From the NCBI GenBank assembly GCA_965649205.1, contig CBFGJV010000014.1:1-62152 (forward strand): a DNA stretch of 62,152 nucleotides. Reading direction: 5' to 3'. This document shows positions 1 through 62,152 of the stretch, in pieces (positions within the stretch are counted from its first letter, which is position 1; each line of letters begins with the position of its first letter). Source of the stretch: a candidate division WOR-3 bacterium. GTDB lineage: Bacteria > Hydrothermota > Tepidihabitantia > Tepidihabitantales > Tepidihabitantaceae. Both the position numbers and the translations under genes were made by a program. The notes under the pieces were generated by a model. That model saw only the letters and a program-made list of their open reading frames with translations. It had not been told where the DNA came from and did not search any database.

Positions 1-532
1 GGTCAATTTCCATCAGGAAAGCGTACAGATCCTTTGCCTTACAGAATCCGGCCTGTTCTAGGAGAGTAGCGTAGTATTCCGGATTGTAGGCCAGTTTGAT
101 CATCGGGGGAGAGTTGAAACCGTCCACCAGCAGCCCGGCTTCGTCGTTGAGTGAGGGGTTGGCCGGACCATAGATCAAGGTCAGCCCTTTCTCGCGGCAA
201 TAGGCACAGGCAGACTCAAGCAGGACTGTGGCAACTTCCGGTTCGTCTATAGTCTCGAAAAAACCGAAGAAACCGACGGTGGTCTGGTGATATTGGTTGT
301 AGTTATGGTCAATGATGGCAGCAATTCTGCCTACAGGTATGCCGTTCAGCTCAGCGAGGAAAAGTTTGCGTTCGGCATGGTTCCAGAAGGGATTTATGCC
401 CGGTGTCAGAGTGTTTCTGACGTCGGAGAGCAGGGGAGGGACCCAGTTAGGGTGCTCCTCGTAAAGCGAAAAGGGCAGACGTATGAATCGTTCGAGATCA
501 GACGGAGTGTTGACTTCACGAACCGTGAGCAT
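1..532 (-). CDS. GNAT-family N-acyltransferase, YghO-like / bacterial ceramide synthase-like (partial, runs off the window start)
   Basis: Hand translation from ATG at 532: MLTVREVNTPSDLERFIRLPFSLYEEHPNWVPPLLSDV...GRIAAIIDHNYNQYHQTTVGFFGFFET...GPANPSLNDEAGLLVDGFNSPPMIKLAYNPEYY. Starts 2 nt after the stop of the upstream PLP enzyme. Not in the ORF track because its stop lies outside the window. Confidence 0.85.
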   Translation of the reverse strand, partial: MLTVREVNTPSDLERFIRLPFSLYEEHPNWVPPLLSDVRNTLTPGINPFWNHAERKLFLAELNGIPVGRIAAIIDHNYNQYHQTTVGFFGFFETIDEPEVATVLLESACAYCREKGLTLIYGPANPSLNDEAGLLVDGFNSPPMIKLAYNPEYYATLLEQAGFCKAKDLYAFLMEID

Positions 533-534
533 GA

Positions 535-1722
535 CTAGCTCAACAGACCGAATTGTTTGCCGACCCGTTCAAATAACATCAAAGCCTGATCCGTATCCTC
601 ATCCGTGTGAGTGGACATATAACTTGTGCGGATAAGGGAACGGTTCGGAGGAACCGCAGGCGGGAGCACGGGATTGGCAAATATCCCGCCGTCGAATAGT
701 GCACGCCAGAAGTTCAGAGTTTTCATATCTTCTCCGATATGAAGGGGAATGATAGGGGTGACGCTGGTACCGGTATTGTATCCCATTTTCTTCAAGCCGG
801 CCAACATCTTGTTAGTATTTTTCCAGAGTCGCTGGCGGCGCTCCGGTTCTGTACGGATGATTTCCAGTGCAGCCAGTACCGTGGCTACTGAAGGTGGCGG
901 TATAGACGCGGAAAAGATTAAAGAACGTGCCTGGTGACGAACAAAAGTAATGGTCTTGTGGTCTCCTACTACATAGCCGCCTATGGTGGCAAACGATTTG
1001 GAGAAAGTGCCCATGATAAGGTCAACCTCATCTTCCACTCCAAAGTGCTCGCAGGTGCCGCGGCCATGTTTGCCCATCACGCCTACGCCGTGTGCATCGT
1101 CTACCATAAACCGACAATGATAGCGGCGGGCAATGGGCAGGAGTTTGTCCAGGGGCGCAAGGTCGCCTTCCATGGAGAAGACGCCGTCTACGACTGCCAG
1201 TTTTCCGGCGTCCCGGGGCAGTTTCTTCAGCACTCTTTCGAATGATTCCGGGTCATTGTGTACGAAGCGCAGTACCGCACCGTATGACATTTTGCATCCA
1301 TCCATAATAGAGGCATGGTCAAGCTTGTCGGCTATGACTATATCGCCTTTGCGCACCAGCGCCGACATCACCCCTAAGTTGGTCTGGTAGCCGGTGGAGA
1401 ATACGATGCAGTCTTCTTTCCCGTAGAACTCAGCCAGTTCCCGTTCCAGCCTTACGTGCAGGTCCAGGGTGCCGTTCAGAAAGCGGGAGCCGGTGCAGCC
1501 GGTACCGTACTTTTCTATGGCCTCGATGGCCGCCCGTTTGAGTTTGGGATGGGTAGTGAGTCCCAGGTAGTTGTTGGAGCCCAGCATTATCAGCTCACGG
1601 CCATCGATGACCACGCGGCGGTCAGGTTCAGAATTTAGCGGGATAAAGTACGGGTAGTATCCAGCTTTCTTGGCGGCATCCACTACAGGGTAGTATTGGA
1701 GACACTTGTTGAACAGGTCCAT
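535..1722 (-). CDS. spt: PLP-dependent alpha-oxoamine synthase, most like serine palmitoyltransferase
   Basis: Motifs YYPYF, GSNNYLGLT, GTGCTGSRFLNGTLDLH, DHASI, DGVFSMEGD, DDAHG and the PLP lysine motif GTFSKS; resembles recalled Bacteroides-type SPT; sits next to a ceramide-synthase-like GNAT. Confidence 0.75.
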   Translation of the reverse strand: MDLFNKCLQYYPVVDAAKKAGYYPYFIPLNSEPDRRVVIDGRELIMLGSNNYLGLTTHPKLKRAAIEAIEKYGTGCTGSRFLNGTLDLHVRLERELAEFYGKEDCIVFSTGYQTNLGVMSALVRKGDIVIADKLDHASIMDGCKMSYGAVLRFVHNDPESFERVLKKLPRDAGKLAVVDGVFSMEGDLAPLDKLLPIARRYHCRFMVDDAHGVGVMGKHGRGTCEHFGVEDEVDLIMGTFSKSFATIGGYVVGDHKTITFVRHQARSLIFSASIPPPSVATVLAALEIIRTEPERRQRLWKNTNKMLAGLKKMGYNTGTSVTPIIPLHIGEDMKTLNFWRALFDGGIFANPVLPPAVPPNRSLIRTSYMSTHTDEDTDQALMLFERVGKQFGLLS

Positions 1723-1732
1723 AACGGGTCAC

Positions 1733-1760
1733 ATTGTAGGACGACAGTAGGCAGTGTCAA
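1733..1760 (-). promoter_or_regulatory. sigma-70 promoter for spt (very short leader)
   Basis: Minus strand TTGACA-16 nt-TACAAT, 10 nt before the ATG, no SD. Confidence 0.7.
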
Positions 1761-1878
1761 GCAGTCGACTTTGGTCAATAATCGTTTGCCGCACACAAGG
1801 CCGCTTTATCGCCAGAAATGGGGTGGGCGTACGAGCAGGTTCATAATGGAACAGCTCAGAAAGCAGGGGGGCGGCAAG

Positions 1879-1906
1879 TTGACTTTGTGTGGAGTAGCTT
1901 TACAAT
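1879..1906 (+). promoter_or_regulatory. sigma-70 promoter, leaderless, for the activase-related operon
   Basis: TTGACT-16 nt-TACAAT, 7 nt before ATG 1914. Confidence 0.7.
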
Positions 1907-1913
1907 TCCGCTG

Positions 1914-2888
1914 ATGCGTGTAGGTCTGCCAAGGGCTTTGCTTTACTACCGATACGGAAAATTCTGGGAGTGCTATCTGCGGGAGCTCGGCTGTGAGCTG
2001 GTACTCAGCCGGAAGACGGATAAGGTCCTCCTGGAACAGGGGCTGGATTATGTTTCCAGCGAGGTGTGTCTCCCTATCAAGATACTGGCCGGCCATGTGG
2101 CAGAACTTGCGTCCCAGGTGGATGTAGTTTTTCTGCCGCGGATGATGTGGCTGCCGGGAACGTTGTTTGCCTGTCCGAAGATGATAGGCATAGTAGACGT
2201 CATGCGTATGGCCCTGAGCGACCGCATCGCTCTGGTTGCTCCCAGTGTCAAAGGCGATTTTATGTATGCGCATTTTTGGGCAGGTTTGCGTCTGCAGCGT
2301 AACCCAGCAAGGGTCCTGAGAGCGCTGCGCCGGGCCCGTACCTTGCTCAGAAACGAAACCACAGAGCCAACATTCCCACCTGGGGAGAAAAGGGTGGCTC
2401 TAATTGGCCATTTCTATAATTTGCAGGACGATTTTATCAGTCACCACATTGTCAGTACTTTCCGGAAGCACGGATACCGCGTGGTGTGCAAGGACGACTT
2501 GCCGGCAAGTGTTCTTGGCAGTTCTGCAGGTTTCGCTGCTAAGATTCGCTGGGTTTATGAGCGAGAGTTGTACAACGCTTTCCGTTACCTGTTGCCGAGG
2601 GTAGAGGGTTTATGTGCAGTAGTTTCGATGGGTTGTGGACCGGATTCGTTGATTGCCGAATTCATGCGTGAGGAATCGGCTATCCAGGGAGTTCCTTTTC
2701 TTCAGCTCATCATTGATGAGCATACGGGCGTGGCGGGACTGGTTACCCGGATTGAGGCTTTTGTGGAGTTGATCCAGAGGGGAGCAAGGTCAGAGAGGAG
2801 GGCTAGTTTGGCAACTGGGCGAGCTGCTTGCGGCTGCGGATTGCAGCAGGGGCAGGTTTCTGAGGTTCTGGCACTACACGAGAGATGA
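1914..2888 (+). CDS. acyl-CoA dehydratase activase-related protein (DUF2229/HGD-D-like)
   Basis: MRVGLPRALLYY, EVCLPIK, CPKMIG, GCGPDS, IDEHTGVAGLVTRIEAF. Start set at ATG 1914 from family N-terminus and promoter position. Confidence 0.8.
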   Translation: MRVGLPRALLYYRYGKFWECYLRELGCELVLSRKTDKVLLEQGLDYVSSEVCLPIKILAGHVAELASQVDVVFLPRMMWLPGTLFACPKMIGIVDVMRMALSDRIALVAPSVKGDFMYAHFWAGLRLQRNPARVLRALRRARTLLRNETTEPTFPPGEKRVALIGHFYNLQDDFISHHIVSTFRKHGYRVVCKDDLPASVLGSSAGFAAKIRWVYERELYNAFRYLLPRVEGLCAVVSMGCGPDSLIAEFMREESAIQGVPFLQLIIDEHTGVAGLVTRIEAFVELIQRGARSERRASLATGRAACGCGLQQGQVSEVLALHER

Positions 2889-3988
2889 AGGCATCGTTTC
2901 CCTATTTCGGTTATGATACTTACGCGCTGAAGACTTTTGTGGAAAGCCTGGGAGCGGAAGTCATACTTCCTCCCCGTCCTTCCAAACGAACGCTGGAGTT
3001 AGGGGTAAAGTATTCACCAGAATTGATCTGCCTACCCTTCAAGATTACTTTGGGGAACCTGATTGAAGCGGTGCAGTCAGGTGCAGACACGTTGTTTATG
3101 GCTGCGGGCGCGCGCAAGTGTCGCTTTGGTTACTATCACTATCTGCAGGACGGGATACTGAGACAGATTGCGCCGGGGGTGAGATTGGTTGCAGTGAGTC
3201 AGTATTCTCCCTACCAGTTCGTTTTCAAACTGATGCCAGACATATTTGGGGTTCGGCCAGGTCAGGTAGTGAGAAGTCTTCTGCTTTTGCTGTATAAGAG
3301 TTTGCTCACTCAGGAGTTCCGCGTGTGGCTAAATCGGCTGCGCGCGGTGGATTTTGCTAAGGCGGAGCGTCTAAAGCCCCAGGCACTCCAACTGGTAGAA
3401 ATTTGTGGGTCCATTGCCGAGATAAACAGGGCCCGGTCAGCTATCAGGGGATTGCTGCGGGCGGAAGGAGGCAAACCTCACCTGACCGTGGCATTGGTGG
3501 GCGAAATATATATGATGATAGAACAGTTTGCGAACCAGGAGATTGAAAAGGAGCTGGCGCGGCTGGGAGTGGAGGTTGTTTTCCAACGCAGTCTGTTTCA
3601 CCATCTGCTTCATCTTCTGCGGATGGATATCGGTTCTTTCTACTTTCAGTCTCTTGCCAAAGAGTATCTGCGCGAGTGTCCGGGAGGGGAGGCAATGCGT
3701 ACGGTGGGAGAGGCAATTTATTTTGCCCAGAGACGCCGGGTAGATGGAATCGTACACATTTTCCCCTTTACCTGCATGCCGGAGAATATGGCGCTGGAGG
3801 CTCTGGGACAACTTGCGACGGCATCAGGAGTTCCGGTGCTTTCCCTGTCTCTTGATGAGCATACTTCTTCGACAGGACTATTGACGAGGCTGGAGGCGTA
3901 TGTGGATTTGCTGAAACGCAGACGTGGACAATGCGAACCAGCTAACTGCCTGCAGAATAGTCGGTTGGCAACGCCGGATGCGAGATAA
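2885..3988 (+). CDS. DUF2229 / 2-hydroxyacyl-CoA dehydratase-like Fe-S protein
   Basis: SPELICLPFKITLGN, CRFGYY, VGEIY, PFTCMPE, LDEHTSSTGLLTRLEAY; ATGA overlap with the upstream gene. Confidence 0.8.
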   Translation: MKASFPYFGYDTYALKTFVESLGAEVILPPRPSKRTLELGVKYSPELICLPFKITLGNLIEAVQSGADTLFMAAGARKCRFGYYHYLQDGILRQIAPGVRLVAVSQYSPYQFVFKLMPDIFGVRPGQVVRSLLLLLYKSLLTQEFRVWLNRLRAVDFAKAERLKPQALQLVEICGSIAEINRARSAIRGLLRAEGGKPHLTVALVGEIYMMIEQFANQEIEKELARLGVEVVFQRSLFHHLLHLLRMDIGSFYFQSLAKEYLRECPGGEAMRTVGEAIYFAQRRRVDGIVHIFPFTCMPENMALEALGQLATASGVPVLSLSLDEHTSSTGLLTRLEAYVDLLKRRRGQCEPANCLQNSRLATPDAR

Positions 3989-4934
3989 GGGATTTCTGGG
4001 CATCGATGTAGGTTCAATTTCTACCAAGGGGGTAGTACTTGATTCCGACTACAGGGTGGTAGCAAGTTATTACACGAGGACGCAGGGTAATCCCATAAAT
4101 TCACTGAAAAGGTTGTTGCAGGAATTGAGCAGCCAGTTGGGCTCTCGTTTTCAGATATGTGGTGCCGGGACGACTGGTTCTGCCCGCCGACTGGCGGGTG
4201 TAGTAGTAGGGGCTGACATAGTGAAGAACGAGATAATTGCTCATGCCGTAGCAGCTGGGCAGTTTTATCCCGAGGCCAGGACGGTGCTGGAAATCGGCGG
4301 ACAGGACTCGAAGATAATCATACTGCAGGACGGTGTGCCGGTGGATTTTGCCATGAATACTGTATGTGCGGCCGGAACGGGCAGTTTTCTAGACCATCAG
4401 GCTGCGCGACTGGGTATTCCCATAGAAGAATTCGGCGCTTTGGCGCTTACGGCCGAGAAACGCGTGAATATTGCGGGCCGATGTACGGTGTTCGCAGAGA
4501 GTGATATGATTCATAAGGCTCAGCTGGGTATTCCCACAGCGGATATTGTAGCTGGATTGTGCGATGCCATAGTGCGCAATTACATGAATGCGGTGGCGAG
4601 GGGGAAGGACATATTGCCTACGGTCCTGTTTCAGGGTGGGGTGGCAGCAAATGTAGGGGTCAAAGACGCTTTTGAGCGGGCGCTGGGCCTGAAGGTTGTT
4701 GTGCCTGAGCATTTTCTGGTGATGGGGGCGATTGGTGCTGCTATACTGGCCGCCGAGAAAACGAAAGGCAGAGAGAGTGTTTTTGCCGGTTTTGAAGTGG
4801 CGGAGATTGAGTTTGAGACGAGAGCGTTTGAGTGTGATGGTTGTCCCAACCGCTGTGAGGTAATTGAGACTTTACGTCAAGAGGAGGTTGTGGACCGTTA
4901 TGGCGACCGTTGTGGCAAGTGGTCACAGGCCTGA
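3978..4934 (+). CDS. CoA-substrate-specific enzyme activase (BcrAD/BadFG, HgdC-like ASKHA ATPase with Fe-S)
   Basis: LGIDVGSISTK, EIGGQDSK, MNTVCAAGTGSFLD, RCTVFAESD, FQGGVAAN, C-terminal CDGCPNRC...GDRC. Start taken as ATG 3978. Confidence 0.9.
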   Translation: MRDKGFLGIDVGSISTKGVVLDSDYRVVASYYTRTQGNPINSLKRLLQELSSQLGSRFQICGAGTTGSARRLAGVVVGADIVKNEIIAHAVAAGQFYPEARTVLEIGGQDSKIIILQDGVPVDFAMNTVCAAGTGSFLDHQAARLGIPIEEFGALALTAEKRVNIAGRCTVFAESDMIHKAQLGIPTADIVAGLCDAIVRNYMNAVARGKDILPTVLFQGGVAANVGVKDAFERALGLKVVVPEHFLVMGAIGAAILAAEKTKGRESVFAGFEVAEIEFETRAFECDGCPNRCEVIETLRQEEVVDRYGDRCGKWSQA

Positions 4935-5022
4935 CCGGCTGGCAGCAGTAAGTTGGCGTGGTGGCAAGGTAGAACTGACGCAGCAAGCCGGTAAGGGACA
5001 GTTTGCGGGAGGCAGTCGTCTG

Positions 5023-5697
5023 GTGAGGATAGGGCTGGCCGGATGGGTAGGGGCGGCATTGTTGCTGGCGGCATATGCAACTGGCAGCGAGGCGGTGTCA
5101 CCTCAGATGCCCTGGGTAGTGGGGCAGGATTTATACTCAGCCTACAAGACGTTGCGCAAGTTGGGTGTGAGTGTCAGATATGAACAGGTTAGCGGCGATA
5201 CGAGCGCGGCCGCCCAGTTTACGGTCGCGGCCCAGGTGCCAGATTCAGGAAAGCCGGTGGTAGCCGGCGAGGAAGTGGTCCTGCGTTTCAATTGCAGCAA
5301 GATGCTGTACTATCTGGACGATTTTGCTTTGCCGCTCTTGGGAGATTTCCGCCATCAGGTTTCTCTATATCGCGCCACTCGTCCGCCGGAACCGATTACG
5401 CAGCCGGCGGCGGTTTACCCGGAGGCGTTGTTGGAACATGTCTTCAATGGGGAGGTCAGGGTGGAGGCGTTCATAGATTATGACGGCACGGTACTGGCCA
5501 GCAGGTTGCTGGAGTCTTCGGGTTACAGGGAGGCGGACTCAGCGGCGCTGGTAGCGGCGATGCAGGCCGTTTTTTCTCCTGCCCGCTACGGGGATAACCC
5601 GGTGAGGGTGTGGTTCCCGCTGCAGTACCGTTTTGTCTATCAGGCAGGAAACAGCCCGCCTGTGCCCGCCAGAACAGAAACCCAGGAAGGTTACTGA
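5023..5697 (+). CDS. exported protein with a PASTA domain fused to a TonB C-terminal domain
   Basis: Signal/TM segment, then MPWVVG...L..LG...VAAQVPDSGKPVVAGEEVVL (PASTA-like), then VYPE...GEVRVEAFIDYDG...SSGY..AD.AAL.A....F.PA (TonB_C). GGAGG upstream of GTG 5023; start uncertain. Confidence 0.7.
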   Translation: MRIGLAGWVGAALLLAAYATGSEAVSPQMPWVVGQDLYSAYKTLRKLGVSVRYEQVSGDTSAAAQFTVAAQVPDSGKPVVAGEEVVLRFNCSKMLYYLDDFALPLLGDFRHQVSLYRATRPPEPITQPAAVYPEALLEHVFNGEVRVEAFIDYDGTVLASRLLESSGYREADSAALVAAMQAVFSPARYGDNPVRVWFPLQYRFVYQAGNSPPVPARTETQEGY

Positions 5698-5710
5698 CAG
5701 CAGGGCAGTT

Positions 5711-5760
5711 TCTGATTCCCGCTAGCGGATAGAACCGGAGGAGCAGGAATCAGATTCCTG
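5711..5760. terminator. hairpins between convergent genes
   Basis: CAGGAAT-CAG-ATTCCTG at 5744-5760; TCTGATTCC (5711) can also pair with GGAATCAGA (5746). No clear U-tract. Confidence 0.35.
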
Positions 5761-5768
5761 GCTCTGAC

Positions 5769-6242
5769 CTAAAACGGTATGTCATCCAGCACATCTGGCT
5801 GCGTCAGGTCAGGCTCTCCTTCTACTGGTGGAGCGGTTGGAGGTGCTGCGCCTCCCGCGACGCGGTCGAGGAGCTGGACTCTGCGCGCATTTATTTCCAC
5901 GACAGTTTGTTTTTCCCCTGTTGACTTCACTTCGTAGGTTCGGCTGCGTAGTTCGCCTTCTATGAGTACCGCGGAACCTTTGCGCATAGATTCACTGAGT
6001 CTTTCTGCCTGCTGGCCCCAGACGTTGACAGGAAAAAAGCTGGTCTGTTCTTTCCACTCCTCTGTTGTCGGGTCCTTGTAGCGCCGATTGACCGCCACGC
6101 GAAACATCAAGAGGGCCGAACCCTTGGGCATATAACGGATATCCGGATCAGTGGCCACGCGACCAATCAGCACAATCAGGTTGAGATAACCCAGCCGGAT
6201 GGGCGCACCGGAGCGCTGACCGCTGTCATTTACTTCAGACAT
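5769..6242 (-). CDS. ssb: single-stranded DNA-binding protein
   Basis: LNLIVLIGR...DPDIRY, OB fold, C-terminal DDIPF. Confidence 0.95.
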   Translation of the reverse strand: MSEVNDSGQRSGAPIRLGYLNLIVLIGRVATDPDIRYMPKGSALLMFRVAVNRRYKDPTTEEWKEQTSFFPVNVWGQQAERLSESMRKGSAVLIEGELRSRTYEVKSTGEKQTVVEINARRVQLLDRVAGGAAPPTAPPVEGEPDLTQPDVLDDIPF

Positions 6243-6645
6243 CTGTTTCCTCCAGATCCTCTTCGCTTAGGTCTGTTTCTGGTTCTGATTCGTCCAGATT
6301 CAGAGAATCTGTTTCCTCAGAAACCGGTTCGCTTGTAAACGGTTCGGGTTCGGGAATAATAACCGGTTTGCGAATGAAGGCCAGTCGTAACAGTTCATCG
6401 CGATGGCGCATCTCGGTACGTATCTGAGCCGGCAATTGTGGCGGGGCGAAGAAACCGATGAATACGTAATAGCCTTCGGTGTGTTTCTTGACCGGGTAGG
6501 CCAAGGTTCGACGTTCTACCTTTTCCGGCTCCAGGTCTTTTGCTCCGTGTTCGCTCAGAAGTTGTTTAACCTCGCTGACAAAACGTTCTACGTCCTTTTC
6601 GGATAAATCGGGCTTCAGCAGAAAAGCAGCTTCGTAGTGTTGCAA
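6235..6645 (-). CDS. rpsF: 30S ribosomal protein S6
   Basis: TTG start after AAGGAGG; YEAAFLLKPDL, RRTLAYPVKKHTEGYY, acidic tail. Confidence 0.92.
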   Translation of the reverse strand: MQHYEAAFLLKPDLSEKDVERFVSEVKQLLSEHGAKDLEPEKVERRTLAYPVKKHTEGYYVFIGFFAPPQLPAQIRTEMRHRDELLRLAFIRKPVIIPEPEPFTSEPVSEETDSLNLDESEPETDLSEEDLEETDV

Positions 6646-6661
6646 GTTTCCTCCTTTACAC

Positions 6662-7717
6662 TTAGTTCCTGAACCTGATAAGCAGGATGTCTCCATCCTG
6701 CACCAGGTAGTTTTTGCCTTCTATTTTGACTTTGCCGGTTTCGCGCGCGGTCTGAAATCCGCCGGCAGAAACCAGGTCCGTATAGTGCAAAACTTCAGCT
6801 TTGATGAAACCACTGGCCAGGTCGCTGTGAATCATGGCTGCCGCGTCCAGGGCGGTAGTACCCAGGGGAGCAGCCCAGGCCCGGGATTCCGTCCCTTTCA
6901 CGGTGTAGAAGCGAATAATGTTCAGTTTCTTGAAACTGCGTTCTACTAGGGCCTGGGGACCTTCGGGCGTCAGACCCAGGCTGGTTCTCAGCTCCCGGCG
7001 CTCGTCTTCGGCAAAGCCGACTGTGGCTAGTTCCAGAGCGCAGGAGAATAGTACCGGGTCGAATTGGGCAAGGCGCGGGAACTGCTCGGGATCAGTCGGT
7101 ATCGTGTCAGAACAGTTTATGCCGTATAACATAGGTTTGGTTACGAAGAGATTCAACGACTTCAGGGCGGAAAGTTCCTCGCGGGAAAGTTCCGGTCGAG
7201 CGAAACCCTGCTCTAAGGCAGGGTACAGTTTTTCAAGTGCCTGTAAGAGGTGCTCACGCTCGGGCGATTTGGGTTCTTTACGTACATGTTCTAGCCTTTT
7301 CTCCACAATGGCCAAGTCAGCCAGAGCGAGTTCATTCTCTACAATTTGCGCGTCCTCGTCCGGGTTCACAGCGTCGAACACGTGCGAGACTTCATCGGCG
7401 GGGAAGTTACGGACCAGATGGAGAAGAAGATGAGCTTCCCGAATATGAGCGAGAAAGCGGTTACCCAGCCCTTCGCCCTGACTGGCTCCTTTGACCAGAC
7501 CGGCTATGTCCACAAAGTCAATATGCGCGGGAGTGACCTTTTCTGGGTGCAACAGCTGGCTGATTTGCTCAAGTCTTAGGTCGGGAACTGTGACTACGCC
7601 TACGTTCTTTTCTATCGTGGTGAAGGGATAACTGTCCACTTTGGCCTGGCCTTTGGTCAGAAGGTTGAACAGGGAAGATTTGCCGACATTGGGCAGGCCG
7701 ATGATTCCTACTCTCAT
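6662..7717 (-). CDS. ychF: redox-regulated ATPase YchF
   Basis: MRVGIIGLPNVGKS, YPFTTIE, DIAGLVKGASQGEGLGNRFL, TGS-like C-terminus EGKNYLVQDGD; ATGA overlap with pth. Confidence 0.95.
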   Translation of the reverse strand: MRVGIIGLPNVGKSSLFNLLTKGQAKVDSYPFTTIEKNVGVVTVPDLRLEQISQLLHPEKVTPAHIDFVDIAGLVKGASQGEGLGNRFLAHIREAHLLLHLVRNFPADEVSHVFDAVNPDEDAQIVENELALADLAIVEKRLEHVRKEPKSPEREHLLQALEKLYPALEQGFARPELSREELSALKSLNLFVTKPMLYGINCSDTIPTDPEQFPRLAQFDPVLFSCALELATVGFAEDERRELRTSLGLTPEGPQALVERSFKKLNIIRFYTVKGTESRAWAAPLGTTALDAAAMIHSDLASGFIKAEVLHYTDLVSAGGFQTARETGKVKIEGKNYLVQDGDILLIRFRN

Positions 7718-8355
7718 GAATGCATACCGGTTTGATTCTTGGTTTTTCTCCAAGTGCTCGGGGAAGTGTTTTCTGCGGAAGCAGCGGGTTGGGAAACGAG
7801 ACTAGCATCCTCGGCGTTGAAGCGATTCATAGCAGCTTCCAAACCTTCGCTGATTACGGCTAGGCAACATGCTGCCGCCCGATCCAGGATTGTTGGCAAC
7901 AGGCTTTCTTCGGTAGGGGAAAAGCGTTCCAGGACATAATCAACCGTATCCTGGCCCGGGGTAGGGCGGCCGATACCGACCCGCAGCCGGGGAAAGTCTG
8001 TGGTTCCCAGATGCCGGATAATGGAATCAAGTCCTTTGTGGCCACCGGCTGAGCCGCGAGGGCGCAGGCGCAGACGCCCAAAGGGAAGGTCTAGGTCATC
8101 GTAGACGACCAGAAAGCGATCGGGCTCGGCAAGCAGGTGTTCCCGCACTACAGGGCCAGATTCATTCATATACATTAGCGGTTTGACGAGTACCAGAGGT
8201 TCTCCGGCGTACTCTGTTCGGGCTACCGCCCGGCCGGACAGAAGGCGAAACCTGATCCGCAGTTTGCGGGCAATTGTATCCAGCACCATAAATCCGGCAT
8301 TGTGCCTGGTCCCGGCATATCGCGCAGAGGGATTACCCAGACCAAACAGTGTCAA
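7714..8355 (-). CDS. pth: peptidyl-tRNA hydrolase
   Basis: GLGNP, TRHNAGF, KPLMYMNESG, DDLDL, GSAGGHKG. Confidence 0.96.
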   Translation of the reverse strand: MTLFGLGNPSARYAGTRHNAGFMVLDTIARKLRIRFRLLSGRAVARTEYAGEPLVLVKPLMYMNESGPVVREHLLAEPDRFLVVYDDLDLPFGRLRLRPRGSAGGHKGLDSIIRHLGTTDFPRLRVGIGRPTPGQDTVDYVLERFSPTEESLLPTILDRAAACCLAVISEGLEAAMNRFNAEDASLVSQPAASAENTSPSTWRKTKNQTGMHS

Positions 8356-8403
8356 GTTTCCTCTCTCCGACGATAGCCGGTAATTTTGTCTGCAAGATTG
8401 CGG

Positions 8404-9114
8404 TCACTTCTTTTCTTTCTTCTCTGGCTTCTTGCCTTCTTTGGCCTCTTCCGGAGCAGCTTCCTTTTCTGCCTTCTGCTTTATTACCTCTGGTTCCTTT
8501 GCCTGCTCGGCGGCGGGTGCAGCAGCAGCTGCGGCGGCCGCGGCCTCCATCTGGGCGGCAGCAAGTTTGCGAGGTACCAGAATCGTTACTATTGCCGTAT
8601 CTTCCGGTATGGCGAATTCTATCCCTTCCTTTTTGAGGTCGGCGACGTGTATGCTCTGGCCCAAACCCAGTTTGGTAACATCAACATCAAAACGTTCAGG
8701 AATGTGGTCTATGGTCGCCCGGATTGGAATACTCCGTAGCAGGTGATCGAGCATTCCGCCAGCTTTTACGCCTTCGGCGACGCCGTGCAGAACCACCGGT
8801 ACGGCCATGGTTATTTTTTCCTCCGGATGCACCTTCTGAAAATCGACATGCAGCAAAGAGCCGGTTATGGGATTTCGCTGTAAGGTCTTGATGACGCATT
8901 TTTCTACCCGGCCGTCGATTTCCAGTTCCACTATCGGGCTGTGTCCTTTTATGCTTTCCAGGACCCGGTTGAATTCCTTGGCACTGAGGGTGAGCAGCAG
9001 GGAAGGGTCGCCATGGCCGTACATGACCGCAGGAATCTGTCCGGCGCGACGGAGACGGCGCATGGGCCCTTTTCCGGTTTCGGTTCTCAGGTTTGCTTTG
9101 ATTGTGTATGCCAT
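8404..9114 (-). CDS. rplY: 50S ribosomal protein L25 / Ctc
   Basis: RRLRRAGQIPAVMYG, HVDF, GVKAGG, long Ala/Lys/Glu tail. Confidence 0.96.
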   Translation of the reverse strand: MAYTIKANLRTETGKGPMRRLRRAGQIPAVMYGHGDPSLLLTLSAKEFNRVLESIKGHSPIVELEIDGRVEKCVIKTLQRNPITGSLLHVDFQKVHPEEKITMAVPVVLHGVAEGVKAGGMLDHLLRSIPIRATIDHIPERFDVDVTKLGLGQSIHVADLKKEGIEFAIPEDTAIVTILVPRKLAAAQMEAAAAAAAAAPAAEQAKEPEVIKQKAEKEAAPEEAKEGKKPEKKEKK

Positions 9115-9142
9115 AATCTACCTCATTTCGTTTGTTTGCTTT

Positions 9143-10084
9143 CTAAATGAAAAGGGAACTTACCGAGTCTCCGCGGTGGATGCGCAGTATGGCTTCGGCC
9201 AATAGCGGAGCAACGGAAAGTACCTCAATCTTTTCACTTTTCTGTTCTGGTTTCAAGGCTATGGTGTCTGTCAGAATGACCCGGCTGATGCAGGAGTTGG
9301 CGATGCGGGCCAGCGCAGCGTTGGACAAGACGCCATGCGTGGCCAGGGCTCTGATACTTTTCGCGCCCTCCTTTTCCAAAGCCTCTGCCGCACCGACCAG
9401 AGTCCCGCCGGTATCTATCATATCGTCGTAGATGAGAGCGTCCTTTCCTTCAACCTCTCCTACTACATTCATCACTGTGGCCTGATTGGGCCCGGCGCGT
9501 CGCTTGTCGATGATAGCTATAGGCACTTCGGTGCCCAGGCGACGGGCAAACCCGCGCGCCCGGTTCGCCCGACCGGCATCCGGGGCTACTATGACCAGGT
9601 TGGCTTTGTCGGAGTGACTGAGGTAGTCCAAAAAAATCGGGACTGTGTACAGGTGATCAACCGGAATGTCAAAGAAGCCCTGTATCTGGTCGGCGTGAAG
9701 CTCTATGGTAAGGATGCGGTCGGCTCCGGCCCGTACCAGAAGGTTGGCAATGAGCTTGGCAGACAGCGGTACACGCGGCTCATCTTTTCGGTCTTGGCGC
9801 GCGTAGCCATAGTAGGGAATGACGGCGGTGATGCGCTCGGCCGAAGCCCGTCTCAGCGCATCAATCATCAGCAGTAGCTCAAGTATGTTTTCGGCAGGAG
9901 AATGGGTGGACTGGATGACAAAAACGTCAGAGCCGCGTACGCTCTCGCCGATGTTTACCCGTATTTCTCCGTCGGCGAAGTTGCGTACTTCTGCAGTGCC
10001 GAGAGATGTCTCAAGCTGGAGACAGATTTTCTCTGCCAAGGGTCGGTTTGACCGCCCACTGAATATTTTCAGCTGTGCTTGCAT
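9143..10084 (-). CDS. prs: ribose-phosphate pyrophosphokinase
   Basis: FADGE, YYGYARQDRK, DDMIDTGGT, ATHG. Confidence 0.97.
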   Translation of the reverse strand: MQAQLKIFSGRSNRPLAEKICLQLETSLGTAEVRNFADGEIRVNIGESVRGSDVFVIQSTHSPAENILELLLMIDALRRASAERITAVIPYYGYARQDRKDEPRVPLSAKLIANLLVRAGADRILTIELHADQIQGFFDIPVDHLYTVPIFLDYLSHSDKANLVIVAPDAGRANRARGFARRLGTEVPIAIIDKRRAGPNQATVMNVVGEVEGKDALIYDDMIDTGGTLVGAAEALEKEGAKSIRALATHGVLSNAALARIANSCISRVILTDTIALKPEQKSEKIEVLSVAPLLAEAILRIHRGDSVSSLFI

Positions 10085-10151
10085 AGTTTCTCTCTTTCTG
10101 CAAAGTCCTTATCTTAACCTGGCTCGCTGTCTGCAGGAGCCGGGCCATACT

Positions 10152-10223
10152 CTGGGGCGGGAGGAGTCGAACCTCCACAACAGGATCCAAAATCCTGGGT
10201 CCTGCCAGTTAGACGACACCCCA
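10152..10223 (-). tRNA. tRNA-Gln (UUG), CCA not encoded
   Basis: TGGGGTGTCGTCTAACTGGCAGGACCCAGGATTTTGGATCCTGTTGTGGAGGTTCGACTCCTCCCGCCCCAG folds as a cloverleaf with anticodon TTG; the ispE-tRNA-Gln-prs order is a conserved context. Confidence 0.95.
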
Positions 10224-10259
10224 ACTGTTACACACCGGTGCTTCACTGCGCACTGTCTG

Positions 10260-11198
10260 TTATACGCTTTCGGTCTGGATGGTGCGGGTCCGGATGCAGG
10301 ATATGCCTTGCCGTTCTAGTGCGGCCATCGGGTCCTGCCGGTCCCGTTTCACCAGGCCAAAGACCGTACTGCCGGAACCGGACAGACTGGCAAGTAAACA
10401 ACCTGCATCCAGCATGGCGCGTTTTACGCGTTTCAAGTGTGGAAACCTGTTGAAGACTGGCATCTCAAAGCTGTTGCTGACCAGCCCTGCCGTCTGTTCC
10501 AGTTCACCTTGCCTCAGTTTGCGCGCCAGTATCTTAGGAGAAAAGGGCTTCTCTGTCAACTGCCGGTCCGCGAAGGGGTCGGCAGGACTAGAGGCGAGCG
10601 GACCGCCTTTTGCTTTCGTATGCGTTCTCATACGGTCAAGGGCGGCGTAAGCCCAAGTGGTGGATATGGGATAACCGGGATAGTGCAGAAGCACTTCTAG
10701 GCAGGGAAGGTTCAGGGAGCGGACCTTTTCTCCCCGGCCTCGGACAACACAGGGTTTGGCGAGAAGCAGAGCGGGTATATCACTTCCCAGTCGTGCGGCG
10801 ATACGGCGGAGGCGTTCAGGAGGAAGAGCCTGTTCATGGAGAAGGTTCAGACCTTTCAGAATTGCGGCAGCGTCGCTGGAACCGCCTCCCAGTCCGGCGC
10901 CAACCGGTATTCTCTTGCGGATGTGGATGCGACATCCGGCCCGAACGCCCAGAGCGGCAAAAAAAGCCTGGGCGGCAGAGTAGGCAAGATTTCCCGGTCC
11001 GGATGGGATGGCAGGGTCATCAGTTTTGACCGTAATGCCGGAAGGAAGCAAGGTAATACTGACAATATCGCACAGTTCCAGGGGAACGATTATGCTCACT
11101 ATCTCGTGATAGCCGTCCGCTCTTTTTGGACCGACCCAGAGGCCCAGGTTTATCTTGGCAGGTGCTTTCAGGACGGCGCGCGACGTTTTCCGTTTCAT
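10260..11198 (-). CDS. ispE: 4-diphosphocytidyl-2-C-methyl-D-erythritol kinase
   Basis: APAKINLGL, DGYHE, KRIPVGAGLGGGSSDAA, GSD, LSGSGS. Confidence 0.96.
   Translation of the reverse strand: MKRKTSRAVLKAPAKINLGLWVGPKRADGYHEIVSIIVPLELCDIVSITLLPSGITVKTDDPAIPSGPGNLAYSAAQAFFAALGVRAGCRIHIRKRIPVGAGLGGGSSDAAAILKGLNLLHEQALPPERLRRIAARLGSDIPALLLAKPCVVRGRGEKVRSLNLPCLEVLLHYPGYPISTTWAYAALDRMRTHTKAKGGPLASSPADPFADRQLTEKPFSPKILARKLRQGELEQTAGLVSNSFEMPVFNRFPHLKRVKRAMLDAGCLLASLSGSGSTVFGLVKRDRQDPMAALERQGISCIRTRTIQTESV
10531..10559 (-). promoter_or_regulatory. internal sigma-70 promoter within ispE driving tRNA-Gln/prs
   Basis: Minus strand TTGACA-17 nt-TAAGAT. Confidence 0.6.
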
Positions 11199-11222
11199 GC
11201 CCCGATTTTCATCTGGCCAATC

Positions 11223-13745
11223 TTATTCCCGTAACCACAGGGAGGCAGTGGTAACCCGCCAGTTGGGGTCGAAGAAACCGGCGGCTCTCACGCCGGCCCA
11301 GGCCCAGCGGCGTACGGTGTTGTCATAGATGACATAGTCGGGTATTCCGGTGCCGCCGGACGCCAGTAAACCCCAAAAGTTGGATAACTTTGTATGCTCT
11401 CTGTTTGTCCCCATGCGGACGAGCAGGAGTTTCTGGGGATTTTCCGGATTGGGATAGACAAAAACACAGGCCAGGTCAGGACCAAGACATTTGTTCTGCA
11501 GGTACATACGACCCTGCCGCACCTGTAGCGGCAGGTGACGGGATATGCGGCGGGTGTAGCTGTTTTCCTCCCTGCCGCCATACAATATCAGGTTATACTT
11601 TGCTGCCACTGCCGGGGTGACTTCTGTGTCGGGCAGTACTTCCGACAGTCCATTTCCCCGCTGCCACCAGCGCATTGCTTCCTGGACAGCGGCATGGCGC
11701 AGAAAGTCAGTCAACGTTGGGTCCTGGGTGCCATAGACCAGCGCGAAGGGACGAAAATAGGCCTGTCGCGCCGGACCGTACACAGATGGGGTTTTGGTAA
11801 GACGTTGGGAACCGGGTTCCTTTTTTCTCCAGACGTTACGTGCGCGAGAAAGGCGAATTACCGCAGGAAGGGAAACGACCTTTCCCAAATTCTGGCCGTC
11901 GACTGTAAGACGGGGTGTGGTGGCAAAGAAGAGTCGTTCGTCCAGATGGAGGGTAATCTGGGCTATGTTTCTGGTTTCTATGCTGATGAGGGTATCAGAA
12001 GCCCAGGCTTCGATTTCTGCCATACGTCCCACTGTCCGGACACGGTCAATCGTTAGCCAGTAGGCACGGTTGGACTGACCCAAATCAGCGGTACGGAATC
12101 GGATATGGCGCGGTCCGGGGTTGCGGCGGCGCACTTTTAGGAAGTTCATCAGGTCCGGGTCGTCCACAACACAGAGGCTTTCAGATTCGTATTGCCACCA
12201 GTGTCCGCGGCCCGGCACTTCCTTGTAATGGTACTCGTAACCTAACTCGCTCAGCCAGAGGGCGAAGTTGCGGCCGTGGAAGGTGGGCACATTGTCGTCT
12301 TCTCCGCCGTGCAGGATGAATACCGGCAGGTTGGCGGCGTTGGTAAGGTGCACTACCGTGTTGTCGGTGGCCATGACGCGGTCACGTATGCTTATTTGTT
12401 CCGGCTCGGCAAAAATCAAGCTGCGTTGCAAGAACCAGGGCAGATAGAGAGGAATAGTGGGCCAGCCGGCCAGGGCTGCCAGGGCGGCGAAGCGGTCGGG
12501 ATGGGCAAGTCCGATATGCCAAGTTCCGTGTCCACCCATGGAGTGACCGGTGAGCAGGACACGGTCCGGGTCTATAGGCAGGCGGGCGAGCAGGTAATCC
12601 AGAACTTCTAGGGCGTCCAAACGGCCCCAGTCCTGCCAGTCAAAGCCGTACGGCCGTCGATTTGTAGGGCAGACAACGAAGGCCCAGTCCTTGGGTTTAA
12701 AACATTCTATCAGGCCTGCTGCTTCCACACTGGCACCGTGGAGCGAGAGGATGAGGGCATATTTGTGCGCGGGATTGTAGTTGCGGGGATAAAGTATGCC
12801 ATAGTACTGGCAGGAGCCGTCCATAGCGGAGATAAAGGTTTCTTTGCGGGGCTGGGCAATGGTTCTGACGCGAAGCAGGAGCGTGTCAGAAAATGTGTCA
12901 AGGCTTGTCTCGACCCGGCAGAGCAGGCGGATCTGGGTGCTGTCTTGGGAGAGAGCGGGCAGTTTGGCGAGCAGAGGCACCTTTTTTGTTCCGAGGCCGG
13001 GGAGGTTGTGAATCGTAGTTTCGGCGATTATGTTGTCGCGGTGCAGCAGGAGAACGCGTATGCTGTCTATGCGTTCGTCGGTCGTGTTTACCAGCGGCAG
13101 TCCGCACCAGGCGGAAAGGCTGGAGTCAGCTATGGCGTCGGGTAGGGTGACGTCTGCACTCAGAATGACAACCCGGCACGGAGCTGGTGTCAGCAGGAAG
13201 CGAAACTGCTGGTCGCCAAAGCCGGCCAGCGATACCAGCAGGCGGTTAGGACCGGAGTCCAGCAGCACGGGTTGAATGTATTTTCCTGTACCGTACACAT
13301 CGCCCTGATACGTTATTCCGTTCAGGTAAAAGGAAGCTGCCTTTGGGGCGATGGCCAGTGCGCGACAGCGTTGGGGAAGAACGAATTCGGTGTAGGCGTA
13401 CCCGGCGGCGAGTAGGGCGGGGGTGCCGTAGTAATTGCGGAGTGAGTCCCAGCTGACATTCTGGTAGTCCGTGTTCACCCAGCCGGCAGAATCAGCGCTC
13501 GCCCGGCGGCAGACGGTCACACCCGAAGTCATCAGCGCCGAGCGGAAGGAATCGCCTTCCTGGGGTTGAAACTGGGCCGGGTCGGTTATTACTCCGGTGA
13601 GTCCTTCCCGTACGCCGATGGAGAAAGGACCACATATTCTCCAGTCTCGCAGCGTCAGCGTGTCGGCAATGCTTGCCGGTACTGCGACTGCTCTTGTGGT
13701 TTGCCAAGCCAGTAAAAGGGAGGCAAGCAGGAAGTTAAGTCGCAT
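11223..13745 (-). CDS. secreted alpha/beta hydrolase (prolyl oligopeptidase/esterase-like)
   Basis: Signal peptide; LHGA, nucleophile GHSMGG, HGGEDDNV (Asp), GRGHWW (His). Confidence 0.8.
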   Translation of the reverse strand: MRLNFLLASLLLAWQTTRAVAVPASIADTLTLRDWRICGPFSIGVREGLTGVITDPAQFQPQEGDSFRSALMTSGVTVCRRASADSAGWVNTDYQNVSWDSLRNYYGTPALLAAGYAYTEFVLPQRCRALAIAPKAASFYLNGITYQGDVYGTGKYIQPVLLDSGPNRLLVSLAGFGDQQFRFLLTPAPCRVVILSADVTLPDAIADSSLSAWCGLPLVNTTDERIDSIRVLLLHRDNIIAETTIHNLPGLGTKKVPLLAKLPALSQDSTQIRLLCRVETSLDTFSDTLLLRVRTIAQPRKETFISAMDGSCQYYGILYPRNYNPAHKYALILSLHGASVEAAGLIECFKPKDWAFVVCPTNRRPYGFDWQDWGRLDALEVLDYLLARLPIDPDRVLLTGHSMGGHGTWHIGLAHPDRFAALAALAGWPTIPLYLPWFLQRSLIFAEPEQISIRDRVMATDNTVVHLTNAANLPVFILHGGEDDNVPTFHGRNFALWLSELGYEYHYKEVPGRGHWWQYESESLCVVDDPDLMNFLKVRRRNPGPRHIRFRTADLGQSNRAYWLTIDRVRTVGRMAEIEAWASDTLISIETRNIAQITLHLDERLFFATTPRLTVDGQNLGKVVSLPAVIRLSRARNVWRKKEPGSQRLTKTPSVYGPARQAYFRPFALVYGTQDPTLTDFLRHAAVQEAMRWWQRGNGLSEVLPDTEVTPAVAAKYNLILYGGREENSYTRRISRHLPLQVRQGRMYLQNKCLGPDLACVFVYPNPENPQKLLLVRMGTNREHTKLSNFWGLLASGGTGIPDYVIYDNTVRRWAWAGVRAAGFFDPNWRVTTASLWLRE

Positions 13746-13779
13746 GTGGCGTGCTAGTATATCCTTTCCTTCTTCCGGG

Positions 13780-14511
13780 TCAAAGGCTAGCGGGACTGGA
13801 GGGCAGAACGGGGATGACGGCGGTATTTTGCGGGGAAGAGGGGCAGATTCTTTCTAAGGGGCAGTTCGGACATATGGGATTGGTGCGGCAGTGGGTCTTG
13901 GCAAGGCGCACCAAAAGGGCGTGGTATTCGTTGTAAAGCCGACTGCTGCGGGGGAGGTTTTGGTGAAACCAGGATTGGATTTCAGAGTAGGATTCATTGC
14001 CGCGAGCCAGACCAAGACGACGGAGAATACGTCGGGTGTAGGCGTCCACCACGAACACGGGGCGATTCAGGGCGTAGAGAAGAATAGAATCAGCCGTTTC
14101 CGGACCTATGCCAGGACAGCTGAGCAGTTGGCTTCGCAGTTTTGCAGTTGGTGTCCGTCGGAGGCCGGCAATACCGCCCCGGGCCGATAACCATTTTGCC
14201 ATCGCCAAGAGTCTATCTGCTTTCTGATTGTGGTAACCGGCGGGTCTTATGCATAGAGCCAAGTGATGGCGCGAAACCCGTTTGAGAGCGGCAATACTCA
14301 AGAGCCGATTCTGCCGCAAATGTTCTATCGCCCTTTCCACATTTCGCCAATTCGTGTTCTGCGTCAGTATTGCGCCGACAATGACTTCCCAGGGTGAGTC
14401 TGCCGGCCACCAGTGCTGGGGACCGAAGGCGGCGTACAAGAGGTGGTAAATGGTCTGGAGAGAAGAAGGCGATTTTACTGACGGGTCAGATTGACTACTA
14501 CTCAGACACAC
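13780..14511 (-). CDS. endonuclease III-related HhH-GPD DNA glycosylase
   Basis: GPQHWWP, GAILTQNTNW, GIGPETADSILLYA, VVDAY, Fe-S motif CRTNPICPNCPLERIC. Start uncertain. Confidence 0.9.
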   Translation of the reverse strand: MCLSSSQSDPSVKSPSSLQTIYHLLYAAFGPQHWWPADSPWEVIVGAILTQNTNWRNVERAIEHLRQNRLLSIAALKRVSRHHLALCIRPAGYHNQKADRLLAMAKWLSARGGIAGLRRTPTAKLRSQLLSCPGIGPETADSILLYALNRPVFVVDAYTRRILRRLGLARGNESYSEIQSWFHQNLPRSSRLYNEYHALLVRLAKTHCRTNPICPNCPLERICPSSPQNTAVIPVLPSSPASL

Positions 14512-16585
14512 GGCGGAAGGAGTCGGGTCTGGCCGGCGGGCGCAGGGAGTGAAGCGGGCAGGGAGTCGTGGGTTCGGTTCCTTTCAAGAAAACTTCGTAG
14601 CGTACCCGAGGACAGTGAGGAGTAGCCAATTTGCCGGATTGTTCGCAGACCGGAGCCGTGGTTATGCTGTCAGGTACGGGAAAACTTTTGACAGTGTCCG
14701 CAGGTACCTGTTTCATAAAGTCAGCCCATATGGGTGCGGCGATGCCTCCGCCAGTTGCTCCCCGGAAGATGGTTTTCTTGCGGTCGTAGCCCAGCCAGAC
14801 TCCAGTGCAGAGAGTGGGAGTGTAGCCTATGAAGGAAGCGTCAGTATAGTCATCTGTGGTGCCGGTTTTTCCTGCGGCCGGACCGGTGTAGCCTAAGCTG
14901 CGAATAACCGAGGCAGTGCCTTCATCAACCACGCTGGTAAGCAGGCTGGTGACCAGATAGGCGGTTTGGGGGCGAAGCACCGGTTGAATCTGGGGGTGGT
15001 TTTCTTCCAGGAGCTTTCCCTGGTGGTCTCGAATGCTCTGGATAAGGAACGGTTTGACGCGGGAACCGCCATTGGCCAGAGTGGCATAGGCTGCCGTCAT
15101 TTCCAGAAGGGTGATTTCCACCGAACCCAGCGCCAGCGAATAGTAAGGCGGCAGTTTCTGATTTATGCCCATCAGATTGGCGTAGCGGGCGATCAATTCC
15201 GGACCGAGACGTTGGGCTACCCGAACAGCGGGCAGGTTGCGGGAAAGCGCTACGGCTCGGCGGACGGTTACCGGTCCGAGAAACTTGTTGTCGTAATTCT
15301 GCGGTCGGTAGGGAGGTTGACCGGGAATGCTTATTTCCAGAGCCGAATCCTGGATAATGTCGCAACAGGTAAAACCATTGTCTATCGCAGCGGTGTAAAG
15401 AAAGGGTTTGAACGCAGAGCCTACCTGTCTTCTGGCCTGGGTGGCGCGATTGTATTCGCTTTGTCTGAAATCGCGGCCACCCACCATGGCCAGAATAGAG
15501 CCGTCGCGGACGTCCAGGCACACCAGAGCTGCCTGCAGGTATTCAGGCGGTCCAATGGTGGAATCGCGTGCAAACGCGGAATCGTACCAGGACTTCGGCT
15601 TTTTCAGACCATAGTCTCTTTCCAGACGTGAAACACGCTCGGCCACAGCGCGACTAGCGGCGGTTTGATAGTCCAAATCCAGGGTACTGTACACCACCGC
15701 TCCGGACCGATAGACAAAATCAGGCCCGTAACGCGCAATGAGGTCCCGGCGGATATCCTCCACGAAGTAGGGCGCTTCGCTGAGCCCTTCTGCGCCTCGC
15801 TTTATTACCAGTTGTTCCTTGCGCGCCTGTTCGTATTCGGTCTCAGTTATGTAGCGCCCCTGCCTCAGTTTTTTGAGGAAAAAGTCGCGGCGGGCCAACA
15901 GACGTTCTGAGTGCTGATAGGGGGAGTAGACTGTCGGATTGGCCAGCATTGCCGCCAGGGTGGCGCATTCGGCCAGCGTGAGTTTGGAGACCGGTTTGGC
16001 AAAATAACGTTCTGCCGCAGCTTGTACGCCGTAAACCGAGCCGCCAAACCAGACCTGATTCAAATACATTTCCAGTATTTCCTGTTTGGAGAAGCGACGC
16101 TCCAGCTCTATGGCCAGAAGCATTTCCTTCAGCTTGCGGTCCAGGCTCCGTTCGTAGGTGAGAAACATGGAACGGGCCAGTTGCTGGGTTATGGTGGAGG
16201 TGCCCCGTAATTCTCCCGGACGACGTATGAATCCCCAGACGATACCGGGAATGCGGAGCAAGTCTATGCCCCAGTGCGAGTAAAACCTTCTGTCTTCAAC
16301 CGCTATTACTGCCTGTTTGAGCGGGTCGGGAATGCTGTCGAGCGGGACCGGGCGGCGGCGCTGTTCGTAAAACTCGTGTATAAGGCGTCCTTTGCGGTCC
16401 AAAACCCGCGTGGCAGCGGGAGCGCGGAAACGGGCTATTTCTTCTGGGGTGGGAAGGCCGGCACGCAGTTGCAGTAGTTTTACCGAGCCGCCAGTGAGCA
16501 AGGCAACGAGTACAAGGACGGCGAAAACTACTTTGGCTGTGCGTTTAGACTTCACCGGGATGAACGGAATAGGTCTGGTTTCCAC
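14498..16585 (-). CDS. class A penicillin-binding protein (PBP1A family)
   Basis: TM anchor; transglycosylase EDRRFYSHWG, GTSTITQQLAR, RKLKE; transpeptidase SAFK, SRN, KTG. Confidence 0.95.
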   Translation of the reverse strand: METRPIPFIPVKSKRTAKVVFAVLVLVALLTGGSVKLLQLRAGLPTPEEIARFRAPAATRVLDRKGRLIHEFYEQRRRPVPLDSIPDPLKQAVIAVEDRRFYSHWGIDLLRIPGIVWGFIRRPGELRGTSTITQQLARSMFLTYERSLDRKLKEMLLAIELERRFSKQEILEMYLNQVWFGGSVYGVQAAAERYFAKPVSKLTLAECATLAAMLANPTVYSPYQHSERLLARRDFFLKKLRQGRYITETEYEQARKEQLVIKRGAEGLSEAPYFVEDIRRDLIARYGPDFVYRSGAVVYSTLDLDYQTAASRAVAERVSRLERDYGLKKPKSWYDSAFARDSTIGPPEYLQAALVCLDVRDGSILAMVGGRDFRQSEYNRATQARRQVGSAFKPFLYTAAIDNGFTCCDIIQDSALEISIPGQPPYRPQNYDNKFLGPVTVRRAVALSRNLPAVRVAQRLGPELIARYANLMGINQKLPPYYSLALGSVEITLLEMTAAYATLANGGSRVKPFLIQSIRDHQGKLLEENHPQIQPVLRPQTAYLVTSLLTSVVDEGTASVIRSLGYTGPAAGKTGTTDDYTDASFIGYTPTLCTGVWLGYDRKKTIFRGATGGGIAAPIWADFMKQVPADTVKSFPVPDSITTAPVCEQSGKLATPHCPRVRYEVFLKGTEPTTPCPLHSLRPPARPDSFRRVSE

Positions 16586-16643
16586 TCAGAACCGCAGCTC
16601 CTGCGGACAAACAGGGGAAGGCGCGGGTAAGGGACAGGGCTAC

Positions 16644-17753
16644 TCATAGGGCTGGGGCAATGAGTTCCGCCAAATCAGCTATGCGTACCAGTTGTTCGGA
16701 GTTGGTGGTTCTTACCGCATCTTCCAGGGTCGACGTGCAGAAGGGGCAGGCAGTAGCGATGATTCGCGCCGGCAGAGCAAGCGCATCGCGGACCCTGATT
16801 TCGGCCAGCCTTTCCTTTCCTTCTGACTCAACCCACATCCTGCCGCCTCCTCCTTCGCAGCACAGACTGGTTTCGGCGCTACGGTCATACTCGACGAAGA
16901 GCTCGTCAGCGAGGGCGTGCAGCAACTTGCGGGGCTCGGCGAATACCTTGTTCTGTTTTCCCAGAAAGCAGGGGTCGTGATAAGTAACGCTCTCTTCCAG
17001 TTTGTGTCTGATACGGAGTTTGCCTTGTTCAAGCAGTTCGGCCAGTAACTGCGTATAGTGCATAACTGGAGAAACAAGGCCGGTGTAATCGTTTTTCAGC
17101 GCATTGAAGCAGTGGGGCGAGAGAGTAACTATACGTTCAGAGCGGACAGAATTGAGTTTTTCCGTGTTCTGGCGGGACATTTCTTCAAACAAACCCTCTT
17201 CGCCCAGCCGACGTTGCTCACTGCAACAGCAGCTTTCCTCTTCGCCGAGGACACCGAAGTCCACACCGGCAGATTGCAGGATGGTGACAAGGGCGCGGGC
17301 TGTCTTCTGACCCCGTTCGTCGTAACAGGCTGTACAGCAGACAAACAGCAGCGTGTTTACTCTTTCACCCGGTTTCAGTATCCTGATGGACAAACCGTCT
17401 GCCCAGCCCATTCGTTTTTCTCGCGCACGCGACCACGGATTGCCCTGCAGGAAAGTGCTTTCCAACGCAGTCTGAATACTGACTGCCATGCGTCCGCCCT
17501 CTACCAGCCGAGAACGTAGCGCGGTAACCAGGTAGGCGGGGTTGACATTTTTGGGACAGCGGAGGTTACAGGTTGTACAGGCGGTACATTCCCAGATGCC
17601 AAGTTGTGGGAGGTCGCCTGGTCGTAGAAGCGACTCCTGTTCGGCGAAAACCAGCTTCCTTACATTCAGGCTGGACTTTGTGGAAACCGGGCAGGCACCG
17701 GCGCATCTGCCGCATTGGATACAATTGCTGATGTGGTACTCTGTTTTTACCAT
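16644..17753 (-). CDS. Fe-S binding protein with CCG domains (HdrD/GlpC-like oxidoreductase)
   Basis: CIQCGRCAGACP, CTACTTCNLRCP, EESCC, YHDPCFLG, CCEGGGG, TACPFC. Start at ATG 17753 behind a leaderless promoter (TTGATT-16-TAGAAT). Confidence 0.88.
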   Translation of the reverse strand: MVKTEYHISNCIQCGRCAGACPVSTKSSLNVRKLVFAEQESLLRPGDLPQLGIWECTACTTCNLRCPKNVNPAYLVTALRSRLVEGGRMAVSIQTALESTFLQGNPWSRAREKRMGWADGLSIRILKPGERVNTLLFVCCTACYDERGQKTARALVTILQSAGVDFGVLGEEESCCCSEQRRLGEEGLFEEMSRQNTEKLNSVRSERIVTLSPHCFNALKNDYTGLVSPVMHYTQLLAELLEQGKLRIRHKLEESVTYHDPCFLGKQNKVFAEPRKLLHALADELFVEYDRSAETSLCCEGGGGRMWVESEGKERLAEIRVRDALALPARIIATACPFCTSTLEDAVRTTNSEQLVRIADLAELIAPAL

Positions 17754-18110
17754 TGGACGTGATTCTAGCTTGCCTGGTTGACAAATCAAGGGAGAACATG
17801 TCTTATTTCCGGCTCTCGTCTGGCAGCACATATTTGCGGTCAGTTGCCTGTTCTCGGGCAGCTTCTCTTCTGCCCGAACAGTCTGTGGGCTTGGGTCCAA
17901 CAGGATTGGGGAGCTCAGTCTCTTCTGTTTCTATTCCGCTGTTGGTTGCTTACCGGTCAGAGAAAGAACCGGGTATTATTCTTGTGGTAGCAATCTAACC
18001 TTTAATCCCGTCTGTATTTGACGGTACGGTTCATTCGCCGATGGTCAGGGAGCGAGCTGTTCGACTCTGCTAGCGACCAGGACAAAGAACTGGGGAGGTA
18101 GCGAGGAAGT

Positions 18111-18125
18111 TGGCACGGAAATTGA
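18111..18125 (+). promoter_or_regulatory. sigma-54-like promoter (-24/-12) immediately before the 12-bp array
   Basis: TGGCACGGAAATTGA versus consensus TGGCACGNNNNTTGC (one mismatch at -12). Confidence 0.4.
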
Positions 18126-18127
18126 GG

Positions 18128-18391
18128 GGGGGGTGACCCCCCGGGTGACCCCTAGGGTCACTTTTCGTGTCACCTGCCTAGTCAGCAGCGAGGCCACCGT
18201 TTGGCTAACTTACGGTATGAAATAGGGATACATCTTGAAACTTATAATCCGTATCAGCTTCGGATTGAACAGGGGGTTGAATATGGCCGTTATGCAGAGT
18301 GTCAGGTCCAGGTTGACTTGGGAAGTGAGGAGAGGGCTAAAGCGGAATTTGACTTGGGGAATGTTCTGCCCGTACAGCTCGGGTGCCAAGG
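18128..18391. repeat. degenerate tandem array with 12-bp period (T-N-A core)
   Basis: T-N-A recurs at 18134+12n: A in 19/19 and T in 17/19 consecutive units up to 18355; first units ggggggTGAccc, cccgggTGAccc, ctagggTCActt. Confidence 0.8.
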
Positions 18392-18468
18392 CCGGGGTGG
18401 AGATAAGGATGGCTGAGAGAGCAGGGGGAAGACGCAGGAGGTCTGGTTCAGAGCCAGGTTACGTGTGG

Positions 18469-18496
18469 TTGACAAGGTTTTTTGTCGGGCTAGTAT
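18469..18496 (+). promoter_or_regulatory. sigma-70 promoter of tRNA-Sec
   Basis: TTGACA-16 nt-TAGTAT, 9 nt before the tRNA. Confidence 0.75.
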
Positions 18497-18505
18497 GCTT
18501 CTGGT

Positions 18506-18600
18506 GGAGGCGTATGGGTGCTGGTGTGCCTGGCGGACTTCAAATCCGTATGGTCTGCGACAAGTGGACCGGTAGGTTCGATTCCTACACGCCTCCGCCA
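18506..18600 (+). tRNA. selC: tRNA-Sec (UCA)
   Basis: 8-bp acceptor GGAGGCGT/ACGCCTCC plus GCCA, 6-bp D stem with 4-nt loop, anticodon loop CTTCAAA, long variable arm, 5-bp T stem GTAGG-TTCGATT-CCTAC. Confidence 0.95.
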
Positions 18601-18629
18601 GTTGCTGGCGAGAATAGATTCGGGGTTTT

Positions 18630-19394
18630 TCAGTCCGGAATCCGGTTCAGTTCCGCATCAGTTCGGCGCAGGTACACAGGTACCAGCTTTTCCAAATTGT
18701 CGCCGCCTTCTCTCAGTATGGCTTCCTTTGCCGCTTCTGCTACGACCTGCGCTTCCGGGTGGGTAACGGGGGATATTATTGCCGCGATTCCGGATTTGTG
18801 GAGTAAAGGGAAACACAGAGGAGCAGCTTCACCGCACAGCACCAGTTGACTAAGGGGAAGTTTTAGAGGGGAGATTATGCCGGGCAGTTCTTTCGGGGCA
18901 GCCACACACGGAGCGAGCAGGGTCTTTTCTCGCGTAAACAGGCCGCAATATACCTGTTGTTTGCGTGCATCAGTTAGAGCCAGGTAGGCAGTTGCGCCAA
19001 TGTCGGATGTTATCGGTAAATCGACAGCGGCTGCTGTCCGGGCGATGGCCCTGAGAGTTTCGATGCCTTTTACCGGAATTTGCCAAGGCAGAGCCAGGCC
19101 TTTGGCCACGCTCAGACCTACTCTTAAGGAGCTGAACATTCCCGGCCCTATGGTCACGCCGATGCCATTCAGCTGAGAAGTTTCGATGCCCGTACACCGG
19201 CAGGCGAGACTGACAAGCTCTAGCAGGACTTCGTTATGATTCAGACCGGAGCGACGTACGGCAAAACGCAATCCGGTGGCGTCAAGAAGCGCTACACCGG
19301 TAGAATTGCTGCTGGTCTCAAGCCCGAGAAAATACTCGTTTGCCTGCGCAGAGACGATGCCGGCGGAAAAGGAGGCTGGTTGTGCAGCGGTCAT
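18630..19394 (-). CDS. tsaB: tRNA threonylcarbamoyladenosine biosynthesis protein TsaB
   Basis: LGLETS, GPGMFSSLRVG, DARKQQVY, P.YLR C-terminus. Confidence 0.92.
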   Translation of the reverse strand: MTAAQPASFSAGIVSAQANEYFLGLETSSNSTGVALLDATGLRFAVRRSGLNHNEVLLELVSLACRCTGIETSQLNGIGVTIGPGMFSSLRVGLSVAKGLALPWQIPVKGIETLRAIARTAAAVDLPITSDIGATAYLALTDARKQQVYCGLFTREKTLLAPCVAAPKELPGIISPLKLPLSQLVLCGEAAPLCFPLLHKSGIAAIISPVTHPEAQVVAEAAKEAILREGGDNLEKLVPVYLRRTDAELNRIPD

Positions 19395-20134
19395 CTCGTT
19401 TCGGGATGGTTAAGCAGGTAAAGTTCCAGAAGACCTCGAGCTACCAGGTCGGGTTCTACCCGTTGTATGCGGGGGATGAGCTTTCGCATCCTGCTGGCAT
19501 CGCCGCCGGTGGCAATTACCGTGTAGGTGCGGTGTGTGGTTTTTTCCAATTCGTGTATCATGGCGTTGATTCCCAGAGAGAGCAGGCAGGTAGCACCAGC
19601 TTGCAATGATTCGGCGGTATTGGCGGTGAGAAGGGCACGGAAAAGGCGAGGCCGTAATCGGGGCAACTGGGCTGTGCTCTGTTGCATGGATGTTAACATC
19701 ATCTGGTGTCCGGGCAGGATAGGACCGCCCAGAAAGCGGCCCCGGGCTGTTATTACATTGAAGGTTATGGCGGTGCCAAAGTCAATAACCAGAAGGTTCC
19801 CCGTAAACCTACTGCGGGCACCTGCAGCTGCACAGATACGGTCTTCGCCCAGCTGGTGGCGTTTGTATCTAATATTCAGTCCGGTCAACGACCTAGGGGT
19901 GAGTCGCCAGGGCTGGCAGCCGGTACGGGTGCGCAGGTAGTCAAGGCAGCGGGCGGTCTGTTCGGGTACGACAGAGGCTAGAGCAATACCGGTGATAGTT
20001 TTTCCTGGTGGTACGAGGCGACCGAGCCGGGAGGAGAGAAGCCGAGTAGGTACCTGACGGCGGAAGAGAAGACGACGACCACAGAAAAGATGCGAGCAGG
20101 TATGGGTATTGCCAATGGTTACGGTCAGGATCAT
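19391..20134 (-). CDS. coaX: type III pantothenate kinase
   Basis: IGNT, ASVVP, LGEDR, IDFGTAIT, GGPILPG, ATGGD. Start at ATG 20134 (ATGA overlap with birA), not the track's 20509. Confidence 0.9.
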   Translation of the reverse strand: MILTVTIGNTHTCSHLFCGRRLLFRRQVPTRLLSSRLGRLVPPGKTITGIALASVVPEQTARCLDYLRTRTGCQPWRLTPRSLTGLNIRYKRHQLGEDRICAAAGARSRFTGNLLVIDFGTAITFNVITARGRFLGGPILPGHQMMLTSMQQSTAQLPRLRPRLFRALLTANTAESLQAGATCLLSLGINAMIHELEKTTHRTYTVIATGGDASRMRKLIPRIQRVEPDLVARGLLELYLLNHPETR

Positions 20135-20889
20135 CGCAGTTTTCGCACCTGCCCTGAGTTTAGGACAATCACTTTGCCTCCGTCTGTGCGCAGAACGAGA
20201 TGTCCTTCTGTGTCCAAATCCACAACTGTGCCCACATAGCGTCGCAGCCAGGTTTTCACCTCTACACGGCGATGAAGAATGGCGGAACGCTGTTTGATGG
20301 CGCTCAGATGTACAGCCTGACCACCTTCGGCGGTTTCCTGTAGAAGTCGAAACAAGTGTTTTAGTATGCGCAAGAGCAGTTCGTGTTTGTCCTCGTACTT
20401 GTTGGTGAACTGGAGCAGAGACCCGGCTTCGGGAAGCCATTCCGGGAAGGCGGTTTGATTTACGTTTATGCCTATTCCCACTACCAGCCGCGAATTCTTT
20501 CGCTCGCACAGAATCCCGGCTATTTTCTTGTTATTCAGCAGCAAGTCGTTGGGCCAGCGAATCAGCGGTTTGAGTCCGGTAAGGTCCTCGATACCCAGGC
20601 ATACGCTTAATCCGGCCAGTTGAGTAATGGTAGGAAGAAAAGGGCAATCAGCTTGTCCGGGTAGTAGAACAGAAAAAGTAAGGCTGTCCCTATCACCATA
20701 CCAAGGTCGGCGGAATCTGCCTCGGGCCTGGGTCTGTTCTTGAGCCACGATTATTGCCGGCTCGCCCGACTCGGGAAGCGTAAAGGCGTAGTCGTTGGTG
20801 GAAGAACACGTGTTGAGCAGATAGACTCGGCCAAATCTGGTCAATTCCTGCAGTAACGTGCCGGAAATGGTGTGTTTTGCCGGCTCCAT
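20131..20889 (-). CDS. birA: biotin--[acetyl-CoA-carboxylase] ligase (no HTH)
   Basis: SSTND, EQTQARGR, RWPNDL, KKIAGILCE, GIGINVN. Confidence 0.92.
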   Translation of the reverse strand: MEPAKHTISGTLLQELTRFGRVYLLNTCSSTNDYAFTLPESGEPAIIVAQEQTQARGRFRRPWYGDRDSLTFSVLLPGQADCPFLPTITQLAGLSVCLGIEDLTGLKPLIRWPNDLLLNNKKIAGILCERKNSRLVVGIGINVNQTAFPEWLPEAGSLLQFTNKYEDKHELLLRILKHLFRLLQETAEGGQAVHLSAIKQRSAILHRRVEVKTWLRRYVGTVVDLDTEGHLVLRTDGGKVIVLNSGQVRKLR

Positions 20890-20890
20890 C

Positions 20891-22630
20891 TTATGGTGTG
20901 ACACGAACCAGCCTCAGGGCAGTACCGGTTTTTCTTTCCACGGCCACATAGAGACCGGCAGGCAGGGCTCGGCCGGCATTATCGCATCCGTCCCACATAA
21001 GGACAGTCGGTGGTAACTGGTTTGCCGGTGCGGCTACAAAACGTACCAGCCGACCGGTGGCGTCATAGATGTCTATCCCTGAACTGGCGCCGGCCAAAAG
21101 GAAGTGCAGGTGGGAACGGAAAGGGTTTGGTTCTGCAGTTAAGCAGGAAACTGGCGGGCAGAAAGAAGAAGAGGGATGGCAGATACCCACAGGAGTGGTG
21201 TTGCGGAACAGATAGTTGGGTTGAGCGGCTACCCAGTTGGTTACAAGCAGGTCCGGGTGGGAAGAGTAACTGTAGAATGCCGTCACATTTCCCGTTCCGG
21301 AATCAGGAGCCAGGGCAAGGCTGAACCATCCTGCCAACGGGTCGTGACAATACGCAGTAGAAGGTAGTCTGCGGCCGTTTACCAGAATGCTGTCCAGGCG
21401 GTGTAGGGGCCGGTGGGGAAGGGTAAAAAGACTCTGTCTGCCGTTGCCTGAAAATGTGGCCGCGCTGTTCACTAGGTGTCGGTTAGCAATATCAGCCCAG
21501 ACTACTGTTTCGCAGACCAGCTGAGTAGGAATAGATGGCGACCAGGACCAGGAAGGCACGGTGTCCAATGTGCCTGCGCGGTTTTCGAACACTACGAGCG
21601 GCTCCCACCAGCCGCCGGCGGCCAGCTCCGGATAGCCGTCACCGTTCACATCGGCCCAGGCAACACAGGAAGAATAGCGGCGTTTGCGCAGCATAGTGTA
21701 CCGGGCAAGCGTGTCCAGCGTGCCTTGGGAATTGCGGAAAACCTTGATGCTGCTGGGTTCGCCGTTCTGACCATTCGAAGCCACAGCCAGATCCAGCCAG
21801 CCGTCTTGGTCGTAATCGCCAAAAGCCAGGCGCAGTACCCAGCCGATTCCTGCTTGAGCGGTCCAGGCAGGCGCGGGGTTGAGTGCGCCCTGATCGTTGC
21901 GGTACATGGTGACCAGCCCGCGCTTCTGCGCAGGTATTACCTGGCCCACGAACAGGTCCAGGTCTCCATCGTTATCAATGTCGCAAAAGCGGACAGCGTC
22001 GGAAGGAAAGCCGCTCTTGGCGGTCCAGAAAGGCAGGGTGTCAAGTCTCCCCGCATTATTACGATAAATACGTACGGAATCTGTTTCATTCTGATAAGCG
22101 TCGCCTGCAGAGATAGCCAGGTCCAAGTCGCCGTCCAGATCAACGTCACCCAGACAACAATCAAAGGAGGAGTGTTTGTCTTTTGCCTTCCAGAATGGCG
22201 CAGAGGCGAGGCCGGAACCGGTATTGCGATATACACGGGCTACCAGTTCTCCTGCCCCGGCGTTACCCAGATAGGCTACAGCCAAATCTTCGTAGCCATC
22301 GTTGTCTATGTCGCCGGTGTAGCAATGGCCGAAATAACCCTGGTCTGACGAGCGCCAGGAAGCGGTCTGCTCCAGAGTGCCGTTGTTGTTCAGATAGACA
22401 CCGTTTCGATTGAGCGCCATATCGTTGCCGTTTGACGTGCACAGGTCGAGAAAACGGTCGGAGTTGATGAAAGCAAAGGAACCGCCGGTAGTATAGTCGT
22501 TGTCCTGCGAGTTCCAGTCTGGTCGCGAAGGTAGAGGAATGTTGCCGGTGGCCACGGCGATGTATGCGGCCAGAATTAGATACAACCTAGCGGGTCCGAA
22601 CACCCCAACAGAAATAGGCTTGTGGTCCAC
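20891..22630 (-). CDS. secreted FG-GAP/VCBS repeat protein with C-terminal FlgD-Ig/T9SS-like domain
   Basis: Repeated GDIDNDGYEDLAV, GDVDLDGDLDL, DYDQDGWLDL; C-terminal PNPF...IYDATGRLVR...WDG.D..GR.LPAGLY. Confidence 0.85.
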   Translation of the reverse strand: MDHKPISVGVFGPARLYLILAAYIAVATGNIPLPSRPDWNSQDNDYTTGGSFAFINSDRFLDLCTSNGNDMALNRNGVYLNNNGTLEQTASWRSSDQGYFGHCYTGDIDNDGYEDLAVAYLGNAGAGELVARVYRNTGSGLASAPFWKAKDKHSSFDCCLGDVDLDGDLDLAISAGDAYQNETDSVRIYRNNAGRLDTLPFWTAKSGFPSDAVRFCDIDNDGDLDLFVGQVIPAQKRGLVTMYRNDQGALNPAPAWTAQAGIGWVLRLAFGDYDQDGWLDLAVASNGQNGEPSSIKVFRNSQGTLDTLARYTMLRKRRYSSCVAWADVNGDGYPELAAGGWWEPLVVFENRAGTLDTVPSWSWSPSIPTQLVCETVVWADIANRHLVNSAATFSGNGRQSLFTLPHRPLHRLDSILVNGRRLPSTAYCHDPLAGWFSLALAPDSGTGNVTAFYSYSSHPDLLVTNWVAAQPNYLFRNTTPVGICHPSSSFCPPVSCLTAEPNPFRSHLHFLLAGASSGIDIYDATGRLVRFVAAPANQLPPTVLMWDGCDNAGRALPAGLYVAVERKTGTALRLVRVTP

Positions 22631-22664
22631 CCGAATACTCCGTCCGAGTCAGCTCGGGGTGTAG

Positions 22665-23147
22665 TTACTGTTTGTAGCCGAGCTTTCTCAGGAAATGCTT
22701 ACGTTTCTCTACTTCTTCTGCGGTCTCTACACCTTTTGGTTTCTCGCCGTCTATGACCCCGAGGATTCCCCGACCGGTACCACTGTCGGCTACTACGACC
22801 TGCACCGGATTAGCTGTGGCGCAGAAAATGTTACACACTTCCTGCACCGACTTAATTGCGTTTAGCACATTGATGGGGAAGCAGCCTTGCATCAGGATGA
22901 GGAAGCTGTGTCCTGCCCCAATTTTCTGAGCGTTGCGTATAGCCAACTCCACCAATGTCGGGTCGGTTCCGCAGTGACGGATAAGGCAAGGTCCCGAAGC
23001 CTCGCAGAAGGCAAGTCCGAAACGGGCCCCAGGCACAGAAGAAATCATAGCCTCATACAGGTCTTCCACTGATTTTATGAAGTGAGACTGGCCCAGGATG
23101 AGGTTGGCTTCCTCTGGCTTTTCAATAGCTACGACGCTTAGTTCCAC
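22665..23147 (-). CDS. adenosine-specific kinase family protein (DUF355)
   Basis: ILGQSHFIKSVEDLYE, FCEASGPCL, FCATANP, GRGILGVIDG. Confidence 0.9.
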   Translation of the reverse strand: MELSVVAIEKPEEANLILGQSHFIKSVEDLYEAMISSVPGARFGLAFCEASGPCLIRHCGTDPTLVELAIRNAQKIGAGHSFLILMQGCFPINVLNAIKSVQEVCNIFCATANPVQVVVADSGTGRGILGVIDGEKPKGVETAEEVEKRKHFLRKLGYKQ

Positions 23148-23155
23148 CGCTGCCT

Positions 23156-24598
23156 CTAACGGTTCAGAGTGACTTTACCTGCCGCTGTAAATCCCTTTGC
23201 CTGGAACCGGTAGATGTATGTTCCCGAAGGCAGAGGGGTACCGTTTTCGTCTGTTCCATCCCATTGGGCAGAAAGTGTACCTGAGCCGGAGCGATTCAGA
23301 GTCAGTGTGCGCACCAGGGCTCCTGATGGCGTGTATATGCGGACAAGCCCGGAGCTGGTGCCATAGCGGGCAAGCGTAAAGCGGATCTGGGTAGAAAAGG
23401 GATTAGGCGAGGCATCAAAGCGACTGTCCCCGGGTTGCAGTTGATTCTCACCCGAAAGTGCCACAGTCGTGGCTGTGAAACGAATCATGGTGCTTTCGGG
23501 TGAGCATACGGGCCAGGTGGTCCAGAGGTCAATATTGCGTCTGGTGGCGAACGTATCTTTGGCCCAGAAATAGTAGTCAACGGTTGCGGGCATGGTTACT
23601 TGGGGAATGGTATAGAAGTATCGTCCTGCTACCGAGGAGTCGGAGCGTACGGAGGTCCAAGTGCCCCGGTTTACACGGTAAAACAGAGATTCCGCTCCCA
23701 CTGCCGAACCGGGGCCGTCGCTGATGTCAACCCACACGACATAGGGGCCGGCATAGTTGGTATCACGGAGGACACGGGCATTGGCAAAAGTGGGAGGCTG
23801 CAGGTCCCAGCCGGGTATGTTCAGGGAGTTCAGCTGGAACATATGCTCCACGTTTATAAAATTGTTGGAGGCGCCGTTCTGGCTCATAGCCGCGGCTACA
23901 CCATTCGCACCCGCGAAAATCCCGGGCACACACCACTCGTATATCCAGCGCCTGTCGTCTGAACCCATGTTGTCAGAGTAAGTCATATAATCCCGGATAA
24001 CCAGACAGGGCCAGAAGTAGTCGCCAGACATAGGTACGCGTACCTTGCCCTTGGCTACGATTTTCTTCTGATGCTGTTCGTTAGCGGTGTATCTGACGCC
24101 CGGGAACAGTTCGTAAGACCAATTGACAGCAGACATCCAACCGCTGCCATAGAACATGGGCGTGGAGTAGATTAGACCATCAGGTCTGTAGTTGCCGATA
24201 AAGCGGAATGTCTGTTGCGTGAAATCTATGCCGTCAAAATACAGACCAAACTGATTCTTGTACAGATAAGACCACTGCACAGAGTTGCTCAGCGTGTCAA
24301 TTTCGCATATGTCCGGGCTGGGCGGATCCACAGCCATTGACTCCGGTGCCGGTGTTCTTCCCTGGCTGGGCGATACCAGACCGGCTTTGGCGAAAAGACC
24401 GCCGGGATAGCTCGTCAGGTCCCACACCTCGCGGGTAGAGTCAAACGGTGTCCACATAAATACCGTGGAGTTCTGCTTAAACTGACCGTAGGTGTTGGAA
24501 ACTAGAGGGATCTCATGGCTTTCAATCATCAGGTTTTGGGCAAAGCTTAGCGTAGTCAGACAAAGCAGTATGGCCATTACGGTAGCGCACTTATGCAT
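23156..24598 (-). CDS. secreted protein with C-terminal FlgD-Ig/T9SS-like domain
   Basis: Signal peptide; C-terminal SPNPFS...WDGTDENG..LPSGTYIYR; SD GGAGG and upstream TTGACT-17-TAAAAT. Confidence 0.8.
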   Translation of the reverse strand: MHKCATVMAILLCLTTLSFAQNLMIESHEIPLVSNTYGQFKQNSTVFMWTPFDSTREVWDLTSYPGGLFAKAGLVSPSQGRTPAPESMAVDPPSPDICEIDTLSNSVQWSYLYKNQFGLYFDGIDFTQQTFRFIGNYRPDGLIYSTPMFYGSGWMSAVNWSYELFPGVRYTANEQHQKKIVAKGKVRVPMSGDYFWPCLVIRDYMTYSDNMGSDDRRWIYEWCVPGIFAGANGVAAAMSQNGASNNFINVEHMFQLNSLNIPGWDLQPPTFANARVLRDTNYAGPYVVWVDISDGPGSAVGAESLFYRVNRGTWTSVRSDSSVAGRYFYTIPQVTMPATVDYYFWAKDTFATRRNIDLWTTWPVCSPESTMIRFTATTVALSGENQLQPGDSRFDASPNPFSTQIRFTLARYGTSSGLVRIYTPSGALVRTLTLNRSGSGTLSAQWDGTDENGTPLPSGTYIYRFQAKGFTAAGKVTLNR

Positions 24599-24760
24599 GA
24601 TACCTCCGTGCGGTTAGATGCCTGGGTGTATTTTAGAAGGCACAGTTTTGCTAGTCAAGCGGTTTTCGTTTCTCCCAGGGAGAGGTGGCAAAGGCGGGTT
24701 TGGCACTTCAACTCTGGCAGGTTGCGACGACTCCGGATGTTTCGACCGTAGAGTGAATTC

Positions 24761-25111
24761 TCACAAAGAAGGTATGGGGTGGAGAAAGGTTTGGAATTCG
24801 ATTCTGCGGCCCTCGGGGTCTTGGGCATAGAAGTGATAGATGCGGTAACGGGGGCTTTCCTGCGGCGGGCCGATTGCGATGTCCTTTAGTTTTTCGTACA
24901 TCCGGTCGACATAACGGCGATCATCTTTGAAGAAGGTGAGGAGTGCGCTAAGGTCTGCTTGCGGCTGGGCGTGAAATCCGACGAGCAGATTGTCGTGTCT
25001 GAGGATGCATATATCGGGCTGTTCCAGCCGGACACTCATACCGACTCGTTCCAGGTAAAACTGCTTAATTCTATCCAGCTCAGAAGTTCTAAGAAATACA
25101 ATGCCGGCCAT
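24761..25111 (-). CDS. VOC/glyoxalase family protein
   Basis: FYLERVGM, FYAQDPEGRRIEFQ. Confidence 0.88.
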   Translation of the reverse strand: MAGIVFLRTSELDRIKQFYLERVGMSVRLEQPDICILRHDNLLVGFHAQPQADLSALLTFFKDDRRYVDRMYEKLKDIAIGPPQESPRYRIYHFYAQDPEGRRIEFQTFLHPIPSL

Positions 25112-25469
25112 GCTTCCTCTCTTTCTGCCGACAGTGTAGCCTCCGCGCTGTCGTTTGGCAACTCAGACGGCCGCCTATGGTACGCAGTTTTCTGTGCGAT
25201 TTCTCGTGGCACTGTCCCAATACGTTCGGACGGTCGAAGACCGTAGCTAACTTTGCCTACTTTTATCTGGGATTTCTCTGTTTATTTTTCTCCAAAGTGA
25301 TGTGCCGTTATCTTCGCTAGCTTAACCTCAGGAAGACTGCGAACTTGACTTGGACTAGATTAGAACACTACAATTATCTTGGCACTGCGGCCCCCGATTT
25401 GCGTCAGAATGTTGTCGTTTCTTTCCGGGAGGAGTGCAACTGTCGTCGCAGCAGTGAAAGGAGGCCTAG

Positions 25470-28361
25470 ATGAAAGGCGTGCTGTCAGTTGCAGGGTTTG
25501 TTGTCTTTACCTTAGCCGGCTACGGCCAGCACTGGGTGCAGCGGTACGATGGGCCGGTTCACGGGCGTGATCAGGCACTGGCGCTGGTAACCGACACCAC
25601 AGGGAATGCCTACGTTACCGGTTTCAGTACTGATGCAGATGAAGACTGCTTTACCATCAAGTATGCAGCGACCGGTCTGTCGCTGTGGCAGCAGCGTAAG
25701 TCGGGTACGGTAGCGGGCGACGACCGGGCCGTGGCCATTCGGCTGTCTACCAGCGGAGCGTATGTCGCGGGTTACGCGCAGAACACAACTGAGGATTTCC
25801 TAGTTACAAAGTACGATCCGACGACCGGGGCTGAACAGTGGACCCGGTTTTACAACGGCCCGGGTTCAGGTAACGACCGTGCAACGTCGTTGGCTCTGGA
25901 CGCAGCCGGGAATTTGTTTGTCGCCGGGTACGTGCGGAAGGATGATCACGACGAGGCAGCGGTTGTGAAATACGGTCCGGATGGCGAGGAGCAGTGGGCT
26001 GTGCAGATCCCACCTGAGATTGGTGACTTAGCCAGCTATGCGAGCGGCGTTGCGACTACTCCAACGGGCGGTGTATGCGTGTGTGGCCGGTACGAACGAA
26101 GCGATGGTACAAGCGACTATCTGGTAGCTCAGTTCGACCCCGGCGGTTCGCTGGAGTGGGTTAGACGTTACGACGGTCCGGCCTCTGGCAACGACTACGC
26201 CAGTGCTATTGGGATTGATGGCTTTGGTAACGTCTATGTTACCGGGACCAGCACTGGCACAACAACCGGTCTTGATTTCGCCACATTGAAATACGACCCG
26301 GAAGGCGAACAACTCTGGGTGAACCGGCACAATGTGTCAGGGGCGAATGCAGACGAAGCTTTTTGTCTCGGCTTGGATAGTTCTGGCAACTGTTTTGTTG
26401 CCGGTTATTCTGTTCGGCCTGCGCCCGGAACCGATTTTGCAGTAGTGAAGTACACTGCTGCCGGCGGCGAAATGTGGCGGCGGTACTATGGTGAGGGTGG
26501 TGGACGCGAGGATACCGCTTTTGCGTTGACCGTTGACGGGCTCGGAAATGTCTATGTTACAGGTGTAAGCGAGACCTCAAACGATCGGTGTAATGTTTTG
26601 GTTGTCAAATACGATAATGCTGGCAACCGGCTCTGGACTGTCTCCTGGGATGGCGAGGGATTTGATGATGCGGGTACTGCAGTTGCAGTCAGCCGTAGTG
26701 CAGTTTACGTGACTGGTTACAGCGACGGTATCAGCCAATATGACATGATAACTTTGAAATTTTTTGAGCACGACCTGGGAGTCGCCGCTTTCGTTGACCC
26801 GGAATCGAACGAGAAACTTCCGCCTCAACCGCTGGCACCTCAGGTTAGGTTTGCCAACTACGGTCTGGCTACGGATACCTTCCAGGCCTACGTCAAGGTG
26901 TATCGTGGTACGACGCTTGTGCATTCTGACGTGCAGACCGTGGTCGGGCTTAAACCCGGGGAGGAACAACTGGTGGTGTTCCGTGCGTTTTATGCCGAGG
27001 CTGGTTCTTACACGTTGCGCTGCTCGACTTATCGGGCAGGGGACTTGAACTCCGTAAACGATACCGCCGAGATTCAGTTTACCGTGCAGTGGACAACAAT
27101 GCCGGGCTGGAGCAAACTGGCCGACGATATCAGTCCGGGTCTGAGTCTCAAAGGTGTCAAGGACGGCGGTGCGCTATGTTATGGTCGGTACACGCCCTCG
27201 AACTGGGCAGTGTTCGCACTCAAGGGCAATGGTACCAACGAGTTCTACCGGTATGAAATTTCGGGAGACTCGTGGTGCCAGCTCGAACCACTTCCCTTTG
27301 CGCCGGAGCGCCGAAGAACGGTCAAGAAAGGCGGGGCTTTGTGCTATGACCGCTATGATTCACTCGTGTTTGCTCTCAAAGGTAACGGTACACTTGAATT
27401 CTGGAAGTACTACACCCGGCGGGATTCTTGGGTGCAGTGCAGAAACTTGCCGGCCGGACCGCAGGGAAAGAAGGTGAAAGGCGGTGCCGGTCTGGCGTTT
27501 TATCATGCGGGACGGGACTCGGACCTGGTTTTCTGCATAAAGGGTAACAAGACCACAGAGTTCTATGCTTATCATGTGCAGCGCGATACCTGGTTTGTTC
27601 TTGATACTTTGCCTCGCACGGCCAAGGGCAGGGGATGGGGTGACGGCAGTTGTTTGGTGAATGCCGGCGGCACGCTCTACGCGCTGATGGGATACTCCAA
27701 CTGGCTATGTGCCTACGAACCGGGCAAAGGCGACTCCTGGGTTATGCGCGAATCAATGCCGTTCTACGGTATCAGCGGTCGAAAGAGAAAAGCTAATATG
27801 GGAACCGCAATGTGCTTTGGCTCCGGCCGAATATTTGCTCTCAGGGGCGGAACGTGCGAGTTCTGGGCCTATTATCCTCTAGCCGACACCTGGATTGAGC
27901 TTGATTCCATGCCGAGACTACCAAGCAACCAGCCGGTCAAGGGCGGGGGGGCACTTGCTTTTGGCGGCGGATATGTGTGGGCGCTGAAAGGCAACAAGAC
28001 TTTTGAGTTTTGGCAGTACTATCCAGGTACATACTGCGATGGAATTACCGTTACCGAACCCCAGGCTGGGGTACAAAGTGGTAATACCACCACAGGGATG
28101 TTGCAATTTCAACTATTCCCCAACCCGCCGGTCGAGGGTTGGACGACGCTCAGGTTAATTGGCGAAAGTGGCAAGTGGTCTTGTGGTCGGCTGCGTATCT
28201 TCGACGCTGCTGGCCAGTGTGTTCTCGTCCGGCAACTAGCAGCGGTGACTCCGCAACTTGATATACCGTTGGATGTAAACGACTTAGCCACCGGAATCTA
28301 TCTTGTCCGTATTGATGCAAGCGGGGCCACGGTCACCCAGAAACTTGTTGTTCGGAAATAG
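25470..28361 (+). CDS. secreted SBBP beta-propeller + CARDB + Kelch-like repeat protein with T9SS-like C-terminal domain
   Basis: GNVYVTG/KYD..G..W repeats; DLGV...ND CARDB-like unit; ALKGNxT.EF repeats; FPNP...GIYLVR...QKLVV. SD AAGGAGG; promoter TTGACT-18-TACAAT at 25345-25374. Confidence 0.85.
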   Translation: MKGVLSVAGFVVFTLAGYGQHWVQRYDGPVHGRDQALALVTDTTGNAYVTGFSTDADEDCFTIKYAATGLSLWQQRKSGTVAGDDRAVAIRLSTSGAYVAGYAQNTTEDFLVTKYDPTTGAEQWTRFYNGPGSGNDRATSLALDAAGNLFVAGYVRKDDHDEAAVVKYGPDGEEQWAVQIPPEIGDLASYASGVATTPTGGVCVCGRYERSDGTSDYLVAQFDPGGSLEWVRRYDGPASGNDYASAIGIDGFGNVYVTGTSTGTTTGLDFATLKYDPEGEQLWVNRHNVSGANADEAFCLGLDSSGNCFVAGYSVRPAPGTDFAVVKYTAAGGEMWRRYYGEGGGREDTAFALTVDGLGNVYVTGVSETSNDRCNVLVVKYDNAGNRLWTVSWDGEGFDDAGTAVAVSRSAVYVTGYSDGISQYDMITLKFFEHDLGVAAFVDPESNEKLPPQPLAPQVRFANYGLATDTFQAYVKVYRGTTLVHSDVQTVVGLKPGEEQLVVFRAFYAEAGSYTLRCSTYRAGDLNSVNDTAEIQFTVQWTTMPGWSKLADDISPGLSLKGVKDGGALCYGRYTPSNWAVFALKGNGTNEFYRYEISGDSWCQLEPLPFAPERRRTVKKGGALCYDRYDSLVFALKGNGTLEFWKYYTRRDSWVQCRNLPAGPQGKKVKGGAGLAFYHAGRDSDLVFCIKGNKTTEFYAYHVQRDTWFVLDTLPRTAKGRGWGDGSCLVNAGGTLYALMGYSNWLCAYEPGKGDSWVMRESMPFYGISGRKRKANMGTAMCFGSGRIFALRGGTCEFWAYYPLADTWIELDSMPRLPSNQPVKGGGALAFGGGYVWALKGNKTFEFWQYYPGTYCDGITVTEPQAGVQSGNTTTGMLQFQLFPNPPVEGWTTLRLIGESGKWSCGRLRIFDAAGQCVLVRQLAAVTPQLDIPLDVNDLATGIYLVRIDASGATVTQKLVVRK

Positions 28362-28720
28362 CGAGACTTGTTTAAACGTTTTTACTGAACTTCCGACTCG
28401 TATTCTTTGCTGGTGACTTGGGTTTGAGGCGAGATCGTCGATCATACACCTAGCACTATTCCTTGCCGTATTTTCGGCCAACTTATGCACAACTGATGTA
28501 CCGATTCTCTGCCTGCGGGGCTTGACACATAATTCGGTCCCTATTAGATTGTTGTGTGGCAAAGAAAAACAGCCAAATAATCCGTCCTCAATTTCCTGTC
28601 ACGGCTGATAACCCGTTCGGGATAGACTTCTCACCGACGACAGCCGGCGGAACTGTGGCCAGAGAAACAGTGCAACACACTAAACCAAGTTAGTATGTTA
28701 AGCACTAAGGAGGAGGTGAC

Positions 28721-29461
28721 ATGAAATACGCAGCGACAGCGTGCTTGTTACTGACCATGATTTCGTGCAAGGTGCAGCGACTTCATGTCGCTGGCTTTGC
28801 TCACTACAGCGACGATCTTTGGTGGCTTGAAAGAGGGGCATACGTGGAGCTTTTTTCGGTTCCACTTGTCACCACGGCTACGGTGCTTGTCAACGGGCAC
28901 CAAGCTCTGCCCTATTATGCAACCCCTGGTTCGGGTGTGCGAGTTTTCTGGGATAGTCTTTTGCCGACTCCTGGCACGGCACAAGTTTTAAACGTACAGA
29001 CTGATGCGGGGAACTGTACAGCCGTATGTACTATTCCTGGCGGTTTTGTGTACACAATGCCGGTCAGAGATACTCTCCCCGTTGGTGCGTCGTTAGTAAT
29101 CTCGTGGACGCCTGCTAAGTATGCTCAGTGGTATCAAGTGTACATCTCATTCTTAGGGTTTGACACCTCTTTTTTCTATAAAGAGACGCTGTTTGTAGTA
29201 ACCACGACTAATGCCGCGGTCCCTGGTTTTTGGTTTAGTGGTGATGGAGACGCTTGGATAGACGTCTTTGCAGGCAACGGGCCTTCTCCTGACCCGGCAG
29301 CAAAGTCAACGGGTAATGTACTTGGTGACGGAAACGGATACTGGGTGGGGCTTTATTCGATAGAAAAGCGACTGGTCATTGGTGAGGGGGCACGTGTTTC
29401 AGTGTCGCCCGGGAAGCACCAGAGGGAGAAGCTACGTCGCGTTTTTCTGAGGACGAGCTAG
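28721..29461 (+). CDS. hypothetical lipoprotein
   Basis: SD AAGGAGGAGG; lipobox-like MKYAATACLLLTMISC; beta-rich mature part. Confidence 0.7.
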   Translation: MKYAATACLLLTMISCKVQRLHVAGFAHYSDDLWWLERGAYVELFSVPLVTTATVLVNGHQALPYYATPGSGVRVFWDSLLPTPGTAQVLNVQTDAGNCTAVCTIPGGFVYTMPVRDTLPVGASLVISWTPAKYAQWYQVYISFLGFDTSFFYKETLFVVTTTNAAVPGFWFSGDGDAWIDVFAGNGPSPDPAAKSTGNVLGDGNGYWVGLYSIEKRLVIGEGARVSVSPGKHQREKLRRVFLRTS

Positions 29462-29570
29462 ACGTCACTCGGAATTTGGCCGGTACAACTGGCAGTGTAA
29501 CTTGTAAAAGACTATTCTCGAGCTCTGGGGTGGGCTGATAAAGGGCTATGGTGTTCGAGGGAGCTGAGAA

Positions 29571-31322
29571 TTATGTCCTCTGAAAGTTTGCGCTGTCCCG
29601 AGGAGAAACCGGCAGGCGGATGATGAAGGAGGTGCCTTTGCCCGGGGTGCTTTTGACTTCAATCTTGCCGTGGTGCAGTTCCACAATGTGCCGGACAATG
29701 GCAAGACCTAGACCGGTGCCGCCGGTCTTGCGCGAGCGGGCGCGGTCCACGACATAGAATCGTTCGAAGATACGCGGCAGATGTTCAGGAGCAATGCCGA
29801 CACCGGTGTCCTCAACCCGAAGCACAGCCTGGTCTTTGTCCCGCTCTGCCCGTAGTTCCACGTGGCCCTTTTCTGTGTAACGGAGAGCATTGTCCAGCAG
29901 ATTGGATATTACTTGCTGAAGTCGGAATCTGTCTGCTTCGACGAGAACTGGCTCTGCAGCCGATAGAATCAGCTTCAAACCTTTGGCTGCGTAGCGCGAC
30001 TGAAACATTTCTGTTTCCTCACGGGCAAGTTCAGTCAGGTCCACGGTTTCCAGTTCCAGTTTGAATTCGGGCGCTTCCAGCTCGGATAGCTGAGCCAGGT
30101 CGGCTACGAGTCGCATAAGTCTGTCCGTGTGTCGTCGAATAATCTCCAGGTATCGCCTGCCTTCTTCCGTAACCGAATCTTCCAGCGTTTCCAGATATCC
30201 CCTGATTGCCGTTAGGGGTGTGCGTAGTTCGTGCGAGGCCGCGGCTGCGAGGTCGCGTTTCATTCTGGTTGCGGCTTTTAGCTCCGTGATGTCGTGAAGC
30301 GCCACGACTGTTTCCTGAGTGGTTTGGATGAAGGAAGCCGTACAGATGTAAGTGCGGCCAGCTACTTCCACTTCGTTCGTGTGGGGTTCGTGTTCCACGC
30401 CAGAAGAGCGCAAGAATTCTCCCAGGTGGAACTCGCGGGTTATTTCCCAATGATGCCGACCTACCACGTCCTGGTTTCCAGCGATACGGAGAAAGCTGTT
30501 GTTAGCCATTTTTATCCGACCGGTAGAGTCGATTACTACTATTCCTTCCCGAAGGGAATTGATGATGCGATGTAGTGTTTCGCGCTGATTGGTCAGGCTG
30601 CGGGACATTACCTCTAGGTGGGCGGCAGTTTCATTGAAGGTGCGACTGAGCTCGTGCAGTTCGTCAGCTGCTCCGGGGTCGGCCCTTGTACTGAAATCTC
30701 CTGCTCCCAGTCGACGGAAAGCATGTACAAGAGAGGATACAGGGCGGGAGAGTTCGGAAGAGTAAAGCAGGGAAGCAAAGATCGCCAGCAGTAGGACTGC
30801 CAGGGTTATGAGGAGTATGCGGAAGGTAAGACGAGTGAGGGCAGCATTGACTGGTTGTATATCAGCACTGGCTCGTACATAGCCGATTAGTCTGCTGTCG
30901 TCTTTTAGCGCCAAGGCATAATAGAGCATTTGTCGGCCTGTAGTACGGCTGGTGCGACGGGCCGAGCCTTCACCTGTCATCCGGGCGGCAATTATCTCCG
31001 GACGTTCCAGATGGTTTTCCATGGTGCGCGGGTCGGCTTCGGTGTCCAAGAGCACCCGGCCTAGTGAATCGATGAGGGTGATGCGGGTACCGGAGGTGGA
31101 GGTCAGCCGCGGCAGAACCGGGTCAGACTGGGTAATGCGACCTTGCTGGAAAAGGGGACGTACCAATTCTGTCAGCATGATTGCTTCTCGCCGTAGTCCC
31201 TGCTCCAGTGTGGCGAGATGGTTGTGACGGACAGTGGCAAGGCTGAGCGCAAGTACGACGGCAAGGGTCGCAACCAGTATCAGCAGATAGCCGCCGAAGA
31301 CGCGTATGAAGAAGGATTTCAC
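29571..31322 (-). CDS. phoR: phosphate regulon sensor histidine kinase
   Basis: 2 TM segments, MENHLERPEI, HAMP, PAS, SHELRTPL, NLLDNA, FERFYVVD, GTGLGLAI. Confidence 0.92.
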   Translation of the reverse strand: MKSFFIRVFGGYLLILVATLAVVLALSLATVRHNHLATLEQGLRREAIMLTELVRPLFQQGRITQSDPVLPRLTSTSGTRITLIDSLGRVLLDTEADPRTMENHLERPEIIAARMTGEGSARRTSRTTGRQMLYYALALKDDSRLIGYVRASADIQPVNAALTRLTFRILLITLAVLLLAIFASLLYSSELSRPVSSLVHAFRRLGAGDFSTRADPGAADELHELSRTFNETAAHLEVMSRSLTNQRETLHRIINSLREGIVVIDSTGRIKMANNSFLRIAGNQDVVGRHHWEITREFHLGEFLRSSGVEHEPHTNEVEVAGRTYICTASFIQTTQETVVALHDITELKAATRMKRDLAAAASHELRTPLTAIRGYLETLEDSVTEEGRRYLEIIRRHTDRLMRLVADLAQLSELEAPEFKLELETVDLTELAREETEMFQSRYAAKGLKLILSAAEPVLVEADRFRLQQVISNLLDNALRYTEKGHVELRAERDKDQAVLRVEDTGVGIAPEHLPRIFERFYVVDRARSRKTGGTGLGLAIVRHIVELHHGKIEVKSTPGKGTSFIIRLPVSPRDSANFQRT

Positions 31323-31993
31323 TCTGTCTCTGGGGTGTCGCGCTGACAGTGTTTGATGTTTTCGCCTTCGGCGACGTATATCGCTTCCTCAGAGATGTTT
31401 GTTGCCAGGTCCGCTATTCGTTCAAGATTTAGGGTTATCATTATCAGCCGCAGGGCTCGCTCTACGGTTTCAGAGTCACGTTTCATGTATTCCACCAGTT
31501 CCTGAATTATGAGGTTTTTCAGTTCGTCAACCGAGGAGTCGCGGCGGCACACATCACGGGCCTGATCTGGTCGGGCGTGAACGAATGCATCCAGGCTGTC
31601 GTGTAGCATCGCTACCGCCTGGTCTGCCATCTTGGGAAGGTCGATAAGAGGTTTGACCTCAGGCCGGTCTACAAGGTACAGCGCAGCTTCACAGATATTA
31701 ACGGCATGGTCCCCAATTCTTTCCAGGTCGCTAGCCAGTTTGATACAGGAGATGATAGTGCGCAGATTGGAGGCCTCAGGTTGATGCAGAGCTATGAGAG
31801 CGATGGCCGCATCCTCGTTTTCTACTTCCAGTTTGTTCACCCGTGTTTCCAGCTCGGCCATCACTTTATGGCAAAGAGCGGGCTCGCGACTGACTAGGGC
31901 GCGTACGCCGGAGGCGAGCATCTCTTCCACCAGAGAGGCCATTTCAAATATGCGTCCCTTTAAGTCGTTCAGTTTTGTTTCTAGTACTGTCAT
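31319..31993 (-). CDS. phoU: phosphate signaling protein PhoU
   Basis: QPEASNLR, DLERIGDHAVNI, LERIADLATNI. Confidence 0.96.
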   Translation of the reverse strand: MTVLETKLNDLKGRIFEMASLVEEMLASGVRALVSREPALCHKVMAELETRVNKLEVENEDAAIALIALHQPEASNLRTIISCIKLASDLERIGDHAVNICEAALYLVDRPEVKPLIDLPKMADQAVAMLHDSLDAFVHARPDQARDVCRRDSSVDELKNLIIQELVEYMKRDSETVERALRLIMITLNLERIADLATNISEEAIYVAEGENIKHCQRDTPETE

Positions 31994-32030
31994 TTACACC
32001 TCATAGAAATTATACAAAACCCAAAACGGC

Positions 32031-32792
32031 TCATCCGAACTTACCGGTGAGAAAATCTTCGGTGCGTTTGTCTTTGGGGCTGGTGAATACCTGTTCGGTC
32101 CGACCCCATTCTACCAGTTCTCCGAGCATGAGAAAGGCGCAGTAGTCTGAAACCCGGGCTGCCTGCTGCATGTTGTGAGTGACAATGACTATGGTATAGT
32201 TGCGTTTGAGCTCCACTATCAGTTGTTCCAACTTTGCTGTAGAAGCAGGGTCAAGAGCAGAGGCCGGTTCATCCAGAAGTACTATCTCTGGACCTACCGC
32301 CAAGGCCCGGGCCAAGCATAGTCTCTGTTGTTGTCCTCCAGACAAGCTGAACGCATTGTCCTGGAGTCTGTCTTTGACCTCGTCCCACAAATTTGCCTGG
32401 ATAAGTGCCTGCTCCACCCGTTTGCGTATTTCAGAAGGTCCGCCCAGGCGGTGAATACGCAGGCCGAAGGCAATGTTCTCGAAGATAGATTTGGGAAAGG
32501 GGTTGGGTTTTTGAAAAACCATTCCCACGCGTCGGCGCAGATCGATTACATCTGTTCTGGGTGAGTAGATATCCTCGCCGTCGATTACAACGCGGCCAGT
32601 TATGCGGGTGGAAAGAATCAAGTCGTTCATGCGGTTTATGCAGCGTAGAAGCGTAGATTTGCCGCATCCGGATGGTCCCATGATGGCGGTAACGGCATTG
32701 CTGGGAATGTGGAAGGTTACGTCCTTCAGGACATGATTCGTACCAAACCACAGGTTCAGGTTTTCAACGGAGATGCGTGTTTCTCTGTTCAT
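32031..32792 (-). CDS. pstB: phosphate ABC transporter ATPase
   Basis: [37 protein letters not shown]. Confidence 0.97.
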
Positions 32793-32849
32793 TTTCCTAG
32801 AGACTCCAACTTGACGATAATACGGTTCATGCGGATGCTGCTTGTGTAG

Positions 32850-33758
32850 TCATACCTGCCAAGTGTTTGTTTTGCTGATGCGCAGCCTGATGATGAACGC
32901 CAGTGTGTCGAAGCTGAGCACGAATATGAGCAGAACTAGAGCGGTCCCAAAAGCAATGGGTCGCACTTTTGCAATCTGGTCATGCTGGGTGGCAAGGGCA
33001 AACAGGTGGTAGGGAAGAGCCATAAATTTGTGCGACAGAGCTGTAGGTAGCTGTTTGGTGTAGTAAGTTACGCCTGTGAAGAGTATCGGAGCAGTTTCTC
33101 CTACTGTCCTGGCCACCGCGAGCAGCACGCCGGTGAGAATACCGGGAAAAGCATAGGGAAGTACGTTGCGCCTTATAGCTTCCCATTTGGTTGAGCCTAA
33201 AGCCAGTGCTCCCTCCCGAAAAGAGCCAGGGATGGCAGCGACGGCTTCCTCGCAGGTGGCTATTATCCAGGGCAGGTTAACCAGTCCCAATGTAAGTCCC
33301 GAGGCAAGAACTGACATTCCTAGGCGCATGGCATTTACGAAAAGTGCCACTCCAAATAGACCATAGACTATGGAGGGTACGCCGGCCAGACTGCGTACGG
33401 AACTCCGAATTATCCGCGTCACGAAATTGTTCGGAGCGTACTCAGCAAGGTATACGCCGGAACAGACGCCTATTGGTACCGAGAAAACAAGCGAGATGAA
33501 AGTTACGAGCGCGGTACCTACGATGCACGGTAATATGCCGCCTTCGGTCATACCAGCAGTGGGCGCCTGCGACAAGAATCTCCAGCTAAGTACCGGTGCT
33601 CCATTGCGCACGAGATAGAAGACTAGCAGAAGTATGAAGGCGACGAAAAGAAAGAGGGGAATGGACAGAAATACAAATCCAATGTTGCTGGCAAATCTTT
33701 TTCTTGGTATCGTCCCAGTTGCCGCCGGACTCTGTCCTTTACCTGCTTCCGATGTCAT
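32850..33758 (-). CDS. pstA: phosphate ABC transporter permease
   Basis: LAGVPSIVYGLFG, EGALALG, GETAP. Confidence 0.95.
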   Translation of the reverse strand: MTSEAGKGQSPAATGTIPRKRFASNIGFVFLSIPLFLFVAFILLLVFYLVRNGAPVLSWRFLSQAPTAGMTEGGILPCIVGTALVTFISLVFSVPIGVCSGVYLAEYAPNNFVTRIIRSSVRSLAGVPSIVYGLFGVALFVNAMRLGMSVLASGLTLGLVNLPWIIATCEEAVAAIPGSFREGALALGSTKWEAIRRNVLPYAFPGILTGVLLAVARTVGETAPILFTGVTYYTKQLPTALSHKFMALPYHLFALATQHDQIAKVRPIAFGTALVLLIFVLSFDTLAFIIRLRISKTNTWQV

Positions 33759-34642
33759 AATGTGAAGCTTCTTTTCTCTCGTCGAATGAGCGATTCGGCG
33801 AGCAGGTTGGTGGTCAGAGCAATCAGGAAAAGTACCAGCCCCAGGGCAAAGAGTGCGTAGAAGTGAGTAGTATGAAAGGGGGTCTCGCCCAGTTCTACCG
33901 CAATCGTAGCCGTGATGGTGCGCACTGGGTCAAATAGCGATCTGGGGATAACAGGCGCATTGCCTGCGACCATCAGGACAGCCATTGTTTCGCCGATGGC
34001 CCGGCCAAATCCGAGCATTACTGCGGCCAGGATTCCAGACTTGGCCGCGGGAAGAGTAACACGCATGGCCGTAGTCCAGGGCGTGGCACCGAGGGCGTAG
34101 GCTGCTTCGCGATACGATTGGGGTACTACCCGTAAAGCGTCGTCTGAGACCGAAATGATCGTGGGCAGGGCCATGAAGGCAAGCAGTACACCGGCATTGA
34201 GCAGGTTTAAACCCGAAGGGACGTTGAACAGCCGGGCTATGAATGGTGCCACTACGACCAAGCCGAAGAAACCGATAACAACAGACGGGAAGCCGGCAAA
34301 CAACTCTACTACGGTTTTGATTAGGGTGCGGGTTCTGCCTTTCAGACGTTCGGCAATGAAAACGGCACCGGCAATTCCGAAAGGAATAGATATGATAAGC
34401 GCCAGAAGGGTGGTGAAGAAGCTGCCGGCTAGCAGCGGTACAAGTCCGTAGGAAGGTTCTCCATACGCGTCCGGGTTCCAGCGAGTACCGAAAAGGAAGC
34501 CGATCAGTGATGTGCCAGCAAAAGTGCGCGCGCCGAAGAGTAGAAGATAGGTGAGGATTCCGAAGAGAACGAGCGCGGCCAAGATAGCATTGAGCAGGAA
34601 TACAACCCGCGCCAGTCTGTCAGTGACCTTGCGAAGTTTCAC
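33755..34642 (-). CDS. pstC: phosphate ABC transporter permease
   Basis: PSVVIGFFG, EAAYALGAT, RAIGETMAV. Confidence 0.95.
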   Translation of the reverse strand: MKLRKVTDRLARVVFLLNAILAALVLFGILTYLLLFGARTFAGTSLIGFLFGTRWNPDAYGEPSYGLVPLLAGSFFTTLLALIISIPFGIAGAVFIAERLKGRTRTLIKTVVELFAGFPSVVIGFFGLVVVAPFIARLFNVPSGLNLLNAGVLLAFMALPTIISVSDDALRVVPQSYREAAYALGATPWTTAMRVTLPAAKSGILAAVMLGFGRAIGETMAVLMVAGNAPVIPRSLFDPVRTITATIAVELGETPFHTTHFYALFALGLVLFLIALTTNLLAESLIRREKRSFTL

Positions 34643-34656
34643 TTCTTGATTATGCC

Positions 34657-34691
34657 GTATCCCGGCCGGGCGTCAAACCCGGCCGGGATAC
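34657..34691 (-). terminator. 14-bp perfect hairpin between pstS and pstC (mRNA-stabilising or partial terminator)
   Basis: GTATCCCGGCCGGG-cgtcaaa-CCCGGCCGGGATAC. Confidence 0.7.
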
Positions 34692-34703
34692 TACGAGGAG
34701 GCC

Positions 34704-35570
34704 CTACTTTCCTAGTGCTGATTTGTTGGCTTCCTGATATGCGCTTGTGACGGGGAAGAAACCTTCCTGTTTGACGATTTCCTGGCCCTTGGGGCTGAGT
34801 TCAAATTCAATGAACTTGCGGACATTTCCTTTCGGTTTCCCCGCGGTGTATTGATACAGTGGTCGGGTGAGCGGGTAGAGGCCGGCTTCGACCTTTTTCT
34901 CGTCGAGCGGAGATAAGTATTCACCTTTAGCATTTCTTACGGATATGACCTTTACTCCGACGGTTTCCCGCAGGTATCCTACGCCCACATAACCAATGCC
35001 GCCTTCATCCGACTTCAGAGCTTCGATAATCTGCGCGTTGCCATTCATCTGCCGCATGGTCGGTGAGTACTCACCCTTGACCACCGCCTCGCGGAAGAAC
35101 ACGAAGGTGCCGGAGCTGGGTTGGCGTCCGTACAGGCTTACTTTCTTGTTCGGTCCGCCTACCTGGTTCCAGTTCTTGATTTCTCCGCGGTAGATGGCAC
35201 CGATCTGTTCGGGCGTAAGTTTCTCTACCGGGTTTTTTTCGTTCACAATGACCGACAGTCCGTCAATAGCTATGACGATGCCCACCGGGTTTACGCCATT
35301 GGCCCGCGCAGTCGATATCTCCTTGGATTTTATTTCCCGCGAGGCATTGGCAATGTCGCATTCACGATTGGTGATGGCGTTGATACCTACCCCTGAGCCA
35401 CCGCCCGTGATGGAAACCGAGACATCGGGCTGGACCGCAGCGAACGCTTCGGCCAGACGTTGAGTCAGATTGAGCATGGTATCGGACCCCTTGACTAGTA
35501 TCTCCGCGGCCTGAAGGCTGGCAGAGGCCATAAGTACCAGACACAATAGATGTTTCAGAATGTTTTTCAT
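34704..35570 (-). CDS. pstS: phosphate ABC transporter substrate-binding protein
   Basis: GSDT, GGGSGVG, ASR, SSGT, YPLTRPL. Confidence 0.95.
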   Translation of the reverse strand: MKNILKHLLCLVLMASASLQAAEILVKGSDTMLNLTQRLAEAFAAVQPDVSVSITGGGSGVGINAITNRECDIANASREIKSKEISTARANGVNPVGIVIAIDGLSVIVNEKNPVEKLTPEQIGAIYRGEIKNWNQVGGPNKKVSLYGRQPSSGTFVFFREAVVKGEYSPTMRQMNGNAQIIEALKSDEGGIGYVGVGYLRETVGVKVISVRNAKGEYLSPLDEKKVEAGLYPLTRPLYQYTAGKPKGNVRKFIEFELSPKGQEIVKQEGFFPVTSAYQEANKSALGK

Positions 35571-35587
35571 TTTTTCCTCCTGTTTGG

Positions 35588-36769
35588 TTAGTGCTCAAGC
35601 GGTGCAATGGTGGCGGACCATTCAAACCTGAACTGAGCCAGGAAAGTGTCCTTAGGTTTGGAACCTTCGGCCCGTGCCTGTTCCCGGATCCAGGCGAACT
35701 GAAATACGGAACCAGGTCGACCGCGTTCCCGCCGGTAGAAGTGCCAGTTGAAGCCGCCGCCATAGCGGGTCAGGCTTTTGGCAAGGTTTACTTCCATAGC
35801 ACCGTCTGCATTCTCCTCTTTTCGTTCCCACAAGCTAAGACGAGCGAATAGTTCAAGTTTACGTTTAAGCAATGTAGCGATTGGTAGTAAGTCGAGGCCG
35901 GAGTGGGCGTACTTCTTTGTTTTCTCTACCAGCGTGGAATCCACGATGTTGTTGGCCGAATCCCGGTTTAGCACGTAGTAGGTGAATTTGCGGGTATAGT
36001 TGTAGGTGAGCAACTCTCCTTCTAACGCGACAGGTCCATAGGCAAGCCTGAAGACCGGCGCCAGGCCGAAGATGCCAGCGTTGAGTGTGTCGTTATTGAG
36101 GTGAAACCTGCCATCGGTGGTGCGTCCCTTCTTGTCGTTTTTGTAATTCTTCATGTCTTCGGCAAGAGATAGCACAGATATGCCTGCCATTACACCGGCT
36201 ATTGGGGTTAGACGCAAATTGGCAAGATACTCTGGTTTGGTATTCAGATACTTGCCTACATACTTGTAACCTTCACCATTGTAGATTCCCAACTGCAGTT
36301 CGCCCAAGCCGGAAGGCAAGAAACCGTTGAGGATCAGGCCATAGTCTGCACTGGCCGCAATCTCCTGGGCGTCCGCCAGAGACTTGTCCGGATGCAGATA
36401 CGGCCAGGAGTAGATAGCCCCGAAATAGTGTTTCTGCAGGCCGGCGGTGAAGGTGAAGTCTCGAAGGGGCAGAGCAAAATCCATATAGGCTTCCTTAAGT
36501 CTCACTGTGGCGCCGTCTGGATACTTGTCGGAAGAGAAGAAGTCCACGGTCAGCTTGGTGAAAAGCTGTTCTGTCCAGCGGTACGAAGCTCTAAGGTAGC
36601 CTCGTTCCAGGCTGAACCGGTTGACCGCGGGGTCGGTCAGTTTAAACGACTCACATATGTTGGTGTAACGGAACCAGCCGTTATGCTCAATTACTGCCTG
36701 ACCGGGGTCCTGAGCATACAGTCCGGTTCCAATCACCGCGAGGGCAACGAGCACGGGCATTTTTCTCAT
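35588..36769 (-). CDS. outer-membrane beta-barrel, probable phosphate-selective porin
   Basis: Signal peptide; F.L.R.YL, LKEAY, GIYNGEG; alternating aromatic C-terminal strand; first gene of the pst operon. Confidence 0.65.
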   Translation of the reverse strand: MRKMPVLVALAVIGTGLYAQDPGQAVIEHNGWFRYTNICESFKLTDPAVNRFSLERGYLRASYRWTEQLFTKLTVDFFSSDKYPDGATVRLKEAYMDFALPLRDFTFTAGLQKHYFGAIYSWPYLHPDKSLADAQEIAASADYGLILNGFLPSGLGELQLGIYNGEGYKYVGKYLNTKPEYLANLRLTPIAGVMAGISVLSLAEDMKNYKNDKKGRTTDGRFHLNNDTLNAGIFGLAPVFRLAYGPVALEGELLTYNYTRKFTYYVLNRDSANNIVDSTLVEKTKKYAHSGLDLLPIATLLKRKLELFARLSLWERKEENADGAMEVNLAKSLTRYGGGFNWHFYRRERGRPGSVFQFAWIREQARAEGSKPKDTFLAQFRFEWSATIAPLEH

Positions 36770-36870
36770 ATGACTCCTTTGTTTGGCAAAAAGTATCGTG
36801 AGAAGATTGAATGCTTGATATAAGCAGTGCGAATTTTGCGTTAATGTTAAGTTGCTAGCGGGAGCCGGGA

Positions 36871-37551
36871 CTAATCGGCCGCGAGTCGGTACCCGACACC
36901 CCGCACCGTGCGGATAGCACTGCCGGCCTCCCCTAGTTTCTCGCGTAGGTTGCGGATGTGAGTGTCTATAACCCGGTCTATCACCGGCTTATCATAACCC
37001 CATACGCCCTCTATCAGCTGATCCCGGGAGAAAACCCGACCTGGCTGTCGAGCCAAAACCTCCAAGATGCGGAACTCGGTGGCGGTAAGCTCCACCGGTT
37101 TGCCGGCCACAGTTACCTGAAAGTGTTCTGGGTCGATAATAAGTGGGCCGATGGCAATCGCGCCGGGTACGGACCTGGCATCACGACGACGTAGTACGGC
37201 CCGAATTCGCGCTACCAGCTCTTTGGGACTGAATGGCTTGACTACGTAGTCGTCAGCCCCAGTTTCTAGTCCGACGATGCGGTCGGTTTCCTCGCTTCGG
37301 GCAGTTAGCATGATAATTGGGATAGCTGCCAGTCGGGGTTCGCTGCGCAGATAGCGGCATACGTCTAGACCATCTGCGTCGGGAAGCATTAGGTCCAGGA
37401 CTACAAGGTCAGGGGTTTTCGCGGCAAGTGACCGGTAGAAGCCGTCTGCGTTCAGAAATGCTTCCACGCGGAAACCAGCTTTGCGCAGATGTAAGCTTAC
37501 AAGTTCCAGTATGTCTGGTTCGTCGTCTATGACTGCGATCAGTTTAGACAT
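36871..37551 (-). CDS. phoB: OmpR/PhoB-family response regulator
   Basis: DDE, LDLMLP, MLTA, GADDY, KPF, winged helix LTATEF...VRGVGY. Confidence 0.9.
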   Translation of the reverse strand: MSKLIAVIDDEPDILELVSLHLRKAGFRVEAFLNADGFYRSLAAKTPDLVVLDLMLPDADGLDVCRYLRSEPRLAAIPIIMLTARSEETDRIVGLETGADDYVVKPFSPKELVARIRAVLRRRDARSVPGAIAIGPLIIDPEHFQVTVAGKPVELTATEFRILEVLARQPGRVFSRDQLIEGVWGYDKPVIDRVIDTHIRNLREKLGEAGSAIRTVRGVGYRLAAD

Positions 37552-37658
37552 TATTATGAAACAAGGCTATACGAGATACGCAGCCCGGTCAAGTCAAGAA
37601 ATGATGAATAAGTCAAAGGGTACGCAAGAGCGGTGCTGCTGATTGCATACAATAGACG

Positions 37659-38207
37659 CTATCTCCGGGGGATAGAGAATTCACAGCCGCAGTAGTGCTG
37701 GCGATAAAGCCCCAGTTGACGGGAGAGTTGGACTGCCTGGCGGAATCCGTCCTGCTTCTTCCAGTCCGCGTCGAGAAAGCGGATTCCGTAGGCTGCGCAT
37801 ACCTCCTGACCGATACGGTTCACTGTTACTGCCTGCTTGTTACGGCCGATGGTGAGTGTAGTAGCGATCAGTTCATATCCTACAGACTGCGCCCTTTCTG
37901 CGGTTGCGGCGAGACGCAAACGAAAGCACAGTTCGCATCTGAGGCCTCCCTCTGGCTCATCTTCCAATCCCTTCACGGTTCGCAGAAATGTTTCGTGGTC
38001 ATAGGGGCCGTAATCTACAGGCTGATGCCAGAAGGCGCTGAGTTGCTGCGTTGCGGTCAGACGACGAAGATATTCTTCTTCCGGAGCTATATTGGGATTG
38101 TAGAAGAAACCGGTTACCTCGTATGCGGACCGTAGTCGTCGGACGACTTCTGTCGCGCAGGGCGCACAACATATGTGAAGAAGAAGACGGGGTTTGAGCT
38201 GGTTCAG
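37659..38207 (-). CDS. queH: epoxyqueuosine reductase QueH, probable CTG start
   Basis: The frame upstream of the track ORF encodes LLLHICCAPC and FYNPNI; downstream RCELC and YRQHYCGC. CTG 38207 overlaps the upstream TGA. Confidence 0.9.
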   Translation of the reverse strand: MNQLKPRLLLHICCAPCATEVVRRLRSAYEVTGFFYNPNIAPEEEYLRRLTATQQLSAFWHQPVDYGPYDHETFLRTVKGLEDEPEGGLRCELCFRLRLAATAERAQSVGYELIATTLTIGRNKQAVTVNRIGQEVCAAYGIRFLDADWKKQDGFRQAVQLSRQLGLYRQHYCGCEFSIPRR

Positions 38208-39307
38208 TTTATACCGCCGGAGGCAACTTCTTTGAGGGCCTTGAGTTCGTTGACTATCTGGTGGGCCTCTCCTACGTTGCTGGCACGCAATAGGATACAG
38301 CCTTTGTGTTCTCTCCGTTCTTCGCGAGGCAGAGAGCTGAGAAAATCGGCGATCTCTTCTGGGGTTACCCTCAGGTAGCCGGCCAGGTGTTCGGAAGAGA
38401 TGTTTACGACTACGATAACTTCATCAGGTTTGGGAAAAGGCCAGCGATGAGGAGATACGGCAAGAACGATGGTGCCCTCGGCTCCGGGACGGCCAAGGGT
38501 TGTAGGTAGAAAGTACTCCAGTTCTTGGCGAGGGAGCTTCAGTTCGTCTAGGCCGGTGAGGATTGTCAGCAACTCCTTCTGGCGAGGTGTTATTTCAAGC
38601 TTGTCCGCGGGCTGACTTCTAGTTTCGCTCGGCCGCGAAGAAGGAGACGATGTCGGTTGGGATTGAACTTCTGGTGGGGGAGTCCGAGGTTGAGCGCTTG
38701 GAGCGGGGGTGAGCAATACTGGTTGCACAACATCAACTCCCTCGCTTGCACTACAGGTGTACCCGACAAACCGCACGGGTAGATTCATATTTTCCAGATA
38801 GGTCAGAGTCTCTGCGACTGCCGGATTTCGCTCTCGGGCGACTATGATAACGGGGAATCTGCCTTGCTGCAGGCTTGCTTCTACGGCAGAGCGAAACGTA
38901 TCGACGGTCCAGTTCTTGCTCGCACGTCTTTCCGCCCATTCGGCCAATGATTGGCCCAGAGACGCCTCAAACAGCGCGGCGAAGGTATCGTACGACTTGT
39001 GCCACAATTTAGCCGAGGTGGCAAGTGCTTCCGCGGCCAGAGTTGACAGTTCAGCTTCCTCTGCTTGACGCGGACAGGCGACAATTCGCACTTTGCCTTC
39101 CGTGTCCACGGCTACTAATACTCTTCCGGTGCTGGAATCAGGGGCCTTAGTGGTTGCAATTGCGGTTTCTTCTGTATCAGAGGCCGAGGCGAGGAATGCG
39201 GGAGCTTGCATAATCAGCTGAAGCGTATCGATTTGAGTATCTGCAGACTGGGGCATAACCAGCTGCCATTTTTTGCTTCTTGCTTTGATGCGGATATAGG
39301 CAGGCAT
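38204..39307 (-). CDS. hypothetical protein, degenerate PD-(D/E)XK/NucS-like N-terminal domain plus Pro/Ser linker and C-terminal domain
   Basis: VAVDTEGKVRIVAC...LWHKSYDTF...FRSAVEASLQQGRFPVIIV; paralog of the next ORF; start 39307 or 39256. Confidence 0.55.
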   Translation of the reverse strand: MPAYIRIKARSKKWQLVMPQSADTQIDTLQLIMQAPAFLASASDTEETAIATTKAPDSSTGRVLVAVDTEGKVRIVACPRQAEEAELSTLAAEALATSAKLWHKSYDTFAALFEASLGQSLAEWAERRASKNWTVDTFRSAVEASLQQGRFPVIIVARERNPAVAETLTYLENMNLPVRFVGYTCSASEGVDVVQPVLLTPAPSAQPRTPPPEVQSQPTSSPSSRPSETRSQPADKLEITPRQKELLTILTGLDELKLPRQELEYFLPTTLGRPGAEGTIVLAVSPHRWPFPKPDEVIVVVNISSEHLAGYLRVTPEEIADFLSSLPREERREHKGCILLRASNVGEAHQIVNELKALKEVASGGIN

Positions 39308-39314
39308 CTTTGTT

Positions 39315-40220
39315 TTACTTGCGGCCGGGATGACGACGCTGACTTTCTGGTGGTGGCGGCCGCTTGCCGGCCATTACGCCTGGCTTAGTACCGGCGCGCG
39401 CCCATGGAAAGTCTCGCGGAGCAGTTTCTTCGGGTTCTGACACGGACTTGGCGGGGGAAGGTGAAGGTTCTGGTTTTTGTTGTTCCGCCTGGCTAGGCGA
39501 GACCCGAGAAGGTGGGGGCGGAGATTCAATCAAACTCGGTTCAGAGTGTATCTCTGGTGACGTGATATAAGCGGGCCTAGTGGTTGTTATCGTGGGCAGC
39601 AGGACTTTTGTGTTACCCAGAAGACAGGCGTTGAGCAGACAACAGCTGACTTGTATGTTCAAAGACTGCAAGTAGGCAGCGTCCGGGTCTGTCGAGTTAG
39701 GCAGGGTGGATACCAGGAATACAGGAAAGCGGCCCTGGTTCAGGTTGGCCGTCAGTTGCGAACGGAAGCGTTCCAACGACCAGTTCTCACCGACCTTCTG
39801 CGCCATGCGCACTTCCAGGGCAGCGCCTGTTTTTTCCCTGAACTCGCGGGCAAAACTATCATAAGGTCTGCGCCAGAGCATAGCGCCGGTCCATAGTAAA
39901 TCTGCCACTACACGGGAGCCAATCTGGGAGGAAAGGTTGGCGTTTGATGGAGATTCAGCTGAAGGAAGGGGTGTTTTCACTCCCACTAGGGCAATTTGTC
40001 CTGTTTCATCCAACGCGGCAAGGACGAAGTCGCTATCGCAGGGGAATGTTAATCGAAAAACCGGCCCTGTTACTTGCGGCGTGAGTATTTCAGGAAACTC
40101 CAGCAGCAGTTCGCGGGCGTCTACGTCAAACTGAGCAGGGGTTGGTTGTAACGGCTGCCAACCGGTGGGTTCGGTGTCAGGCTGTACCAGAAATCTGGCA
40201 GGGAGGGCAGTCTGGAGCAC
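39315..40220 (-). CDS. hypothetical protein, degenerate PD-(D/E)XK/NucS-like domain plus Pro-rich tail
   Basis: LLLEFPEIL, ALDETGQIALVGVK...LWRRPYDSF...FRSQLTANLNQGRFPVFLV; leaderless promoter TTGACA-17-TAACAT. Confidence 0.55.
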   Translation of the reverse strand: MLQTALPARFLVQPDTEPTGWQPLQPTPAQFDVDARELLLEFPEILTPQVTGPVFRLTFPCDSDFVLAALDETGQIALVGVKTPLPSAESPSNANLSSQIGSRVVADLLWTGAMLWRRPYDSFAREFREKTGAALEVRMAQKVGENWSLERFRSQLTANLNQGRFPVFLVSTLPNSTDPDAAYLQSLNIQVSCCLLNACLLGNTKVLLPTITTTRPAYITSPEIHSEPSLIESPPPPSRVSPSQAEQQKPEPSPSPAKSVSEPEETAPRDFPWARAGTKPGVMAGKRPPPPESQRRHPGRK

Positions 40221-40561
40221 AAATGATGTTAGCTTCCGTTCAAAGTTATGTCAATGTTAGACAGTTGCAGCTACGTGGCTGAAGAGCGGAACTGGCCGGA
40301 TTTCAAGGAGGGAGAATGGATGTATGCGGGTTTTGTGGCAGATCTTGCGGTGCAAAAGCTTAGAAGCAGAAAAATCGTAGGGAAGAATATTGGGAATAGA
40401 GTGACCAGCAGGGTCGCGGCCGACGCAGTTCCGAGGAACAGGGAACGAAACACACGGTTTTGAGTGCCTCTTCCGGTACATGTTGCACAATCAGCAGCGA
40501 CTTTTCTCGCGTTGCCAAGTGATAGAAAAGAAGGGGCGCAGGCGTGTGGTGGCTACAAGAT

Positions 40562-42586
40562 TTATGGTGCGGATACGGCAGAAACGGTCGTATTGCCGGC
40601 AGCGTCGGCAGCCCAGACAGACACAATGAAGGGGGCGGTAAGAGCTGGCAGGGTTATGCGAAAACTTTCGGTAGGAGAGTCAAAGATTCCGTCAGTGGGT
40701 AACAAGGTTTTCCATGATTCTGAATTAATACTGTAGCGGCAGGCGACCAAGGGTGAGGTTTCGTCCCGGACCGTAAAAGTTAAGCTGTTCTTACCTAGAT
40801 TTAGGTCAATGACGCGCGGGGGAGTGTTATCTATCAGGACAGGGCGAGAGACTGTTTCTGTGCGGATGGCTTCGCCTGCTGGCGCAGATGGGTGGTCCGA
40901 AACTATGAGTTTGAAGCGGCCCCAGCCATCGGGCAAAGTTCTGGTATCTAGTTCTTGACTTGACCCGGAAATGTTTGATATTAGTGTGCGCCAGCGAGTC
41001 GGAGGCAGGTCTGCGCCCAAGTATTGAAGTTCGCAGGAGAGCGAGTCAGAGTCTGGATCCTGCGCTTCCCAAGTGATGTTGCGAATCGGGCTGGATTTGC
41101 CTTGCCGCGCATCGTCCAGGGACACTCCGGAAACCTCCAACTTTTTCAGTATGGGTGGTCGATTGGGTATGCGGTAATGTATGTCTACTTGTTCCAGCCT
41201 GGGTGTGATACGAGGAAAGGTGCTGGTCAGTTGCGCTCTCCACTGGAGAAAGCGGCCGCGGGGAGAACGGATGTTGCCGTTGGCAGGCTGCCAGTTGCTC
41301 CAGGTGGAATCGGGTTGTGCGGAATTTCCCGAACGGGTCTCGAATGTCAGATTACTACCGTTAGGTACCTCACCCCGGAAGGCAAGTCTGCCAAACTGAG
41401 CCGGGCCGGCGCAGTCAAAAGGTTCGGCGGTTATGCTCCCGTTTGCGGCCAATTCCGGTTCTAGTGAGTATATCTTGGTGGTGCTTGTGCTGCCTATCCA
41501 TATGCGGTCAGTTCCTCGGGTTAGTTTTACCAGACGCAGGTCCTCTGCTTTTTGTAGGAGTTTGGCTCGGCCCAAGCTGTCCAGAAGGAATAGAAGTCCG
41601 TTGTTACCGGTGGAAACAAGCAGGGAAGGGAATCGCTCAGTGCCGCGCGGAGCAGAAGCAGGAGAATAAGTCAGTATATCAAAGATGGTGGACTCCGGAC
41701 TGTCCCATTGCCAGCGCACAATGCCGGCGGTATCACAGCACAGTACAGCCGGATTCTGGCCGGTGCGGTTTTCCCCCGGGTTGGTTGCGAGAAAAACGAG
41801 TGGCTGGGAAATACCGTTCTGGGGATTGTGCGCTACCAAGGCCCGGATTTCTTCTTGTGAGGCGTCGTAAAGCACAGAAACTGAAGAAATTGCCGAAGAG
41901 GTTGGCGAGAGGCTTAACCGATACACGACACCGTCAGGCGAGGTGCCGACCAGTAATTCCTTTCCTTCTACTAACCAAGCCAAGCAGGTAAGATGAGGCT
42001 GTATGGCACCAAACAGTTCCTGTATCTGGCCGGCAGGAGAAACTCGGTACAGTTTTCCCTGCTGGCCAGTGGCGCAGTACAATTCTCCTTTGGTGCCGGG
42101 TAGAAGGGCGAAAACGTATTCTGTACCCGTAGAACACATCTTGCGGGGTGCAGAAGATCCGCTTGCCAAGCGATAAATATCGCCTCCGGGAGAAGTGGCG
42201 AAGTAGATATTACCTTTCTTGTCAGCAGCAAGGCACAACACTTGCAGGGCTTCAGATTCAAAGACGGTACGTAATCCGTCCTTTTTGTTCCATACGTATA
42301 CGCGGCCGTCAGGGCCAGTGGCCGCATACAGCCGATGGTTGGTTGCCGCAACCAGTGACCAAAGCACGGCGTCTCTGAGAGAGAACAGCTCGCGGAGCCG
42401 GGGCGCAAGCGTAACATTGCCTTCTGGATCTATGGAGACGTTTTCCACCTCGTTTTTTGGTGAGGCAAATCCGTCAAAGCCGGAGGTGCTCCACACTCCT
42501 GCCCAAAGAGATAGACAACTGCCCAGCAAGGAAGACAGAAGATAGATACGCCGGAAATGAGGCAGTGTAGGCCCTATTTGTTTCAT
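40562..42586 (-). CDS. secreted beta-propeller repeat protein with C-terminal Ig/FN3-like domains
   Basis: Y.AT.P.G.VY repeats; TRSGNS..PDSTWSNW; W.A.D.D.D; DNTPP; DAAGN. Confidence 0.75.
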   Translation of the reverse strand: MKQIGPTLPHFRRIYLLSSLLGSCLSLWAGVWSTSGFDGFASPKNEVENVSIDPEGNVTLAPRLRELFSLRDAVLWSLVAATNHRLYAATGPDGRVYVWNKKDGLRTVFESEALQVLCLAADKKGNIYFATSPGGDIYRLASGSSAPRKMCSTGTEYVFALLPGTKGELYCATGQQGKLYRVSPAGQIQELFGAIQPHLTCLAWLVEGKELLVGTSPDGVVYRLSLSPTSSAISSVSVLYDASQEEIRALVAHNPQNGISQPLVFLATNPGENRTGQNPAVLCCDTAGIVRWQWDSPESTIFDILTYSPASAPRGTERFPSLLVSTGNNGLLFLLDSLGRAKLLQKAEDLRLVKLTRGTDRIWIGSTSTTKIYSLEPELAANGSITAEPFDCAGPAQFGRLAFRGEVPNGSNLTFETRSGNSAQPDSTWSNWQPANGNIRSPRGRFLQWRAQLTSTFPRITPRLEQVDIHYRIPNRPPILKKLEVSGVSLDDARQGKSSPIRNITWEAQDPDSDSLSCELQYLGADLPPTRWRTLISNISGSSQELDTRTLPDGWGRFKLIVSDHPSAPAGEAIRTETVSRPVLIDNTPPRVIDLNLGKNSLTFTVRDETSPLVACRYSINSESWKTLLPTDGIFDSPTESFRITLPALTAPFIVSVWAADAAGNTTVSAVSAP

Positions 42587-44337
42587 CTTCTCACCTCTAG
42601 AGTTAACTCACATAGTCCCAGAATCTGGTGGTCAAGAAGAAAGCTTTTTTCTAAGAGTTTGCTGCGGCCGGTTCTTACAACTGTTTCATCTGTGGAAGTG
42701 TTTTCGAGGAGCTGGCGCACGGTGGGAGGCGGAGCGGGCAGCTTGCTGTCCGCGATTGCCAAGCCGGGAGCAGTTGTGTAGGCGGCGATAAGCAGTTCAT
42801 TTTCCTGGCCGGTTGATTCCAGATACCGCCATAATGCAGACAAAGACTGCGGCTCTTGACTTGGCGAACTGTATCGTTCCCAGTAGTTAAGAGATTCTCG
42901 CGAGGCCACTACTAACGTCAGCGTTCCTGTCGGAGCGGAGGCAGGTATAGTAATAGTATATTCCTTAGTGTCATAACTACTTGATATATCTCGCCTTACG
43001 ACTGTAAGTTTTATTTCTTCTCCTGGGCGCACCACGGCCCGGCTGGGTCGACAAGATATTAGTTGCAGGCGGTTTTGGCCGCGTGTGAGTTTGAGTTTAA
43101 AGTCTATACGACTAACAGATACTTCCCGAAAGCGGTTACGGAATATCTGTGTCAATTCCTGGCTCGCACGGCGGTACAGTTCAGCAACTGGGCCGGCGCC
43201 GGCGAAACAGTGTCTAATAGTGAGGAAAGTGGTATCCTCAATGGTCAACTTCATTTCGGAAAAAAGCGTCATCTCTTCGTACAACCCTTCGGTTGAAAGG
43301 AGAATATCAGCTAAACCGATGGCCGTCAGCTCTCCAGCCAGAGCGGGGTGGCGTACTACCGTGTAGTTGTAGTTCTGGTTGATTGCTGGCGAGGTAATCT
43401 GCACGGAAACCGGTATCATGGCTGGCACTGGGCCGATGATGCCGCCGATAGCGGCCAGCCGGTCTTCAGTAATGGTTCCAATCGGACGGGAAGGGGAGAA
43501 TAATTTGAAGGATGAAACAAGAGAGGGCATAACAGCGTGGATCTTGCCCGCGATCATCGGCATTTCTACAGAGCCGGCCTGAAGCATGGGATGGCCAAAG
43601 GCGAGAATGCGATTTCCTTGTCTCCATGTCAGAGTGCCTATGCCAGACAGTCGTACATCTCCGTCTACTAGGGCGACGCCTACGGCAGCCCCAGGTACGA
43701 GTAGAGAGTCGGGGTTTTCCAGTTCTGCGTCAGGTGCGGTTCCTGCTGCGGCAACTGGTAGAAAACCTAGACTGGTTAACGTCGGTTTTACCAGTTCGCC
43801 TAATGCTGGAGTGTAGCCAGAAAGCGCTAAAGGCACAACTAGAGGCGTAATTCCGTCTGGACTAGGGGAGGAACGCAGTTCCAGACCGCTGCCGGTTTTG
43901 CCGGGTGGATTATTCCATATGTCCAGCATCATTTGCACAGGAGTGATGCCCGCTATGGGTTCCTTGGAGAAATTCCAGCCGTACGCGACTGCCCCGGCCA
44001 GCTTGCCTTCTAGGTAAACAGGGCTTCCAGACATACCTGCAATGATACCGGTCTGTTCCAACCCTTGTCCTGAGAGTCGGGCCAAGATTAAATCTCCAAT
44101 CGGAAACACTTTGGGCATGACATCGATTACTTCTACATCGAACTTTTCTATTTTGTATCCGGAAAATACTGAGAGACCATAGCCTTTCATTCCTGGCCTG
44201 ATACTGTCGGAAGGTATAATCGGCGTGGCTGCAATGAGGATACCGGTCAACAAGAACCAGAGGTGGCAGAGACAGTATCTTAGCCGGGACGAAGACGCGC
44301 GTTGGGGCGTTTGGTAAAGCTCCAGTGGAAAGTTCAT
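42583..44337 (-). CDS. SpoIVB peptidase S55 domain protein
   Basis: GMKGYGLSVF, GIIAGMSGSPVY..GKLAGAVAY, AFGHP. Start at ATG 44337 (ATGA overlap). Confidence 0.88.
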   Translation of the reverse strand: MNFPLELYQTPQRASSSRLRYCLCHLWFLLTGILIAATPIIPSDSIRPGMKGYGLSVFSGYKIEKFDVEVIDVMPKVFPIGDLILARLSGQGLEQTGIIAGMSGSPVYLEGKLAGAVAYGWNFSKEPIAGITPVQMMLDIWNNPPGKTGSGLELRSSPSPDGITPLVVPLALSGYTPALGELVKPTLTSLGFLPVAAAGTAPDAELENPDSLLVPGAAVGVALVDGDVRLSGIGTLTWRQGNRILAFGHPMLQAGSVEMPMIAGKIHAVMPSLVSSFKLFSPSRPIGTITEDRLAAIGGIIGPVPAMIPVSVQITSPAINQNYNYTVVRHPALAGELTAIGLADILLSTEGLYEEMTLFSEMKLTIEDTTFLTIRHCFAGAGPVAELYRRASQELTQIFRNRFREVSVSRIDFKLKLTRGQNRLQLISCRPSRAVVRPGEEIKLTVVRRDISSSYDTKEYTITIPASAPTGTLTLVVASRESLNYWERYSSPSQEPQSLSALWRYLESTGQENELLIAAYTTAPGLAIADSKLPAPPPTVRQLLENTSTDETVVRTGRSKLLEKSFLLDHQILGLCELTLEVRR

Positions 44338-44858
44338 TTCTCCGCCTGTTCTTCCCATTTGCGCCGCCATTCGTCGTAGCCGGGAAAGTCGCCACAATTT
44401 ATTGGCATCCAAAAGCATGCCTGATTTTCCCGGTCGGCCGTGTTTGTGTAGGAGGGGTGGGGTTCGGAGGGAAAGAACCAGGGTTCTTTTGTGTCGAAAA
44501 CTCCCCAAAGATAGGCTTTTCTTGTAACCTTGTCAGCTGCAGACGAGCATAGTTGGCGTAGAAGTCGCATCTTTTCGTCCAACAACTCGGCTGGAAAAAA
44601 GTTGCTAACTCCGGGTTTAAGCAGGCAGACGAAATAGAGAACGCTCTGAAAAGCAGGGTCTTTCGCCAAGGTGAGTATATGAGGATTTGTGGAGTCAGAA
44701 CGGCAGTACCAGCCGGGTTGAATAAGGAGATAGCGCCGGATGTGGAAATAAGCAACGTGAGCCAGGTCAGTAGAATTGAATACTCGCAGACCGGTCACGT
44801 CTTCTTTCAATTTCACCCACAGTTGGCCAGTGAGAAATCTGTGCAATTCGGGATACAT
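44334..44858 (-). CDS. hypothetical protein
   Basis: 174-aa ORF coupled to the S55 gene; leaderless promoter TTGCCT-17-TAGAAT 9 nt before the ATG. Confidence 0.7.
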   Translation of the reverse strand: MYPELHRFLTGQLWVKLKEDVTGLRVFNSTDLAHVAYFHIRRYLLIQPGWYCRSDSTNPHILTLAKDPAFQSVLYFVCLLKPGVSNFFPAELLDEKMRLLRQLCSSAADKVTRKAYLWGVFDTKEPWFFPSEPHPSYTNTADRENQACFWMPINCGDFPGYDEWRRKWEEQAEK

Positions 44859-44957
44859 AATCAAGCAATTCTAGGCTTTTCGGGCGGGATAGGCAAACCG
44901 CAACAGGATTTGCATCGTCCGGTCTCTGCAGTCTTAGGAAAAACTTTCAGCATACGT

Positions 44958-45617
44958 TCAACCATTTTCCCGATTCTGCCCGGCAAAGGCGGCGTCAACG
45001 GCTATTTTTACACCTAGGGCATCTTTCATGTTCAACAGAGTGACGCCCAGTCCCAAAAAGGGTTTGCGCCAGCGAACGCCGGCAATAGTGCTGAGAATCT
45101 CAACCTGCTTCACGTCCGGATGGCGCAGAAAGAATTCGTCTGTAAGTAAGTCGTACAGATTCTGCCAGCCAAGGGGAGTAAGGCGAGGCGTAGAACCAGT
45201 CAGCATGATGCCAAGGGCTTTGACCTCCAAAGAGACAGAGTCGCGATAGTAGTTTAGCAGCTCCATCTTGTTGAGTGGGTCGGAAATAAACCAGGCGCTT
45301 TTCTGTTTTTGGTCTAGGGCTAGGAATACCTCGCGGGAGCCGAATACTTGGTAGAAGTTTCGTCGTATGGGGGTCTTGTTTTCAAACGCATTCTCATAGA
45401 ACTTCTTAAGAAGTTGGGAATCGCAGATAATACGTGCAGCTGGCTTGTCTGCGTAGATGAACTTGTAGCCGTAGTGCTCCATTATGTTTAGAAGTGCGTC
45501 TGATTCATCGAAACGGGGCAGCCGGCGCAGCATGAGTCCGCACCCATAGCGGGGAGACAGCCGGGCCACAGATATTTCCATAGAACGTTCCAGGTCAAGT
45601 CGCAGTTTGCCAGCCAT
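44958..45617 (-). CDS. hypothetical protein
   Basis: ATG 4 nt after the upstream stop; 219 aa; no recognisable motif. Confidence 0.7.
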   Translation of the reverse strand: MAGKLRLDLERSMEISVARLSPRYGCGLMLRRLPRFDESDALLNIMEHYGYKFIYADKPAARIICDSQLLKKFYENAFENKTPIRRNFYQVFGSREVFLALDQKQKSAWFISDPLNKMELLNYYRDSVSLEVKALGIMLTGSTPRLTPLGWQNLYDLLTDEFFLRHPDVKQVEILSTIAGVRWRKPFLGLGVTLLNMKDALGVKIAVDAAFAGQNRENG

Positions 45618-45621
45618 TTCC

Positions 45622-46452
45622 CTAGCTTTTTTGATGTTTCGCCCCTGCCGCAAGACTGCGCAGGAAAAGCCTGTACTCTTCTGGGCTGTCAGCAAGATGA
45701 CGGGCGAAGTGTTCTGTGGTGTCGTGCGACAGCAGGTAGTCTATGTTACCGACTATCCAGCTGCCTTCCCTGGCCTTCTTGGCCAGGAGTTCGGGATTGA
45801 AGAAACGGCGGTAATGGTCAGTTTCAACAACGGGTCGCACCTTGCCTTCCGGGTCGCTGAACAACTCGGCAGCCACCACTACACCCGGCAGGTCCCGTAG
45901 ATGCAATAGAAGGCCGGGAGGAGATTCTGTGGTTGCGGGCAGGATTTCGCATGCCTGCACGCGTTCTGCGCGGAGTATTCTTTCCAAGTCGGGTTCCGGG
46001 CGAAAGCCCAGTTTGACCGCGAGCAGACCGATGCCGATATTGTGCAGTTCGCGACGTCTGGTGTCAACCTTCATGAGTTTGCGTATTGCGAACCAGCATT
46101 GCCGCGAGCGGGTGAGCAGACGACGGAAACTCAGTCTGAGCAGAAGCGTCGCTATTCCGCTGCGGCGGAAATCGGGTCGCACAAATATGTCGTAGAGGGT
46201 TTCCAGACCGCTCTTATGATTGCGGTCGAAATGACAATGTCCGCAGGCGGCGAGAATCGGGTCAGGCGAAACTTGCGAAGAAAAAGGAGTGAGAAAAAAG
46301 TCCGCACGGGTGGAGCTCACCTCCGCAGAGAGCTGGAGCTGCTTTCCGGCGAGCGGGCCGGTTTTTACGCTTATCAGGTTGTTTTTCGCTTCATATGCCG
46401 GGCCAAGAGTTAAGGGAGAGAAGTCGATTCTGGGCCGGGATAACTTCCACAT
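45622..46452 (-). CDS. GNAT-like acetyltransferase (paralog 2)
   Basis: Motif A DIFVRPDFRRSGIATLLL; LGF. Confidence 0.7.
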   Translation of the reverse strand: MWKLSRPRIDFSPLTLGPAYEAKNNLISVKTGPLAGKQLQLSAEVSSTRADFFLTPFSSQVSPDPILAACGHCHFDRNHKSGLETLYDIFVRPDFRRSGIATLLLRLSFRRLLTRSRQCWFAIRKLMKVDTRRRELHNIGIGLLAVKLGFRPEPDLERILRAERVQACEILPATTESPPGLLLHLRDLPGVVVAAELFSDPEGKVRPVVETDHYRRFFNPELLAKKAREGSWIVGNIDYLLSHDTTEHFARHLADSPEEYRLFLRSLAAGAKHQKS

Positions 46453-46458
46453 TGACAG

Positions 46459-47286
46459 CTATAACGGTCGCAGGCGACGTCTGAAGATCCGAGCCTCGTA
46501 TTCATCTGTGGCCAGATGGTTGGCAAACTGGTCCAGTCCACTCTTACCCAGTCGGTAGTTGCCGTTGCCGATAACTATCAATCCTCGGCGCACCCAGTCA
46601 TATATGACCGTCTCGTCCTTGGTCAGTTGCACATAGGTACGGAAGTCTTCCACCGGTTTTAGGGTATCGGTGTCCAGTATGAAGGCGATGAGCACAAGGG
46701 GGAAGGTTTTTATGACAATCTTGAAGCTGGGAGGGAAATCGCCTTTGGCCGGCAGTATCGACAGCCCCACTATGTTAGAAGGACGGAGGATTTTCTCCAG
46801 GTCAAACTCGGGCGTGAATCCCAACCGGTTGCCGATAACGCCGATGCCCACGTTTTGCAGCTCAATATTTTTATCCGAGGGTTTCATCAGCCGCATCATT
46901 CGTATCTTGAAAGCGGCTTTCTGTTGAATGGTGAGCAGTTCCCTGAAGCCAACGTAGGTCATGATGGAGGCTATACCTTTGCGACGATACCCTTCCATTA
47001 CCGCGATATCCCACAGGTCAACACCAAATCCGGGCGGGTTGCGGTCTATGTAAGTGCGGCCTACGCGTTTCCCGTCTATGGAGGCGAATACACTGGCTGT
47101 ACGTTCCCTTATATCCGTAATGATTTCCATCTGCTTTCCCTGCAGGGGACCATCCAGGATGCGTATATGCGTGTGGTCTAACCATTCAAATCTGGGGCCT
47201 ATGCGGCCGGGACGCCAAACGAAGGGCGGTTCTTTGCGGCCGAAGGCACGTCGGAAGAAGTCTGCAACTGAGTTCAGGAAAGCCAC
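46459..47286 (-). CDS. GNAT-like acetyltransferase (paralog 1)
   Basis: Motif A DIAVMEGYRRKGIASIM; aligns along its length with paralog 2. Confidence 0.7.
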   Translation of the reverse strand: MAFLNSVADFFRRAFGRKEPPFVWRPGRIGPRFEWLDHTHIRILDGPLQGKQMEIITDIRERTASVFASIDGKRVGRTYIDRNPPGFGVDLWDIAVMEGYRRKGIASIMTYVGFRELLTIQQKAAFKIRMMRLMKPSDKNIELQNVGIGVIGNRLGFTPEFDLEKILRPSNIVGLSILPAKGDFPPSFKIVIKTFPLVLIAFILDTDTLKPVEDFRTYVQLTKDETVIYDWVRRGLIVIGNGNYRLGKSGLDQFANHLATDEYEARIFRRRLRPL

Positions 47287-47362
47287 GTTTCGTCCATTCT
47301 AATGCCTATAGCCAATCAGAAACGGATTGAAGATAGAAGTTCGGCGACGCACAATGCAAAGC

Positions 47363-48697
47363 TTACCCTTCGTCCAGCATGGCTGTTGTTACCCTGCCGC
47401 GCAGGAAGCGACTGGATTTCAGCAGGCGACGGTGAAAAGCTATGGTGTTAGTCGGACCGGCAATTTCCGTCTCGGCCAGTGCCCGTTCCATGCGTTTGAT
47501 AGCTGTGGCCCGGTCCCATCCCCAAGTGATAATCTTGGCAACAAGAGGATCATAATAATGGGGAATACGATAACCAGGTTGCAGGTAGGTATCAACGCGC
47601 ACGCCCGGTCCCCCAGGTAAACGTAGATCAGTAACCAATCCCGGCGAGGGTTCAAAGTCAGCATCGGGGTCCTCCGCACAGATGCGGCATTCGATGGCGT
47701 GTCCCCGTGGTTGACTGACATCAGCAGGCAAGTCCAGTTTTTCGCCTGCAGCTATGAGCAACTGCTGACAGACTATGTCGACGCCCGTCACCATTTCGGT
47801 TACAGGATGTTCCACCTGCAGCCGGGCATTCATCTCCATAAAATAGCAATTACGTTCTTTGTCTACTACGAATTCCACCGTGCCGGCATTGCGGTAACCG
47901 GCTGCGTATGCCACGGCTACCGCCCAGTCACCCAGCTGGCGGCGCATAGTTTCGTCTACGAGAAGCGAAGGAGATTCCTCCAGTACTTTCTGGTGCCGAC
48001 GCTGGGCAGAACAGTCTCGTTCGCCCAGATGTCGTATCGTACCATGAGCGTCGGCCAGAATCTGTACTTCTATGTGGTGAGCATCGGAAATGTACTTCTC
48101 CACATATACCCGTGGATCACCAAAGGAGGCTTTAGCCTCTGCCTGGCACATACGAAAGCCCGTCTCCAGGTCTTTTTCGCTGCGGATGACGCGCATTCCC
48201 TTACCACCGCCACCCGAGGCAGCCTTGACCAATATGGGATAGCCGAGTTTTTTGGCAATATGGGCAGCGTCCTTTGCCTCCCGTACTTCGCCTTCCGAGC
48301 CAGGAACTATCGGTACACCGGCGCTGGCCGCAGTCCTTCGTGCCTCTATTTTGTCTCCAAGCAGACGCAAGGTTTGAGCAGATGGACCGATAAAGACCAG
48401 TTTGCAAGATTCCGTGGCTTCACAGAATTCCGGGCTTTCTGACAGGAAACCGTAGCCGGGATGGAGGGCGTCGCAACCCGCAATTTCCGCAGCCGAGAGA
48501 ATGCGGGAAACGTTCAGATAGCTGTCCGGGGCAGGGGGTGGGCCGATACATATTGCTTCGTCTGCCAGAAATACTGGCAGAGAAGTGCGGTCTGCTTCAG
48601 AGTACACAAGTACCGAATGAATGCCCATATCCCGACAGGCCCGGATGATGCGCAGGGCGATTTCACCCCGATTGGCGATCAATACCTTCTTAAACAT
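47363..48697 (-). CDS. accC: biotin carboxylase
   Basis: KVLIANRGEIA, HPGYGFLSE, GGGGKGMR, QRRHQK, EMNARLQVEHPVTE. Confidence 0.96.
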   Translation of the reverse strand: MFKKVLIANRGEIALRIIRACRDMGIHSVLVYSEADRTSLPVFLADEAICIGPPPAPDSYLNVSRILSAAEIAGCDALHPGYGFLSESPEFCEATESCKLVFIGPSAQTLRLLGDKIEARRTAASAGVPIVPGSEGEVREAKDAAHIAKKLGYPILVKAASGGGGKGMRVIRSEKDLETGFRMCQAEAKASFGDPRVYVEKYISDAHHIEVQILADAHGTIRHLGERDCSAQRRHQKVLEESPSLLVDETMRRQLGDWAVAVAYAAGYRNAGTVEFVVDKERNCYFMEMNARLQVEHPVTEMVTGVDIVCQQLLIAAGEKLDLPADVSQPRGHAIECRICAEDPDADFEPSPGLVTDLRLPGGPGVRVDTYLQPGYRIPHYYDPLVAKIITWGWDRATAIKRMERALAETEIAGPTNTIAFHRRLLKSSRFLRGRVTTAMLDEG

Positions 48698-48774
48698 AGA
48701 GGCAAACTGACTGGTGAGGGTGGGTTGCTACTTTGTACCGGCAAAAACGCAATCTTAGGGCAAGACCGGCTTGC

Positions 48775-49332
48775 TCAAGCTCTTTCCACATAGGTGTTTG
48801 TCCTCGTATCCACTTTTATTTTGTCCCCGACTTTTATGAAGAACGGAACATCTACTACCAGACCAGTGGATAATTTGGCTGGCTTGCCACCGCCAGTTGC
48901 AGTGTCCCCGCGATATTCTGGTGGTGTGTCTACTACTTCCAGTGTAACGAACATCGGCGGCTGTACATCCACAGGCTGGCCGTCCACGTAGATGATCGTC
49001 ACTTCTTCGTTTTCGGTCAGGAGCAAACTTCGCTCTGAGACTATCTCCGGGCTCAGTGTGAACTGATCGTAAGTCTGCAAGTCCATGAAATGGTAGCCTA
49101 GCTCGTCTCGGTACATGTACTGGCATTTGCGTTCTTCCCGCTCGGCCTCTTCCAGCTTCATCTCCGATTCAAAACTCTCCTCGATGACTGCACCGGTACG
49201 GACATTCTTTATTCTGGCCAGTACTCTTGCTCGTCTCTGGGCTGTGCGCGTACGGGAGTAACTCAGGACAACATAGACCTCTCCATTGTATCTTATCAGA
49301 CTGCCGTTACGAAATTCATTGGGTGTTATCAT
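48775..49332 (-). CDS. efp: elongation factor P with non-canonical beta3-beta4 loop
   Basis: YMY.D...YHFMD.QTYDQ, GDTATGGGKPAKLSTGL...VP.FI..GD.IKVDTR...YVERA; loop reads RTRTAQRRAR. Confidence 0.95.
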   Translation of the reverse strand: MITPNEFRNGSLIRYNGEVYVVLSYSRTRTAQRRARVLARIKNVRTGAVIEESFESEMKLEEAEREERKCQYMYRDELGYHFMDLQTYDQFTLSPEIVSERSLLLTENEEVTIIYVDGQPVDVQPPMFVTLEVVDTPPEYRGDTATGGGKPAKLSTGLVVDVPFFIKVGDKIKVDTRTNTYVERA

Positions 49333-49357
49333 GCAGATGCTCCTTACGTTACTAACT

Positions 49358-50416
49358 TCATAATACCGTCAGCTGTTTAGGGCTTTGGGTCAGATTCTCA
49401 TAACCGCTTTCGGTTATCAGTACCATGTCTTCAATCCTTACTCCGCCCAGACCGGGCAGATAAATACCTGGTTCCACCGTCGCCACATCGCCCGGCGCCA
49501 ATGCGTCCCGGCTGGCAAAAGAAAGTCCGGGCAGTTCGTGCACTTCCAGCCCTACTCCATGTCCCAACCCGTGACCGAATTGGTCGGCATATCCCATATC
49601 TCTTATATAGTCCCGGGCCGCGGCGTCGACTTCCGCGCACTTCGCTCCTGGCCCGATAGCCGCCAGTGCCCGCCTCTGGGCTTCCAGTACAATGTGATAG
49701 ACTTCGGCGAGAGTCGGGTCAGGGCGACCGAGAAAAACGGTTCTGGTCATATCCGAGCAGTATCCCTGATACCGACACCCGAGGTCAAAAGTAACTACGT
49801 CGCCTTTGCGCAGGCGGCGGTCGGACGGTTCAGCGTGCGGAAAAGCCGCATTCGGGCCTGATGCTACGATAGAAGGGAAAGCTCGCTCGCCGTGACGGCG
49901 GAATATGAATTCAATTTCTGCGGCTAAGTCTAGTTCCCGCACACCGGGTTTGACGCAGCCAAGAATGTGGTTGAATGCCTTTTCGGTAAATCGCTGGGCC
50001 TGGAGAATCAATTCCACTTCTGCATTCTCTTTGGTCCGGCGCAGACCTAGCACAAGGTCATCGATGCCTATCAGCCTTGTTTTTCTTGTTTGACGACGGA
50101 GCGTCTGAAGTCTGGCTACGGTCAGGTAGCTTTTCTCGAATCCCAACCGGTCTATGTCCCGAAGATATTTCGTCGGGAAATCCGCGAACAGGTCTCTTTT
50201 GTGTATATGAATGCGGCAACCATGGACCTGGCGCTTTGCCTGCTCTTGGTAGCGAAAGTCTGTGAAGAAATAGGCGCTATGACGGCTTATTAGCACCATG
50301 CCGTTGGAACCGGTGTATCCGCACAGATACCGGATATTAGATGGACTGGTAACAAGCAGGCCGTTTAGTTTCTTCTGAGCTATCAGTTTGCGTAACCTTT
50401 GGATGCGAGTCGGCAT
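49358..50416 (-). CDS. Xaa-Pro aminopeptidase (M24)
   Basis: NIRYLCGYTGS, DFRY, D.G...GYCSDMTRT, HGLGHGVGLEVHE, EPGIY, GVRIED. Start at ATG 50416 behind TTGACC-16-TAGAAT. Confidence 0.95.
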   Translation of the reverse strand: MPTRIQRLRKLIAQKKLNGLLVTSPSNIRYLCGYTGSNGMVLISRHSAYFFTDFRYQEQAKRQVHGCRIHIHKRDLFADFPTKYLRDIDRLGFEKSYLTVARLQTLRRQTRKTRLIGIDDLVLGLRRTKENAEVELILQAQRFTEKAFNHILGCVKPGVRELDLAAEIEFIFRRHGERAFPSIVASGPNAAFPHAEPSDRRLRKGDVVTFDLGCRYQGYCSDMTRTVFLGRPDPTLAEVYHIVLEAQRRALAAIGPGAKCAEVDAAARDYIRDMGYADQFGHGLGHGVGLEVHELPGLSFASRDALAPGDVATVEPGIYLPGLGGVRIEDMVLITESGYENLTQSPKQLTVL

Positions 50417-50580
50417 ATTTCTGCATTCTAGATGCTTACCGTTTCTGGTCAAGCCTGAGTGCGTATTTCTGTGAAACCACAAGGTTAATCTCATATAGTG
50501 ATGGCACAGGGAAAATGTCAGTGTTGAATGGTGCCGCGACTGTCTTGCTGGGTGCAGATGAGGTGCGGGGGCGGTTATCC

Positions 50581-50880
50581 GGGAGATTTCTGCAGTTGCA
50601 GGCAGATGGAAGAGGGCAGGGGCCTGGTTGAGCGGAGGGCTGTTGACTTCGCAAACAGTAGAGCGGTACTGCTGCCAGATGGTCTGGGTAGGAGCTGTTG
50701 AGAGCGCTGGGTGGATAACAGGGAAGAAGGCCTTAGGGAAGGCAGATTGAGCTCACAGGACAAAGACCCAGCAGTGTGCTGAGACAGGAATCTGCTGGGC
50801 CTGTGGCCGAGTAGCCCGGGGAACGGCTCGGGGAGCTGGGGAGGGGGGACGGGGAGAAACGGTATAACTGGCTGTATGGC
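50581..50880. repeat. second, more decayed purine-rich tract with 12-bp period
   Basis: Cut into 12-mers from 50581, 18 of 25 units carry purine-pyrimidine (GC/GT/AC/AT) at columns 6-7; best units gagtagcccggg and gaacggctcggg. Confidence 0.45.
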
Positions 50881-50913
50881 AAAGGGTTAGGTTGAAAATT
50901 GCATAAGTCGTCG

Positions 50914-50933
50914 ATAATACTTATGAGTATTAT
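50914..50933. promoter_or_regulatory. palindromic operator-like site
   Basis: ATAATACT-tatg-AGTATTAT, a perfect 8-bp inverted repeat in an AT-rich patch. Confidence 0.45.
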
Positions 50934-51243
50934 TGTGTCCTGTCGTTTTTGTGATTTATTACTACCTTATGCTGTTTACTGAGTAAGAAAGGGGGCAGAC
51001 CACTGTCGAAGGGGGTGGCTTCTGGTCTCGGCGATGAAGTCGGCAGCAGGACCCTGGAGATACCCAAGACGGCTTGGGATGCCGAGACGGAGGCGATACA
51101 CGACACCGTCGATTTTAAGTTCTTTGAGGTGGATCGTATGTGACAATTCACGCGGACAGCGGGTTTTCTGGAGACATGAGCAGTGCGAAAATATGTGCGG
51201 AGTTCTGCTCCTTCGTTTCGGTAAGTCGAAAAAATCAGGCTGT

Positions 51244-51298
51244 ATGTACATAATGTATTTACATCTTACTTGACAGTGGGGAGGTGAAGGACTAAAAT
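51244..51298 (+). promoter_or_regulatory. leaderless promoter of the trmB-like gene with an upstream imperfect palindrome
   Basis: ATGTAcATA-atg-TATtTACAT (51244-51264), then TTGACA-17-TAAAAT, 8 nt before the ATG. Confidence 0.7.
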
Positions 51299-51306
51299 AA
51301 TCCGGC

Positions 51307-52161
51307 ATGAAGCTGTTGGAGCAGCTGGTGACGTTTGGGCTCACCAAGCACGAGGCGAGAGTGTATAGAGCGCTTCTGACGGTGCGAGAAGCGAAGGCGG
51401 CGGAGATTGCGGCTATGACTGGTATCCAGCGGCCCCATGTGTATGTGACCTTGCGGCGTCTGCTGGACAAAGGGTTGATTTCGCACGGCAAGGGCAAGGT
51501 GGGGGTGTTTTCTGCCATAGCGCCCGAGGTGGCGTTTTCTGAGACGTTACGTCGTAAACGAATTGAGCTACGGGAACAAACAGAGATGTTGCGGGAACTG
51601 AGTCGGGCCTACAGATTGCGAATGGGCCCGGTTGGTACTGCCGCAGCCATAGAGGTTTTAAGAACCCCACCCGGCCGTACGAGCGCAGGATTCGAGGACC
51701 GACTGGAATGTGTCAAACGGGCTGAGCGTGAAATACTATTCTTGACCAAGATGCATCTGCCGGAGATTCCGCTTGAAACTGATCGCAAGTTGCTGGGGCG
51801 GATGGACCGGGCCGAGATTGCTGCTATGAGGCGGGGGGTTATCTGTCGATGTGTATTTCAGGCAGATTACTTGAACGACCCTTGGGAGCGGGAGAGGGAG
51901 AGGGTTCTGGTGAAGGCGGGCGAGCAGGCTAGAGTGGTAGAGAGCTTACCAATGAACATGGTGGTCATTGACCGACGCTGGGCCTGGTTCAGGCCAGGAA
52001 GTGTAAAAGAGAGAGGTGTCACCTACAAGGTCAACGATTCAGTTCTTTGCGAAGTATTGGCCAGTGCCTTCGAGTACTACTGGCAATTGGGAGAAGATGT
52101 AACTCGCTACCTCCAGCGTCAAGAAAAAAGACTCAAAAAGGAGAAAGGGATCGATGAGTGA
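51307..52161 (+). CDS. TrmB-family transcriptional regulator
   Basis: FGLTKHEARVYRALL, EIAAMTGIQRPHVYVTLRRLLDKGL (HTH); C-terminal effector-like domain (GEQARV, LP.NMVVID). Confidence 0.88.
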   Translation: MKLLEQLVTFGLTKHEARVYRALLTVREAKAAEIAAMTGIQRPHVYVTLRRLLDKGLISHGKGKVGVFSAIAPEVAFSETLRRKRIELREQTEMLRELSRAYRLRMGPVGTAAAIEVLRTPPGRTSAGFEDRLECVKRAEREILFLTKMHLPEIPLETDRKLLGRMDRAEIAAMRRGVICRCVFQADYLNDPWERERERVLVKAGEQARVVESLPMNMVVIDRRWAWFRPGSVKERGVTYKVNDSVLCEVLASAFEYYWQLGEDVTRYLQRQEKRLKKEKGIDE

Positions 52162-55100
52162 GATAGTGATAGGGAAAAAGTCTTTGCTGCTAGTTGGGGC
52201 ATGCTGGGTCGTGGCGTTGGGGCAGATGTCCGGCACCTATACCATAAAGCCGACTGGAGGCGACTTTCCTTCTTTTGTTGCCGCGGCCGCGGCGCTGAAG
52301 TCACAGGGAGTAGGTGGAGACTGCCGGTTTGTAGCGTATTCCGGAACCTATACGGGCAGTGTGGTACTGCGCAACATTGCTGTGGGTTCCTTCAGCATCG
52401 TGTTCTGCGCGGCCCCGGGCGAGAGCGTGACCATAGAAGCTGGAGCGCTGTACGCTTTTCGGGTGGATACGACCAGGAACGTGACCATCGAGGGTCTGCG
52501 GGTGCGGGGCGCCTCGGGTACAAACTCGGCTACGATTCGCTTCTACCGCTCCAGCGGCGGCAGGGTGAAGGATTGCGTCGTGGGCGGTTCGACCAATACC
52601 AAATGGGGTGTCTGGGTCAGCGAGTCGGACAGCGTAGAAGTCCTGACCACTAGTGTGACCGGGGTACGCTCCACGCTGGCTGCGGCCTTGTACTTCAATG
52701 CGGCGCGAGGCTGCCGGGTCAGGAATTGTACTACAGGGGGAGCGCCTGACTACGGTATACAGGCGGTGAACTCCGACAGCCTGGTTATAGAGGGCACGAC
52801 CGTGACAGCCGCATCGGGTACGGTTTCGGCCGCTATCTACCTCAGTAGTATGCGAGGAGCGCGAGTGGTGAATTGTTCCACCAATACTGATTCCAAGTAC
52901 GGAATCTGGCTGGAAAAGGCGCCTGGCGCAAGAGTGGAGAATACCAGCGTGCGCTCCACGGCAGGAACGGTGACTGCCGGTATTCTCCTAGATGATGCTG
53001 ATTCCAGCATCGTGCGGGGTTGTATCGTGCGCGGGGAGCCGGACTGCGGCATAAAGGTGGGTGTGTACAGTGACAGAGACTCCATAATCGGCAATCAGGT
53101 ACTCACCACACGTGATTACGGCATCTTTCTGGAAGGATACACGCCAAGTTCACCCGGTGTGGGCACGGTTGTGGCGAACAACTATGTCAGAGGCTGGACC
53201 GAGAACGGTATCAGACTCTACCGGCAGAGCGGCACAGGGCTGTACTACAACACTGTAATCGGGCCGACGCCGTCTGCCACGGGAAAGATAGGCGTTCATC
53301 TATATTCGGCTGTAACCGGACTGACAGCGCTGAACAATATTATCTGGAATACCGGCACGGGCACTTCCTGCTGTTACAGCATACAGGGCGGCTCCTCGTT
53401 TGCCCGGTCAGACTACAATGACTTGCTCAGTCCTGCCGGCGTAGTCGGCCGTATAGGCTCCACTTCCTACGCGACTCTGGATGCCTGGCGCGGCACTGCC
53501 GGCGGGCCGGATTCCAACAGCATTTCCGAAGACCCGCAGTTCATCGTTGCGGGCGACCCACACATCAGGCCGGATTCGCCCTGTCGGTTCAAGGGTACAC
53601 GGATTCCCGGCATAGGCTTTGACCTGGACAGCCAGCCGCGGGACACGGTACGGCCCTGCATCGGCGCGGACGAGTACTATGGCAAGGACGCAGGCATCAC
53701 GGCTATTCTTTCGCCGTCCAGAGAGGTATTGGTCGGAACGGACGTTCTGCCCCAGGTCACTCTCAAGAGCTTCGGAACCGAGGATGTGACATTGGACGTG
53801 CGGCTGGTCATTTCAGACAGCGCGGGCGCAGTGGTATATGACACTGTGGGACAGGACATTGCGCTTCCGGCTGGCGCGACACGGAATCATACTTTCACCC
53901 GTGTCTGGCCGGCTACTTCCTTAGGCAGATACGGTGTATTGGCCTATACGTTGCTTGAAGGAGACCTGTGGCCCGGGAACGACACGGCAAGGGTCGCGGT
54001 TCGCGTGGTGGTGCGCGATGCTGGAGCCTCAGTCGTGCTTGCACCGGCAGGCAGTCTGCCCGAGAGCGCGAACGTAGCGCCCTGGGTGAGGGCGAGAAAC
54101 TACGGCACTCAGGATGTGACCGTAGCCCTGCGTTGTCTGATTGCGGACAGCGGTGGTGCAGTGGTGTACGATACGACCGAGCAGGGCATTTTTCTTGCCG
54201 CGGGAGACAGCACACAACGTACATTCACAAAGACCTGGCGTGCGGCTCCGGTCGGCGCTTACTCGGTACTGGCCCATACGATTCTGGCCGGGGACCAGAA
54301 TCCGGGGAACGATACCTGCCGCGGCTCGTGCACGGTGTTCCTTGCAGACGTGGGCGTGTCTGCGCTGGCTGCGCCTGCCGGAACGGTTGATTCGGGTACT
54401 ACCGTCGTGCCGGCCTGCACTGTCTATAACTACGGTACGGTGCCGGGAACCTACACGGTGCGGATGAGAATTGGTACTGCGTACGACGAAGTTGTCAATG
54501 TCACCGACCACGCACCGGGCGCATCTCTGGTCCTCAACTTCCCTGCCTGGACAGCTCTGCGCCGGGGCAGTCAGGCGGTGTCCTGTTCCACCCGGCTGGT
54601 TGGTGACCGCAGGCCGGCAAACAACCGGAAGACAGGTACGGTGAGCATACGCGTGCTGGATGCGGCTGCGGTCAGGATACTGGCGCCGTCAGGTGTGATT
54701 GATTCGGGTGCGGCCGTGACGCCCAGTGCGGTTGTGCGCAACCGGGGAACCGAATCAGCATCGTTCACTGTATGGTTCCGCATCGAACACGGGACAGACG
54801 AGGGGCCGGGCGGTTATGGTCTGTTTGCCCCGGACCTGCCGGTGGCGATGGTCTGGCAGTCCTACCTTGATTCAGTACAGGTGGCCGTGGGTGCGGGCGA
54901 TTCGGCCCTGGTGCAGTTCAGACAGTGGAGGGCCGAGACACCGGACACCTATCGCCTGGCGGCATTCACCACTCTGGCCGGCGATATGGTGCCGGCCAAT
55001 GATACGATGCGAGGTCAGGTTGTCGTGAGCAAGCGGGTGCACGATGTGGCCGCGATTCAGATTCTAGCGCCGACCGGGCAGATGGACTCGGGCACGGTGG

Positions 55101-55666
55101 TTGTGCCGCGGGCAGTGGTGCAGAATCGGGGCACGGTCCCAGAGACATTCCGCGTCAGGCTGGCTATTGGTTCGACTTACAGCGACACTCAACAGGTAAC
55201 CATTGGCAGAGGGGCCGCGGACACGGTTGACTTTGCGGCCTGGGTTGCCGGGCCGGTCGGGATGCTGGCCGTTTCCTGCTCCACGATGCTTACAGGAGAC
55301 GGGAATCCGGCGAACGACCGGGTGTTGGATTCGGTGATCGTGAATGCGGTAGGCGCAATCAGGGAGGAAGCAGGACTGCCGATAGGCCGCTGGCAGTTCT
55401 CCATAGCGCCGAACCCGATAGCGAACGGATTCGCTACGCTCAGGTTGCAAGGGTTCCAGGGTTCAAGGGTTGAAGGCGCGCATCTGCGCGTGTTTGACGC
55501 GGCCGGCCGGTGCGTCCTCGTCCAGGCAGTGGCCAACAGCCAATCGCCAATGGTGCTTGACCTGAGCAGATTGCCGGCTGGCGTCTATGCGGTCAGGGTC
55601 GAGGTAGAAGGATTGTCGGTCTGGCAGAAGCTGATAGTACAGCGGTATGAAGTGGAGGGTTATTGA
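52154..55666 (+). CDS. secreted right-handed beta-helix (PbH1/NosD-like) + CARDB-repeat protein with T9SS-like C-terminal domain
   Basis: MSGTYTI..GGDF.SF, about 25-aa beta-helix repeats, SDYND, DP.F, D.D...R....IGADE, five DAG....AP...ND units, APNP...PAGVY...QKLIV. Confidence 0.85.
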   Translation: MSEIVIGKKSLLLVGACWVVALGQMSGTYTIKPTGGDFPSFVAAAAALKSQGVGGDCRFVAYSGTYTGSVVLRNIAVGSFSIVFCAAPGESVTIEAGALYAFRVDTTRNVTIEGLRVRGASGTNSATIRFYRSSGGRVKDCVVGGSTNTKWGVWVSESDSVEVLTTSVTGVRSTLAAALYFNAARGCRVRNCTTGGAPDYGIQAVNSDSLVIEGTTVTAASGTVSAAIYLSSMRGARVVNCSTNTDSKYGIWLEKAPGARVENTSVRSTAGTVTAGILLDDADSSIVRGCIVRGEPDCGIKVGVYSDRDSIIGNQVLTTRDYGIFLEGYTPSSPGVGTVVANNYVRGWTENGIRLYRQSGTGLYYNTVIGPTPSATGKIGVHLYSAVTGLTALNNIIWNTGTGTSCCYSIQGGSSFARSDYNDLLSPAGVVGRIGSTSYATLDAWRGTAGGPDSNSISEDPQFIVAGDPHIRPDSPCRFKGTRIPGIGFDLDSQPRDTVRPCIGADEYYGKDAGITAILSPSREVLVGTDVLPQVTLKSFGTEDVTLDVRLVISDSAGAVVYDTVGQDIALPAGATRNHTFTRVWPATSLGRYGVLAYTLLEGDLWPGNDTARVAVRVVVRDAGASVVLAPAGSLPESANVAPWVRARNYGTQDVTVALRCLIADSGGAVVYDTTEQGIFLAAGDSTQRTFTKTWRAAPVGAYSVLAHTILAGDQNPGNDTCRGSCTVFLADVGVSALAAPAGTVDSGTTVVPACTVYNYGTVPGTYTVRMRIGTAYDEVVNVTDHAPGASLVLNFPAWTALRRGSQAVSCSTRLVGDRRPANNRKTGTVSIRVLDAAAVRILAPSGVIDSGAAVTPSAVVRNRGTESASFTVWFRIEHGTDEGPGGYGLFAPDLPVAMVWQSYLDSVQVAVGAGDSALVQFRQWRAETPDTYRLAAFTTLAGDMVPANDTMRGQVVVSKRVHDVAAIQILAPTGQMDSGTVVVPRAVVQNRGTVPETFRVRLAIGSTYSDTQQVTIGRGAADTVDFAAWVAGPVGMLAVSCSTMLTGDGNPANDRVLDSVIVNAVGAIREEAGLPIGRWQFSIAPNPIANGFATLRLQGFQGSRVEGAHLRVFDAAGRCVLVQAVANSQSPMVLDLSRLPAGVYAVRVEVEGLSVWQKLIVQRYEVEGY

Positions 55667-55815
55667 CAATGTGTGTGTGGGGGGGGAGCGTATGATTATA
55701 TGTGTAGGCTACACCCGAGTACAATCAGTGATACGGAGTTCGGTCTTGCGGCATTGGTCGCGGGGCTCGAGCCATCGAACAGAAGGCACAGCATGTCCGA
55801 AAACCAGGAGGTTGT

Positions 55816-58800
55816 ATGTCCAGAGGCAGTCTGAGAGCCGTCGTAGTAGTAGTCAGTATCCTTGCCGCCGGCGCAATGATGCCGGTGCTGGGAGCGACAA
55901 TCAACAGTAACACGACAAATGGCGCATGGAAAGACCCCAATTCGTGGAGTCCGACCCAGGTGCCAACCAGCGACGACACAGTCACGATTCTGACTGGCCA
56001 CAACATCATCATTTCTGATGAAGATGCGGAAGCTGGAGCCCTGTATGTTGTCAATGCTACCGGGTCTGCGAACATCAGCGGCCTTACTATCGGGGCTGGT
56101 CGCAAGCTGACAGTGTCGCGTGCAGTGACTGTGGGTCAGACCACCACGTCAGAACCGAGAGGAACCGCGCTGTTGCGGGTTGGCGACGGTGAACTTCAGG
56201 CGGCAAGCATTGCCTTGAGATGTTACAGTACGAGCACCAGCTATGCGAAGTGCTCCCTTGCTGTGGCAAACGGCACCATTACCGTTTCCGGCGGGATAAC
56301 GTTCACCAGCACACAGGCGTTCTTCAACTCATCGGGCAACAGCACGGTCTATGTTGGCGGCAATTTCGGTAGCGGGGGCACGCTGACCACATCCAACACC
56401 GGCACAATCGTGTTCAACGGCACGGGCACGCAGAATATGGGCGTGTACACGACCTACAACAATGTAACCATCAACAAGAGCGCCGGCACTGCCTCTCTGC
56501 TCGGCGCCACCACGATGACCGGTGCGCTCACTGTTTCCGCGGGTACCTTCGGCGTCGGGGTCAATGCGCTCACAGTGCAGGGCGACTTTTCCGTGAGCGG
56601 TGCGGTGACGGGAACAGGCACCATCACACTCACCGGTGCCAACGGGACAGCGATTGGCGGAATCGGCGGCACTGTCGCCTGTCCGGTCACGGTCACGACC
56701 AACGCAAGGACGGTGGCCGCTTCAACCGACCTGACGCTTTCCGGAACATTCACCATCACCGGCGTGACAGTGACGAACAACGGGACGCTCAGAGTGACTA
56801 CCGCGCTCTCCGGTACCGGCGGACTGACGCAGGCCGCAAGTTCGTTTCTCTACCTCGGAGGCACCTGCGGCATCAGTACCTTGACCGCGAGCGCGGACCC
56901 GAACACGGTGGTCTACAACAGCACCACCGCGGCGCAGACCATCAAGGGAACGACGTATCACCACCTGACTGTGAACAAGAGCGGCCAGACCGGCACGCTG
57001 GGTGCGGCGACCACAGTCAACGGCAACCTGACAGTCAGCGCCGGAACCCTGGCCGACGGCGGGTACCAGATAACCGGAGGCGCGTATGATGCCGGCGCTC
57101 TGACCGTTGCGTCCGGCGCAGGCCTGACTTTGGGTTCTGGTACGAACGCAACAACCTTCCCGACCAACTTTGCGCCTGTGGTCCTCACAGGCAGCACAGT
57201 CACCTACGCCTCGACCGCGGCCCAGACAGTGGCGGGTCGGGAGTATCACAATCTGACCTTGAGCGGCGCTTCTACCAAGACCGCGGACGGCAACGTTACG
57301 GTGAACAACACGCTGACCATCTCTGCCGGCACGTTCAGCGACAACGGATTCGTTATCACGGCCAAGGGCACGGTGACCAATACCGGCGCGCACGCCAGCA
57401 CCGGCTCAGGCAAACTGCTCTTGACCGGCAGTAGCGGTCCGCGCACGATTTCGGGCGCGGGCAGTCTGGGCAACGTGGAACTGGACGACGCGAACGGTGT
57501 TACCATGGGTGCGGCTTTTGCCATCAGCGGTAATCTTACCATAACCACCGGTACCTTCGGTAACGGTACCTATGCGCTCACGATTGGCGGCAATCTCGTC
57601 AATTCGGCAACTTTCAACGCCGGTTCGGGCGTCATCACGATGAATGGAAGCAGCAAAGAGATAACCTCCGCTGTGCCTCTGACAATACCGAGTCTCACAG
57701 TGTCTGGCACGGTGAAAAACAAGATCGTCTTGACCGTTAACACGCTGGCTGTGAGCGGGACCTTCACGAACGAGAATGACCTGACCGTGAATGGGTTTGG
57801 CAGCGGCACCGGTACGCTGGCTAACGCGGCTAACGCAACGTTGCGCATTGCCGCGGCTTCGGTTACTCCTGCTCTGAATGCATCCGCAGACCCGAATGAG
57901 GTTATCTACACTGGGTCCAACCCGACCATAAGGGCGGCTACCTATCATAACCTTACGGTGCAGAACGGCGGCAGTCTGGCCGCGGCCACAACGGTGAACC
58001 GCACACTGACCATTACTGCCGGCACGCTTGCCCTCGGCTCCTATGCTTTGACCATAGGCAGTTCGGGAAACCCGACCAGCCTGACTCACGACAAGACCAT
58101 CACCCAGGGCACGGGCGCGATGACGGTCTGGGGCAGTTACACCAACAACGGCACGCATACGCAGAGTTCCACTGGTTCCCTGACAGTCAACGGTCCCTAC
58201 ACCAACAATGGCACGCACACGCAGACTTCCAGCGGGCGTGTGGTAGTCAACAGCGGTCTGTACACGGTCAGCAGCACAGGCAAGCACACCCAGAGCAGTA
58301 CAGGCGGGCTGAATGCCAACGGAGGATTCCTCATTGAAGAGGGTGGAAGTCTCTCGGCAAACGTCTCCTCAACCAGTTCCTGGGGGGCAGGAGTTCCATT
58401 TGTCCGACTTGTGGTTCCAGCAGGGCAGACGTTCATCAATCGTGGCTCCTACACCTACACGCACGCCGCGACCGGGGCTAATCACGAAGTCACTCTCACC
58501 CTGGGCACATTCACTAACTACGGAACTTTTACGGTCGAGAACAATTCAACAGAACCGACTGCCATAGTCACTACGACGTGCCCTGGACTGCTTACGAACT
58601 ACGGCAAGTTCAACCTGAAAACGGGTGCGGCAATCCATAATGTCACCTTCCAGGCAGATGTCCAGAACAAGCCCACGGCAGAGGAGTTCAAGGCGAGCGG
58701 GGCGTGCGCACTCACGGTCAACGGCAATCTCAGTAACGAACAGCCCGCGCCCGGGCCGGACTTCGGCACCGGGATGGTGACCTTTGCCGGCGATGCCACC

Positions 58801-61800
58801 AACGCCGAGGTGAGCAGTACAGCGCCGCTTACGTTCTCGAAGATGACTCTGAACAAGACCGGCGGCACACTTACAGCCAACTGCGACCTGGTGGTGAACG
58901 ACACTCTGACCCTGACCGCCGGCACGTTGAACGACGGCGGCAATACGGTGACGGCCAAGGGCCACGTGGTCAATTCCGGTGTTCATTCAGGCACGGGCAA
59001 GCTACTGCTCTCCGGCGGTTCTGCCGAGCACGTCTTGTTGGGTACCGGGCCGTTCGGCAATCTGGAGTTGGACGACGCGCAGGGCGCCAGGTTCAATGAC
59101 GACCCGGCCACTGTTGCGGGCAGGCTTACGATTACGAATGGAACGTTCACACTTGGCCCGCGCACGCTGTCGCTGGGCACGCTTCTGACTCCGGGCAGTG
59201 TGGTGGTGAACGGCGGCAGGCTCTCGCTCATTGGTACTCCTACTGACGCGGTAGCCAAGGTGACTGCCATAGGCCCGCGTTACAGCTTCAAGGTGAATGG
59301 CGGGACAATCTCGGCCCGCGACGCCTGGTTTGAGCTGATGGATGCGGACGGCATCTACGTGGGGGGCGGAGCTACGGTTGACCCGGCCAACAACTTCTCT
59401 TCCTGCACCTTTGACCAGGGCAGTTCGTCCGGCCCGCTGCTGCGTATCGAGAACGAGCAGAACATAGAGATGACTAACACAAACTTCAACGGGACGAATA
59501 CCGAGCCGCCGTCTCCGCCGTGGAACATTCAGAAGACAGTGGCAACGGCCGGTGCGATAAGAGTTATTTCCGGCTCAGGCGGCCTGTGGGGCTCGGACTA
59601 TGAGAACGACCCCTACGGTCTGATTCGGTGGGGCAACACGTCGGATTTGGTGATTGACAAGGTGGCGGGCGTAGGCCCAGCCTCAAACTCAGTTACCGGC
59701 ACCTTGCAGTTTGCGGTTACCATCAGGAACATCGGCGACGTGGATTACCCGGCGGGAAGCAACATTACCCTGGGAGTCAGGGAAACCAGGCCGACCGCGT
59801 ATCCTCAGGCGACCACCGTGGTAACGCCCAGTTCCGACATACCCCGCGGGGGCAAGGCGACGTTCAACCTTTCTGCGTTCACGCCGCAGAATCCCCGGCC
59901 TGGGCCGATTGAGTTCACCTTCAACATCGTAGCGGCCGCAGCTCCGGAAGACCCAGTTACAAACAATCAGGCTACGGTTCTTGTTCACTTCTACCCGGCA
60001 ACGACCCAGCTTCTGGTGAACGAGAACTTCAGCGCGGGACGGGCCAACTGGGTATCGGGCGGCACCAGCCCGCAATGGGATACAACCAAACACTGGCTGT
60101 CTTATCCACAGCAGAATCCGTTGACGCCGCCGCCTCAGGCCGTGCAGTTCAGCGAGACGCACGTTGCTACGGAGAGCAAGTCAGGCGACTATTCACCCAG
60201 CGCCAATACCTGGCTGGAGTACGATGGCTCCTTTGACTTGTCCGGGCACGTGGACCCCTTCCTCGTGTTCAGCGAGAAGTATCAGACCGAGGCGGACGCA
60301 GACTACGCGGACATACTGGCAAGCACGACGGGCGGAAGCAGTTGGAGCCTGGTGAGAAGGGTATCAGGCACGAGCGCCAAATGGCCGCGCTGGGACACGA
60401 CCCGCATCAGCCTGGCGCAGTTTGCCGGGCAGTCAGACGTGCGGCTGAGGTTTGTGTTCAGTTCTGATGACGACGTGCAGTACGACGGCTGGTACATAGA
60501 CGACGTGATTGTGGGGACCAGCCCTGCGCCGAAGAACTTCAACCTGACCGCGCCTGACCCGGGCGCGACTGACCAGCCTGTAACAGGCATCGTGTTCACT
60601 TGGGAAGATGCGAATCCGACCGACGCGGTGAGCTATGAAGTGTGGCTGGGTGTGCCCGGCAATATGGTCAAGGTGAAGGACGGACTTACCAGCCCGACCT
60701 GGACTTATGACCTTACCCCTTTGGCTTACAGCACCACCTATGAGTGGAATGTGAAGGCGATACTGCCTGACGACGGTGAGAAGTGGGCCGCGAACGGGCC
60801 GCGCACCTTCACGACCATACCGGAGCAGGAGCCCAGAGACTTCTACCTGACCGCGCCGGTTGCGGGCGCTATCGGCCAGCCTGTGACTGGAGTTTCGTTC
60901 GAGTGGGAGAACGCGGAGCCGGCCGATGCGATTTCCTACGAGCTGTACCTGGTCAAGGCTCCGGAAGACCCACGGACCGCAGAAGACCCGGTGGCGACCG
61001 TTACAGAACCTCGCTGGGTGTATAACCTGGAACCTTTGGATTTCGGCACTGCCTATAACTGGGATGTGAAGGCTAGACTGGAAAACGATGCGGAGAAGTG
61101 GTCTGTGAACGGCCCACGCACTTTTACCACGGCTACCGAAGACGAAGTTCCGCGCGACTTCAATTTGACTGCGCCGGCGAATGGAGCGACTGACCAGCCG
61201 ATTACAGGAATTGAGTTTGTCTGGGAAGATGCGAACCCAGTAGATGCGGTGAGCTATGAGGTGTGGCTGGGTCTGCCTGGTAATCTGGTGAAAGTAAAGG
61301 AGGGTTTGACCGAGCCCAACTGGACGTATGACCTTGCTCCGCTCGCCTACGGTAGCACCTACCAGTGGAATGTGAGAGCGATATTGGCTAGCGGCAAATG
61401 GTCGGTAAACGGACCGTGGAGTTTCACGACTGCTCAGGGAGAGTTTCCTTCCTGGCCGCGGAAGTGGGAAGCGGTGAAGTCTATGCCGCAGGAGCCGACT
61501 ACTACCAAGGCGCCGAAGGCCGGAGCGTGGCTGGTCACAGGTCCGGACAATGCTGGCACTGGCAAAGTAATCTATGCGGCCAAGGGCAATAAGACAAGCG
61601 ACTTTTACAAGTACTATCCGGAGAAGGACAGTTGGGCGATACTTTCTCCGATACCGGATGTGGAGCCTGCGACAGGCAAGAGTAAGGCGGTGTCCAAGGG
61701 CAGCCGGGCAGTGACAGATGGAAAAGACTACCTGTATGTACTCAAGGGAAATGGCACGCAGGGGTTCTGGCGTTATCGGGTGGAAGATGGACAGTGGGAC

Positions 61801-62152
61801 ACTTTGACGCGGGCGCCGGTGAAGATAAAGGGCGGCAACGACATGGCGTATGTGAAGCGTGGTGGCAAGGAGTATTTGTATCTGTTGGCGGGCGGCAAGA
61901 CAGCGTTCTACCGGTTTGATGTGGAGCGTGGCGAATGGATGATGCTGGACAGCGCGCCATATGGTGGGAACAAGAGGAAATACGGAGCCGGTTCCTTCCT
62001 GGTGTATGACAGGGATCGTTACCTATATGCGCATCAGGCGAATGTGGTAGGTGACTCGTTCCACTACATGTTCCGGTATGACTTGCAGGGTGACAGCTGG
62101 CAGACGACTGCATTGCGCGGACTGCCGTTGTACGGGACGGAAGCCGGGAAGC
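55816..62152 (+). CDS. giant secreted adhesin-like protein (>2100 aa, partial): beta-helix stalk, CARDB, beta-sandwich, 3 FN3-like repeats, Kelch-like propeller
   Basis: SD AGGAGG then ATG 55816 MSRGSLRAVVVVVSILAAGAMM...W.DP.SW...VP...D.V.I..GH. The same frame at 62101 reads QTTALRGLPLYG. No stop-terminated ORF is listed in this frame, so it appears open to the window end. Confidence 0.88.
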   Translation, partial: MSRGSLRAVVVVVSILAAGAMMPVLGATINSNTTNGAWKDPNSWSPTQVPTSDDTVTILTGHNIIISDEDAEAGALYVVNATGSANISGLTIGAGRKLTVSRAVTVGQTTTSEPRGTALLRVGDGELQAASIALRCYSTSTSYAKCSLAVANGTITVSGGITFTSTQAFFNSSGNSTVYVGGNFGSGGTLTTSNTGTIVFNGTGTQNMGVYTTYNNVTINKSAGTASLLGATTMTGALTVSAGTFGVGVNALTVQGDFSVSGAVTGTGTITLTGANGTAIGGIGGTVACPVTVTTNARTVAASTDLTLSGTFTITGVTVTNNGTLRVTTALSGTGGLTQAASSFLYLGGTCGISTLTASADPNTVVYNSTTAAQTIKGTTYHHLTVNKSGQTGTLGAATTVNGNLTVSAGTLADGGYQITGGAYDAGALTVASGAGLTLGSGTNATTFPTNFAPVVLTGSTVTYASTAAQTVAGREYHNLTLSGASTKTADGNVTVNNTLTISAGTFSDNGFVITAKGTVTNTGAHASTGSGKLLLTGSSGPRTISGAGSLGNVELDDANGVTMGAAFAISGNLTITTGTFGNGTYALTIGGNLVNSATFNAGSGVITMNGSSKEITSAVPLTIPSLTVSGTVKNKIVLTVNTLAVSGTFTNENDLTVNGFGSGTGTLANAANATLRIAAASVTPALNASADPNEVIYTGSNPTIRAATYHNLTVQNGGSLAAATTVNRTLTITAGTLALGSYALTIGSSGNPTSLTHDKTITQGTGAMTVWGSYTNNGTHTQSSTGSLTVNGPYTNNGTHTQTSSGRVVVNSGLYTVSSTGKHTQSSTGGLNANGGFLIEEGGSLSANVSSTSSWGAGVPFVRLVVPAGQTFINRGSYTYTHAATGANHEVTLTLGTFTNYGTFTVENNSTEPTAIVTTTCPGLLTNYGKFNLKTGAAIHNVTFQADVQNKPTAEEFKASGACALTVNGNLSNEQPAPGPDFGTGMVTFAGDATNAEVSSTAPLTFSKMTLNKTGGTLTANCDLVVNDTLTLTAGTLNDGGNTVTAKGHVVNSGVHSGTGKLLLSGGSAEHVLLGTGPFGNLELDDAQGARFNDDPATVAGRLTITNGTFTLGPRTLSLGTLLTPGSVVVNGGRLSLIGTPTDAVAKVTAIGPRYSFKVNGGTISARDAWFELMDADGIYVGGGATVDPANNFSSCTFDQGSSSGPLLRIENEQNIEMTNTNFNGTNTEPPSPPWNIQKTVATAGAIRVISGSGGLWGSDYENDPYGLIRWGNTSDLVIDKVAGVGPASNSVTGTLQFAVTIRNIGDVDYPAGSNITLGVRETRPTAYPQATTVVTPSSDIPRGGKATFNLSAFTPQNPRPGPIEFTFNIVAAAAPEDPVTNNQATVLVHFYPATTQLLVNENFSAGRANWVSGGTSPQWDTTKHWLSYPQQNPLTPPPQAVQFSETHVATESKSGDYSPSANTWLEYDGSFDLSGHVDPFLVFSEKYQTEADADYADILASTTGGSSWSLVRRVSGTSAKWPRWDTTRISLAQFAGQSDVRLRFVFSSDDDVQYDGWYIDDVIVGTSPAPKNFNLTAPDPGATDQPVTGIVFTWEDANPTDAVSYEVWLGVPGNMVKVKDGLTSPTWTYDLTPLAYSTTYEWNVKAILPDDGEKWAANGPRTFTTIPEQEPRDFYLTAPVAGAIGQPVTGVSFEWENAEPADAISYELYLVKAPEDPRTAEDPVATVTEPRWVYNLEPLDFGTAYNWDVKARLENDAEKWSVNGPRTFTTATEDEVPRDFNLTAPANGATDQPITGIEFVWEDANPVDAVSYEVWLGLPGNLVKVKEGLTEPNWTYDLAPLAYGSTYQWNVRAILASGKWSVNGPWSFTTAQGEFPSWPRKWEAVKSMPQEPTTTKAPKAGAWLVTGPDNAGTGKVIYAAKGNKTSDFYKYYPEKDSWAILSPIPDVEPATGKSKAVSKGSRAVTDGKDYLYVLKGNGTQGFWRYRVEDGQWDTLTRAPVKIKGGNDMAYVKRGGKEYLYLLAGGKTAFYRFDVERGEWMMLDSAPYGGNKRKYGAGSFLVYDRDRYLYAHQANVVGDSFHYMFRYDLQGDSWQTTALRGLPLYGTEAGK
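60535..61435 (+). repeat. three tandem ~100-aa FN3-like repeats inside the giant ORF
   Basis: F.LTAP..GA..QP.TG..F.WE.A.P.DA.SYE...Y.W.V.A...NGP..FTT recurs near 60535, 60838 and 61157. Confidence 0.8.

Follow-up and report, generated by a model that had tools for sequence, protein, structure and literature searches.

A phased 12-bp array upstream of a tRNA-SeC gene in a candidate division WOR-3 bacterium, and the association of its family with genes for SIRV2-fold capsid-like proteins

The window analyzed here is a 62,152-nt contig (termed C14) of a candidate division WOR-3 bacterium. Within it, a gene encoding a CCG/4Fe-4S protein and a gene for tRNA-SeC enclose an intergenic region of 752 nt (Table 1). 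This region carries a phased array of 12-nt units, which is headed by the 16-mer TTGGCACGGAAATTGA and a palindrome and is trailed by degenerate units. The tRNA-SeC gene begins 150 nt past unit 19 on the plus strand, so the array is indeed upstream of it, as an earlier note on this DNA had stated. The neighbors of the array, as classified by Pfam, are a PBP, the CCG/Fe-S gene, a TsaD-family gene and a pantothenate kinase gene, and no partition or replication gene is among the neighbors scanned in this way.

Table 1. Positions of the features in the window and of second-family arrays on other contigs of the same genome.
Feature	Position	Strand	Basis or remark
CCG/4Fe-4S (HdrD/GlpC-like) gene	16644..17753	-	Pfam; promoter-like site 17789-17762
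16-mer TTGGCACGGAAATTGA	18110..18125	+	resembles a sigma-54 promoter (-24 TGGCAC, 5 nt, -12 TTGA), aimed into the array
G8-TGA-C6 palindrome, predicted nucleation box	18126..18142	.	inverted-repeat search; dyad 18135
Phased array	18128..18355	.	19 units of 12 bp, consensus xxxGxxT(G/C)Axxx; GT[GC]AC cores in units 1-4
Three degenerate trailing units	18356..18391	.	A kept in units 21 and 22
Sigma-70-type promoter-like site of tRNA-SeC, outside the array	18469..18496	+	TTGACA, 16 nt, TAGTAT
tRNA-SeC gene	18506..18600	+	ARAGORN; Rfam RF01852, 73 bits
Second-family array	C1:64835-65193		one of seven copies
Second-family array	C5:1042-1403		one of seven copies
Second-family array	C5:49758-50092		one of seven copies
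Second-family array	C6:11877-12238		one of seven copies
Second-family array	C8:34527-34884		one of seven copies
Second-family array	C20:14449-14867		one of seven copies
Second-family array	C43:6310-6680		one of seven copies

Re-reading of the array gives exactly the counts previously stated. A occupies column 9 in 19/19 units, T occupies column 7 in 17/19 and G occupies column 4 in 13/19, and there is no indel across the 228 bp. With the four near-palindromic units at the left end set aside, A is still present in 15/15 units and T in 13/15. The four GT[GC]AC cores start at positions 18133, 18145, 18157 and 18169. Tandem Repeats Finder reports the left end as a local 12-nt duplication (18131-18158, 2.3 copies, 87%). 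Because the program detects only 2.3 copies, the units must be unlike each other beyond a few phased letters.

The shuffle test of the periodicity that had been suggested supports the array. The null was obtained by shuffling the whole 752-nt intergenic region 5000 times with its dinucleotides preserved, and a 19-unit window could take any place and phase. The best single-column count in the shuffles averaged 11.8, reached 17 once and never reached 19 (0/5000). When periods of 6 to 24 were compared, a column of 100% appeared only at 12 and at its double, 24, and the other periods gave 50-82%. In a scan of periods 4-40, the array is also the longest A or T run of the 2.15-Mb genome; the runs that equal or exceed it consist of C or G and belong to other period-12 arrays. 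The strands of the array differ in composition (G 71, C 47).

A DNA search with positions 17760-18505 as the query against 41 genomes (the same genome plus relatives) produced matches only to the part from 18107 to 18161. These matches lie at four further places in the same genome, at one in the congener G001 and at one in G007. The piece shared by the copies is TTGGCACGGAAATTGA, followed by a palindrome made up of a G-run, AGTGAC(T) and a C-run. The first 36-43 nt of the array recur at ~90% identity on contigs C17/C36, C6 and C16 of the same genome and in G001. Arrays of T-N-A in a 12-nt register are found on C17 (continued on C36) and at G001:C114. The C16 and C6 copies are weaker and visibly decayed, with A in 11/20 units, and a fifth copy, on C47, has kept the palindrome and array and has no 16-mer.

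Public metagenome contigs contain 17 loci with the 16-mer plus GGG, two of which are arrays (L035 and L036). In these two, A is in phase in 23/29 and 19/29 units, respectively, compared with 5-16 of 23-29 units at 20 other 16-mer loci. Among species genomes, the 16-mer plus GGG was found at five loci, none of which is an array. A motif search allowing exact or one-mismatch hits in 44 genomes of the bacterial family confined the arrays to the bacterium's own genus. Motif matches in G046, G047 and G001:C40 were discarded as unrelated, mostly coding sequence.

When 96 units from five sister arrays are pooled, A is present in 89/96, T in 70/96 and a middle G or C in 81/96, which defines the T-S-A subtype. 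The next column is G in 56/96 units, and columns 3-4 are G-rich. This pooled profile equals that of the C14 array; the G of column 4 and the G of column 10 have no mirror about the dyad. Among the T-S-A arrays of its genome, that of C14 is the best preserved (A 19/20, T 18/20), and it has these features of the family: a strict 12-bp register (19 units, no indel), an in-register palindromic box at one end and the T-S-A unit profile. A looser rule, one pyrimidine-purine step per 12 bp (Y-N-R), accommodates 19/20 units at C14, 18/20 in G001 and 19/20 in L035, and was dropped as a common rule because it applies to only 12/17 at C17 and 12/20 at C6.

The 16-mer is identical in 7/7 arrays of the T-S-A genus type (C14, C17, C16, C6, G001:C114, L035 and L036). 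A box of the form G4-5 AGTGAC(T) C4-5 heads the sister arrays, and boxes of the same type head T-S-A arrays upstream of capsid-like genes (see below) in other genera (L083, L089, L084 and L104, and also L093). The T-S-A arrays of other genera do not carry the 16-mer and have kept the palindrome and the phasing. In C14, the dyad of the palindrome (18135) falls on column 8 of unit 1, which is the N of the first T-N-A. Thus, the palindrome is in register with every later T-N-A, at multiples of 12. These observations do not support the proposal of the earlier note that the array grows from one end and decays with distance from it. The pattern instead consists of a 16-mer and palindrome common to the family and then degenerate units, although one unit at the left end has indeed been duplicated in phase.

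Stop codons interrupt all six frames of the array, as had been claimed (1, 1 and 13 stops in the plus frames; 1, 8 and 3 in the minus frames). One way to account for the T-N-A rhythm is a minus-strand gene, live or decayed, for a tetrapeptide-repeat protein, which might share a transcript with the downstream gene, and a decayed ORF of this type was the alternative offered earlier. On the minus strand, hydrophobic codons take their middle T from the conserved A, and T/N/K/S codons take their first A from the conserved T, so the encoded rhythm would be hydrophobic, T/N/K, often P, and any residue. This frame has a single stop in the C14 array (TAA, 18210-18212) and is fully open over the 79 codons available at C17. 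However, it is broken in six of eight sister arrays, and the corresponding plus frame is likewise open in only 2/8. No frame is consistently open, and the best two contain 9 and 10 stops over the eight sister arrays. Moreover, among 15 canonical arrays upstream of capsid-like genes, five are closed in every frame over 240 nt. In 7/7 arrays, the 16-mer does not vary even at sites that would be synonymous, and everything past the palindrome is saturated. Pfam gave no match for the small ORFs, no Shine-Dalgarno sequence was seen before the candidate start, and, by eye, the second-position Ser codons of L035 are AGY in 4/4 cases. Judged by comparison of these copies, no frame of the array is conserved as coding. 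The tetrapeptide alternative is therefore largely refuted, and a gene of this kind on the minus strand is extremely improbable. Relatives with an intact tetrapeptide ORF at this place had also been envisaged; in the four relatives read, a set that leaves out L044, the syntenic locus of tRNA-SeC is free of arrays, and the tRNA-SeC gene of G001 follows the end of a protein gene by about 50 nt.

A structural noncoding RNA, another of the earlier suggestions, is unsupported. The predicted fold energies of both strands match those of shuffled sequences (z of -0.17 and +1.12), and a search of positions 17000-19500 with Rfam 15, at E values up to 1, returned only tRNA-Sec. The array is real, highly non-random and non-coding, and its class is undescribed. 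Full-text searches of the literature did not find 12-bp phased arrays of such kind, in agreement with the remark in the earlier note that it matches no known element class.

Sigma-54 promoters carry GG at -24 and GC at -12, spaced by 10 bp (TGGCAC-N5-TTGC). The head of the array, TGGCAC-GGAAA-TTGA, fits the GG and the spacing, and its -12 GC reads GA. The genome encodes rpoN (PF04552, 171 bits, C7:43863-44318). An exact copy of TTGGCACGGAAATTGA lies 57 nt ahead of the start codon of a P-II nitrogen-regulator gene in an Acinetobacter qingfengensis contig (L020:1124-1520, minus strand; Pfam, 8e-34), which is a typical setting of a sigma-54 promoter. No activator site was identified for the 16-mer of the array. 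A single RNA run (n = 1), from the same study as the best-matching DNA run, gave zero cover of the stretch and is uninformative on transcription.

The head might thus drive a noncoding RNA that presents U-S-A every 12 nt and serves as a sponge or scaffold for an RNA-binding protein, or that forms an R-loop. The perfect identity of the 16-mer among the seven arrays, the presence of rpoN, the P-II gene context in Acinetobacter and the G-richness of the strand that would be transcribed are all in keeping with such an RNA. However, apart from the GA at -12, T-S-A arrays of other genera dispense with the 16-mer and keep the palindrome and phasing, and a second array family of this genome (described at the end) has a different head. 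The absence of a stable fold and of an Rfam match also counts against it, and in G001 the transcript would, by eye, run antisense into an endonuclease III-like ORF. Because T-N-A is symmetric on both strands, it suits double-stranded DNA more than RNA. A sigma-54-driven RNA is therefore an unlikely explanation for the array. As compared with known sigma-54 promoters, the array head is alike in having TGGCAC, 5 nt and TTG at the correct spacing in a genome with rpoN, and is unlike in its -12 GA and in that a phased non-coding array, rather than a gene, lies downstream.

A second site of this general form lies on the minus strand where the array runs out, far from its head (18374-18389). It reads TTGGCAC-N5-CTGT and is aimed back inward, with a perfect -24 and a poor -12 element.

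The orthologous loci C17 and G001:C114 have 77% nucleotide identity in their adjoining gene, and their arrays can be aligned only over the first 31 nt. When these two arrays are compared in register, only 44/136 positions (32%) outside T-N-A agree, compared with 15/16 for A and 10/15 for T. Similarly, the C14 and C17 arrays are unalignable past 43 nt, yet A is retained in 19/19 units of C14. Both comparisons suggest that the T and A columns are under selection. A ~93% variant of positions 18239-18535 is present in contigs of two hot-spring metagenome runs, and its 11 substitutions in the array part include none at T or A columns, an outcome with a chance of about 0.13.

Two further observations concern spacing. 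In a related strain (contigs of run X2), the array has one inserted and one deleted base at 18330-18333, separated by three bases, such that the register is kept; this pair could be an alignment effect. At C17:1-800 (L039) and G001:C114 (L010), the spacers between the array motif and the adjoining gene are equal in length and not alignable in sequence, and their distance or phase may be constrained.

The gene that adjoins the array on C17 belongs to a family related to filamentous-virus capsid proteins. PF12193 has five sub-threshold matches in the genome, one of which, C17:424-792, is the only gene of the T-S-A clade in this genome. The gene starts 187 nt from that end of the C17 array which carries the motif, and it points away from the array, and the G001 orthologue is arranged alike. 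Thus, divergent capsid-like genes adjoin the palindrome at both C17 and G001:C114. PF12193 matches 29/31 members of the family. When a profile of the 31 sequences was searched against the PDB, the top six matches were capsid proteins of SIRV2 (3j9x, 6e-4), SSRV1 (6wq0, 7e-4), AFV1 and SFV1. An AlphaFold (AF2) model of the capsid-like protein has a pLDDT of 93.2, and Foldseek searches with this model gave Adnaviria capsid proteins as 9 of the 10 top matches, including 3j9x at a TM score of 0.71. Identity to the viral homologues is ~20%. On the strength of the profile and the predicted model, the protein is a true relative of the SIRV2 fold.

The capsid-like family is found in 44/44 genomes of the bacterial family. 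In contrast, a 2024 review (PMC10848233) describes the capsid protein as unique to Adnaviria, which are archaeal viruses, and the realm as unconnected to bacteria. Our full-text literature search did not find bacterial homologues of these capsid proteins. The capsid protein dimers of AFV1 and SIRV each cover 12 bp of A-form DNA (PMC5517147), a footprint equal to the period of the array.

The tie between arrays and capsid-like genes extends beyond C17 and G001. Two of 13 arrays in the C14 genome lie within 300 nt of a capsid-like gene, which random placement reached in 67/20000 trials. We also inspected neighborhoods of about 3 kb around 58 capsid-like genes. The closest paralogue of the C17 type in each of 26 other genomes of the family is preceded by a period-12 array in 14/26 cases, where an array was called at a score of at least 38/48 (shuffles scored at most 33). 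These arrays start at 150-330 nt from the gene on its upstream side and are oriented away from it. Four of the 14 are T-S-A arrays headed by GGGGAGTGACTCCC-type boxes, and the other cores found near C17-type genes are A-C-S-G-T, C-C-A and C-A-G. At L086, an array of a further type, T-N-G-T, is headed by a palindrome with a matching core. When each genome was instead represented by its capsid-like gene with the top profile score, an array was upstream of only 3/28, which shows that the paralogue matters for whether an array is present; two further raised scores, at L058 and L075, sit in apparent coding sequence, by eye.

In a tree of 34 capsid-like proteins, array type requires 10 label changes, versus a mean of 16.8 for shuffled labels, and 0/200 shuffles were as low. 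The T-N-G-T arrays form a single clade with a support of 100/100. Two rows, L090 and L097, are labeled "none" although their upstream DNA is too short to judge. Because kin share labels, the clustering is evidence of joint inheritance and not of co-evolution. The arrays are tied to SIRV2-fold genes by association.

The C14 array itself is an orphan copy because the 62-kb contig carries no capsid-like gene, and no remnant of one is present in 17650-18135. The CCG/4Fe-4S gene, 373 nt from the palindrome, occupies the slot that a capsid-like gene holds at canonical loci. The L035 and L036 arrays likewise have no capsid-like gene within 1.5 kb.

Such a copy could be a functionless relic, in which a piece of the control region of a capsid-like gene was copied and is now decaying beside tRNA-SeC. 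This explanation is in accord with the lack of an array at the syntenic locus of the four relatives read, with the decayed state of the C16 and C6 copies (A 11/20) and with the truncated 5' gene pieces carried by some second-family arrays. However, a decaying relic is not expected to be the best-kept T-S-A array of its genome, even though it can no longer be aligned with its presumed source past 43 nt. The hot-spring variant, with no substitution at T or A columns, is a weak point in the same direction. We consider it improbable that the C14 array is a relic.

We propose instead that the array is a loading track for dimers of the chromosomal capsid-like protein, with one dimer per 12 bp. Binding is what we infer, and we judge the chance that this proposal is correct to be about even. 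One dimer per 12 bp in the viral relatives, a dyad that is in register with the units, and T-N-A as the smallest two-fold site together point to nucleation and spreading. A capsid-like dimer would nucleate on the palindrome (G-run/GTGAC/C-run), and further dimers would add head to tail along the weak phased T-S-A sites, each of which would be a minimal two-fold symmetric site for a homodimer. In this manner, ~20 dimers could coat ~230 bp in register. Because the only T-S-A-clade gene is on another contig, the protein from C17:424-792 would act in trans at C14, between the CCG/Fe-S gene and tRNA-SeC. The earlier note had suggested phase-conserved binding sites for a polymerizing protein. Of this suggestion, the rhythm and its link to a protein family stand, in that the array family is tied to SIRV2-fold genes whose viral counterparts encode proteins that cover 12 bp with each dimer, and the binding itself is the conjectural part.

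The sigma-54-like 16-mer directly adjoins the palindrome, and transcription from it would enter the array. Candidate roles for a filament are to occlude the sigma-54-like site, to insulate, or to shape the region upstream of the tRNA gene. Coating might repress the sigma-54-like site or, alternatively, transcription might clear the track. An orphan copy beside a tRNA gene and a sigma-54-like site would imply action in trans, beyond autoregulation alone.

Several points weigh against a loading track. The 12-bp footprint is presumed by analogy, being carried over from distant viral homologues. The C14, L035 and L036 copies have no neighboring capsid-like gene, and most capsid-like genes have no array, in that one precedes 3/28 of the best profile matches and 14/26 of the C17-type genes. 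The strand bias (G 71, C 47) and the unmirrored G columns are unexplained by a purely two-fold site on double-stranded DNA. In the C17 array, which is the cognate one, the T is often A (Y-N-R in 12/17 units), so the logic of a minimal palindrome is imperfect. Finally, the perfect conservation of the sigma-54-like 16-mer, which is aimed into the array, is likewise not accounted for by a loading track and fits a transcribed element as well.

The array could also be a lattice for another DNA-binding protein, or reflect intrinsic flexibility or curvature, with capsid-like genes being mere frequent neighbors. C14 and at least five other copies (C16, C6, C47, L035 and L036) do not adjoin a capsid-like gene, which would agree with this, and the presence of 3/13 arrays near tRNA genes (random placement, 19/20000) hints at a role at strong promoters. 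However, array type goes with the clade to which the capsid-like gene belongs, the 14/26 C17-type genes with an array have it at a similar distance and orientation, and the period equals the viral dimer footprint. These facts leave a lattice of unrelated purpose with a low probability, and we continue to prefer loading by the capsid-like protein.

The tRNA association is an observation in its own right. Within 300 nt of the three arrays are genes for tRNA-SeC, tRNA-Glu and tRNA-Met. All three arrays are co-oriented with the tRNA, two being upstream and one downstream (window 18128-18600; C1:64473-65193; C8:34527-35033).

A broader version of the loading proposal is that the capsid-like proteins wrap DNA at addresses set by its sequence, that each paralogue clade has its own 12-bp lattice (T-S-A, A-C-S-G-T, C-C-A and others) with nucleation at a palindrome, that orphan copies carry the system in trans to other loci, in C14 to the sigma-54-like site and the region upstream of tRNA-SeC, and that the whole constitutes a programmable A-form nucleoprotein switch or insulator. 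We advance this version tentatively, as it is possible but more doubtful than the loading track itself. If these proposals are true, the DNA-wrapping fold of these capsid proteins, so far regarded as confined to filamentous viruses of archaea, is also used by bacterial cells, which would bear on whether the Adnaviria capsid arose from a cellular ancestor or was captured from a virus. The arrays would also represent a new type of bacterial chromatin or regulatory element, in which the rhythm of the track encodes the footprint of the protein. With a track of 230 bp, a single small protein and a periodic footprint predicted at 12 bp, the system would lend itself to unusually clean testing. New here are the T-S-A subtype, the in-register palindrome, the sigma-54-like head, the orphan copies and the clade-specific array types.

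Some known systems share part of this arrangement. The virions of Adnaviria (SIRV2, SSRV1, AFV1 and SFV1) resemble it in the fold of the gene beside canonical arrays and in the period, which equals the 12 bp covered by each viral dimer (PMC5517147). However, the viral proteins coat a whole genome that has no known sequence rhythm, whereas the arrays are short bacterial chromosomal tracts of 230-300 bp with a palindrome, and the C14 copy has no gene. Rho utilization (rut) tracts are also long, strand-biased and non-coding; in C14, however, the bias is mild (G 71, C 47), the conserved T and A are strand-symmetric, and no YC rhythm was seen.

The 12-bp repeats of tubC bound by TubR, the parC sites of ParR and the heptads of omega are phased head-to-tail sites recognized by filament-forming DNA-binding proteins. 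The proposed arrangement in C14, one strong site followed by weaker ones that are phased head to tail, is similar. The differences are that the C14 units share only 2-4 of 12 bases (2.3 copies by Tandem Repeats Finder) and that, unlike tubC and parC, the element family is chromosomal and multi-copy. The origin of assembly of TMV has G at every third base, which matches the 3 nt bound per coat subunit. It therefore shares with the array a rhythm equal to the subunit footprint beside a nucleating hairpin or palindrome, but the array is double-stranded DNA and not RNA, its period is 12 instead of 3, and it belongs to a cell and not to a virus.

A second family of 12-bp arrays is present in the same genome (Table 1). 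Its members have ~27 units, are headed by AAGTGAAGCTTTTTCGTAGGGGGGTCGC, show a conserved Y-N-G plus a G, and are G-rich when read away from the head. The C43 array adjoins two capsid-like genes in the same layout as that of C17. The C20 array, and probably the C1 array too, retains a truncated 5' piece of a capsid-like gene. In another genome, at L070 (G055:C202), a well-kept array of ~24 units with the consensus TGAATCGGTGAG contains two TGA per unit. It lies 300-640 nt upstream of a capsid-like gene and, at 48/48, has the top score of all arrays.
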